From positions 19,034,001 to 19,098,000 of the forward strand of contig OX597823.1 of NCBI GenBank assembly GCA_951406725.2: 64,000 nt of DNA, read 5' to 3'. Positions 1 through 64,000 of the stretch are shown piece after piece; within the stretch, counting starts at the first letter, position 1, and each line of letters begins with the position of its first letter. This DNA is from Octopus vulgaris. Its lineage: Eukaryota. Under the pieces are notes generated by a model. That model searched no databases. It had not been told where the DNA came from and saw only the letters and a list, made by a program, of their open reading frames with translations. Both the position numbers and the translations under genes were made by a program.

Positions 1-452
1 TGGGAGACAGACAGTATGTTGTGTAAGTGAACTGCTTCTGTTAGTGTGTGTGAAGAGACAGAGTAATGTGTGAAAGAGAGAGATAACTGAAATTTTTTAC
101 TCGGTGTATGTGTATATGTATACAATCGCTTTCTCTTAGTATCTTTCGCTCTCATTACTTCAAAAGTTCCCGCAAGCCCATATGTAAAAAAAAAAGTTTT
201 TTACGGAAATCGACGGAAAGGTCTACTAGAGACGAAAGATCGCCAACAAGAATTAATTATAAAAATTAAATGATTGAAAAGATAAGTAATAACAGACGAT
301 CTACTCATAGATAGTATATTATTACTTATTATGCTTCTAAACGCTGCCTTTCATCTTTTCGGAATCAATAGAGTGTCGGGGCTTCGATTAACTCCCCGCA
401 ATCAGCACCAACATCACCAAATAGCTGATCTGGAGCTTTTATTAGAAATAAT

Positions 453-752
453 GTTTGTTCCTTCTCGAGCCATGCCTAGCTCAAAAGGGCCTGTTTCCCG
501 GTTTCCTTGGCGTATAGGTTCCCCACCTGAACGGGACGCCGGTCCGTCGCAGGTGAGCTGCAAGATGCAGGAGGAAAGAGTGAGAGAAAGCTGTGGTGAA
601 AGAGTCAGCAGATGTTCGCCATTACCTTCTGCCGAAGCCGCGTGGAGCTTAGGTGTTTCGCTCATAAATACACACATCACCCGGTCTGAGATTCGAACCC
701 GCGATCCCTCGACCGCGAGTCCGCTGCTCTAACCACTAGGCCATGTGCCTCC
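453..752 (-). mobile_element. tRNA-derived SINE, head H1 + tail T3, with 12-bp target-site duplication
   Basis: Reverse strand begins GGAGGCACATGGCCTAGTGGTTAG (A box) and contains GGTTCGAATCTC (B box). ATTAGAAATAAT flanks both sides (441-452 and 753-764). Head shared with copies at 15382, 27407 and 43403. Confidence 0.85.
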
Positions 753-1099
753 ATTAGAAATAATAATAAGCAGGAAAATGGCAGAAACCGTTAGAGCGAT
801 ATTTATTCCTGCTCTTGGTACTCAAAATTCATTTCGCCGATGTAAACTTTTCCGTTCAGAGCTATGATCTGGCCGTATCGTTAGAGGCGTCGAACGAGGT
901 ACTTTGCAATATTTGATCTGAGTTCTTGGGTGGTAGACTTAATCAGTTTCCTGGTTTAAATCTATTGCCTGCTTCTTGGGTATTTCTAGCAGAATACATT
1001 CTGAAGTAAGAATTCGGACCATGTCTCTGGTTTCAGGATAACTTTCTTTAACCGATCAGTCTCGGAGACCCTGAAAAACATAAAATCTACTAAACAGTA

Positions 1100-1440
1100 G
1101 ATGATGATGAGGATAAGGAGGAGGTGGAGGAGGAGGGGTGTGGTGAAGGAGGAAGGGAGGTGTGGTAGAGGAGGAGGGAGGTGTGGTGGAGGAAGAGGGG
1201 AGGTGTGGTGTAGGAGGAGGGGAGGTGTGATAGAGGAGGAGGGGAGGTGTGGTGGAGGAGGAGGGAGGTGTGGTGGAGGAGGAGGGGAGGTGTGCTGGAG
1301 GAGATGGGGAGGTGTAGTGGAGGAGGAGGGGAAGTGTGGTGGAGGTGGAGGAGGAGGATTATCATCATCATCATCATCGTCGTCATCGTCATCATTATTA
1401 TCATCCTGACGATAAGGACAACAACAACAACAATAATAAT
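1100..1440 (+). repeat. G/A-rich ~21-bp minisatellite (GGAGGAGGGGAGGTGTGGT-like) followed by ATC/AAC triplet repeats
   Basis: Direct reading of tandem imperfect units. Confidence 0.9.
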
Positions 1441-2885
1441 TCGGTATGTTGTCTACCATGTTGTCAAACAGTATAGCCAGGGTTATCAACCTTAAACGTT
1501 CAGTTTGTAAAGGAAACCAATTTTTCCATTATACGGACATTAACAACAAATTAAACTGCAAGCTGAGCCTGAGTTAGATCTTAGATATTTTTCTTTGTCA
1601 TGGATACACCCATGACCACAGCAGTGACTCTAACAGGAAAATCTAAAAATACAATAACTGAGTGGTACAATGTGTGCCGCGAAGTGTGTGGAGCCATAGT
1701 TCATTATGATTGACGAAGCAAGATTTGCTGGACAACGAAAATACAATTGACGAAGAATGGTGAATGGCGACAACACTCCCCTCTTTGAAGACAGTAATGT
1801 AGAACAACGAAACAATAGGAACCATGGACATAGAATTGATCGGCCATGGGTTTTTGGTCTCAAACAAGGCTCAGACTGTTGATACAATTGTGTGGAACGG
1901 CGTGACGGGAACAGTCTGATCCTAATTATTGAAAGCGAATGTGAAAAAGGTTTGTAGTAGATCTTGCAAGCATGAAGTGGATTCAATCCACCATAGCCAA
2001 ATTTAAATTAGCACTGCAACAGAACTTTTCCTATGGTGGAACAATAGTTTTTCTCTGGCAGCAGTTTTACATTTTCCAGATGCCTTTAGCTAGGCCAAAA
2101 TAATGTCTTCACTACTTGACCCTTTCTAACCTCTTCTACTTCACCAAAAGCTAGAATAGAGATAACCAGACCACCAACTAAATCTATTGTTCTCAATGAT
2201 ATGTCTATCCTTTTGGATAGCTATAAAAGCAAGAACCCCCAAGCAAAAACCAAGTAGCCACTTGGCGACAAGTGAGTGAGGCAGCTCGTGACAACTCAGT
2301 TAGTTAGGGAATGGACTGCTAGAATCCTGATCACAAGGAATGCTGCTTCTAAAGATAATGGTCAGTGAGAGAAATGAAATTTACTGTCAGCAACTATGAG
2401 ACAACACCCTACAACTCTCACTAGCTCTAATTCTGTTCTCTTACAACATCATTCTATCTCTCTCAGCAATTACTACTAAACAATAAAGAGTACACAAACA
2501 CAAGCTTTACTTTGCATGCTTTTGGATTTATTATAAACTGCCCGTCGAGGCAAGGTATTGCAATGTAACAGTAAATAAATACTTTCTTAAAATTTCATAC
2601 ATTGTTCATCTTTCACATCCTACAGTATGCAATTATAACAACAAATTTTTATCGTTACAACTGCTGACTTCGACATTTCATAATATTGTGTACCTAATCA
2701 TATTTATCGTTACAGGTTCAGTAATTCATTCAGATGAGTGGTCTGCTTATAATGATTTAAATGTCATAGATTATCACCATCTGACAGTGAACCATCAATG
2801 ACATTATGTGGATCCAGTGACCGGAGCACACAATCAGGCCATTCAGTGATCATCGTTAGATGCTAAAACTATGATTCTGAAAAAA
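1440..2885 (+). pseudogene. Merlin (IS1016/IS1595-like) DDE transposase remnant, split by a solo LTR
   Basis: Translated pieces: EWYNVCREVC, IDEARFAGQRKYN, PWVFG, VERRD, then GSVIHSDEWSAY...TVNHQ*HYVDPVTGAHNQAI. These match the IS1595/Merlin motif order. Several stops. Confidence 0.85.
1953..2714 (+). mobile_element. Solo LTR (762 bp), Gypsy-like
   Basis: TG...CA termini, 4-bp TSD GGTT (1949-1952, 2715-2718), TATAAAA at 2222, AATAAA at 2482 and 2574. Excision restores the Merlin frame E-K-G-S-V-I-H-S-D. Confidence 0.8.
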
Positions 2886-3001
2886 AAATGATCTCTGAAA
2901 TATCTGAAAGATAAAGTAGATAGGGTTAGGGTTATTATATATATATATATATATCCACATACATATATCCACATATATATACACACTTCCCAGACGAACT
3001 C

Positions 3002-3106
3002 CAGGATGGAGTCATTTGAAGGTTAAAACAATACAATGGCACAATGTGACCAGTGAGGTATAACAACATTTGATAGCCTGGTCAGCCACATGATCGTGTG
3101 TTAATG

Positions 3107-3144
<38 letters not shown>

Positions 3145-3307
3145 GGTACATGCATCATACATATGTCAAAGTGTAAAGTGTGTGGCCTGCTTGTCTAACC
3201 AGCAGGATGGAGTCATTTGAAGGTTAAAACAATACAATGGCACAATGTGACCAGCGAGGTGTAACAACATTTGATAGCCTGGTCAGTCACATGATCGTGT
3301 GTTAATG

Positions 3308-3338
<31 letters not shown>
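3002..3338 (+). repeat. Two tandem copies of SINE tail T2, each ending in (TA)n
   Basis: CAGGATGGAGTCATTTGAAGGTTAAAAC... at about 3002 and 3203; homologous to the reverse complement of 43403-43510. Confidence 0.8.
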
Positions 3339-3341
<3 letters not shown>

Positions 3342-4214
3342 TGTGTTCCAGAAGTCTTGGACATTGAATATCTCGAAAACTATTAAGGACATAAAAACAC
3401 GTCTGATATATTCTGAAAGCCTGCAATTTCAAGATTTTTTTTATAGACTGTTCAAAGATGTTCAATGTGACCGCCGTTGGTCACACGGCACACATCAAGC
3501 CGATAGTCCAATTCTTGTCAAACGTGTTCCAGCATTGCATTGTCGATGGTTGCAACCACTTTCATTATTCAGGCTTCAGTTCATCAACGTCTTTTTGAAG
3601 GGGAGGCACATAGACCAGGTCCTTTCAAAAATGCCCACAAAAAGAAATCGCAGGGTGAGAGATCTGGAGACTTGGGAGGCCAGGGCATGAGAACGCGATC
3701 ATCTGGCCCAGACCGTCCAATCCATCTGTCTGGCACTGTTGTGTTCAGATATTGTCTAACCCTGAGTCTCCATTGTGGTGACACCCCATCCTGTTGGAAA
3801 ATGAAGTCCCTACAGGCTCTTCTGATCGATTTACAGGGCTCCGCTCGAAGGTTTAAACTCACTCAACTGTATCATCTGAAGTTGAGGGGCATCCCGTTGT
3901 CTTAGCTGGGTACAAACACCCATCCTTTATAAATTTACCATGCCATCTCAATATGGACTTCCTTTCTGGTGCCTCTTTGCAGAATTTTGTGTGAAATGAA
4001 CATTGAACCAGTTTTCACAAATTCAAGTACGCAAAGCACCTTTCCTGGTTGAGTGAACGCCATTACTGTATCTGAAAAAATATGAAAAATCATTAGCATT
4101 ACAAAAAAGCTTAATGAATTTAGCTTTAAAATGGTACCAGTTTCATCTTACTACCAATCATAGTGCAGCACATATGAGGACTTGAAATGTGCCCTAGACT
4201 TCTGGAACACCCTG
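3339..4214 (-). mobile_element. Internally deleted Tc1/mariner element, rosa/DD41D-like clade
   Basis: ~27-bp TIRs CAG(T/G)GTGTTCCAGAAGTC, TA flanks. N-terminus MAFTQPGKVLCVLEF; catalytic segment FQQDG...RWIGR...WPPKSPDLSPCDFFLW. Confidence 0.9.
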
Positions 4215-4307
<93 letters not shown>

Positions 4308-4309
<2 letters not shown>

Positions 4310-4488
4310 TCTTTTATTCTTTTAGTAATTTGACTGCGGTCATGCTGGAGCACCACCTTTTAGTCGAGCAAATTGACCCCAGGACTTATTCTTTGTAAGC
4401 CTAGTACTTATTCTATCGATCTGTTTTGATGAACTGCTAAGTTACGGGGATGTAAACACACCAGCATCACATGTCAAGTGATGTTGGA

Positions 4489-4519
<31 letters not shown>

Positions 4520-5062
4520 CATATATACAACAGACTTCTTTCAGTTTCCATGTACCAAATCCACTCACAAGACTTTGATCGGCCCGTGGCTATAGTAGAA
4601 GACACTTGTCCTGGGTGCCACGCAGTGGGATGAACCCGAAACCATGCCATCGGTAAGCAAGCTACTAACCAAACTTGTGTATATATATATATGTATATAT
4701 ATATGTATGTATATATGCATGTATATATATATATATATATTTAGATATATATATGAATATATATATATATTTACTCTTTTACTCTTTTACTTGTGTCAGT
4801 CATTTGACTGCAGCCATGCTGGAGCACCGCCTTTTAGTCGAGCAAATCGACCCCGGAACTTATTCTTTGTAAGCCCAGTACTTATTCTATCGGTCTCTTT
4901 TGCTGAACCGTTAAGTGACGGGGACGTAAACACACCAGCATCGGTTGTCAAACAATCCTAGGGGGCAAACACAAACACACGCACACACACATACACATAT
5001 ATATATATAAATACATATATACGACAGGCTTCTTTCAGTTTCCGTCTACCAAATCCACTCAC
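4308..5062 (-). mobile_element. Two adjacent copies of SINE family A (tRNA head, internal microsatellite, ...GAAACAAGTAAAAGAG tail)
   Basis: Homology to the full copy at 13218-13765; pieces at 4308-4672 and 4771-5062. Confidence 0.85.
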
Positions 5063-5347
5063 ATATATTGTATATATTATTGTATATATATAAAATTATG
5101 TATATATACGTGTATATATATATATGTATATATATATATGTGTGAGTATTTATGCGTGTGTGTGTGTATGTGTGTGTTTGTGTGTATATGTTTAGAGTGA
5201 GAGATATATATTTATAAATCATATATATATATATATATATATATAAGGGCTTAGTAAAATAAATTACTTTGCCACATACTGAACTCATTAGAAATAGCAG
5301 CTAAAGAAATTTCTTCAGCTATTTCTAATACTTAAAAGTAAAATAAA

Positions 5348-5378
<31 letters not shown>

Positions 5379-5384
5379 CATATA

Positions 5385-5503
<119 letters not shown>

Positions 5504-5535
5504 TCAAAATAAGCAACAAGAATGATTCCGGTAAT

Positions 5536-5621
5536 TTGGTACGATCGTTTCGTACTACATCATTTTATTAAATGTTGTAAGTATTACAACAGATTTAAGA
5601 TGCTGAGTGCTCATCAGCCAA
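5536..5621 (-). ncRNA. Type I hammerhead ribozyme-like motif with intact core and long stem II
   Basis: Minus strand: ttgg CUGAUGA gcact...agtac GAAA cgatcg UA ccaa. Stem I ttgg/ccaa, palindromic stem III ACGAUCGU, GUA triplet. Confidence 0.8.
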
Positions 5622-5944
5622 TTGTAGAGGTTTTCCATTGATACAAAAATTTTCAAATTAAGTGGCAACATTATAGAGAAGGTAGATATATAGACAAAGA
5701 TATATATGTGTGTGTGTGTGTGTGCGTGTATGTATATATATATATACATATACTCCCATACATATATATACTGTAAATCCCTTGTTATATCATGGATCAT
5801 CTATCACGGTTTAGTATTTAAGCTTACATCAATTCCTCCGTGGAGATGTTTTGCATTTATAATAATATATATACCAGAGTAAACACATAAATGTGAAACA
5901 AGGTGGAAAAAAGAGTACTCAAATACCAGTGGTAGAGTAATATG

Positions 5945-6029
5945 CTTTATTTAAAGCAGCAGAAAATTCAACAAAAAGGGAAACTCAGAGTAACAGGTTT
6001 TGTTGAATTTTCTGCTGCTTTAAATAAAG
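5945..6029. repeat. Perfect 32-bp inverted repeat enclosing a half hammerhead (GAAA CTCAGAG TA acag)
   Basis: Arms 5945-5976 and 5998-6029; related to the motif at 26972-27007. Confidence 0.85.
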
Positions 6030-6509
6030 TAATAATATGTATATATATACATAGAAATTATAAAAATAATTTTTAAAAATACACAGTACACTACTCAGTG
6101 GGTGGAGTTTTGGAACATAATACCTTTGATAGTCAAGGGATTACTGTATGAATATATATTTATTTACATACACACACACCCCACCCCACATATATGTATC
6201 ACATATTTGGTGTGTGATTTGTTGCGTGGGTGTGTTCACATTTGACTCCACCCTCTAACCAACCGCATAAATGAAACATTATGTAAGAGTAGAGTCATGC
6301 AAGCATTTCGCATGCCAATGTATTGTAGTTTAAAACTGACATACTCAATGAAATATGCCGATGTAAATATTAACACACACACACACACACAAACACACAT
6401 GCATGTGCAAGTGCATGCACACACACACACACTTCAGTATATGCATCTGTTTTTTATTAATATTTAGCAGAAGCAACAGAGTGACTCAAGGGCCGAGAGC
6501 TTCGTGTTG

Positions 6510-6598
6510 GCACGTATATATGTATATATGTGAGTATACATACATATACAGACACACACACACACACATATATGTGTGTATGTATATATGTATATATA

Positions 6599-6648
<50 letters not shown>

Positions 6649-6791
6649 CACACATATATACACACACATATATACATACATAAATACATATATATATACA
6701 CACATATATATATGTGTGTGTGTGTATGTATGTATATTTATATATATATATATATATATATATAGACAGACAGAAACATAGATACATACAC

Positions 6792-6873
<82 letters not shown>

Positions 6874-7160
6874 TTATGTATGTATATATGTGTGTGTATA
6901 TATGTGTGTATATGTATATGTATATACATATATATAGAGAGAGAGAGACAGACAGAAACATAGATACATACACACATACATACACACATACATACATACA
7001 TACATAAATACACACATACATACACACATACATACATACATACATACATACACACACACATACATACATACATACATACATACATACATACATACATACA
7101 TACATACATACATACATACAGATTATATCTTTATATATATATATATATATATACACACCT
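6510..7160. repeat. Compound (TA)n/(CA)n/(CATA)n microsatellite
   Basis: Direct reading. Confidence 0.95.
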
Positions 7161-7685
7161 TTTGTTTCTTTGTTTCTCTCTTCATTCTTTCAGCTTTTTT
7201 TTTTTCTTTTATTATTTTTTTACTATGTGTTGAGTTGGTGGTAGGGGTGTACCAGTAAGGAGTTACAAGTTTCTGCTGATTATTCTCCACACCTTCTTAC
7301 CTGTAGAGAAAGAAAATAAAAAAGAAAGAAAAGAGGGAAAGACTGCATTATGAGAACATTTCTGGTGGCCAGTGACTTTATGAAACAACAATTCCAACTA
7401 TGTGATTATTGACACAGAGCTGCTGTCAAAATAGATGTGATGGCTTTTGTTTTGTCTAACATCTACTGAAGACATGTTGGTGAGTCAGCCAACACACATT
7501 TAAGTCCTCTACCCGTTTCATATTTGGAGATCAAATGCATCATTTCCTCTCTGTTGAACAGCATTCTGTTCCAGTACAAATGAGTGCAGCTCTACCCACT
7601 AGAGACGGCAGCAAGATATCATGTGAATCATACCTTATTTGCTTGAAAAAAGAAGGACATATTGAATAATGCAGTCCCGGAAATA

Positions 7686-8474
7686 TTGGGTTGTCTGGAA
7701 AGTTCGTGCCGATTTATAGTAGCTTACCTTTCGACTTATTTTAGAACATGGCTGAGTCCATGAAATAGGATTTGGCTACACTGCTATTTAGAGCACAGTT
7801 TAAGCTATCTTTTCCTGGAAGAAGGTTTATGTTCCTATAACCTGTGTTAATTCTGTAACCCTTTAAAATGGAAGATAAAAAAAGTTCATTTTCGGCACTT
7901 GATGCTTTGGGAACCAGACAAAAATTGCTGCAGCTCAGCTGGGATGTGTTACCCCACCCTCCATATTCACCAGATATTGCTCCTTCGAACTCCCACTTAT
8001 TCAGGTCTCTGTAGAAAAGTCTTAATGGTAAAAATTTCAATTCCTTGGATGACATAAAAAGATACCTTGATGAATTCTTTGCCATGAAACCACCTCAATT
8101 CTGGGAAGAGGGTATTTTCAAGTTAAAGGAAAGAAGGAGACACATTGTACAACAAAATGGTTCATATTTGGTTGATTAAAAATATAATGGCAAGTATTTA
8201 TTGACATTTTTCTTTCCTTTAACCCTTTAGCATTTAAACCAGCCATATCCGGCCAAAATATTCTCCTCTGTTTTATGTTCAAATTGGCCCAATCTGGCCT
8301 CTCACACCAGCCCTACTATATAATTCTAAAAATGAATAGTTACTTCATCAAAATCTCAAAGCTACAAGATAATGCAGGATTAATTGAAAACAATGGGAAT
8401 AAATAAGCATTTTTGACAGAATAATGTGAATACTAAAGGGTTAAAAATTGGCACAAACTTTCCGGACAACCCAA
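7686..8474 (+). mobile_element. Internally deleted mariner element
   Basis: TIRs TTGGGTTGTC(T/C)GGAAAGTT, TA TSD. MEDKKVHFRHLML is joined to WDVLPHPPYSPDIAPSNSHLFRSL...QNGSYLVD*. Confidence 0.9.
8223..8440. mobile_element. piggyBac-type MITE nested in the mariner element
   Basis: TTAA TSD (8219-8222, 8441-8444); TIRs CCCTTTAGCATT / AATACTAAAGGG. Confidence 0.85.
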
Positions 8475-8569
8475 TATTATATGTGGACAGAAGTTGGGAT
8501 GATTTTGATGTGATGATACAGCCTTGATCATAATCTATTGGATCAGGATTGAGCTGAGAATAAATAATA

Positions 8570-8978
8570 ACAACAATAATCCTTTCAACAGGAAGCACAA
8601 GGCCTCAAATTTGGGGGAAGAGACTAAGTTGATTACATCAACCCCAATGCGTAACTGGTTCTTATTTAATTGATCCTGAAAGGATGAAAGGCAAAGTTGA
8701 TCCTAGAAGAATTTGAACTCAGAATATAGCAGCAGACAAAATACCTATTTCTTTACTACCCACAAGGGGCTAAACACAGAGAGGACAAACAAGGACAGAC
8801 AAACGGATTAAGTCAATTATATCGACCCCAATGCGTAACTGGTACTTATTTAATCGACCCCAAAGGGATGAAAGGCAAAGTCGACCTCGGCGGAATTTGA
8901 ACTCAGAACGCAATGGCAGACAAAATACTGCTAAGCATTTCGCCCGGCGGGTTAACGATTCTGCCAGCTTGCCGCCTT
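8570..8978 (-). mobile_element. SINE family B with an internal ~184-bp tandem unit
   Basis: Head GGCGGCAAGCTGGCAGAATCGTTA, B box GTTCAAATTCC, core GCCTTTCATCC...GGGGTCGAT. Confidence 0.85.
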
Positions 8979-9179
8979 AACAACAACAATAATAACAACA
9001 GAAACAGTCTGAGACACAAGAGTGTCAATAACACAAATGCTAATCCCAAAGGAGTGTACAGATGATCACACAACATGAAGGAAAGAGCAGTCAAATCAGC
9101 TTCAAATCACATTTTGATGTCTTAAAAAATAAGGGACACATTTGAAAGCATAAATATAAAAAAGTAAAGTTACATTCAC

Positions 9180-9330
9180 GAGTCATGCTGACTCACAAGG
9201 GCCAGTTTCCCAGTTTCATGGCAAATAAATACCCCACCTGGATGGGATGCCAGTCCTTCACAGGAATGCTCATTTTTGCTAGCTGAGTAAACTGGAGCAA
9301 CATGAAATGAAGTGTTTTGCTCAAGAACAA
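9180..9330 (-). mobile_element. SINE fragment, head H2 + tail T3
   Basis: TTCTTGAGCAAAACACTTCATTTCATGTTGCTCCAG is followed by the same tail as 453-560. Confidence 0.65.
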
Positions 9331-9331
9331 G

Positions 9332-9510
9332 ACTGTGCAGCATGCATTTGTGAGAGAGTTCTCTAAAAAGTCACCAACAGCAATGCAGATTTGGACATAG
9401 CACAAAAAATTCAAAGACGAAGGCTGTCTGTGCAGGGCAAAAGGATCTGGATGACCACTAACATTGGAAGAGTGGGTTCACTAAAAACTCTTGCGAAGCC
9501 CTAAGAAGTC
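9332..9510 (+). pseudogene. Tc1/mariner (rosa-like) transposase N-terminal fragment
   Basis: VQHAFVREFSKKSPTAMQIWT*HKKFKDEGCLCRAKGSG, similar to the N-terminus at 3880-4060. Confidence 0.6.
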
Positions 9511-9525
9511 CATAAGAAGCCTGTC

Positions 9526-9603
<78 letters not shown>

Positions 9604-9605
<2 letters not shown>

Positions 9606-10092
9606 CCGGTGGCACATGATAAACAACATTTAAGCATGGTCATTGCCAGTGCCACTGGACTGGCTCCTGTGCAGGTAGTATGTAAAAAACACCTTTTGAG
9701 CATGACTGGCACATAAAATTATTCACTACACTCTCTGAGTGGTTGGCATTAGGAAGGACATCCAGCTGTAGAAACTTTGCCAGATTCAGAGTGGAACCTG
9801 GTGCAGCCATCTGGCTCACCAGTCCTCAGTCAAACCATCCAACCCATGCCAACATGGGAAGTGGACGTTAAACAACGACGATGATGATGATATATATATA
9901 TGTTTGTGTGACTGTATTTGTCCCCCCATCATCGTTTGACAACCGATGTTGGTGTGTTTACGTTCCAGTAACTTAGCAGTTTGGCATAAGAGACCAATAG
10001 AGTAAGTACTAGGGTCGATTTGTTCGACTAAAGGCAGTGCTCCAGCATGGGCACAGTCAAGACTGAAACAAATAAAAGAATAAAAAAAAGAA
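9604..10092 (+). mobile_element. RTE-LINE 3' UTR fragment (9604-9892) followed by the 3' half of SINE A
   Basis: GGCATTAGGAAGGACATCCAGC...GGACGTTAAAC(GAT)n matches 33880-34056. Confidence 0.8.
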
Positions 10093-10237
10093 TATGAATT
10101 GTTGTATTTATGTTTGAGGCTGAGTCACAGATGTAGATATTTACGCACACACACACACACACACACACAAACACAAACACACACACACACAATCACACAC
10201 AAACACACACAAACGCACATACACACAATCACACACA

Positions 10238-10282
<45 letters not shown>

Positions 10283-10978
10283 CTATGAATGAGGGACACT
10301 CATGTCCTTTAAAACCTCAGGAGCAGGAGGGGTGCGGGGAGAGACTAGGTTGACAGATTAAGTATAATTCCTTTTCCTTTCCCTGAGTTCCCACGGAACA
10401 AAATGAGACGAAACAAGAGAAACCCGACCTGCAAGGAGGAAAGTTAGAAACTAAACTCACACAGAAGAGAAACAAAGAAGAGAAACAGAAAAAAAAACAA
10501 ATAAAAAGGAAAAAAAAAAGGAAAAGGAAAGAATGAAAAAAAAAAAAAAAACCGTCAATGAAAGATAACAGTCATCGATATCAAAATTGAACATAATTCT
10601 GATTCAACGTAGCGTATTATCTTTGTTGAAGGTTAACGCATTATCATTCCATCAGTCACACACCAGACTTGTAAATGGAACGAGATCTTTTCATGTACTT
10701 GTTAATGTGATAAAAAATTGCTAATAAAATTATTGTTATAAAAAATGTTCTCCGATTGCTGATTAAAGAAAACTATTCAGAGACGCCGCCGTAAATAAAA
10801 CTTATTAATTCCCACATGCGACAACATGTGGGTGATACGTGATTGCGAGTGCAATGCTCATGTGGTTGAGAATGTTGGAAAATGGAAGAACAATGTGTAA
10901 ACAAGTGCGTATGTGTATATGTCTTGTATTATGTATCCAAACATATAACATAATCATCATCATGATTTTTTAATATAT

Positions 10979-11144
10979 AGTGGTTGTGTGGTAAGTAGCT
11001 TGCTATCGAACCACATGGTTCTGGGTTCAGTCCCGCTGTGTGGCACCTTGGGCAAGTGTCTTCTACTATAGCCTCAGGCCGACCAAAGCCTTGTGAGTGG
11101 ATTTGGTAGAAGGAAACTGAAAGAAGCCTGTTGTATATATGTAT

Positions 11145-11176
<32 letters not shown>

Positions 11177-11404
11177 GTGTGTGTGTGTATGTTTGTGTGT
11201 CTGTGTTTGTCCCCCCCAACATCGCTTGACAACCAATGCTGGTGTGTTGATGTCCCCATAATTTAGCAGTTCAGCAAAAGAGACCGATAGAATAAGTTAC
11301 GAGACTTACAAAGAATAAGTCCTGGGGTCGATTTGCTCGACTAAAGTTCGGTGCTCCAGCATGGCCACAGTCAAATGACTGAAACAAGTAACAGAGTAAG
11401 AGTA
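10979..11404 (+). mobile_element. SINE family A
   Basis: Near full-length match to 13218-13765. Confidence 0.9.
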
Positions 11405-11804
11405 TTTTCTCTGCTGGCATGAATTGCAGAGGTGTTCTTGTCTTGCCCCTTGTTACGTTCCTTTCTCATCCGGAACACACAGCTAGAGAAAAAAAACAAC
11501 TCATCTTTGCTGTGTATATCATGTTTTCTTGGCATGGTTGCCATGGTTGGATGCATTCCCCCATCACTAATCACTTCACAGTATAATCCGAGTACATTAT
11601 ATTTTGCCACTGGAGCAGTTATTTGCAGCGTGATTAAACAGTCTTCTCTGCCTCATATTATCTTCATACATTTCTTTGCCTGTGCGTATATGTGTGCATA
11701 TGTGTGTATACGTATCTCTGTCATCTGTGTTGACCATAACTTCTCAATGTATAGATAAAACTTCTCAATATATATATGTATATATATCTTAAAGACTCTT
11801 AAAG

Positions 11805-12122
11805 ACTCCGCCGGTTACGACGACGAGGGTCCCAGCTGATACGATCAACGGAACAGCTTGCTCGTGAAATTAACGTGCAAATGGCTGAGCATTCCACAGA
11901 CACGTGTACCCTTAATGTAGTTCTCGGGGATAATCAGCGTGACACAGAGAGTGACAAGGCTGACCCTTTGAAATACAAGTACAACTCATTTTTGCCAGCT
12001 GAGTGGACTGGAGCAACGTGAAATAAAGTGTCTTGCTCAAGGACACAACGCGTCGCCGGGAATTGAACTCACAACCTTACGATCATGAGCCGAATGCCCT
12101 AACCACTAATCCACGCACCCTC
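11805..12122 (-). mobile_element. tRNA-derived SINE, head H2 + tail T1
   Basis: A box TAGTGGTTAG, B box GTTCAATTCC; tail shared with 27600-27787. Confidence 0.85.
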
Positions 12123-12292
12123 ACTGTATATATATATATATATATGTGTGTGTGCATAAGTTCGATATTTAAATAACGATTTATATATAGGCATATTTGT
12201 GTGTGTGTGAGGGTGCGTGTGTGTGTGAGGGTGCGTGTGTGTATTTGTCTGAGTTAGTCCCCACCACCACCATCGCTTGACAACCGATGCTG

Positions 12293-12363
<71 letters not shown>

Positions 12364-12618
12364 TGTATGTATATATATATTTGGTAGACAGAAACTGAAG
12401 CCCATCATATATGTGTGTGTGTGTCTCTGTGTTTGTTCCCCCAACATTGCTTGACAACCGATGCTGGTGTGTTTACGTCCCCGTAACTTAGCAGTTCCAC
12501 AAAAGAGACCGATAGAATAAGTACTGGGCTTATGAAGAATAAGTCCCGGGGTTGATTTCTTCGACTAAAGGCAGTGCTCCAGCATGACCACAGTCAAATG
12601 ACTGAAACAAATAACATA

Positions 12619-12711
<93 letters not shown>

Positions 12712-12854
12712 AGTATACTTATGTATTTATTTACGCATGTATATATACATATGTATATGCTTATATATGCGTATGTGTGTGGTAGTATACGATAATTTTT
12801 TAGCATGGCCTTAATTGTGATTCAGAAAATAAAATGGAACACACACACACAGAG

Positions 12855-12888
<34 letters not shown>

Positions 12889-13217
12889 TCATACCAACCC
12901 ACACACACTTGATGACAAATAACGGCTATAAATGTTTGAAATGTGGGGTTTTACAAAGGAAATAAGAAAAAATAATAATTACATTTTAAAAAAGAAAAAC
13001 AACCTTAACTAAATTAACTAACCGGAAAAAAAAATTATTCTAATTTTACTCCTCAGTTCTAAAAATGATTCATGTAAATACTTGAGACATATAAATATAT
13101 TAATGTGATTTTTTTTCTATATTAGAAGGATTTTGACTGGAATTGAACCATTGGATATTTCATTTAGCAAATGTTTGTAGCTTTTGTTGCAGTTGCTTAG
13201 CTCTAGGTCAACATTAA

Positions 13218-13505
13218 AGGCGTAGAAGTGGCTGTGTGGTAAGTAGCTTGCTTACGAACCACATGGTTCTGGGTTCAGTCCCACTGCATGGCACCTTGGG
13301 CAAGTGTCTTCTACTATAGCCTCAGGCCAACTAAAGCCTTGTGAGTGGATTTGGTAGATGGAAACTGAAAGAAGCCCATCGTATATGTGTATATACATAT
13401 ATATATATGTATATATATACATATATATATATGTGTGTGTGTGTATATGTATACATATATATATGTGTGTGTGTGTGTGTATATATACATATGTATAATG
13501 TATAC

Positions 13506-13558
<53 letters not shown>

Positions 13559-13765
13559 TGTGTCTGTGTTTGTCCCCCTAACATCGCTTGACAACTAATG
13601 CTGGTGTGTATACGTCCCTGTAACTTAGCGGTTCGGCAAAAGAGACTGATAGAATAAGTACTAGGCTTACAAAGAATAAGTCCTGGGGTCGATTTGCTTG
13701 ACTAAAAGGCAGTGCTCCAGCATGACCACAGTCAAATGACTGAAACAAGTAAAAGAGTAAAAGGG
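13218..13765 (+). mobile_element. Full-length SINE family A with internal (TA)/(TG) microsatellite
   Basis: AGGCGTAGAAGTGGCTGTGTGG head, GGGTTCAGTCCC B-box-like, CORE-like CACCTTGGGCAAGTG, tail GTAAAAGAGTAAAAG. Other pieces at 12240-12615, 13943-14138, 31780-31930 and 43045-43140. Confidence 0.9.
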
Positions 13766-14059
13766 TATTAAAGAATAGTTGTCAGAGTATTTTGAACATA
13801 AGAGAATAACATTTTTCTGGCATTTTAATTAAACGGTTTAAAGTTAATAAGACGAATATAAATTTTGTTGTTTTTTCAATGTTCTAGTAAATTAAAAATT
13901 AATATAAAAGAAAAGTAATGGTTAATTTTTTTTAAATGTTCTTCTGGGTTCAGTCCCACTGCGTGGCACCTTGGGCAAGTGTATATTCTACTATAGCCTT
14001 GGGCCGACCAAAGCCTTGTGAGTGGATTTGGTAGACAGAAACTGAAAGAGGCACATCGC

Positions 14060-14104
<45 letters not shown>

Positions 14105-14137
14105 TGTGTCTGTGTTTGTCCCCTCAACATCACTTGA

Positions 14138-14444
14138 CAAAACCGGGTATCTTATAGTCGTGATTCATATCGAGCCCTTCTGAGGATTAGCGCGCATCTA
14201 CGATGAGTCTACGATTTAAAAAAAAATTTACCATTATTTTTTTCCATTTTTAATGCATTTTTGGCATATATAAGGGAAGTAACTCTCTAAAAATTTATTA
14301 TTAAATCTCAGAACGTAAAAAGCTACAGTAACCCCCCCCTTTGTGGTTAGCTATATTGAGATGGCTATTATACTTTACATCTCTAAAAATGCTTATATAG
14401 TTATTTCCCTTACAAACCCGAGCAACACCGGGTGTTACTGCTAG
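14138..14444 (+). mobile_element. 5'-truncated non-autonomous Helitron
   Basis: Ends with hairpin CCCGAGCAACACCGGG then CTAG|T; homologous to 62813-63207. Confidence 0.85.
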
Positions 14445-14504
14445 TTAATTATAAAAATAATGAGGAAGTTAGTAAAATAACTTTGCCATTATTTAGCTGC
14501 TGTA

Positions 14505-15090
14505 AGGCAAAGAGCTGGCAGAATCGTTAGCACGCCGGGCAAAATGCTTAGCAGCCTTTCATCCATCCTTACGTTCTGAGTTCAAATTCTGCCGAGGTCG
14601 ACTTTGCCTTTTATCCTTTCGGAATCGATTAAATAAGTACCAGTTAGGCACTGGGGCCGATATAATCGACTTAATCCATTTGTCTGTCCTTGTTTGTCCC
14701 CTCTGTGTTTAGCCCTTTGTGGGTAGTAAAGAAATAGCTATTTGGTCTGTCTTTATGTTCTGAGTTCAAATTCTGCTGAGGTCGACTTTGCCTTTCATCC
14801 TTTCGGGATCGATTAAATAAGTACCAGTTAGGCACTGGGGCCGATATAATCAACTTAATCCATTTGTCTGTCCTTGTTTGTTTCCTCTGTGTTTAGCCCC
14901 TTGTGGGTAGTAAAGAAATAGGTATTTGGTCTGTCTTTACGTTCTGAGTTCAAATTCTGCCGAGGTCGACTTTGCCTTTCATCCTTTTGGGGTCGATAAA
15001 TTAAGTACCAGTGAAACACTGGGGTTGCTGTAATCAACTAGTCCCCTCCCCCAAAATTTCAGGCCTTGTGCCTTTAGTAGAAAGGATTAC
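14505..15090 (+). mobile_element. SINE family B with three 184-bp-period units
   Basis: GTTCTGAGTTCAAATTCTG at 14573, 14757 and 14941. Confidence 0.9.
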
Positions 15091-15381
15091 TTAGAAGCTG
15101 TTTAGAATGAGGAAAGATTTTGATTTGGATCACTTTGAAACAAAAATTTGTATCATAGACCAACAAGTAATTCCATGGGGACCACTATCAAAAGGTGTTA
15201 TTTAAGAGAGATTTAGCTGTTATTTCTAGCAGGTCAAGTGACCTGTCAAGGCCCCTTTGTTGTTTCATCAAAGGGCATAACCCAGCTTGGTGAACACAAT
15301 TTTCTGACAAATACCTTCTTTTTTATTTTTACTATTTTGTAACCATCATCATGAGGGTGGCAGGGAGGGAATAGTATACAA

Positions 15382-15743
15382 TGGAAGCACTCCGTCGGTT
15401 ACGACGACGGGGGTTCCGGTTGATCCTAATCAACAGAACAGCCTGCTCGTGAAATTAATGTGTACGTGGCTGAGCACTCCACAGACACGTGTACCCCTAA
15501 CGTAGTTCTCGGGGATATTCAGCGGCCCTTTGAAATACAGGTACAACAGAAACAGGAAGTAAGAGTGAGAGAAAGTTGTGGTGAAAGAGTACAGCAGGAA
15601 TCACACCACCACCCCCTGCCGGAGCCTCGTGGAGCTTTAGGTGTTTTCGCTCAATAAACACTCACAACGCCCGGTCTGGGAATCGAAACCGCGATCCTAT
15701 GACCGCGAGTCCGCTGCCCTAACCACTGGGCCATTGCGCCTCC
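15382..15743 (-). mobile_element. tRNA-derived SINE, head H1 + tail T1
   Basis: Reverse complement of 27407-27787 with a small internal deletion. Confidence 0.9.
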
Positions 15744-15907
15744 ACTTAGATTGAAATACTGGATTGTTGACCACAAAGCTGTAAGTTCAAAGAGAATGGC
15801 AAGGATGATGATGATGAAGATGATGATGGTGGTGGTGGTGGTGGTGCCGGACAACGACAACAATGAGGAGTCTCTAGTAGGGAAACACAAGCTCACTGTC
15901 CAGAATA

Positions 15908-16113
15908 TTCTTTTGTTCTTTTATTCGTTTCAGTCATCTGAGTGTGGCAATGCTGGAGCACCACCTTTCAGTCAAACAAATTGACCCCAGGACTTATTCT
16001 TTGTACGCCTAGTACATATTTTATCGGTCTCTTTTGCGGAACTGTTATGTTATGGGGAGGTAAACCGACATTGGTTGTCAAGCAATGGTAGAGGGGCAAA
16101 CACAGATACACAA

Positions 16114-16167
<54 letters not shown>

Positions 16168-16332
16168 ACATATATGATGGGCGTCTTTCAGTTTCCGTCT
16201 ACCAAATCCACTCACAAGGCTTTGGTCGGCCCAACTTTATAGTAGAAGACACATGCCCAAGGTGTCGCGTAATGGGACTGAATTCGGAACCATGTGGTTG
16301 GTAAGCAACCGACTTACCACACAGCCACTCCT

Positions 16333-16371
<39 letters not shown>

Positions 16372-16748
16372 CATATTTATATGATGGGCTTCTTTCAGGC
16401 TCCATCTACCAAATCCACTCACAAGGCTTTGGTTGGCCCGAGGCTGTAGTAGAAGACACTTGCCCAAGGTGCCATGCAGTGGGACTGAACCCGGAACCAT
16501 GTGGTCGGTAAGCAAGCTACTTACCACACAGCCAGTCTTGCACATACATACATACACACACACACATATATATACACTCAGAGATATATGATGGGCTTCT
16601 TTCAGTCTCCGTCTACCAAATCCACTCACAAAGCTTTGGTTGGCCTGAGGCTGTAGTAGAAGACATTTGCCCAAGGTGCCATGCAGTGGGACTGAACCCG
16701 GAACCATGTGGTCGGTAAGCAAGCTACTTACCACACAGCCAGTCTTGC

Positions 16749-16788
<40 letters not shown>

Positions 16789-16992
16789 AGACACACACAC
16801 ACACATATACACACATAGATATATGATGGGCTTCTTTCAGTCTCCGTCTACCAAATCCACTCAGAAGGCTTTGGTCAGCCCAAGGCTATAGTAGAGGATA
16901 CTCTACTGCATGGCCCCTTGACCATGCAGTGGGACTTGAACCCGGAACCATGTGGTCGGTAAGCAAGCTACTTAACACACAACCACTCCTGT
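15908..16992 (-). mobile_element. SINE A copy carrying four tandem 5' head modules
   Basis: Head repeated at about 16170-16335, 16380-16540, 16590-16750 and 16825-16992, separated by (CA)n. Confidence 0.9.
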
Positions 16993-17570
16993 TAAAAAAA
17001 AAAAATTTTTTTAAACTCTGCTGGATGTAAGGAATGGATTTAGGTTTACTGTAGTCTGTAGAAGTTGGAAGCAAAGATAAGAGAAATATAAAGAAATCAG
17101 ATTTTGATGGTTTTTAAGTGTAAGTGATAAATACATTTTTTATGAACAATGGCCTTTTTTTTTTTTTGTGAAGCTGAATGGCTTTTAAGTAAAGGTTACT
17201 GAAGAACAGCAGGCACTACTATGTCAGGTTGTTGCTTTTTGTTTTGTTTTTTCCTGTTTTTATTGCAGTTCTTTATCTTTGCTCTTTTATGTGTTGCTAA
17301 ATTTACAGTGTTGTTATTACACTGGTTTCTTAACATGAGGAACATAAATAACTATGGCAGCATGTAGGGATTGCATTATATCAGAGGATATTGGCTTTTA
17401 TTGTTATTGGTATTTGGCTGCAAAAACACTAAGGTTAGGATTATATGTTCAAGATTGTCCATTACCTAAAACTAAATAGGGTAATACAATACACTCAAGA
17501 TGTTGAGAAATGCATAATCACACATGCTAACTTGGACACACACACACACTTGTATGTGTATATGTATATA

Positions 17571-17934
17571 CTAGCAGTATCGCCCGGCGTTGCTCAGGTT
17601 TGTAAGGGAAATAACTATAAAGCATTTTTAGAGAGTTATAGCCAAAAAATGGAAAAAAATTATGGTAAATTTTTTTGAGAGTAAAAAAGGTGGAGTTGCG
17701 TCCCCTAGACGGTTTGTGTATCTGATTCTCGACCCCATGTCGAATTTATCGATTTTTTTCAGAACTGGGGGAACTTTTCAAAATTTTCGCTGTGTTAGTT
17801 TTGAATTATGACATTGGGCTATGTGTGTGTCAAGTTTCATCAGAATCGGTTGAAAGCTGTGGTCAGGGTGAGGGTACAAGCAAACAGACACACAGAAACA
17901 CGCACAGACAAACTGCTGTTTATATAGAGAGAGA
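17571..17934 (-). mobile_element. Non-autonomous Helitron, second subfamily
   Basis: Minus strand A|TC...CTAG|T. Same 3' ~80 bp as 62813-63207 but a different body. Confidence 0.85.
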
Positions 17935-17941
17935 TATATAT

Positions 17942-18795
17942 TTTTTACTCTTTTACACGTTTCAGTCATTTGACTGCGGCCATGCTGGAGCACTGCCTTT
18001 AGTCGAAGAAATCAATCCCAGGACTTATTCTTTGTAAGCCTAGTACTTATTCTATCAGTCTCTTTTGCCAAACCACTAAGTTTCAGGGACATAAACACTC
18101 CAATATAGGTTGTCAAACAATAGTGGAAGGACAAACACAGACACAAAGACACTACACACATAAATATATATACACACACATATATATAGATAAATATATA
18201 TATATAGTAGTTGTGATACCTGTGCTGGTGGCACATAAAAAGCACCATTCGAACGTGGCCGTTGCCAGCGCCGCCTCGACTGGCTTCTGTGCCGGTAGCA
18301 CATAAAAAACAACCATCCAAACGTGGCCGATGCCAGCGCCACCCCGACTGGCTTCTGTGCCGGTGGAACATAAAAAGCACCATCCGAATGTGGCCGTTGC
18401 CAGTGCCGCCTTGGCTGGCTTCCGTGCCGGTGGCACGTTAAAAGCTCCAACCGATCGTGGCCGATCCCGGACCCCCCTGGCACCTGTGCAGGTGGCACAT
18501 AAAAAGCAGCCACTACACTCGCGGAGTGGTTGGCGTTAGGAAGGGCATCCAGCAGTAGAAACTCTGCCAGATCAGACTGGAGCCTGGTGCAGCCCCTGGC
18601 TTCCCAGACCCTGGTGCAGCCCCTGGCTTCCCAGACCCTGGTCGAACCGTCCAACCCGTGCTAGCGCGGAAAACGGACATTAAACGATGATGATGATGAT
18701 GATAATGATGATATACATATATATATATATATATATTACACAAACGACAGTGTTCTTCCAGTTTCCGTCTACCAAATCCACTCACAAGGCTTTAG
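17942..18795. mobile_element. SINE A (minus strand) interrupted by an RTE 3' UTR fragment (plus strand, ~18210-18712)
   Basis: SINE halves at 17942-18150 and 18745-18795 flank five ~62-68-bp tandem units and a (GAT)n tail. Confidence 0.85.
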
Positions 18796-18887
18796 TAGAT
18801 TTTAGTAGAAAACACTTATGTATAGAAATATAGATATTTTTTGAGAGGACCTAGCATAGCTAAGATATGGGAATTTATGAAATTTTT

Positions 18888-19360
18888 AGGCAAAGTCAAC
18901 CTCAGTGGAATTTGGACTCAGTACGTAAAGGCAGACAAAATACCTATTTCTTTACTACCCACAAGGGGCTAAACACAGAGAGGACAAACAAGGACAGACA
19001 AATGGATTAAGTCGATTATATCGACCCCAGTGCATAACTGGCATTTAATTTATCGACCCTGAAAGGATGAAAGGCAGAGTCGACCTTGGTGGAATTTGAA
19101 CTCAGGATATAAAGACAGACGAATTACCTGTTTCTTTACTACCCACAAGGGGCTAAACACAGAGAGGACAAACAAGGACAGACAAACGGATTAAGTCGAT
19201 TATATTGACCCCAGTGCATAACTGGTACATATTTAATTGACCCCAAAAGGATGAAAGGCAAAGTCGACCTTGGCGGAATTTGAACTCAGAATGTAACAGC
19301 AGACAAAATACCACTAAGCATTTTGCCCTGTATGCTAACGTTTCTGCCAGCTTGCTACCA
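18888..19360 (-). mobile_element. SINE family B with tandem units
   Basis: Same units as 14505-15090 in reverse. Confidence 0.85.
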
Positions 19361-19461
19361 TAACACCAATATATATTGAGGCATTTCTCAGCTTTTCTGA
19401 GCAAGTTCTCACTTCCTATATCTTTCTAAAGAATGAAAACAGAATACTAGGAACCTGGGAT

Positions 19462-19835
19462 CATTACCAGCATCGCCTTACTGGCACCTGTGCCGTTGGC
19501 ATGCGTAAAAAATTCGAGCGAGGTCGTTGCCAGTACCGCCTGTCTGGCTCAAAAAAATTCGAGCAAGGCCGTTGCCAGTACTGCATGACTGGCCCATGTG
19601 TAAAAATTCGTGCGTGGTCGTTGCCAGTGTCGCCTGACTGGCCCCCGTGCAGGTGGTACGTAAAAGCATCCACTACACTCTCGGAGTGGTTGGTGTTAGG
19701 AAGGGCATCCAGCTGTAGAAACTCTGCCAGATCAAGACTGGAGCTTGGTGCCACCATCTGGTTCGTCAGCCCACAGTCAAACCGTCCAACCCATGCTAGC
19801 ATGGAAAAACGGACGTTAAACGACGATGATGATGT
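19462..19835 (+). mobile_element. RTE-LINE 3' UTR fragment
   Basis: Matches 33860-34056 and ends in (GAT)n. Further copies at 26080-26370 and 48220-48452. Confidence 0.8.
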
Positions 19836-20263
19836 CCATGACTATTCTTTTACAAGGGAATCACACAAATAAAATATGTGAAGAATCTTCCAGGTTATTT
19901 ACTAATATTTTTATTCATTTATTTATTTAGTTATTTATTCTTTGTATTCTCTTATCTTTATGGTTTATGCAGAACAGGATTGACAAAATTGATAACAGCA
20001 GAAACTAAAGCCATCAGACTACATACTTTCATAAAATGTTTGTAAAGCAATGCAAACACAGTGTAAATATATATATAAACATACATACATGTGTGTGTGT
20101 GTTTGCAAAATATGGGTAGTTTATCTTTTTCATGCTGTATTATTAGCATTATCTTGTGTTTGAGAATAAAAAATTACTTCCTTAATTTTCTAGACATCTC
20201 AACGCTTCTAGAGCACACTTTGTTTACTTTCATTGTAATTTGAATTTAACATATAATATATAT

Positions 20264-20321
<58 letters not shown>

Positions 20322-20902
20322 TAATAAATAAAATATATGCATACATACAAACATATCTGTACGTACCGACATCTACATGTATATATACATGCATATATAA
20401 ATATATATATACGTACAGGACACCACAAGAAGACGTAAAAATCAACAGAAACAAAAACGGAAAAGCCATTTTGTTACAACAGAAGGACAGAGACGTGGAA
20501 CAAGACGAAACGAAAACGGGAAAAACAATTATGTACAGCAGAAAAACGAAGTACAGGACATGCTGCACAAGGAAAAATCCCCTTCATCAGCTGTCGCTAG
20601 CAGACATAGCGTGTTTCAAAGGCAAGACAGGACATGTCTGGTCATGCTAGGCCTTCCTACGAGAGAATTAAAATAAAATAACCTCGTAGAGGGGTAAAAC
20701 GAGCAAGAAAAAAATGTAACACAAAAAGGGACGTAACAAAGAACTGCACAAAAAAATACAAAATTAAAGATACATGTACAAGAAAATACAAAACGAGAAT
20801 TAAATTACAATACGAGAAATCAAAATAAACAAGAGAACAAACAAAAAAGATGAACGAAGGCCTTTGTTCTGGCGTGGACGAGAAGGTAACTGGCGAGTGC
20901 TG

Positions 20903-20941
<39 letters not shown>

Positions 20942-20989
20942 GAGTGTGTGTGTGTTTGTGTTTGTATATGTATATATATATATATATAT

Positions 20990-22262
20990 GTGGAAAAAAA
21001 GTCAAGATAGAAAATACTAAAATAATTTCGTCAAAAATATTTCAGTACTGGTTTCAGTCATGGAGACTTTTTCAACTGTAAGTATGGAAAACAATTAAAT
21101 TTGGAAAAATTAAAGGAAAAGTTTTTTTAAAAGAATATTTGCATAGTGTTCAAATACAAGTGGCATTTTCCTTGTTTCTGCCTGTCTATGGCTCTCTTCT
21201 TTACTCTTGTGGGTTTACTCTTGTGAATTCTTGGTAGGCAAGTTGGAGGAGGAGGAGGAGGAGGAGGATGGAGTGCCCTGACAGTAGTATGTTGAATGGT
21301 CAGCTGCCCTGAAAATGACCCACTGTGGATGGTAGTAGTAACTGTTGAATTCATGAAACATCTCTTTTGAAAGTTTTGTTTATAAAATTTACTTAGGTGT
21401 TATTCTAAACAGCATGTTATGGATTATAGCAGTGATTGGGACTGTTTTTTAATGAATTCATGGGAATCTCTTGAGTGTATCATTTTTGATATTTGTGTGT
21501 GTATTTGTGTTATTCTAAGGCCATGGTAGATATGTCGTTTGTTGTAGATGCATTCAAAAGGGATCTGTATTTTGTAATAAAGAGAGTCTCTTTACTGATT
21601 CGTTGGCTCCAGGTTGCATTGTCCCTGAATTGGTAGAGGGGAAAAATTCTGAAGCTTGGATTTTTATTATTGGTGCAAATATCTATGTATTGGCTGAATG
21701 CTATTTTTCTGTTTTGGGGAATTTTAATCTGGGATCTGTGCAGAGCCATTCTTTTACATAGACTGTTTTTTGTTTGGCCTATGTATTGCTCTTGGCACCC
21801 AGAGCAGGTTAGTGCATATATCAGGTTCTCTGAAGCACATGTGAAGTTGCTTTTCACTGTGAAATGTTGTCCCTGTTTGAAAGAGAACTCTGATCCCTCA
21901 ATTGAATTGATGCATATCCCACAGTTGGGTCTTCCGCATTTTTTTACTGATGGCTTCTGTGTTATTGAGCATATTCGGGCTTGTGTTAGGAAACTTTTCA
22001 TAGATTTGGGCTGTCTCTTGCTTTTTATGATGGTATGTGTTTGGAGGATTAGGTTCATTCTGTGGTCCTTTTTTAGCAGGGGTATGTTTTGCAGGATGGT
22101 GGCGAAGGCTTCATTGTTGAGAGGGTTGTGTGTGGAGACGTATGGTAGGGCTTTTGGTTGTAAATCTTTCTTTAATTTGGGATGTCTGAGTTCCTGGATG
22201 TTGAGTTGAAGGGCACGTTGAAAGCATATGTCAATTAATGAAGGTGGGTAGTTCCTGGTGAT
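20990..22262 (-). mobile_element. 5'-truncated Penelope-like retroelement (Neptune-type): RT thumb, Cys linker, GIY-YIG endonuclease, 3' pLTR region
   Basis: Open frame 22262-21510: RNYPPSLID...LPYVSTHNP...KCGRPNCGIC...FTCASENLIYALTCSGCQEQYIGQT...R...H...KE...LN. A hammerhead motif lies downstream on the same strand. Confidence 0.9.
21043..21078 (-). ncRNA. Minimal hammerhead-like motif, U3-A8 variant, in the PLE 3' region
   Basis: cag UUGAAAA aguc uccau gacu GAAA ccag UA cug. Confidence 0.7.
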
Positions 22263-22318
22263 GATAGGTCAGTAGCCACTACACACATTTTTTTTCTCTC
22301 CTTGTTTCTTTCTGAGTT

Positions 22319-22356
22319 CCTTTCTGTGGAAGAGCGTAGGCGTGAAATGTAAAAGA
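22319..22356 (+). ncRNA. Degenerate minimal hammerhead-like motif (A6U family)
   Basis: ccuuu CUGUGGA a gagc guag gcgu GAAA ugU A aaaga; same family as 43283-43320. Confidence 0.5.
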
Positions 22357-22474
22357 CTTTTTCAATTCCTGAGCGTTATACTAATACATCTGTTTGTTTT
22401 CTACACCACCTGTCATTGTCTTTTTTTCATGAATTCTCCCCCTATATATATATGTATGTATGTATGTATGTATC

Positions 22475-23030
22475 TTAGATCACTTTCGAGTGCTACTGGT
22501 AACATGTAACCCAGTACAACCTGTTGCATGGTCGGGTCGTCGGCGACTAAACCGGCAACCCCACCAAGCTTGCTTGGTGAGGAGTGTGTTTATTGGACAC
22601 CCTGTGGGATGAAAAACAAAACCCATTGAAGGGCAGAGGAATTCTTGAGAGTCAACGGCCATCCAATAAATGTCTTAAGGCTGGATCATGCGCGGGGACA
22701 TATAAATAATCGGACTGAATATCCGATCGCGCAGTCAAACCATTGGGAGTGAAGGACTCCTAGTCTTGTTAGGGCATCCTTCTAGGAGAAGGTAACTCGG
22801 GTAACTGGGATAACTCCGACATAAAACCTATGGCTCAGTGGTTACCGATGATGTTGACTTGTTCTTCTTTTTGGATTATGGCTGCTGTTGCTTAGTGAGT
22901 GGGATTGACTCAGTGCACAGACTTTCTTCACTTTAAAAAAAAATCTTCTTGCACAGGCATTGCACGATAACAACATTGATTAAGCTTCGTGCAATGGCCA
23001 TACTCAATAACGAGGGGGCAGCCACCATAT
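22475..23030 (+). mobile_element. Non-autonomous RTE-derived element
   Basis: RTE 5'-UTR-like GGGCATCCTTCTAGGAGAAGGTAACTC; 3' end AAGCTTCGTGCAATGGCCATACTCAATAACGAGGGGGCAGCCA shared with 32600-32642. Confidence 0.6.
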
Positions 23031-23095
23031 ATGTATGTATGTATGTATAGGAAAGAGGATTTGAAAATGCAGAGGTCTTTTAAAGATGTTTATTG

Positions 23096-23136
23096 ACTTG
23101 ACGGGTTTCACTTTTTAAAAAAAGATTTTCAAAAGT
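23096..23136 (-). ncRNA. Minimal hammerhead-like motif, U3-A8 variant, GUC triplet
   Basis: acuu UUGAAAA ucuuuuuuuaaaaagu GAAA cccg UC aagu. Confidence 0.6.
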
Positions 23137-23371
23137 AAAATACAAGACTCGGTGTGGCCTTTGCTGTGTTAAAAAATGGTTATCATAGCTATATTACAAT
23201 ACAGTGATACAGCCTTTGACAATGATAACAAAATGTTAAGAAATAGAATCTTTGACAATGAGAAGAAAATGTTTAGAGGAGCTTTTTGTTTAAACAGTTC
23301 ACATAAAAGTATTCAAAATATTCATTATTATTTATAAGTTCATCAAAAATCATGATTGCATATAAGTATAT

Positions 23372-23850
23372 TACTCTTTTACTCTTTTACTTGTTTCAGT
23401 CATTTGACTGTGGCCATGCTGGAGCACCACCTTTAGTTGAGCAAATTGACCCCAGGTCTTATTCTTTGTAAGCCTAGTACTTATTCTATTGGTCTCTTTT
23501 GCCAAACCGCTAAGTTACGGGGATGTAAACACACTAGCATCGGTTGTCAAGCGATGTTGACATGAAAATTTGTAAGCTGCTGACATGCAATAAAATGCAC
23601 CAACCAAAGGCAGATGCAGATGGTCTTTACCTACCAAAGGTCAAAGAGATCCACACACACACACACACACACACATACACATACATACGCTTTTTTTCAG
23701 TTTCCGCCTACCAAATTCACTCACAAGGCCTTGGTTCAGCCTGAGGCTATTGTAGAAGACACTTGCCCAAGGTGTCATGCAGTGGGACTGAACCCAGAAC
23801 CATGTGGTTGGTAAGCAAGCTACTTACCACACGGCCACTCCTATGCCTAT
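23372..23850 (-). mobile_element. SINE A with an R4-like LINE fragment (23555-23650, plus strand) in its middle
   Basis: SINE halves by homology; the insert translates as DMKICKLLTCNKMHQPKADADGLYLP. Confidence 0.75.
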
Positions 23851-24253
23851 ATACATATATACAGAAAGAATTGGTAGACAGTATTTGGTAGGAGAAAGCG
23901 TGTATTGCTTAGTCAAAACTTCATCAGAAATCATATTTAAGTATTTATACAGAATTTATACAGAATTTCCTATTTATTTTCACTCATGCGGTCCCTTGCA
24001 ATTTTACTTTGTTTTATATATATATATATGTTTGCATATACATGCATACAGGCATACACACGAGTATGTTTGTGACTGTATTATATTTATGCACATATAT
24101 ATACACATATGCATTGACACACAAACATACACATGCATACATATATTTACATATTTGTTTTCTTTGTGATAATTTCATATTTTAAAGTTCTCTAGAGAAG
24201 TTTAAATGTTTGCTAGTTGCACAGCAAACAACCTTTCTTTATTTTTCACTCAT

Positions 24254-24319
<66 letters not shown>

Positions 24320-24514
24320 ACACACACATGTACATTCATCTGGGTGTTTCATGATAAAAGGACACATTTTATTTGTAATATCAGCAATATATTTGTAACT
24401 ACTATGCCTGTTTTAGTCCTTGTTACTTGTGTTAAAAATGTGTCTGAAAGCCATGAGAATGGTTTTGGTAGATGGAAACTGAAAGAAGCCTATCGTATAT
24501 CTATCTATTTATCT

Positions 24515-25194
24515 ACCAATGAGGGAAGTGCAGCAACTGTAGTTGCAAAGAAGGTGAAATCAATAGCAAAGCAAAATGCGTTTGAACAATTGGCTGATAT
24601 GTGGGAACAAAAATCTCTGCATGGCAAATATGTGGCCCATAACAAACAAGCTGAATAGACCAGAAGCATACCTATCAGTGGCTATGGAGCACAGGGCTAA
24701 AGGCAGAGAGTGAAGGCTTTATCTTGGCTGCCCAAGATCAGAGTTTATTGATCCGGGACTATCAAGCCAATGTGATGAAAAATGGTGTAGAGACCCAAAG
24801 TACCAATACCATAACGATGGGATAGAAACAGTGGAGCACCTAATCTCTGGATGTAAAGTTTTAGTACTTGTAGAGTACTAATCAAGACATGGCAGAGTTG
24901 GCCAATCTTTACATTGGATAATGTGTCAGCGTTGTAAAATCGTGGTCAATGAAGAGGGTAGACGTGATACCAATAGTAATTGGTACACTTGGAAGTATCA
25001 GCACGGCTGAAAAAGGTTCGGTGCAAGTGTGAAGGTAGAACATCTACAAAAATCAGCATTGCTTTGGAACTGCGAGAATTCTTCGCAGGGTTCTTGAAGC
25101 ATGACCAGTAAACAAATGTCACCTTAGTTTGCTGGCTGTGGACAGCTGACACGTTCCATTATACCCAGCAAAATAAGCTGTGAGTTTTTAATAC

Positions 25195-25285
<91 letters not shown>

Positions 25286-25345
25286 TAATATTAATAATAA
25301 TGATAATGATAATGATAATAATGATAATAATAATAATAATAATTA
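24515..25345 (+). mobile_element. R4/Dong-clade (restriction-like endonuclease) non-LTR retrotransposon, 3' remnant with (AAT)n tail
   Basis: W..KSLHGKY, WL..TGLKAESEGFILAAQDQ, ETVEHLISGC, SRHGRVGQSLHW, VIPIVIGTLG, LQKSAL.GTARILRRVL*. Confidence 0.85.
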
Positions 25346-25356
25346 TTATCATTATT

Positions 25357-25411
<55 letters not shown>

Positions 25412-25961
25412 CATCATCATCATCATTTCATACCTGAATAGAACAGACAACCATAACTCCTAAGACATATGATCACATCTGGTCTTTCCTCAATCATTTT
25501 CCTTATTTAGTTTCTTTTTTCTTTATTTGTCAATTTGTTTTGTCGTCGTCGTTGTTGTTGTTGTTATGGTATAACACCAAAAATAGTCATTTTATATGAA
25601 GATCATTTGTGGGTTGGCTTAGTGTTGGACAGGCTATTAAAAGTCACTCATGAGTGGTTACACTCAGGAAACAAAGATCTGAAGGAATTCCTTCATATGA
25701 TGTCATTTTGGCTTATAAACATGTGTTTTATAATAAAGCTTCATTCAACCACACCCTATTCGATACAGGACATGCAGCACATATATAGCCCACGCACAGC
25801 CCATACACATGCCATACACATTCGGCCATATAAAGAAAACAACTAATTTTCTTCCCACGCTCAAAATCCACATTTATTTATTTTTAATTTTTATTTTTAT
25901 AACTGGTTGCTCATAGCTCTCTGATAATCAATTATTTGTGTGTGTGTGTGTGTGTACAGGC

Positions 25962-26007
<46 letters not shown>

Positions 26008-26529
26008 GTATGTACATGTATTTATATATATATGTACGTACATGTATTTATATATATGTGTGTGTACATGTACATATGTAAAAAGCACCATATGTAAAAA
26101 GCACCTGGTCCCCGTGCCGGTGGCACATAAAAAGCACCATCCGTCCGTGGCCGTTTGCCAGCTCCATCTGGCACCTGTGCGGGTGGCACGTAAAAAGCAC
26201 CCACTACACTCACGGAGTGGTTGGCGTTAGGAAGGGCATCCAGCCATAGAAACACTGCCAGATCAGACTGGGCCTGATGCAGCCTTCTGGCTTCACAGAC
26301 CCCAGTTGAACCGTCCAACCCATGCTAGCATGGAAATCGGATGCTAAACGATGATGATGATGATGATGATATATATGCATATCAAGGGATGACCACTACG
26401 TGGACAACCCTTATGCTAGAAGTAGATCCGCGATGGTCTTACGACTAAGAAATGTTCTCAAGAAAAACTTAGCAAACACCAGAATGTAAGCGAGCAAGAG
26501 AAATGAAAAGTAACAAAAATATAGATTAT

Positions 26530-26602
26530 TCACATACATGTTTCACCATTAACAGATTACGTAATTTTACTTATGCAATTTGTCCATAGATCTTCAGTGT
26601 GA
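26530..26602 (-). ncRNA. Type I hammerhead-like motif with intact core and long stem II
   Basis: ucaca CUGAAGA [46-nt imperfect hairpin] GAAA caug UA uguga. 5-bp stem I, palindromic stem III. Confidence 0.75.
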
Positions 26603-26896
26603 TCGTCCATCCAAATATAATTTGTAGAACTATATACGAGGACGTCTGCATGAGGTCAGATCTGTATATAGTTCTACCCATTACACTTGCGGTTATTTTT
26701 CAAAAGTCCTCGTTTTGGCACGCTAAATTACCGGAAAATAATTTACTGCAGTGGCTTTTGCCGGTTAGAGAATGCATTAATTAAATTTAAATTTAAAATG
26801 AGGGTGAGAAATTGGATGTTAGATTTCAATATGCTAGACCACTAGTGTTAAATTGATGTTAATTAAATTAACATCTAATTTTTCACCCTTATTTTA

Positions 26897-26938
<42 letters not shown>

Positions 26939-26971
26939 TTTATTTAAAAGCAGCAGAAATATAACAAAAGC

Positions 26972-27007
26972 TGTTACTCTGAGTTTCACGTTCCCGTTAG
27001 TCAAACA
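26972..27007 (-). ncRNA. Degenerate minimal hammerhead-like motif
   Basis: ugu UUGACUA acg ggaa cgu GAAA cucagag UA aca. Stems intact, core mutated. Confidence 0.5.
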
Positions 27008-27406
27008 CTTTTGTTAAAATAGAACAGAAATAACGATATGATCAAAACTAATTAAAAGATACACCTTTAAAAATGGATTTGTTTCATTGGTCCTTTCAAT
27101 TAATGGTCTTAAGCATGCAATGAACAAAATAAACAAAATAAATGAATTCAATATAAATTCATCCTATCATAAAAATCAAGGAAAGCCTTAAATCGAAGAG
27201 CGGATTCAAAATACATATTGCAAATAATTATATATGAAATATAATTCAATTAATACAATTAATACATTAAAAATTGAAATTAAAATTAAAATTTTCACGC
27301 TGCATTACATAAATATTTTACAACAGTATATATGCATACTAAACCATCAGTATACATATATATACATCAAAATACACAGATGGATGTACACAGACTACAT
27401 ACATAT

Positions 27407-27787
27407 GGAGGCGCAATGGCCCAGTGGTTAGGGCAGCGGACTTGCGGTCGTAGGATCGCGGTTTCAATTCCCAGACCGGGCGTTGTGAGTGTTTATTGAG
27501 CGAAAACACCTAAAGCTCCACGAGGTTCCGGCAGGGATGGTGGTGATCCCTGCTGTACTCTTTCACCACAACTTTCTCTCACTCTTACTTCCTGTTTCTG
27601 TTGTACCTGTACTTCAAAGGGCCGGCCTTGTCACTCTCTGTGTCACGCTGAATATCCCCGAGAACTACGTTAAGGGTACACGTGTCTGTGGAGTGCTCAG
27701 CCACTTATACGTTAATTTCACGAGCAGGCTGTTCCGTTGATCGGATCAACCGGAACCCTCGTCGTCGTAACCGACGGAGTGCTTCCA
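27407..27787 (+). mobile_element. Full tRNA-derived SINE, head H1 + tail T1
   Basis: GGAGGCGCAATGGCCCAGTGGTTAG A box; GGTTTCAATTCC B box. Confidence 0.9.
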
Positions 27788-28209
27788 TCCATCCACATAC
27801 ATATACAGACATATTTATGTCAAACATAAATATACACACAAATACACATATACATATGTATAGATATGTACACAATCATGCTCACATGCAAAAATCACTT
27901 GGTGAATACATATAGATGAGAAGTAAATTTTAAAATGCAAAGAGGGGGAAAGAAAAAGAAAAGAAGGATCTTAGATGTAACAATTAGTGAGAGAAAGAGG
28001 TGGATGGGAGGAGGGGAGAGGAGCGCAAAGTTAAAGGACCCTATACAAGTAACGAATAGGGGAGAAAGAATACTTTCCGTAAGGAAAGGAAAAGAAAGAA
28101 AGAAAGAAAGATATGTAAACACATATGTATAAATACATGAACATACATATATATATATACATGTATGTTTGAATAAACACATGCATATAAATACATGTAC
28201 ATACATATA

Positions 28210-28458
28210 TTGGGTTGGTGCATAATTATTGCGGTTTTTTCAATAAATTTTATTCAACAAAAACAATAACAATACTTAAAAAAACATGTTTAAATTGACG
28301 GTCTGACCATCTGCTAAGCAAATGGGAAGCAGTAATTGAAGTAGATGGTGAATATGCTCCAGAATAATCATTTAAAGATATTTTTGTTACATGTTGTTAT
28401 TGTTTTTGTTGGGTAAAATTTGTTGAAAAAAAGCCACAATAATTATGCACCAACCCAA
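28210..28458. mobile_element. mariner-derived MITE with long TIRs
   Basis: TTGGGTTGGTGCATAATTATTG / CAATAATTATGCACCAACCCAA, TA TSD; residual KWEAVIEVDGEY. Confidence 0.9.
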
Positions 28459-28490
28459 TAGATATATATATATATATATGTGTGTGTGTA

Positions 28491-28535
<45 letters not shown>

Positions 28536-28609
28536 AATGTGACCATGTGTGTACAGTTGGCGATTTTTTTTCCTCCGTCTTCCCTTCTTTGGATCTTTCC
28601 TTTTCCTAT

Positions 28610-28644
28610 GTTTCTGACGAAGAGCTCCGCTCGAAACGTTAAAT
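28610..28644 (+). ncRNA. Minimal type I hammerhead-like motif with intact core
   Basis: guuu CUGACGA a gagc ucc gcuc GAAA cgU U aaau. Palindromic ACGU stem III. Confidence 0.75.
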
Positions 28645-29478
28645 CCTCCTTCTTTCTTTCCTTTCCTGAGCATCCAGTAATACTATACTTGTTCCACGTC
28701 CTCGCGTTGTGTTTTCTCTTTGTGTTTTCATGTTTGGATTAACTATATATATATATATGTATATATATATACATATATATATATATACATACATACATAC
28801 ATACATACATATACACATACATACACACACACGCGCGCGCGCACATACATATACACATATGTTTATGTTTCAGCAGAGCCATTGATCTAGTGGTTAAGTT
28901 GTTCGGCTGACAATCATAGGGTAGAGGGCTTGAGTCTTGAGCTGGGTGATGCATTGTATGCATAGCACTTTATTTTTCATACTATATCAAGTAAAGGATC
29001 ATAGAGCAGCCAAAATCATGCATTAACAGGAACAGACGCTGCAAGCTTTGCAATAGCTGAGCAAGCAAGGATCTTCAAACACTCCCTGGAAAAAGGGTTA
29101 CTGAACTCTCGTCAGGAAATTTATAATCCCTGTATCCATTTCAAATGCTACCTTCTACAAGCATAGGATTGCCCATTCATTGATTAAATCCTGAAAGGTC
29201 CTTACAAACTATAAGCAGCCTAAGGACGAAATACCGTTACCCCTCTTTTGGCCCACATGAACTGGTCTAAGGGAGGTAACCCATCCTTACAGACCTGGAT
29301 TCTTTATTTTTTGGTTACTTACTAATTAACTGACCATAACAGATCCCTGCCTCCCAGAGTTATATGTTTTCAGCTTTAGAGTGTGGTGATCCACTCATGG
29401 GGCTAGGCCCTTTATGGATGTAAAACCACTGGTCACTCTATGACTGGACATAGACTTAACTGCATGTAATATGCATAT

Positions 29479-30392
29479 AGGCGCAGGAGTGGCTGTGTGG
29501 TAAATTAGCTTAAGTGTAAGTAGCTGTATGGTCAGTAGCTTGCTTACCAATCACATGGTTCCGGGTTCAGTCCCACTGTGTGGCACTTTGGGCAATTGTC
29601 TTCTACTATAGCCTCAGGTTGACTAAAGCCATGTGAATGGATTTGGTAGACGGAAACTGAAAGAAGCCTATCATATATATGTATGTGTGTGTGTGTGTAC
29701 TTGTGCGTATGCATGTGTATATGTTTATGTGTCTGTGTTTATCCTCCCGCCCCACCAACATCGCTTGACAACCGATGCTGGTGCATTTATGTCTCCATAA
29801 CTTAGCAGTTCAGCAATAGGGACCGATAGAATGAGTACTAGTCTTACAAAGAATAAGTCCTGGGGTCGATTGGCTCAATTAAAGGTGGTGCTCCAGCATG
29901 GCCACAGTCAGATGACTGAAACAAAAGAACAAAAGTATTCATCAACCAAATTAAGGCAGTTAGCTGGCAGAATCGTTAGCATGCTGGGTGAAATGCATAG
30001 TGGTATTTCATCTGTCTTTACGTTCCGAGTTCAAATTCCACTGAGGTCAACTTTGTTTTACATCCTTTAGTGATCAATAAATTAAGTACCAGTTATGTAG
30101 TGGGGTTGATCTCATCAACTGGCCCTCACCCCCAAAATTTCGGACCTTGTGCCCAGAGTAGAAAAGAATATGTCCTTATTTTTAAGGCAGTGAGCTGGCA
30201 GAAACGTTAGCACATAGGACAAAAAGCTTGGCAGTATTTCGACTGTCTTCACGTGCTGTGTTCAAATTCCACAGAAGTCAACTTTGCTTTTCATCCTTTC
30301 AGGGTTGATAAATTAAGTACCAATTATGTACTGGGGTCGATCTAATCAATTGACCCCACTCCCCAAAAATTAGAAAAAGAGTAGAAAAGAGT
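29479..30392 (+). mobile_element. SINE A (29479-29935) followed by two SINE B copies (29953-30170, 30183-30392)
   Basis: Homology to the family references in this window. Confidence 0.85.
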
Positions 30393-30579
30393 ATCCATTA
30401 ACCAAATCCACTCACAAGGTCTTCATCATCCTGGGCCTGTAATAGAAGGTACTGGCCCAAGGTGCTATATAATTATTAAAAAAACTTCCTACTTCACAGC
30501 CATACCTCTGCCTTTGCATTCATTTGTTTGTTTCATTAATTAAAGTCACACTAAACAAATTAGCATGTTTTCACATACA

Positions 30580-30964
30580 TCTTTATATATAAAAGAGAGG
30601 TTGTGTGTCTGTCTCCTACGATTTAGATTCCTAACTACTCCCACATTTTGCGGTGCAGTTTAACCAAAACCGGGTATCTTATAGTCGTGATTCATATCGA
30701 GCCCTTCTGGGTATTAGCGCGCGTCTACGAATTAAAAAAAAATTTACCATCAATTTTTCCCATTTTTAATGCATTTTTTGCTATTATATAAGGGAAGTAA
30801 CTCTCTAAAAATGTATTATTAAATCTCAGAACGTAAAAAGCTACAGTAACACCACCCCCCCTTTGTGGTTAGCCATATTGAGATGGCTATTATACTTTAC
30901 ATCTCTAAAAATGTTTATATAGTTATTTCCCTTACAAATCCGAGCAACGCCGGGCGATACTGCT
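30580..30964 (+). mobile_element. Non-autonomous Helitron
   Basis: A|TC start; 3' hairpin CCGAGCAACGCCGG; terminal CTAG eroded; homologous to 62813-63207. Confidence 0.85.
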
Positions 30965-31289
30965 TCTTGTCTATAAAAAGAGAAATTTTCTTCCAATTTT
31001 GCGTTAAGCGACTGCCTTAAGTTTCAGTGTATTCAATAAAAATTTTATAAACCCTCTCAGATGTCAGAAGACAGACTTAATGGTGACCTTCAAATACCTG
31101 TGACCTTTTACCAAATAAATGATACAATTGTCTTTTGTTTTGTTTTGCTTTGTTTTTTCTTTGTTTTTGTGTGTGTGTGTCTGTGTGTGTGCTGGTTATA
31201 TCATGGCTTCAGCTAATATTCTGCTTTTCTGCTTCTTTTGTTGTTTGTTCTGTTTCCCTTCAAGCCTTGTTTAGTTCTAGAAATACTTG

Positions 31290-31291
31290 CC

Positions 31292-31356
<65 letters not shown>

Positions 31357-31565
31357 TTCTCTTTCCCTCTCTCTCTTTCTATCTATCCCTATTTTTCTCT
31401 CTCTCTCCCCTTTCTCCTTTCTCTCTCCCTTTCTCTCTCTCCCTTTCTCTGTCCCTCTCTCTCTTTCTATCTATCTGTCTATCTATCTATCTCTATTTTT
31501 CTCTTTCTCTCTCTCCTCTCTCCTTCTCTTTTTCTCCCCCTCTCCTTCCTCTCCCTCTATCGCTG

Positions 31566-31644
<79 letters not shown>

Positions 31645-31673
31645 GTCTGTCTAGCTATCTATGTATGTATCTA

Positions 31674-31723
<50 letters not shown>

Positions 31724-31725
31724 GA
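31290..31725. repeat. (CT)n, (CTAT)n, (GT)n and (TA)n compound microsatellite
   Basis: Direct reading. Confidence 0.95.
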
Positions 31726-32114
31726 CATATCAATATCTATATATACATATATATATTATTTATATGAGAGAGAGAGGGGGTGCAAATGTGGCAGTGTGGT
31801 AAGAAATTTACTTCCCAGCCACATGGATCTGGGTTCAGTTCCACAGTGCAACACATTAGGTTAGGGTCTCCTACTATAGCCTCAGGCCACTTGTGAGTGG
31901 ATCTGATGGACAGGAACTGAAAGTAGCTCTTTGCATATATATGCATGTATATGCATATATGTATATAAGTGTATACACACATATAGAATGAGGATATTTA
32001 AACCTCTTATGGGGATATTTTATCCAAGATACCCTGGTTTAATATTTAATATATTGTATTTTGAAGAGATATTCCTTCAATGAATATATTATACAAAATA
32101 TCATAAAATATCAA

Positions 32115-32318
32115 ATATAATCATCAAGTTAGAAAGCGGGGAGATGTAATGAATACAAATTAATTGATTAATTAATCAACATGTTCACCTACAATTATTT
32201 CATTTCATGCACTGTAATTTTGTTTGTGAAATGAAACAGTTGTGGGTGAATATGTTAATTGATTAATAAATTAGTTTGTATCCATTAGATATCTCTGTCT
32301 TCTAACTTGATAATTGTA
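32115..32318. repeat. Imperfect ~90-bp-arm inverted repeat (fold-back element)
   Basis: ATCAAGTTAGAA...TTTCATTTCA pairs with TGAAATGAAA...TTCTAACTTGAT; mismatches are mostly transitions. Confidence 0.8.
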
Positions 32319-32364
32319 TGTATGTATGTATGTATGTATGTATGGTGGTGGTGGTGGTGGTGTA

Positions 32365-32642
32365 ACACACCATACTAATCGTATCTGTCAGGCATGTGGA
32401 AGAGGGTGTAATTCGGCAGGAGGACTTAAACGACATGGAGCCCAGTTACAATGTACATGAAGCCCAGTACATGAAGACCAGTTACAACTAAAGCCGGCTA
32501 TTACCGGTAAAGGTTTTAGTTACCAATTCTGTACAAGACATTGTAGATCTTTAGCTAGGCTAAAAAGTCACATTCGATCACAGCACCAATAACAGATAAG
32601 CTTCATGCAATGGCTATACTCGATAACGAGGGGGCAGCCATA
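32365..32642 (+). mobile_element. RTE-clade LINE 3' end with C-terminal zinc-finger-like motifs
   Basis: ICQACGRGCNSAGGLKRH and CTRHCRSLARLKSHIRS; tail shared with 22980-23030. Confidence 0.65.
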
Positions 32643-32687
32643 ATGTATGTATGTATGTATGCGTGTATGCATGCATGAATGTATGTG

Positions 32688-32736
<49 letters not shown>

Positions 32737-32964
32737 GTGTGTGTGTATATTTTTATATATATTTATATTTTATTCTTTTGTTTGTTTCAGTCATTTGACT
32801 GCACTCATGCTGGTGCACTATCTTAAGGGATTTTAGTTGAAAGCCTAGTATTATTCTATTGGTCCTTTTTTGCTGAACTGCTAAGTTACAGTGACATAAA
32901 CACACCAACATCAATTGTCAAGCGATGATGAGTGGTCAAACACAGACACAAATACACAAATATA

Positions 32965-33024
<60 letters not shown>

Positions 33025-33027
<3 letters not shown>

Positions 33028-34056
33028 GCCTCGCTCAGAGTAAAAGGTAGACTGTATGACGCATGTGTACGAACAGCCATGCTACATGGCAGTGAAACAT
33101 GAGCCATGACTGCTGAGGACATGCATAAGCTTGCAAGGAATGAAGCCAGTATGCTCTGTTGGATCTGTAATATCAGTGTGCATACACGACAGAGTGTAAG
33201 TGACTTGAGAGAAAAGTTGGATCTAAGAAGCATCAGATGTGATTTGCAAGAGAGACTGTGCTGGTATGGACATGTGGTGTGCATGGATGAGGACAGCAGT
33301 GTGAAAAAGTGTCACATCCTAGCAGCAGTTGAGGGAACCTGTGGAAGAGGTAGACCCAGGAAGACCTGGGATGAGGTGGTAAACCATGACCTTTGAACAT
33401 TGGGCGTCACCGAGGCAATGACTAGTGATCAAGACTTTTGGAAATATGCTGTGCTTGAGAAGACCCGGCAAGCCAAGTGAGACCATGACCCGTGGGCTAT
33501 GCCAGTGATGTAACCAGCCTACTTATGTGTTGCTTGCAAAGACCTGTTGAGGCAAGTGAAATCACAATCAAAATCAAATTCGCTGACATGGCTGATGCCA
33601 GTGGAACGTTAAAAGCACCATCTGAGCGTGATCGTTGCCAGGGCTGCTGACTGGCTCCTGTGCTGGTGGCACATAAAAAGCACCATTTGAATGTGATCGT
33701 TGCCAGCATCGCCTTCTTGGCACTTGTGCCAGTGACACATGGAAAACAACACTTGAGCGAAGTCATTGCAAGTGCCACTGGACTGGCTCCTGTGCAGGTG
33801 GCACTTAAAAAACACCATTTGAGCATGGCTGTTGCCAATACTGCCTGACTGGCCCTTGTGCCGGTGGCACGTAAAAGCATCCACTACACTCTCAGAGTAG
33901 TTGGCATTAGGAAGGGCATCAAGCTGTAGAAACTCTGCCAGATTAGATTGGAGTCTGGTGCCGCCATATGGCTCACCAGTCCTCAGTTAAACCATCCAAC
34001 CCATGCCAGCATGGAAAGCGGACATTAAATGATGATGATGATGATGATGATGATGA
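33025..34056 (+). mobile_element. 5'-truncated RTE-type LINE (ORF C-terminus + tandem-repeat 3' UTR + (GAT)n), inserted inside a minus-strand SINE A
   Basis: LYDACVRTAMLHGSET...ERLCWYGHVVCMD...GRGRPRKTWDEVVNHDL. SINE A halves at 32765-32960 and 34075-34228. Confidence 0.9.
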
Positions 34057-34409
34057 TATATATATATATGCGAAGAGCTTCTTTCAGTTTCCGTCTACCA
34101 AATCCACTCACAAGGCGTTGTTCAGCCCAAGTCTATAGTAGAAGACACTTGCCCAAGGTGCCACACAGTGGGACTGAACCTGGAACAATGTGGTTGGGAA
34201 GCAGGCTTCTTACCATACAGCCAAGCCTATACATACATACATACATACATACATACATAAATATATACATACATACATACATAAATATATACATACATAC
34301 ATACATACATACATACATACATACATACATACATACATAAATATATACATACATACATACATAAATACATACATACATACATACATACATACATACATAC
34401 ATACATACA

Positions 34410-34442
<33 letters not shown>

Positions 34443-34573
34443 GTGTGTGTCTTTGTATCTGTTTGCCCCCTGTGACTGCTTGGCTTCCAGTATTGGTGTT
34501 TACATGTATATGCATATACACACATATATATGTACATACACACACACACGCACATATATACATACATATATAC

Positions 34574-34628
<55 letters not shown>

Positions 34629-35377
34629 TGGCGTGCAGTTGTGGCATGCAAGTTTACATTTTATATAACTCAAAAATTAATTTAAGAACATAAAGTATTT
34701 ATAACTACATTGAAACACTGTCCAAATCATTGGAAACTGAGCTAAAATAGTTACTTTGTTTCAAAGGAAACATGTCCAGATTCAATACTTTGCTGTATTC
34801 CCATTCTGCTTCTTGCAGGTATGCTTATAGAAAAATGCATATGAAATCTTTTGTTCTTCCCTTCCTATATTTCAATAACTATAATTTGTCTCCTGCCTAT
34901 CTGTAAAGTCAATGCCTGTAAGATAAAATAACTATAGAAGACATGCTTTGAGAAAAACGAATGTTACAGCTTTGGCTTTCTCCCCTCTCTTTCTATCAGT
35001 TCTTCTTTGAAAACAATTCATTCTAATTGCTAATGCAACAGGCTAAATGCATGAATGGGTTTGACTTTTGAACCCATAAAAATTCTAACCAAAACATTTC
35101 AACAATCCCATAATACTTAATTAGTCAGCTCAAATGTTGCTGTGACTTTGGAATATCTATTTCACTCTGTTGTAAGTTTTGAAACTATTATCATTAACTA
35201 TCCTCTCTATTGAACAAATTTTCAAAAATTCTGATATCAGGAATATAATATAGCTAATTAATCTTTCATTGATTTACTAAAATTATCTTTCCATTTTATT
35301 GAAACTGATTTACAATTCATGCACACACTCACACATGTACTATTACTTTCATAAGATAGGAGGACCTCTATCTTTAA

Positions 35378-35951
35378 GAGGATCTCTTCAGTTTTGATCA
35401 CAGATTAGAAATTTTTTTAAAACTAAACAGTTTGAAACTGCATATACTGGTGTAATTTCTCATGCTGAACACGATTTACTTCCAACATTTTTCACAAAAG
35501 TTTGTACTTTAGAAGTTATTTCATGTTAAAGTTGTCGTATTTGGGTAATTTTAACCAATCAACATGTATTCAGCTGAAGAAAGTTACTGCTGTTTGCAAA
35601 AGACATTGAAGAACAACAACTTCCGGGTCATCTCTACTAAATGTCCCCACTCTGTTCTGTTCTGTTTTATTTTTGTTTACTGCCTGTGTTGCATATTACA
35701 TACTTTATTTATTATTATTTTTTTGCAAGGAAATGTTTTCCTACAAAATTAAATCACCGAAGAACTAATGTAAAATAGCAAGCTACTGGAACGCTGGTAA
35801 AATATTCCTAGCATCCATCGGAGTTAAAACCACCAAATACTTTAATTACATTCCTGACCAATCTAAAGGATTTTCAAAATATTTGTCCTAATGACTGAAA
35901 TGTGTGTTATAGAAGAAACCACAGCCATATTACATAACTAAATGTGTTCTC
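35378..35951. mobile_element. Possible Kolobok-type MITE
   Basis: TTAA flanks (35374-35377, 35952-35955) with GAG...CTC imperfect termini. Confidence 0.4.
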
Positions 35952-36085
35952 TTAAATAATTTCAAAATGATTCAGCTTAATCAATAAGTATTTATTGTAT
36001 GACCAACCTCAGAAGTCACCACACACTACTGATATAAATATATATATATACATGCGAGTGAGTGAACACATGCAAGAAGAGCACT

Positions 36086-36425
36086 CACATTTATTAGGAG
36101 TTACATGTATAGATCAAAACAATTTGATTCAAATTCAAAATGGCAGAAGGTTAGCATCAAGATTGAAACTCGAAGTACCAATGAATTTGAATTAAACTGT
36201 TTTGATCCATACATGTAACTCCTAATAAATGTGTTGTGTCATTGTCCACTCGCTCATATGTATGAAAGAAAACACTTTGATTCAAATTCATCGGTACTCT
36301 GAGTTTCAAGCATGATGCTAGTCTTCAGCCATTTTGAATTTGAAATTCACAATGGCTGAAGACTAGCATCATGATTGAAACTTGGAGTACCAACAAATTT
36401 GAATCAAGCTGTTTTGATCCATACA
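36086..36425. ncRNA. Fold-back cluster with three hammerhead-like copies in alternating orientation
   Basis: 36141-36180 (+, core decayed), 36292-36331 (-: ugg CUGAAGA cuagcaucaugcuu GAAA cucagag UA ccg), 36353-36392 (+). Inverted arms 36086-36137 and 36182-36233. Confidence 0.7.
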
Positions 36426-36441
36426 TACATACATACATACA

Positions 36442-36507
<66 letters not shown>

Positions 36508-36575
36508 CATATACATATATATATATACATATACATACATATACATATATATATGTGTGTGTGTGTGTGTGTGAG

Positions 36576-36619
<44 letters not shown>

Positions 36620-37019
36620 AAGAGAGAGAGAGAAAGAGAGAGAGAGAAATAGACTAACAGACAGAAAGATTGATAGACAGACAGACAAATAGATAGATAG
36701 ATTGATAGATACTGATGGATGGATGGCCAGATTGGTGGATGGATGAATGAATGCAGATAGAAACTCAGAGAAGCCCACTCTGTGTGTGTGTGTGCTTGTA
36801 TTTTAGTGTGTATTCGTGTTTCCATGTTTTGACATTGTGTATCCTCACACAAGCAGTTTCCTTCCTTCCCAATCTTCCATAAAAACATGTCCAGTCACAG
36901 GAAAGTATTACATTGCTTGGAAAGCAATGAGGTTTGGAAGAAGGGATGGACATTATCTGACCATAGAAAACCTGTCTCAGGGAACTCTGTCTAACTCAAG
37001 CATCAAAAAGTGAACATTA

Positions 37020-37245
37020 AAATGATGATGACGATGATGATGATAATGACGACGATGACGATGACGACGATGATGATGATGATGACGACGACGACGACGA
37101 TGACGATGATGATGATGACGACGACGATGACGATGATGATGATGATGATAATGATGACGACGACGATGACGATGATGATAATGATGATGATGATGATGAT
37201 GACGACGACGATGACGATGATGATAATGATGATGATGATGATGAT
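37020..37245. repeat. (GAT/GAC)n expansion at the tail of an old RTE-like 3' end
   Basis: Direct reading; preceded by AAAAGTGAACATTAAAA, resembling the RTE tail. Confidence 0.85.
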
Positions 37246-37839
37246 GAAAAGTGTGCAAAATGTGCCTGCACATTAAATTTTTCAGTAACAAACATTTATG
37301 CAACAGAGAGCAACTTTCTAAATATTTGAGGCCATAAAATGGCAACACACGAAAACGGGCAACATAGCCGGGGACTAAAAACACAGTCGTACTTCCATGT
37401 GGATTTACATATACTTGTATACGCATTTTATATATATGCAAATGCACATTTGTATCTATTATTAAATGGCCATTAGCAGATATTTTCCTGTCATCCCAAA
37501 GGTTGTCCCAAATCACTCTCCCAAGTCGTTGATAACCTAACCTGACCATGCACAGGTTGCATTAGCTTACATGGTAACCAATGACAGAGCCCTGGTTATC
37601 AGAGATCTGACCTGACATTTATACAAACATCTGCACATACCACACACAAAACAGATACACAAACGCATACAACACAATGCACACACAATACAAGCGTGCA
37701 TGCACACACACTCACGCACACACACACATACAAAACACACACACACACACAAAACTTACACAAACACACATATCAAATACCTGCTTATCTCTTGCGAGAT
37801 GGATTACAAGTTTTGTTGATCCTACCAACAATGGAACAG

Positions 37840-38150
37840 TATACTCAGTGGTTAAAAAATTGGGCTTACAGATGTTAGATTGGAATTTCAATTCCCAGAC
37901 CGGGCTATGTGTTGTGTTCTTGAGCAAGACACTTCATTTCATGTTGCTGCAACTCACTCGGCAGTAGAAATGAATTGCCAATCTGCATCAGCCTTTGCTT
38001 TTCCCTTGGATAACATCGGTAGCTTGAAGAGGGGAGGCTGGTATGCATATATGACTGCTGATCTTCCATAAACAACCATACTTGAACTCGTGCCTTGGAA
38101 GGTAACTTTCTAGGTGCAATCTCATGGTTATTCATGATCAAAAGGGGATT
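37840..38150 (+). mobile_element. tRNA-derived SINE, head H2 + tail T4
   Basis: Homologous to 49367-49700. Confidence 0.75.
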
Positions 38151-38221
38151 TTTCTTTAAATATATATATATGATTGTGCTTTACTGGTAAACTACTAGGT
38201 ATAAACCATTCATTTCATTAT

Positions 38222-38575
38222 CCGGGCTCAATCCCACTGCATGGCACCTTTGGCAAGTGCCTTCTACTATAGCCTCAGGCTGACCAAATCCTTGTGAGTG
38301 AATTTGGTAGACAGAAACTGAAAGAAGCCCATCGTATATATGTATATATATATATATGGTTGTGTGTGTGTGTGTATGCATGTGTGTGTGTGTGTGTGTG
38401 TGTCTGTGTCTGTGTTTGTCCTCCCAACATTGCTTGACAACAGATGCTGGTGTGTTTACATGCCCCATAACTTAGTGGTTCGGCAAAAGAGACCAATAGA
38501 ATAAGCACTAGGCTTACAAAGAATAAGTCCTGGGATCAATTTGCTTGACTAAAGGTGGTGCTCCCGCATGGCCGC
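38222..38575 (+). mobile_element. SINE family A
   Basis: Homology to 13218-13765. Confidence 0.85.
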
Positions 38576-39349
38576 ATCCTCAAAGATCTGTTCAGCTCGA
38601 TGAGGACATCCTGCAAAACCCTGGTAGAACAAAATCCCATCATAACTGTTGAGGAAGTAGCAGAGAAGCTTGGATTTGGTCATTCAAACATTCTTCAACA
38701 ACTGCACTAGAAGAAAAACAACCATCTTTGGCTTCAAGATGAAAGGTGTGTATGTATATATGTATGCATGTATGTTCGTACGTACGTATGTATGTACGTA
38801 TGAATGTATGTATGTATGTAAATATATTTATATGTATGTGTGCATGTATGTATTTGTGTGTGTATGTCTGTATATATATATGTGTGTACGTATGTATGTA
38901 TGCATGTATGTATGTATCTTTCTATCAGGATAGATAACGATACTGAACAAAGGTGTTTCCATTCCTTTTTACCATCAGGATAATGCTCAGCCACATACAG
39001 CAAGGATGACATTCCAAAGGCTGAAGCAGTTTGAATGGGAAATAATGCCCCACCCACCATTTTCACTGGACATTGATTATCATTTGATTATCATTTATTC
39101 CACAGTCTTCAAAATTATTCGGACAGAAAAAATATGAATTCTGTAGACGAGGTCAGAACAGTACCAGAGGATTACTTTTTGTCACGGACAAGTGAATTTT
39201 GAAAGAGGGGCTTTGTAAGTCTACCAGATAGATGGAAGAGCATTGTAGAAAATGATGGAGAGTATATCTTAGATTAAAAAAGAACTTTATCTTAATTTTG
39301 AAAAATAAAAGAAGTATAAAAAAATTGCATTATTTATGGGATAATCCAA
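38575..39349 (+). pseudogene. Degraded mariner transposase with right TIR, interrupted by a microsatellite block
   Basis: LDEDIL..VEQNP..TVEEVAEKLG, HQDNAQPHTA, WEIMPHPPFS, LPDRWKSIVENDGEYILD*, ...TTTATGGGATAATCCAA|TA. Confidence 0.85.
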
Positions 39350-39524
39350 TATATATATATATAGAGAGATCAATAAATGGTGGGGTTGTGTTGACCGCAC
39401 GTGGAGAAATGATAGGCAAGGAAAAATTATAAATTATAAAAAGGCAGAATGAAATTGAAAGAAAATTTTAATGAAAATGGGTGTATGGAAAATTTTGAAA
39501 AATTGCTAAAATATATATATATTA

Positions 39525-39564
39525 ATTCAAACCGGTTTTCGTCATAATGTGACTTTTCAAGAAT
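39525..39564 (-). ncRNA. Minimal hammerhead-like motif, U3-A8 variant, inside 15-bp inverted termini (39412-39426 / 39621-39635)
   Basis: auuc UUGAAAA guca cauua ugac GAAA accggu UU gaau. All three stems pair. Confidence 0.75.
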
Positions 39565-39630
39565 CGTAAAGAAAAATTTTTTTTAAATTTGAGGAAGGGG
39601 AAAAAAGAAAATTACATTGTTTTTTCCTTG

Positions 39631-39682
<52 letters not shown>

Positions 39683-39854
39683 GAAATGATAGTGCCAAGC
39701 AGTGTTTAGGTATAATCAAAATTTAGGTTAGTTAAAATATGTTTGTGACATATTTCAGCTGCTAAAAGACAAATTCAGTGCAGTTACCATGGAGAAAATA
39801 TCTTTTTTTATGGTAAAAAGGTGTGGAAACATCTTTGTTCAGTGTCGTCATCTA

Positions 39855-40117
39855 TATATATATATATATACAGACATACACATACACACACACACATATA
39901 TATATTTACATACATACATACATGCATACATACATACATACACATGCATACATACATGCACACATACATATGTATATATTTACATACATACATACATACA
40001 CACACAAATACATAAATGCACACATACATATATATATTTACATACATACATACATATGTACGTACATATATGCATACATACATACATACATACATACATA
40101 CATACATGCATACATAG

Positions 40118-40156
<39 letters not shown>

Positions 40157-40264
40157 CAGACATACACATACACACACACATATATATATTCACATACATA
40201 CATACATACATGCATACATACATACATACACATGCATACATACATGCACACATACATATGTATA

Positions 40265-40298
<34 letters not shown>

Positions 40299-40364
40299 CA
40301 TACATACATACATACATACATACATACATACATACATACATACATACATACATACATACATACA

Positions 40365-40398
<34 letters not shown>

Positions 40399-40524
40399 CA
40401 AACATACATACATACATACATACAAACATACATACATACATACATATATACAAACATACATACATACATACATATATACAAACATACATACATACATACA
40501 AACATACATACATACATACATACA

Positions 40525-40558
<34 letters not shown>

Positions 40559-40728
40559 CAAACATACATACATACATACATATATACAAACATACATACA
40601 TACATACATATATACAAACATACATACATACATACATACATACATACATACATACATACATACATACATACATACATACATACATACATACATACATACA
40701 TACATACATACATACATACATACATACA

Positions 40729-40760
<32 letters not shown>

Positions 40761-41030
40761 CATACAAACATACATACATACAAACATACATACATACATA
40801 CATACATACATACATACATACATACATACATACATACATACATACATACATACATACATACATACATACATACATACATACATACATACATACATACATA
40901 CAAACATACATACATACATACATACATACATACATACATACATACATACAAACATACATACATACATACATACATACATACATACATACATACATACATA
41001 CATACATACATACATACATACATACATACA
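39855..41030. repeat. ~1.2-kb (CATA)n-dominated microsatellite
   Basis: Direct reading; it explains the 283-473 aa pseudo-ORFs. Confidence 0.98.
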
Positions 41031-41365
41031 CTGACTCCAAATACTGCGCAAAATACTGTGCAAAATACTGTGCAAAATACACATGCAAAAATATTCTGTT
41101 GATGTTGTTGAAATTCCAATGAAGGAACCTTGGATCTAGGTTAGAAACCAACTCTTTATAGGCAAGAAATCTTGAAGTAAAACTCGAATAATGACACACA
41201 TATACATACATGCATACACACACACACACACATATTATATATATATATATATATATATATAATCAATCAATATAGGGTGGCAAAAAAAATTTTGTAGAAT
41301 TCTTTTGCCACCAGCGGCCTAGTAGGAAAAAATTAAAATAGTCATAGACCATTTTTAAGTTTAAC

Positions 41366-41591
41366 ATCAACAATAAAGGAACGGCCATAATAGGCCATTC
41401 ACCCACTAGAAATAACAGCCAAAGCTTCAACCGCAAATAAAAGTCAATTCAGTAAACCAGGAGAAAATTACAGGGTAAATGTTTTTTTAAATTTTCTCCT
41501 GGTTTACTGAATTGACTTTTATTTGCGGTTGAAGCTTTGGCTGTTATTTCTAGTGGGTGAATGGCCTATTATGGCCGTTCCTTTATTGTTG

Positions 41592-41593
<2 letters not shown>
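41366..41593. repeat. Perfect 104-bp inverted repeat with 20-nt spacer
   Basis: 41366-41469 is the exact reverse complement of 41490-41593. Confidence 0.95.
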
Positions 41594-41627
<34 letters not shown>

Positions 41628-42129
41628 GCAAACATACATACATACATGCTTACATTAACACATGCATGCCTAAATATGATATCTATATACATGTATGTTA
41701 ATTTATGCGAGTTAAAAAGGGATTATATGCTGAACAGAGAAATCTGCAATTCGGAAATTTGTAGTCCTTGCTTATCTCACATAAATTAACATGGATAAGA
41801 CTCTAAACATTCCAGAATATAATTATATTATGTGCTTTTATGTATTTTTGTACAGCAATGTAAATAAAGCTCTGCCCCCTTCCTCTCTTTCTTTCTTTCC
41901 TTTTTTCTTTCTTTCTTGCTCTCTCTCTCTCTCTGTCTCACTCTTTCACACACACACTCTCTCTCTCTCTCTCTCTCTCTTTTGCTTTCTCTTTCTCTTT
42001 CTCACCCTTTTTTTTGCACCTCTTCTCTTTCCCTTTAAGCACGCACATATAAGTGTGCATGTGTGGAAGAAGAAACAGAAGGGGGCAAGGAGGGGGAGGA
42101 GGAGGAGAATGGGGGAAGGAGGAGGTGGA

Positions 42130-42360
42130 GAAGAAGAAGAACAAGAAGAAGAAAAAGAAAAAGAAGAAGAAAGAGAAGAAAAAGAAAAAGAAGAAAGAGA
42201 AGAAAAAGAAGAAGAAGAAGAAGAAGAAGAAAAAGAAGAAGAAGAAGAAGAAGAAAAAGAAAAAGAAGAAGAAGAAGAAGAAAAAGAAAAAGAAGAAGAA
42301 GAAAAAGAAAAAGAAGAAGAAGAAAGATAAGAAGAAGAAGAAGAAGAAGAAGAAGAAAGA

Positions 42361-42391
<31 letters not shown>

Positions 42392-42530
42392 AAGAAGAAG
42401 AAGAAGAAGAAGAAGAAGAAGAAGAAGAAGAAGAAGAAGAAGAAGAAGAAGAAGAAGAAGAAGAAGAAGAAGAAGAAGAAGAAGAAGAAAAAGAAGAAGA
42501 AAAAGAAGAAGAAGAAGAAGAAGAAGAAGA
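42130..42530. repeat. ~400-bp (GAA)n polypurine tract
   Basis: Direct reading. Confidence 0.98.
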
Positions 42531-43144
42531 ATGGCTATGATGATGATGGTAATAATAATAATAATTATAACTGATCCAGAACCAGGCAGAGTTTTACTCT
42601 CGAGTGTGATAACCAGCTTGAAGATCACCAAGGTTAGATCCCAATAATTCATGCAGTCACTTAACTGACAGTTGAATGTCACCTAGCAACGATGTTTGGC
42701 TTTGATGTAAGAGTGAGTAAAGAGAGGGAGGGTTGAGCAAGAGGGGGAGAGGGAGGGGAGAGCAGCCGAGAGAGAGAGGGGCAGGGACAGCGATTTTGAC
42801 ATGGTTTCACTGTGGATTAGACATACTTGAAATGGCATAGATTTTATTTTACATTCTTTGGTGATGCAGTGCGAAAGTTATGTATGTATAAAGTTATGAA
42901 TAAAAAAACGCAAACTCGCTCATCAGTCGGTTTTGATGATAAAAGTTCTTGTTGTTCAATCAACTGAAGCTACTTAATCATTGAATTATTGCATAAGCTG
43001 TTGAGTATTCCTAAGATATATAGGCACAGACAAGCATGGCTTTCACATTCAGTCCCACTGCATAGCACTTTGGGCAGCTGCCTTCCACTATAGTCCTGGA
43101 CTGACGAAAGCCTTGTAACTGAATTTGGGAGAGCCCCGTCCCCA

Positions 43145-43190
<46 letters not shown>

Positions 43191-43282
43191 AAAGGGAAAG
43201 TTTACGAGAATAAACAAAAGACGAAGGCAGGTGGAGTACAAACAAACAAATGTATTAGTATAGCGCTCCGGAATAGAAAAAG

Positions 43283-43317
43283 TCTTTTACGTTTCGAGCC
43301 TACGCTCTTCAACAGAA

Positions 43318-43320
<3 letters not shown>
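43283..43320 (-). ncRNA. Minimal hammerhead-like motif with A6U core substitution
   Basis: ucuuu CUGUUGA a gagc guag gcuc GAAA cgU A aaaga. Perfect stems I and II, palindromic stem III. Confidence 0.65.
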
Positions 43321-43402
<82 letters not shown>

Positions 43403-43407
<5 letters not shown>

Positions 43408-43674
43408 CGTGACCGACCACGCTATCGGATATTGCTACACATCGCTGGTCACAATGCGCTTCGCATTGTTTTAGCCTTCAAATGACGCCACCCTGCTGGC
43501 TAAGCGAGCAAGCCAACAGAAGAAAGAGTGGTGAAAGAGTAGTGCAGGGATCACTACCCCCTGCCGGAGCCTTGTGGAGCTTTAGGTGTTTTCACTCAAT
43601 AAACAGTCACAACACCCGGTCTGGGAATCAAAACCGCGAGTCCGCTGCCCTAACCACTGGGCCATTGCGCCTCC
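43403..43674 (-). mobile_element. tRNA-derived SINE, head H1 + tail T2
   Basis: Head as at 27407; tail as at 3002-3338. Confidence 0.85.
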
Positions 43675-44028
43675 ATATATATATATATATATGTGTGTAT
43701 ATAAATATATATATATATATTTACTTCTAATATAGGATAAATTTTTTGTTTTTAATTTCATCAAGTGGCCAGCATATTAAAATACCTTCTAAGGTGAATA
43801 TTATAAACAATTATAAATAAGGGCAAATATGCTAAGAAATAGACTTTAGATTGTCAATGACCACATACAATACATATGAATCGAGGAAAGCAAGCTAACG
43901 GATTTTTTTAAAAAATGCATTATATCTAAATCAAATGATTTTGGGATTTTCTCACTCATCAGTAGAGAATACGTCTATTTCTCAGCATATTGGCTAAGAA
44001 ATTTTTTGTTTTGCCCTTATTTATAATT

Positions 44029-44162
<134 letters not shown>

Positions 44163-44344
44163 TATTACGGAGATGTACTTGCATAGCAAGTGACCTGATC
44201 TGTGATCATGTGCTGGAACGAAAACAATTGCAGCGTGGAAGGTGTTTATAAGCCATTTAAGAAACACACAAAAACTGTTAGATTCACTTCAACATTTAAA
44301 TTTTATTTGCCAAAATATTTTCATTGTAAATATATATAGTGGAC

Positions 44345-44590
44345 AGAGATGGACAGGTAGATATTGCTGATAGTGAGGGAGAGGCAAGAAAATTTACAGG
44401 TGCATTAGATACTGTACAGGTGGTAAATTCCAAGGTACTGTGAAAAGAGTGAATAAAAGAGATGAATTTATCGAGCTGTTTTCTGGTAAGAGAGGGTGAT
44501 GACCCTGACACAACTGTCAATATAATGACTGTACAACTGTGGTGTGGGTCCTGTGAATTGAACAAAGATTTGCTCCTCAGTGAAGTTTAC
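44345..44590 (-). pseudogene. Penelope-like reverse transcriptase fragment
   Basis: EEQIFVQFTGPTPQLYSHYIDSCV (YIDD motif decayed), then a frameshift to QLDKFISFIHSFHSTLEFT..VSNAPVNFL. Confidence 0.8.
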
Positions 44591-44984
44591 TTTATGGATT
44601 GGGTGCTTTGCAGTTTTAGCTTCAGCTCCTTTTATGCTCAGGTGAAATCCTGCCCTATTTGAAGTGAAGATACCAACACTTGATCCTAAAGTTTCTTTAG
44701 TGGAGTCCAGTCTGTCGCAAGCATTTGGGATGGGCCACTGGTTTGAATATACCATATTTTTTTGGCATAAAAGATGCACAGACATATTTGATGTACCCTA
44801 ATTTCAGCAGCACATGTTCAAGAAAAACTGTTTTTAGCCCATTAGAACTTCTGGAAGGCTCAACTTCTTATATAGGACTTGAGATGATTTTTTGAAACAT
44901 TTTATTTTTAAAAAAGTTTGTCTTACCTACCATCAAATACAGTAATTTCTTCTCTCCTTCCCTCTTTCCAACCACACTTAGACG

Positions 44985-45410
44985 CAGCACTGCATTAAGA
45001 CCCATCAAGGCCCTAAGCACTTAAAAGATTTTGGTGCCTCCATAAAAGATTATGTAATGCAAAATATAAACAATAACAAACCATAAAATAAATTTTTACT
45101 TTTCAAAATAAAACAAAACGGTAAGAAGGAAAAAATGTTTATTTTTAAATACTTCCACTTAATTTATATTTGAAAAGTTTCCTCCTACTTTTTTGAATTG
45201 CAAAGTCTTTGATCAGATCCTCAAAATTAATCTTAGGTAACACATCTGCATCTATACTTGGTAGAAATAAAGGCATCCTGGATATTATTTTAGCAAGTTT
45301 AAAGTGATTTCTTTTGTGCCGTGAACCATTTACTATTTCTGTGGTACCCTCCTCCTTCCCTTGTTGCCCTAAGCACATGCTTATTTTGCTTAATGGTTAA
45401 CCCAGCACTG
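44985..45410 (-). mobile_element. Internally deleted hAT element
   Basis: CAG-starting imperfect TIRs; 8-bp TSD CTTAGACG/CCTAGATG (2 mismatches); C-terminal SIDADVLPKINFEDLIKDFAIQKSRRKLF. Confidence 0.7.
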
Positions 45411-45498
45411 CCTAGATGCTCTGGATAGGGTTGTTGACACCCACCTGCACCATGACTGAGCAATAAACCTAGAGCTACCACTTCATTATGGTGGAAGA

Positions 45499-45873
45499 AA
45501 CTGAACATTTTATTCATCTGTCTTTACGTTTTGAGTTCAAATTCTGCCGAGGTCAACTTTGTCTTTCATCCTTTCAGGGTCGATAAATCAAGTACCAGTT
45601 ATGTACTGGGGTTGATCTAATCGACTGGTCTCCTCCCCACAAAAAATTTCAGGCCTCGTACCTAGAGTAGAAAAGAGTAACTGAACATTTTATTCATCTG
45701 TCTTTACGTTCTAAGTTCAAATTCTGCCGAGGTCGACTTTGTCTTTCATCCTTTCAGGGTAGATAAATCAAGTACCAGTTATGTACTGGGGTTGATCTAA
45801 TCGACTGGTCTCCTCCCCACAAAAAATTTCAGGCCTTGTACCTAGAGTAGAAAAGAGTAACTGAACATTTTAT
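45499..45873 (+). repeat. 180-bp tandem duplication of a truncated SINE B plus its TSD
   Basis: AACTGAACATTTTAT at 45499, 45679 and 45859. Confidence 0.9.
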
Positions 45874-46758
45874 GGACATATGTAAAGCATAACGTGAACA
45901 CAGAGCAGAATAAGTGTGACATAGTTTGTGATTTGGGTAGGCTTTCGATTCTCTTATAAAACAGTGGAATTCAAGAGAACAAGAGATGTTCTGCTTCGGC
46001 AAATAGTAAAAGAAATAATTCAAAGAGCAGAATAACATCTTAAGATGTAAAAAAAACAAAAGACGTTTAAGGCTTCGGACAGGAGATCTCGTTGGAGCGA
46101 AAAGAAATGCTAAGTGGTGTGGAAGAATACATAATATGGGAAAAAGTAAGTGTGAAGGAAGCCATCATAACATTGAACAATAAGGGAGTAGGAGTTAGAA
46201 ATATGAAGTGTGGAGAAGGAGAGAGGGAGGGAGAGAGAGAGAGCAATGGTCAGATGAAAGAGAACTCCTCCTCCTCATCTCTCTCAACATTTTTTTCAAA
46301 TTTCTTAACATACCTTGTATGCTCTGACTGTAGCTCCTCCTCCCTTTACCAACTTGCTGCCAATCACTCCTCCTCCTCCCCTTCTTCTTCTTCCTCCTCC
46401 TCCCCCTCTTTTTATTATTCTTCACTTTTATGATAATTTTTCCTCAGTCTCATTCTCTAGAATGGTTTATATTTTAATACCAACGGATACTGTTGATACT
46501 CCATCTGCCCCACCACCCCCATCACCAGTGTAAGCTTCATATCCGAATGGTTAGCCTTCTCCTCTTCTTTGTCACATAAAATTCATTCCATTGTTCAAGT
46601 ATTTGTATTATTTCTACTTTCAACAACTATTTTTTACTACAATGTCTTAAACAACCTAAGGTTATCACAGGTAACTATTGTACAAGGTGTCAACAACATT
46701 CACCTTTGACTGCTAAAGAAACCAATGTCATTACCACTCAACCATTTATATATATATG

Positions 46759-46819
<61 letters not shown>

Positions 46820-46853
46820 GTATATACACACACACACACACACACACACGCAC

Positions 46854-46933
<80 letters not shown>

Positions 46934-46934
46934 G

Positions 46935-46965
<31 letters not shown>

Positions 46966-46998
46966 GTATATATATGTATATATATATATATATGTATA

Positions 46999-47094
<96 letters not shown>

Positions 47095-47185
47095 GAAATG
47101 AGGTAATCAGAAGATCGGATGGTTTATATTTACAGATATTTATTTATATATTACATTTTTTACATATATATCATATCACTTAGAT

Positions 47186-47224
47186 CACTAGCGCTTTCTC
47201 CCATTCTAGTGGGGTTTTCAAATC
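47186..47224 (-). ncRNA. Minimal hammerhead-like motif, U3-A8 variant (weak stem I)
   Basis: gau UUGAAAA cccca cuagaa uggga GAAA gcgc UA gug. Confidence 0.55.
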
Positions 47225-47854
47225 AAAATAAGTTCCTTTGTGGGGAATTTTAATCATTTTATAGAGTTTCGTAGTGGTGGGGAGAAATAAGACAGTACAA
47301 GAGGGTGAGGTGGATGAGGAGAAAGTGAGAGAGAGAGCATGTGTGTATGTGTATGTGTGTGTGTGTGTGTGTGTGTTTGTATCTGAGGTGAGTGCTAAAG
47401 AGAAAGAGGAAAAGGGAAAGGGAAGAAAAAGGAAAGAATTTTTTTGGTCTGCTGGACAGAATATATATATATCCTTGGCGATTTTTTCAGCTTTATTTAT
47501 TTTATACATTAATCTTAATCCTATTTCAGCCAGAGTTCTTCCGTCACACTTCTGGGACCTCATCAGTGGTCCTTTGCTTTCTTCTTTCTTATTTGTGTGT
47601 TTCTCCTTACTAATGATCAGCCATTTTGTCAAATGTTTGCATTATTTTATTTATTGTACTAACTAATTATGTACTACTATTATTTATTCTTTTATAACCT
47701 ATTTTCAAATTTCTGATTATTAATTAATAATTAAGAAAATTAATTTTTTTAAAGTACAAAAATACTTAGAGTTATTTTAAATTTTTAATAGAAGTAACAA
47801 GTAATAACATGTAATAAAATTTTTAGTCTTAATAAAAGCTAATATTTTCTAAAT

Positions 47855-48001
47855 CTGATATACCCTCCAGCCTTCAGGTATCTTGGGCATATGGTGTAGT
47901 GGCTAAGAGCACTAACCCCAAGATTCCAAGTTCAATTCCAAGCTGTGACCTGAATAATAATAATGATAATAATGATAATAATGATAATAATAATAATAAT
48001 A

Positions 48002-48054
<53 letters not shown>

Positions 48055-48218
48055 AACAACAACAACAACAACAACATCGAAAAATACCTTAGAAATGAGA
48101 ACCCAGGTTCGAAATTTCCCCAAGACACCTGATGAAGGCTGGAGGGTATATCAGTTGAAATGTTGTGTTAACAACAAACAAGGTGAGGACGAATATCCGT
48201 TGAATGTAAATAATGTAA
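47855..48218 (+). mobile_element. Composite element: inverted hammerhead fragment + tRNA-like head + triplet microsatellite + hammerhead (48124-48169)
   Basis: A-box-like TGGTGTAGTGGCTAAG and B-box-like AGTTCAATTCC. gacac CUGAUGA a ggcug gaggguauau caguu GAAA ugU U guguu. 47855-47887 is the reverse complement of 48119-48154 minus 3 nt. Confidence 0.75.
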
Positions 48219-49065
48219 AAAGTACCATTTGAGCGTAGCCGTTGCCAGTACCACCTGACTGGCCCTCATGCCGGTGGCACGTAAAAGCACCCACTACACT
48301 CTCGGAGTGGTTGGCGTTAGGAAGGGCATCCAGCTGTAGAAACTGCCAGATCAGATTGGAGTCTGGTGCAGCCATCTGGTTCGCCAGACCTCAGTCAAAT
48401 CATCCAACCCATGCTAGCATGGAAAGCGGACGTTAAACGATGATGATGATGAATTCCTCATCTCTTAAATATAGAACATTGTGGGTTATTGATGTGGAAA
48501 GTTCTGAGAATCATATTATCTGTATCCTTGTGTTATATTCCAAAGTTATACATTCTGTTTTAATGAATTCCATCATAAGAAATATTTTTCATCCATCCCT
48601 ATGTACTTGTAGCATTTTTCATTCAATACTGGAGAAATAATCAAGCCATAGGTAGCAATGTTGCTAGATGGTCTTGTAGTTTTCTTTTGCTTTACACCTG
48701 TTTAAGAACATTTATTCTGGCCAAATTCCATCCCTGGTTCATTTGAGAATGTCATAATGAAGCCAAGGCTTTTCTTCATACCATTCATATTTTTGGCACA
48801 TATATAGATCATCCATATGGAAGCAATGTGTCAAATTGGTGTTTCAGTATTCTTATGAGCCAATAGCATTTCCTTCAGACTTTCTTAACAAAAGAGACAG
48901 AAGGCTTACTGAAAGTAGGAATAGTTTCAGTGGCAGAAAGACAAAGAGAAACTGACAAAAGAAAAAGATAAAAAAATTAAAACAGGAAATTCCAGTGAAA
49001 ACAGCCACATAGAGGTGGTCTACATACTCTCCATTGACTGACAGGAGAGTGAATATGAGGATAGG

Positions 49066-49104
<39 letters not shown>

Positions 49105-49366
49105 ATATGGACATAGAAATGAACCTATCTATTATGTTATAATGTGAATACATCTATGCACATATGTGTTGCAAAGACAAGTAGAACCTTAAAAGGTAGG
49201 ATGAGAAACCATACAAACTGCAAAAAAGTTGCCAAAATTTCTGTGATAGCAATCTACTTGTGTTAGAAATCTTTCTGCCAAAATTAAATTGACCAAAAAA
49301 GTTTTGCTTGTACGACCAGAATTAGATGTCATCAACTGTTTGATCCTTATACGAGTCTTTCTCTGT

Positions 49367-49700
49367 GAAGATGCATGGCTCAGTGGTTAGAGCATAGAGC
49401 TTAAGATCGTGAGGTTGTCAGTTCGATTCCCGGACTGGGCTGTTTGTTGTGTTCTTGAGCAAGACACTTTATTTCACGTTGCTCCAATTCACTCAGCTGT
49501 AGAAATAAGTTGCGATGTCACTGGTGCCAAGCTGTATTGGCCCCTTTGCCTTTCCCTTGGATAACATCAGTGGTGTGGAGAGGAGAGGCTGGTATGCATG
49601 GGCGACTGCTGGTCTTCCATAAACAATCTTGCCCTGACTTGTACCTTGAAGGGCAACTTTCTAGGTGCAGTCCCATGGTCATTCATGACTGATGGAGGTC
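49367..49700 (+). mobile_element. tRNA-derived SINE, head H2 + tail T4
   Basis: TGGCTCAGTGGTTAG A box; GTTCGATTCC B box. Confidence 0.85.
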
Positions 49701-49789
49701 TCCTCTATATGAGCCTTTCTTTAATTTATTTTTATTATCCAGAACCAAGAGCAATTCATTTTGATGGACTTAACTGTTCTCATTATTGA

Positions 49790-52380
49790 AGGTCATAGAT
49801 GGTTGCCAAAGGAATCTCTTGGCTGAGAATTTCAGCAGAAGATTGCATCAAAGCCACAGTTGAAATTCCTTATCAGTCATGGACTATACAGTATTTTCAA
49901 TGAGGATCAGTACTTGGTTGTGTAGGGCAATTTTTCTGTGTGTGAGGCTGACCTCAGTATTGTCAACACGATTTTCTAGCAGAAGAACAAATACAATATT
50001 TTATGGATGCATCCCTTGCTGGCATTGTATTGGCAGCATTATCATATGGGCAAACATCAAAGATGTTTTCTTTACCAGCAGCTGGGGGATCTGAGTTTTG
50101 TATAGACCATCATAGGATATAAATAAAGGTCAGGCTGCAATTGTTCCCTTTAAGAAGCTCAAGAACATCAAACTTGAAGGGGTTCAATTACTGCAAACCC
50201 GACAGTCCTAATATATCATCTTTTTACTATGAAAGCTTCAGAGGCATTCATTACCCCCACATGTTGGCATGGATTTCATATGACTCTTATTAAGTTTCAC
50301 AACCTGTGGTAATTGTACCAAATCTATCAGATTCATGACAAAAAGAATAATTCCAGATTTTTTCGATACAAAACTATTGTACAATCAGTAGGATCATAAA
50401 TGGTGTACATAAGTCCCACTCTGGAGTATTTCTCGCTAAACACTACATATAATAATAATAATTTTTTAGGCAGTCCAGAAAAATAGGACGAATGCTGCCA
50501 TTGATTAGCTCCAAGAGGCCATCGCCTCTAGCTAGCTATGTAACACACGAACCTGATAAGAGGCAAATACCCTGAAACTAGTCTGTAGATGCCAGACCAG
50601 CAAGGGGAAGCAGCTGACCTCCCCTGTTCGAAGGTTATAGTGGACACAGGTTTGTGTGTCACATAGCTAGCTAGAGATGATGGCTTCTTGGAGCTAATCA
50701 ACAGCAGCATTTGTCCTATTTTCTGGACTGCCATGTTAGCTTGGCAATAACTATTAACATCCAGTACCACTGCTGTAGTCTCCTTTAGAGAGACTTAGAA
50801 ATATTAATATTTCAGTCTTTAAAAAGCTGTATCATAATCTTTTGGATTGAAGCTTAATCCAAAACCTTCATACTCTGATAAATGAATGATGGATTTCAAA
50901 AACTCAAGAAATCCAGATGCATGTAGATAGGCAGGACATGTACAAGTTCTATGATGCAATAAGGATATTCTATAATTCTAATAATCGTTCAATGTCACCT
51001 GTTAAGACATCAAATGGTAAATCTCTTCTTTCTATCAACCTCTAAACCAGTCTAAGCCAATGGATCCAGAAGTTAGGGGTAAACTTTGATAAACGTCAGT
51101 CATCCACCAACATAAGCTGTTATGGCAGTTGTTTTCAACTCCATTTCCGATCTCATGTAAATCACGAGTTTATCATGTATGCAGATCCCATTTTAGCAAA
51201 TCAAAAATTTTTGTTCACGTGATTAGTTCTGGAACCATCCTTCAACAATGGTCTTAAATACAAAGACCTTTAGCGCGGAAGGGCAGAGATAATTTGGCTT
51301 TTGTTGGATGAATTTTCTTTCTCATAACTGTTTTCACAGCTTCATGCTCAAACTAGCACAATTCTCTTAATAGTTGTTTTCACAGCTCTACACCCAACCC
51401 AGAGAACCATACATAATTGCAGCAATATGAAAAATCAGCCTACTTATCAATTATCTGTCAAAGAGCTCCAGCACCCGTAAAGCATGATATTCATATAAAA
51501 TTGACTCTGAACCGCATGAAACCTTGTAATAACACAGCAATAAATTATGTATCTAAACTGACGACATATCTTTTGTCATAACCCACACTACCCTGCTAAA
51601 CTTTGCTGAAGCTGGGACTGCCATCAAAGTATTAAGAATTAGGGAATTTCCTAGACCGGACAATATTTCAGCAGAGATTCTGACATACAGTAGTTACCAT
51701 TGCACAAATATAATTCATAGCAACATCACAGAAATAGTGAACCAGGAGTATTTACCTAAACATTGGAAAGATGTTAGCAACATCACCATCATCTAGTTCC
51801 TTTTTACTGTATTAATGCCTGGGTGTTTTAACAGAAATATAGGCTTCCGGGTAAAACAATGCACGGAAGTCCTCATAATAAATAGATAAGACCAACATAA
51901 ATAGATTAGCATCAGATTAGCATTAGCCTCCAAGACCCGTAGTACTCCTGACACTGACTGGCATGATAAGGCTATGCATGCAGAAATCCCCTGTTCAACC
52001 AACACCAGTAGCATTGAATCCATACAATACAGGTATCAGCTGAGGTAGTTGGCAAATGTAGTGCATAAGTCTGACCCGCATCTTTCGCGTAGGATCATTT
52101 ATGACCAGCAACACCTGACTGGAGGACCAAACAGTCCAAAGGTCAGTTGAAGACCACTTTGAAAAGAGGCGCAACTTCAGGCTTCCAAGAATGGGAGAAC
52201 ATAACTATCCGCTGTTCCCATCTGGTGGTGTTACCGCTGAAGGAGTACTGAAAACAGGGAGAAACACACTCAGTACTACCAAGTGGTGTGAGTAAAAGGA
52301 CAACATATTTACAAAGTAAAACGTGGTTTCTTCAAATAATTTGAAATTCACGTGTCCAACTGAAGTTGTACATCAAAGAT
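49790..52380 (+). mobile_element. Heavily degraded RTE-type LINE with nested insertions
   Basis: Scattered peptides (KFYDAIR, SMSPVKTSNGKSLL, PDNISAEIL, LPKHWKDVSNITI, SIESIQYRYQLR) in RTE order; many stops and frameshifts. Confidence 0.55.
50469..50732. repeat. ~87-bp-arm inverted repeat with a decayed hammerhead at the arm/loop junction
   Basis: Arms 50469-50555 and 50647-50732; CUGAUAA g agg caaauac ccu GAAA cuag UC at 50553-50583. Confidence 0.8.
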
Positions 52381-53099
52381 TGGGTTGTAAATTTGTGATA
52401 AGATTCACAAATAGAGATGGTAGATCAACATGCAGTGAATTGAGAATGAGAGGCTCGACTGAGATACAAATGAGTTGGTAGCACAGAGAAAGATGTGTGA
52501 GAGAGAAAAAAGAAAGAGAGAGAATATAGAGTGGAAAAGTTAAGAGTTAGTGTGTATGCATGAGAAAATTGAGCGCAAAAAAAAGATGGTTAGGGTATGT
52601 GAAAGAGAAAAATATAATAGAACGTAGAATGGAGAGAAGAAAAAATGATGGGGAAAAAGAGAAAATATAGCAAAAGAGAGTAGGTTTAACTGAGAGATAA
52701 GCGTGTGAAAAAGAAAATAGAGGCTAGAATGGAAGGGTTGAAAGTTATAATTAAAGAGAGAGTGGGGAGGAGAAAAGGTAAGGAATAACAGAGAAGAGAC
52801 AAGAAATAAGGTATAATACAGAAAGTAGACATAATATAGAGAGGGGAAAGAAGAGCAAGTCTGGAAGGTTATAATTAGAGAATTGAGGAGAATTGTAAAG
52901 GAAAGAGAGACAGAGAGGGAGGGTAAAAGTAGAAGACATCAGAGAGAGAAAGAAAGGTAAAAGAGGGGGAGAATGGGACATAATACAGAGAGGAGAGAAT
53001 AGAGAAAACATATGTGGGAGGGAGAAAAAAGAGAGAGATAAACACAATATAGATAAAGCAAGGGAGAGAAAACGTAAGAATGATAGATATATAAGATAG

Positions 53100-54386
53100 A
53101 GAGAGAGAGCGACGGTATAGAAAGAGGTGGAGGAGAAAAAAGGTATCAGAACGCATGCGCGAGGTGACTGCTCTTCTTTAAGACAATCCAGATAAAAGTG
53201 AAGAAAGAAGTTAAGGGGGTGTCAGGCATGAGAGAAGGACGGAGTGGGACAGTGTAGTGGTTAGAGTCTATGTATTGTGTTTACGTATATGTGACTGAGT
53301 ATATAAAGATATTTATATGTGTGTGTGTGTTTATAGTAGCGCTTGTACTACTAGTAAATTGTCGGGTGGAAGTAGAGGGGGGACAGTAAATGAAGATTTA
53401 GTATGTGTATGTATATATGTATATATCTGTGTATCTTTGGGTGTCTTAAGTAATAGTAATAGCAGTAGTAATAACTGTCGTATTACTAGTAGTTTTAGTC
53501 ATAGAAATAGTAATAAGACAAGGGGGTGGGAGAAAGGAAGGCTTAGATATTGAGTGATACTTCCCTCCCCCACAACACTTCTGTCTTTAAACTTCTCTTC
53601 CACGACTGCTGCTACCCTCACTCTACTTCTTCTTCCTCTATCCCCCCCCCTTCTTTCACCATCACTCAATCTATATCACCGCTACCACTCACTATAATCA
53701 TTACTACCACCACCACCACCATCACTATTACTACTACTGCGATTTCCACCATCACCACCGTCTGCACGACATCAAACGTTCCTTCTACGTGGTTGCTCCA
53801 TTCGCCAGAAACAGCAGCCAAACTCTCTCTCTCTTAAAATAAACAGCCAAGCGTTTTAAGGAAAGGATATGTTGGACGAATAATGTTGGTCCTCGGTTCT
53901 TTTTGCACATAAGAAAAATACAGGATGGTCGCGACTGGAATGCTTTTGATTAAAAGTCTGCTCGGTTAGGTTTGACCTGGGGCTATAAACAACAGTACAT
54001 CGCCGTCTCTTTAGTGCCATCCTTCTTCTTTACTACAGCATCACCACAACAATCACCATCATCAGTATTAGTGGTGCTTCTAAGTTTTAATAAAATTTCC
54101 CACCAAGTGTTGGTACTATCTGCGCCTTTAATTAGTATTTCGTTGGCAAAGGCGACAGTAACCAACAAGAACGATACAAACAGCTTTCGAAGGCAAAGCA
54201 AAGTATGTATGTATGTATATCAATGAATAAACAAACTTATATAAGTTATATATTTTCATTAGTAAAATTGTTGTTAGTGGATATATCTGAATTCTGTTAA
54301 GGGTATTTTTACTACCCGACTTAATGGGTAGCTTGGAAACAAGGAAATCGAGTAAGAAAACGACAAATACATACACACACACACAC

Positions 54387-54419
<33 letters not shown>

Positions 54420-55294
54420 AGCAGGCTATATTAGAGTGAACGAATGAAAGATTAAGAAAAAGAGGGGTACTCAACCGGTGCTCTTTCTCTCTCTATCTTT
54501 TTCTTACCCTCTCTGAAAAGAGGCGGAGGATGAGGAAGTGAGAGATAACATTAATCTTCACAATCATTACCACCCCCTCACTCATTGCTGTTGCTTCTTT
54601 CTTCCTTAACTCATTCCTCTACTCCTACAGTTGCCCCCTCACCTGTTTCGTTCTCTTTGTTTCTCTTTCCTTCTTTTCTCTCCTTCCCTACTGCTGGAAT
54701 GGTGACTGACGAAGGAGGCATACACATACTCTCATGCGCACACATATTTATTATACAGCTCCACTGTTTTACTATACTTTCAAAACATTGTCAAGTGTCG
54801 GTGTCTTGAGAAGAAAACACTAAGACAGGGTAGAAGAGGACAGTGGGTGACAGCGAAAGAGATTCCTTAGTGAGGGAGAGAGAGGCGACTTAAAACAAGT
54901 ATAGATAAAACGGGTGGGTTACAGAGGGGTTAGGTGAATAGTTTCACCCCTTACTTCTACCCGTAAGTCCTTTTCATCACTAACTTTTTCAGTTCTTAAA
55001 GAGCATGCAACAAGTTTTTAGTTTACATTTCGGATATCCGTTTTTCTGCAACTACTTTGGATGAACCCCAGAATTACTTAATGTTTGTTTGAGCGAAATA
55101 CATTTGATATATTATCATATACACACTCATTCACATATTTCTGGCTGTTGGAATTATTTTTTTACTCGTGTTATTTAGAAAGTTTAATCTCATTCTAACT
55201 AGTGTCTCTGTATTTATCTCTCACCCTCTCATTTTCTCTGTACCCTTCTTTGGCCCATATTCGGAAGGCGATGTTTTAGGAATGCCATCCCGTC
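53100..55294 (+). promoter_or_regulatory. Probable afadin promoter / 5' UTR region
   Basis: Few young TEs compared with the rest of the window; NRF1-like ACGCATGCGC at 53151; GAGA tracts. The TSS cannot be placed from sequence. Confidence 0.35.
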
Positions 55295-55402
55295 ATGACG
55301 AAATATCGTCCCGATGACGACGAATTCCGTCGTTTAGTTCAATTGATAACTCAATGGAATGATGACCATTATGACATTTTTGAGATTGCTCAACCCAACG
55401 AG
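55295..55402 (+). CDS. AFDN: Afadin (AF-6/canoe) first coding exon, 36 aa; phase-0 donor GAG|GTAAGT
   Basis: MTKYRPDDDEFRRLVQLITQWNDDHYDIFEIAQPNE aligns with the afadin N-terminus (ERRKLADIIHHWNANRLDLFEISQPTE, from memory). Similarity ends exactly at a consensus donor. No exon 2 (xLEFHGVMRFYFQ) was seen in the window. Confidence 0.85.
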
Positions 55403-55799
55403 GTAAGTGTCCTCTTATCTGTTTATTCAAGCTTTATATCTTCATTTCAGCCCTCTTTACTCGTGAAAAATAACCATGCCATATTCTTCATTATTTTGTT
55501 GTTTTTGTCCCTCCCCCCCCCCTATCACTTGTCTTTGAAGAAGGAAGAGAGTTTTCTAACTTTTGATAAAATTTGCCTTTAAAAATATCGATACGTATCC
55601 CTCATTTTCGTCCTGCAACAAATTTCTTAAATATATAGCTATATCTTTGTTTTTCTTCGTTTACCAACTCGTTTTTAATGTAAGAAAAACAACCAGTAAA
55701 TTTGAGAGAAAAATTAAAATAACATTTTAAAGCCTTCTGGCTGGGTCTAGCTTTGAAGTTTGAAATTACAATCTACCCTATACCCCACCTCGCTAAACA

Positions 55800-57008
55800 C
55801 ACCTGGGGAATTAAGCTTAAAACTCAAACAAAATATTTGGCTTGGGTTAATTAAAAAAAAAAAAGACATTTGTTCTATTAATTAAATTAATAAACTTGAT
55901 AAAAGAAGGAAAAGGGTTTAATTTAATTACTCATTCTTCTGTCCTCCCCCTCTTCCTGTCTCAGGTAAGGACAGTATATATAATAAATATATAAATAAAG
56001 TCTTATCAACTTTTCAAGATGGCTGCCTGTATGTATCGTTAATTGCTTACCTGTCCCGCAACTTTCCAGGTAGCAATACAGCCACACCTACATCACACTT
56101 GACACTAGACTTTCCGATTACTGTCCTAACCTATTTTTGAAATAACGGACCAACATACAAATATTAACTGAATACCTTTCTGTTCCAGACAATCCCCTCC
56201 ACCCTATCGCACCCCCCCCCCTTTTTTTGTTTTTCATTTAGTTTTACCTGGCCGAATAATTTAATACACCCGAGTGTTTTACCTGTTGGGATACTGGTTA
56301 TTAGCTACTGTTGATGGTAATCTTATATTCTGGTTCAAATTCCAAAATAAAAATAAAAACATTTTTGTAAACAGTGTGACTTCCCACAATGTTTCAGACT
56401 CGACGTCTATTTACTTTAATTTCACCCGTACATTACACCTGTCCACCACTCCTTCGCTTGGAGATATTTATTTAACCCCCGCACGCTGACACACAGTTGC
56501 TTCCCTCATTTAGGAAAGACATTTAATCCACTGATAGCAAATTTAAGGAAAGAAAAATAGTTACGTTTATATTTTGCATTATAATTAAAAAAATTGCACA
56601 CACGTACACACCTCTACAGTCAAGGAGTAAAATTTACAATATATTTACGAACAAATATGTATCAAGGAATCTACTGTACAAGCATTTTTTAATTGCTAAT
56701 GTTGACATTTTTTAAATAAGTGCTTTTTAAATAGTTTCATTAATCAATAATACACGGGGGATAAGTAATTAGGTTCCCTGTGTCATTTGACTGATTAAAT
56801 TCGTTCGCTGACATAGTTTTGAATGTTTTCTGTTGGTTACAAATATCCCATCACCCCACTCTTCGCTAAATCCATTAAGCAAACAGGTAAAAAAAAAACG
56901 TTTATCAGGTGTGCAACAATTACTGTTTTAAAACTTGTTGTCGTTAAAAACTACAGATATGTATTTTTTTATATGTTCTGCATATAATTGTATATATATA
57001 TATATATA

Positions 57009-57045
<37 letters not shown>

Positions 57046-57539
57046 ATATTATGTATGTGTTAGACAAAAAAGAATTAGGTCAGGTTTGTCGTTAAAACTT
57101 ATTTTACTGTTGGGATCATATTGATTAGCTCCGCCTCCTGTCAGGTTGACATCGCTACGTCTCTCTCTCTCTCTCTCTCCTCTCCCTTCGTTTCTTTAAC
57201 AACGCACTGATTTAATTTACCTGGCCCATCATTAAAAGGACGGCGTGCTTTTGTTCTCTCGTCCAACCAGCTTCGAAATTCTGTTTGTGAAACCATAGGA
57301 CAAGCAATCAGTCCGTGACAAGCCGCAACAGCCCCCACTTTTAATGATATTTGTAATGAATTCCTTTCTTCAAACGTAATGAATTGATCCACTTAGTTTG
57401 CACCTATCCTTAAATTGAACTTAAGCTTAATGTATATTTCGTGCAGTCCTAGAGGTATGATGCGTAAACATAGCTTAATGTATATTTCGTGCAGTCCTAG
57501 AGGTATGATGCGTAAACATGTTCTGTACTCGACAATCTG

Positions 57540-57593
<54 letters not shown>

Positions 57594-57776
57594 GTTTGTA
57601 CTATAGGGTATTTTAAAGAATTTTAATAACATTTACTGATGAGTTGGGCAGCCCTGGACTAAAACGGCAAATTTGTTATAGAATTACTTCGTCAGGCAGA
57701 ACTTGAGTCATTCAAATCGAATTATATAACTTCCTGGTCATTATGCTCTAAACACGTTTCCAATTTTATGCAGGTA
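55800..57776. promoter_or_regulatory. Cluster of 11 CAGGT(A/G) motifs plus YY1-like CAAGATGGCTGC (56015-56026) in afadin intron 1
   Basis: Sites start at 55800, 55962, 56048, 56067, 56245, 56280, 56436, 56884, 56906, 57218 and 57771. Confidence 0.45.
57424..57519. repeat. Exact 48-bp tandem duplication
   Basis: AGCTTAATGTATATTTCGTGCAGTCCTAGAGGTATGATGCGTAAACAT twice. Confidence 0.95.
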
Positions 57777-59132
57777 AAAAACAAACAAACAAACCTTTGT
57801 TTACGAATACTTCAATTTGGCTTTTTCTATTAACTTACATTTATATGGCCTGTCTGGAAACCTCTCAACATTGCATGAATCTTCAAATCGTGCCCACCCT
57901 GTCGATTAAATTAGCCCACGGCTATTTGGCTCATCTCCACTCCTTAAGATGGAATTATATTTCCATTGTTGGAAAAACTCTCTGCTCATTATCAAGAATG
58001 TCTCTCTGGACGTGTGTTGGGGCACTGACTTGTTGACTTTCCTACGTCAGGTTTGACCCGAGTTTCTATACGGTTGTTCGACCTGCTAGAAATAACAGCC
58101 AGGTTTTCTTCACTCACGTTCTGTTGCCTTAGAAAAAGAGTGATGTGTTGGGTATTGTAGCCGTCTTTATAACAAAGCGGTTATAGCTAGGACGCTTTTG
58201 GTCATAGATATACTCACTCAGTCAAGGTTGACTCTTCGGTCAAACATTTATTTTGTTGATAGAATTTTGACAAGCTCATTCCTCTCTGACGAATGAGGAA
58301 ACGAGGTTGAATGAAAAAAAAGAAAAAGAAAAGGAAAACAACAAATAATCCAGGCTATAGAAACGCTGTCAAAATTCTACCTCAGTAGGAACTGAAGATA
58401 ACAAGAGTTGTTTTACGGTGGGTGGTGGTTGTAGCGGGTTTGAAGATAAGTGCTGGCTTGTGTTGGCGGTGATGGTGGTTCTAAGGCGTGATGGATGGAG
58501 GTTGGGCGTTGAAGCAGTATTTACAACAACACTACACTCTACAACTGGATCAAGTGTCTACTTGAAGCTATCGTGTTTCCTCATCCCTAGACCAGGATGA
58601 TTTTGAACATAAACTTCCCAAAGCAATTTATATCTATCAGATTGGTAAATCTCTGTGCTTATAGCAGGGGATGTAACACAAGCAAATCCTAACACCCAGT
58701 TTTCGACATTTGATAACCGCTAATGCTGGAGTTTTACACTGGAACAACACCATACAGTGGAATCAACAAGGGCATGTATATTTGCTTACCAATCCCTGAG
58801 GGATGAAAGACAAAAGCATATATATATTGTCGAGGGAATCGATATCCACCAAAAAATGCTTGAATATTTTCTTTTAGTCAACCTTGGTGGCATTTTAATT
58901 CACGGACCCAGCAAGGCTTAAATGTTAAAAAAAAAAAAGGTTCGTGTTGCAAATACTAGGTCCCAAGTTCGGTCCCACTGCGCGACATCTTGGGTACGTG
59001 TCATCGCGTCTTTTATTAAAAACCTTTTAGGATGATACTGAGTAGACAAACTGGTAGTCTGTCGGAAGCATTGTATCAGTTGTGTAGCTAGGTGGCAGTG
59101 TAGGGGCGAGGGTTTGGTCCACTCCGGGCACC

Positions 59133-59325
59133 ATCATCATCATTGTTCGACCGTGGTCGAGACAATGGAATTTACCATGCTATGCCAGACCTCACGGTCT
59201 ATCATGGCATTACGGAGGTCCTGTTGCTGGATGCCTGTATCCCTGGAGATTACATCAGGGTAGGAGAGTGTGCGTCCTCTGGTATTGCGAGTAGATGGCT
59301 TCCAGAGGAGAAGAGTAGAAATTGC
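59133..59325 (-). mobile_element. RTE/RTE-X LINE 3' end
   Basis: ISTLLLWKPSTRNTRGRTLSYPDVISRDTG...NAMIDREVWHSMV...* followed by (TGA)n. Confidence 0.75.
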
Positions 59326-61679
59326 CTCCGAGCAACACTTTCGGGGCCTACATTGTAAATAAGCCTGTAATAGGCTGTATTGCCTGGGGAGGGGTGAAAA
59401 TTCAAGGAGGCTTCCTCGTACGGCTCACAGTATAGGTAACGGCCATTAGATTGTACCTGTAATTTAAAAGTTTATCCTTATTACCCCGTCATGATGATTT
59501 TGAGGATTACGTTAATGGTTACGTACTTCAAGAATAGTCAATTGCACGGTAATTCAGTTGATTGGACAACTGAATCTTCATCGTCGAAACCGATGGAGGA
59601 TCACTTATTTAAACTCGTGACATAGACAGTCATGTCGTCGCTCTATTATTTTCCTAATTCCACCGTCCTTTTATAACAAGGATAATAAACACGCAAGGTA
59701 ACCTATTTTCTTTAAACCGTCTGACAGTGCGAAAAAGACTTAATCTGGCTGTCATCTTATTTACCTGTTTACTCTCTGTGCTTTTTTCTTAAACAGTCCT
59801 TTGTCTGACTGACACACATTACCTCAGTTATCTTCAGGTTTCGCCAGGTCCTTCTCAGGCTGATTGATAAATACTAATTACGTAACTGAGATTGATAAAA
59901 TCGACTTCAGTTTATTTGCCCATGTCCCTGTTTAAGAAAACTATATTAATATTATGATGAAGGCGTCGAGCTGGTAGAATTGTTTGCGCGTCAGACAAAA
60001 ACGCATAGCTATTTCGTCCCTCTTTACGTTCAGAGTTCAAATTCACCAAGGTCCACTTTGGCTTTTATCCTTTCGGGGTCGATCAAATAAGTACCTTTGA
60101 CCTCTGGAGACGATATAATTGATTAACCCATCTCAACATTCCTTGCCCCGTACCAAATTTTTTCTCCTTGTTGGTTCAAATAAGTATCGGTCAAATACTA
60201 CTGTTATATTGTTTACATCACATACCTTAAATTTTGAGACATTATCTCCGCTAGAATTTATTTTTACAACATATCCAAAGTGCCTTGGATGTTCACTTGG
60301 TTTTCCGTTAGATTTTGAGTTCAAACCATATCAAGTTAAGCAATGTTTTTCGTTCTTCTTGGATCCGGTTAAATACATCAACTGATCCTTTCTTACCAAA
60401 TCGTAATTATAGGGATTGATTCATAGAAAGAGTAAAGAGTGTGACTAAAAAATAGTCTTGCACTATTTTTACTCGTCTTGATATTTTGATTTTAATGAAA
60501 TCAATTTTAACTTTTCATCCTCCTTTGATGTCAGTCGATTTAATATGTACCTCGTACTTTTTTAGTTCTGCATCAGTTTTTCACTGAGTTTGTAAGAGCA
60601 AGATTTTTCTAAGGCCCAGGCAGCAATAAGTGGTTGGTTATCTTGTGATAGTTCCAATTCTTTTTGTGAGTAGAACTTTGAAATAGGGATGGAGTTTAGC
60701 AGGCTGATTGTTACCTTGAGCCAACGATGAAAGTAACCTCTCTGTCCATCATGAGTAAATTGCGGTTCGCGGGACTTTCTAAATGGCACGCCAACGAAAA
60801 ATTATCTTGAATAATTTTAGTTGTACGGCCTGTTTCTCGAAAAAGTTTGCACTCTTGGTTCATATTGTCGCTCAGTCTGTTAGAAATAGCACCCAAGTTT
60901 TCAAATGGAGCCTTGTTACCTTAAAAGAGGAAGCGCACATCGAACAGTTTAAGCAGATATACAAAAGACGGGATAGTCATGATCGGAATGCTTTTTATTG
61001 TAGGCTTGTTCAGTCAATATGATTGATTGATGACACATGAAAGGGCTATTCCAACAGGTGAAAGTCTTGTCACACCCACTAAAACTATTATTCATTTTTT
61101 AGAGTGTGGGTTGTGTTAGTCAACAAACCCACACTTTTCTTTTCAGAATCGCCTACAAATGACTGGACAAAACAATCTGTTTCTCCGTTGTACTGAATGA
61201 TATATTCATTTGCTGGTTTCAAGACATTGGTCTGCGGTCGTTATAGCATTGCCCTGTGGATTATCTTTAGGTTGGTCATAACGGACCTCTTTATTTTATC
61301 GAACTACGTAAAAGAGCGTAAACTAGAAGCATCTATTTGCATCAGTATAAAAACAAACATACATATAAATCACATGATGGACTTCCGCACGTTTTCTACG
61401 GATTTTACTCACATAATTCGTATTGAGTAACCCAAAACTACCACTTACTGGGGGACCCGTGGAAAATTCACAATGTAAGTGTTCAGCTTTTAGGATAATT
61501 ACTTGTGATGAACTGAATTTAAAATGAATACAGTGCTTATTCCGCTTTATCAATTAATAGATAAAACATTTATGTTTATTTAACTATAAACTAATTTTTA
61601 TTTGTGAACTGTTTACATTTCTATTCAAAAATCCAAGTGACCTGTTATTATTTAGCTGAATAGAAATAGTGAAAGTATC

Positions 61680-62073
61680 TATTTCTTTACTACCCACAAC
61701 GGGCTAAACACAGAAGGGACAAACAAGGACAGACACACGGATTAAGTCGATTATATCGACTCCAGTGCGTAACTGGTACTTATGTAATCGACCCCGAAAG
61801 GATGAAAGGCGAAATTTGAACTCAGAACGTAGCGGCAGACGAAATACCTATTTCTTTACTACCCACAAGGGGCTAAACACAGAGAGGACAAACAAGGACA
61901 GACACACGGAATAAGTCGATTATATCAACTCTAATGCGTAACTGGTACTTATTTAATCGACCCCGAAAGGATGAAAGCCAAAGTCGACCTCGGCGAAATA
62001 TGAACGCAGAACGTAGCGGCAGACGAAATACTGCTAAGCATTTCGCCCGGCGTGCTAACGATTCTGCCGCCTT
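61680..62073 (-). mobile_element. SINE family B (two units) with 16-bp TSD
   Basis: AAATAGTGAAAGTATC at 61664-61679 and 62074-62089. An older copy lies at 59960-60170. Confidence 0.9.
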
Positions 62074-62812
62074 AAATAGTGAAAGTATCATAAACAACTA
62101 AGTCGTGCTTTTGATGCACTCGACAGGGGAGAAGGGGAAGGAGCGAATTTCTTAACTACGTTGCTACATCTGGACTGTATTTGATGTTTTAATATTTATT
62201 GTAGCATAAATCCATTCGCTTAGGAAGAATTGTAGGAATCGTCTTCCTTACTTGACTAGTACTTCATTTTATTTTCCGTTGAAGGATGGAAATCAATCTG
62301 ACCTTAAACATAAAGGGCCATCATTAAAAATGCTACTTATATTTTGTCTGAAGTTCTAGAGATTCTACCAATGTAAACTGCAAAAATAGAGATAGCTGAC
62401 GCTCTCTCTCTACATTAAATACAAAAAAAAAAAAAAAAAAAAAATAGAGAGAACTGGAATGCTCTCAGTGGCAGAGTTTCGAATTAGGTACCCCATACTT
62501 TACGGAGATAATTTTTCTTACGATTCTGAAAAGAAAAAAAAATTTACATTTCGCTCACTTCCTTCACTACTGTAATATTTTCATTTCCCATGAGCATGAC
62601 ATAGAATATCACGCCCGACACCCAAACGGCTTTCGACAGCCAGCATTCTTTTGTCAACATTAGTGAAAGAGGTTCTTTGGTTCAATTTCCTCTACGTGTT
62701 TGCAACAGGAGAAACCTCTACATGGTTGCTCCCACCTACACGAAATTGCTGTAAATTTCCATTAAATCATTCATTACCATGTTTAAAATATTTAAATCTG
62801 TTGCATATCACA

Positions 62813-63207
62813 TCTTTATATATAAAAGTCAAGTTGTGTGTCTGTCTCCTACGATTTAGATTCCTAACTACTCCCACATTTTGCGGTGCAGTTTAACCAA
62901 AAGCGGGTATCTTATAGTCGTGATTCATATCGAGCCCGTCTGGGTATTAGCGCGTGTCTACGATGAGTCTACGATTTAAAAAAAATTTACCATAATTTTT
63001 TCTATTTTAATGCATTTTTTTCGCTATTATATAAGGGAAGTAACTCTCTAAAAATGTCTACGATGAGTCAACGATTTAAAAAAAAACTACCATCATTTTT
63101 TTTCCATTTTTAAAGTATTTTTTGCTATTTTTTGGCTATAACTCTCTAAAAATGCTTATATAGTTATTTCCCTTACAAACCCGAGCAACGCCGGGCGATA
63201 CTGCTAG
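62813..63207 (+). mobile_element. Full non-autonomous Helitron
   Basis: A|TC...CCCGAGCAACGCCGGG...CTAG|T, no TSD. Confidence 0.9.
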
Positions 63208-64000
63208 TTTGATATACTGGACGTCTGAAAAGGGCGGGAACATATTTTAGACCTTGGTTATGTATTAGATGCTTCATCACAATAAATGTGCTTGTTCGAG
63301 GACTAGTTGCGTTTAATTAAAACGTCTCATCGTTCTAAGCCGCTAAAGAAAAAATGCAATTGGCATGTTAACACTTTTGGTCATAGCTCGGCTCATTGAG
63401 GGCCAACTTGTTACGCACACCGATAAATAAACTGGATGTTTGTGTAAGTATTCATTACATATGCACTCTGAAATAATAATAAAAATGACCCCCAAAACTC
63501 CGAGATAAGGTTAAGATTAGGGTGAATATAAAACTTAGCTGGTAGAGTGAGGGTTAAGGTCATGATCGTTGTGTGTGTATATATGGCATTTGGCTCTGCA
63601 ACTGTTTTCTTTTCTTTTTAGTGCTGTGCGTTAATGTTCATGGCGTCCCCAAAATTAACAAATGCCGTTTGTATACAACTGTCAGCTTGTTTGTCTTTCT
63701 TTCTTAAATAATACATAAACACACTCGCTTTCTCTCGCTCTCTTACACACTTTTGAATCTCCGAGACCCATCATTTATGTTATGTAAATACTTTTGACAT
63801 TCAAATAAAAAAAAATCTGTAGAACTGAGAAAAGCCTGGATGAGATCGTTTGAATTGCGTGAAATAGTATCCAAATCTGTCTCAAATATAGTATATCTAG
63901 GGGTTAAAATATATTTAAAAAAAAAAAAAAGCTGGGGTTGTTACATCTAGAAGAGTCGTGATCATAAGTCTGTTTGATCAAGGTCCTATGATGAAACAGG

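Follow-up and report, generated by a model that had tools for sequence, protein, structure and literature searches.

What kind of element is a short locus of the Octopus vulgaris genome in which a tRNA-like head stands before a hammerhead motif? We examined this question in a 64,000-nt stretch of contig OX597823.1 (assembly GCA_951406725.2, positions 19,034,001 to 19,098,000), called the window below. The original prediction, made from the letters of the window, was of a Pol III-driven SINE or retrozyme that uses the end of a PLE in place of a LINE tail and carries an inverted fragment as a mark of PLE integration.

Structure of the locus

The predicted parts, an A/B-box head, an (AAT)(GAT)(AAC) linker, a same-strand hammerhead and an inverted 33-mer with a 3-nt deletion, are all present in the sequence (Table 1). 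The unit had been placed at 47855..48218; its end is not at 48218, for a nested SINE splits the unit and the family 3' end lies beyond it. Apart from a 3-nt gap in the core, the inverted piece corresponds to 48119-48154 read on the opposite strand (89%, E 2.5e-8 in a within-window comparison); GGG is common to it and to the head start, and its distal part is lost together with the left target duplication. Comparison of the flanks at the locus found no TSD for this insertion. The window head has a deletion of 7 nt between the two boxes, each identified by its match to the Pol III box consensus. The linker is highly variable in length among copies, with frequent secondary insertions, and the tail contains the predicted start of a PLE ORF (ATG at 48095), in a frame that stays open until the nested SINE. 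The locus is very probably a solo pseudo-LTR (pLTR) of a decayed coding PLE, with a remnant of an inverted arm and a CpG-damaged minimal hammerhead.

Table 1 Features of the locus, in window positions
Feature	Position	Strand	Basis and remarks
Inverted second-arm remnant, head-to-head	47855..47887	-	33 nt of pLTR tail, 3-nt core deletion
tRNA-derived head, the pLTR 5' end	47885..47954	+	Family comparison; best match tRNA-Arg(TCT)
Pol III A box motif	47892..47902	+	Sequence; presumed consensus
Pol III B box motif	47930..47939	+	Sequence; presumed consensus
Expanded (AAT)(GAT)(AAC) linker	47953..48074	+	Sequence and family loci
pLTR tail	48075..48217	+	~90% to family consensus
Minimal type I hammerhead motif, without loop III	48124..48169	+	Overlaps ORF start; predicted cut after 48164
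Nested unrelated 5'-truncated SINE, (ATG)n end	48216..48451	+	Sits in pLTR tail; 5 other window copies, 72-88%
True 3' end of arm, the optional ~30-nt PLE "tail" (long end)	48452..48477	+	Family alignment

Other repeats were noted in the window. Further copies of the nested SINE, at 9627-9880, 18220-18700, 19508-19830, 26105-26360 and 33596-34040, have 45-67-nt tandem units before them and (ATG)n at the end. Another abundant repeat, at 47465-47856 on the minus strand, abuts the inverted 33-mer, contains a hammerhead-like motif with a long stem II at 47566 and is also found directly before a head in locus L046; positions 47818-47849, considered as the end of a PLE ORF (E 0.02), were rejected as belonging to this repeat. 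The 3' end of a Neptune-like PLE family (L091, L094, L095 and L096; 82-95%) occupies 47090-47464 (minus strand), with a TA microsatellite at its end, and a Neptune-like PLE fragment at 21510-22268 (minus strand), which includes GIY-YIG and a linker finger, matches families A and D at 62-66%. A T-rich minimal-hammerhead repeat of ~200 nt is found between TA microsatellites at 28540-28745 (plus strand); it gave 1,873 candidates, with no tRNA head in the 12 loci viewed and a PLE fragment near 1 of 30 loci.

Head, linker and tail form an abundant family

Searches were made of the 2.8-Gb assembly. The tail gave 3,503 candidates, the best 40 of which, when scored, were the query itself and 39 copies at 94-96%; the 50-aa tail frame gave 37,512. 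Exact 18-mers counted 3,685 head starts genome-wide, and none in the reversed control. In 30 head-selected loci, which include the query itself and two duplicates, the tail followed on the same strand within 700 nt in 22 and lay further off, behind an insertion in the linker, in 2 more; 18 had an inverted copy on the 5' side. Forty tail-selected loci showed a full head in 18, a partial head in 7 and no head in that arm in 15, with an inverted partner in 24. The window is dense in nested repeats and the locus has two unrelated neighbors, a setting in which a tRNA SINE head and a hammerhead repeat could have come together by chance. The fixed order of the two, in 22 of the head loci, in 25 of the tail loci and in the coding element described below, refutes this, leaving chance a negligible probability, and upholds the earlier view of head and hammerhead as one family unit.

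Aligned to a tRNA-Arg(TCT) gene of the same genome, the head scored 61, compared with at most 47 in 2,000 shuffles; the comparison set was 30 tRNA loci with six isotype calls only. Both boxes have the canonical form in the consensus, and the remainder of the head has lost the tRNA fold. Two protein models, both of them predictions only, include the tail in their coding part: a receptor-like protein of O. sinensis (P0002, N-terminus) and a dystrobrevin beta model of O. bimaculoides (P0003).

A coding parent element

The stretch upstream of the head was common to 3 of 74 head starts. Used as a query, it gave 30 loci, with a head following in all 30, a tail in 25, and RT and endonuclease frames upstream. 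Exact 18-mers found 695 ORF-end/head junctions genome-wide (reversed control, 0), so that about one in five head starts (~19%) is joined to the ORF end and ~81% are without it; the genome-wide 19% replaces the counts from sampled loci (3/74 and 1/44), which under-counted extended heads. Among 30 RT-selected loci, the long end led directly into the ORF in 4 and a head came after the ORF in 16. Taken together, L184, L191, L202 and L204 and the N-terminus of the relative P0007 place a pLTR with ORF start and hammerhead at both ends of the element; L202 reads head-tail-ORF-head, and the order of the full element is head, (AAT)n, hammerhead/ORF start, RT, GIY-YIG, stop, ~30 nt, head, (AAT)n, hammerhead, tail.

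A consensus of 100 segments contains one 803-aa frame, with its start in the tail and its stop ~30 nt short of the head. The RT-fragment search found no intact copy among the 150 scored, the longest frame being 569 aa, and the coding partner is therefore inferred from decayed copies. A full-length relative of 847 aa (P0007, 55% identity) has the tail-encoded N-terminus as well. The sharing of the 3' part with a PLE, which the original prediction had supposed, thus takes the form of a tail that is the N-terminus of the coding PLE ORF. Relatives of 813-855 aa match PF00078, PF26215 and PF28514, and a few also PF01541. The predicted endonuclease has a CCHH motif and two Cys residues inside the GIY-YIG core (CxC), and it has no CX2-5CxxC linker finger; a CxC in the core with no linker finger is the Penelope/Poseidon layout as described in PMC8557442. 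Similarity to Neptune-like family A is only 29%. We assign the locus with high confidence to the pLTR of a coding PLE, by its layout of the Penelope/Poseidon type.

A Pfam scan of three decayed fragments gave nothing relevant, a PDB search gave no match, and a search for Pfam GIY-YIG recovered only Neptune-like PLE families, none sharing the tail, and so missed the coding partner. The 50-aa tail frame found no long ORF among 150 scored copies; its matches to longer proteins were rejected as a partner, being exonized pieces of the repeat. A close relative of the PLE protein (53%, cluster P0010) is found in the barnacle Amphibalanus amphitrite. Two other PLE families of the genome were noted. 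A young Neptune-like family (L105 and L106) has many intact 781-aa ORFs, an upstream N/Q-rich frame of 479 aa, direct repeats that are 100% identical in L106, and a variant hammerhead in which TTGATAA replaces CTGANGA; another PLE family (L097:1121-4283) has a 574-aa frame enclosed by a perfect inverted repeat of 766 bp.

The hammerhead is of the minimal type

The core of the hammerhead had been described as intact, which is true in part. The window copy retains a 5-bp stem I (GACAC/GTGTT, 48124-48128 and 48165-48169), CTGATGA (48129-48135), an extra A and GAAA (48157-48160), but the stem III palindrome of the family, ACGT, has become ATGT, and stem II has two G-U pairs where the family has G-C; this copy is probably impaired. 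The ATGT change is shared by 79 of 190 family copies, in which the first box is found in 160, GAAA in 167, the palindrome in 69 and all three in 54. The family consensus has CUGANGA, GAAA, a nucleotide between 9 and 10.1, G10.1-C11.1, a palindromic 15-16, a short stem I and no loop III; this fits the minimal hammerhead of PLEs, of low activity, as described in PMC4209133, and the original assignment of the ribozyme to that type stands. Rfam made no hammerhead or tRNA call in the window, in locus L242 or in the consensus head, and ARAGORN called no tRNA. A hammerhead of this form would cut only as a dimer or with the help of a protein.

Insertion marks and copying

The 59 loci contain 34 head-to-head pairs, 31 of which have one long arm, ending in the ~30-nt tail, and one short arm. 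No pair has two long arms; 2 have a truncated arm, the window locus among them, and 1 was called short/short, though BLAST shows a long arm. The flanks of 17 of 26 scorable pairs share a TSD-like word of at least 9 nt, compared with 2.8% in 31 shuffles (at most 11.5%). An inverted pLTR, a one-sided tail and a TSD make up the typical Penelope structure as described in PMC3846280 and PMC8557442, and PLE-type copying of the family is well supported. The inverted piece is, as first proposed, a PLE insertion mark. The flanks had been expected to show either an inverted pLTR or a TSD; both are present, in the same loci, and the either-or alternative falls away.

The inverted arm was further proposed to sequester the ribozyme. 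It pairs with the ribozyme half in silico; however, we found no evidence of sequestration. Because the piece lies 5' of the inferred RNA start, and because arm lengths vary freely among copies of the family, it is best read as an insertion remnant.

In the anole element PAc, two internal RT start sites flank the tail, both strands were cut and extended in vitro, ~55 nt beyond the start sites were needed, and insertion had no need of cleavage (PMC11167929). The octopus PLE protein would, like PAc in vitro, nick both strands of AT-rich DNA, and reverse transcription would be primed inside the RNA at two sites ~30 nt apart. Priming in the 5' repeat would copy from tail to head only, giving many short copies with a sharp 5' end, and priming in the 3' repeat would give copies that continue into the end of the ORF. 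With one cDNA made on each strand, from the two sites, the product would be a head-to-head pair of a long and a short arm, flanked by a 10-15-bp duplication; in the window, the second arm would later have been cut back to 33 nt and the first arm hit by the other SINE.

Origin of the short copies

The claim of a separate SINE or retrozyme with a borrowed PLE tail is not supported: the terminal repeat of the coding PLE comprises the entire unit together with its head, and judged by this arrangement, the unit is likely not a separate SINE. Solo and ORF-linked repeats vary at the same sites, and no variant was specific to solos, in a best-match sample whose solos were picked by likeness to two copies, a selection that makes this comparison weaker. 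Non-CpG divergence in the best-match sample is 3.7-4.7% for solo and 4.8-5.4% for ORF-linked repeats. A calibration in the available text of PMC13282606 equates 0.065 with 18 My, and as a rough inference the repeats are 10-20 My old.

The short copies were probably made mainly from ORF-bearing RNA. The ~81% of head starts without an ORF end would be explained equally well by a SINE-like short transcript, and most of the short copies might stem from short non-coding masters (head, tail and ORF stub) that Pol III transcribes and the PLE protein copies in trans. Such a second life would agree with the ~4:1 excess of short over ORF-linked copies at the head start, with candidate masters composed of head, tail and 120-340 nt of ORF (L234, L241 and L242), with small derived lineages that have one common junction (four loci on C29 and three others), and with the ability of pLTR sequences to act in trans as described in PMC3846280. 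Against it stand the lack of solo-specific variants and the direct joining of one head in five to the ORF end. Moreover, internal priming drops all sequence 3' of the tail, of which PAc needed ~55 nt (PMC11167929), so that true solos would be dead ends. We consider this origin improbable, and a spread of the unit as self-cleaved circular RNA from tandem copies far more so. The latter would draw on the hammerhead itself, on a few tandem derivatives of ~275 nt (L221 and L224) and on the proposal that retrozymes are PLE derivatives (bioRxiv 10.64898/2026.07.22.740005; see also PMC7229834 and PMC7761336, as far as their available text goes). Nearly all sampled copies, however, are solo or head-to-head and not tandem, their ends fall at the head and at two tail sites and not at the predicted cut, the minimal motif is of low activity as described in PMC4209133, and PAc inserted without cleavage (PMC11167929). 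Derivation from ORF-bearing RNA remains the reading that we prefer.

The small derived lineages of the PLE comprise loci L218, L221, L224 and L232, all on C29, and loci L222, L223 and L228; at their common junction the tail, followed by ~120 nt of ORF, leads back into the repeat, and two of the loci are tandem, retrozyme-like units of ~275 nt.

RNA start and the choice of polymerase

At the head start, ~81% of arms are lost in a stretch of 13 nt, compared with a loss of ~0.8% per nt within the head itself (21 of 65 arms across 50 nt). Copies that bear the ORF start at the head too, 3 of 4 with a full head and also L202, and where an ORF stub joins the repeat, 5 of 17 junctions fall at head positions 1-3. 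We read the sharp head start as the RNA 5' end, the alternative being an RT stop at a small hairpin. A "fixed site" 113-127 nt into the ORF was discarded as a selection artifact: a 62-nt query moved the pile-up to 71-83 nt.

The 2,715-nt consensus contains no T4 run, where 4.9 are expected by composition (p 0.004) and 2.7 by synonymous shuffle (p 0.03), and TTT is at 0.45 of expectation. The 22 long decayed segments have 28 T4 runs in 44,520 nt, and four other PLE families of the genome, represented by single copies, have 1.7-4.6 per kb. Metagenome contigs gave 80 related loci, 67 of them of sufficient length for comparison, which sets a consensus against single copies; their median is 3.2 T4 per kb. 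The absence of T4 is not unique to the octopus element, as 4 of the 67 also have none over 1.3-2.3 kb; the TTT ratio is at most 0.45 in 1 of the 67 and at most 0.8 in 9. No A/B pattern was found after the ORF in the 67 relatives, of which only ~25 reach far enough.

In three RNA-seq runs with a related organism label (~6% of reads), most of the repeat was covered to a depth of ~400-1,700 in each direction, and the ORF to a depth of 1-16. Both directions were equal and ~69% of the repeat reads ran into unlike flanks; the libraries are fragmented and apparently unstranded, and short RNAs are lost in such libraries. Neither read starts nor read ends formed a peak, and no splice joint was seen in the repeat. 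These reads look like copies carried in host transcripts and say nothing on Pol III.

The A and B boxes at the start of the repeat, the start of most copies at that point and the lack of T4 point together to Pol III transcription. The RNA would start at the head and run through the ORF, and the absence of T4 would let Pol III read to the end. The tRNA-derived head is likely to have served as promoter; that Pol III in fact used it we judge an even chance. T4 depletion and A/B boxes are support and not proof, and translation of an uncapped RNA is a problem for this reading. The same PLE may instead have been transcribed by Pol II, with a TATA-like motif at the ORF end as promoter of a capped RNA beginning at the head. 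In that case the 5' UTR would contain the head as a fragment captured from a SINE or tRNA, and either the Pol II start or an RT stop at a TGCCC-AC-GGGCA hairpin would account for the sharp 5' ends. A TTATAA overlaps the stop codon, ~28 nt before the common 5' end, which fits Pol II; a TATA at about -28 is, however, compatible with Pol III as well. Transcription by Pol II would also solve translation through its capped RNA, TATA- or CCAAT-like motifs are seen by eye at the same place in several relatives and in family A, and known PLEs keep promoter and start in the pLTR, with TATA and Inr in Pen2a (as described in PMC3846280 and PMC8557442). On the other side, the boxes are canonical in the consensus though the tRNA fold is lost, Pol II has no need of a sense-strand depleted of T4 and TTT, and the repeat reads have no splice joint, unlike D. 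virilis Penelope. We judge the Pol II account rather unlikely. Overall, we favor with reasonable confidence a solo pLTR of a decayed coding PLE whose tRNA-derived head was likely its promoter.

Discussion

The octopus element resembles the EN+ PLEs of the Penelope/Poseidon group, as described for PAc (PMC11167929), Adineta Pen2a (PMC3846280) and in PMC8557442, in its single ~830-aa ORF with RT plus an EN of GIY-YIG type at the C-terminus, the CxC in the core without a linker Zn finger, and a pLTR that contains the ORF start and a hammerhead. Inverted 5' arms, a ~30-nt tail on one arm, 10-15-bp TSDs and solo pLTRs are likewise common to both. Unlike them, it has a pLTR that opens with a tRNA-derived A/B-box head, no sense-strand T4, the letters CVY/YKG for GIY-YIG, and no sign of an intron.

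Short repeats in which a Pol III-type promoter precedes a type I hammerhead are already known from Schistosoma, as Sm-alpha and Sj-alpha; these PMC6765202 describes as non-coding and often tandem, with an efficient canonical hammerhead and, in its available text, no identified coding parent. The octopus unit, in contrast, is the end of a coding PLE, with a minimal ribozyme and with copies that are solo or head-to-head; what would distinguish the octopus variant is a Pol III head inside the pLTR of a coding PLE. Helenus, Cassandra and Ajax ("TRIMp3") also have Pol III motifs of small-RNA origin in a terminal repeat, with boxes kept and fold lost, but they are short non-autonomous LTR elements (Helenus, 311-1,263 bp) and not a 2.7-kb coding PLE (as described in PMC10886601). 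Metazoan non-LTR retrozymes share with the octopus family non-coding hammerhead repeats related to pLTRs, yet the available text of PMC7229834 and bioRxiv 10.64898/2026.07.22.740005 defines them as tandem units with circular RNA and reports no tRNA head, that of the preprint mentioning neither tRNA nor Pol III, whereas the octopus family is mostly non-tandem. The available text of PMC13282606, PMC6962438, PMC3531059 and PMC6155905 does not describe the octopus element.

A tRNA head, a length of ~300 nt, thousands of dispersed copies and a TSD are also typical of tRNA-derived SINEs, including OK, OR1 and OR2, which Ohshima and Okada reportedly described from octopus in 1994. The octopus unit differs from these in having no LINE-derived 3' end or simple-repeat tail and in being part of a coding element. 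In the literature searched we found no coding PLE described with a tRNA-headed pLTR, though one may exist in Repbase, Dfam, subscription papers or supplements.

The strict long/short arm rule (31 of 34 pairs, none with two long arms) is evidence from the genome for internal priming at two sites and on both strands, a process until now demonstrated only in vitro. Cephalopod annotations would file such solo repeats as unclassified SINEs. Pol III promoters in terminal repeats were previously described for short non-coding elements, and use of such a promoter here would bear on how PLE RNA is made and translated, and on the origin of hammerhead-bearing SINE-like repeats. Tentatively, and at somewhat less than even chance, a coding retrotransposon may have swapped its Pol II promoter for a tRNA-derived Pol III one and purged all T4 from 2.7 kb, while internal priming shed thousands of SINE-shaped copies. 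If true, this would be a direct route from a PLE to a SINE and a candidate origin of Sm-alpha-like repeats with Pol III promoter and hammerhead.
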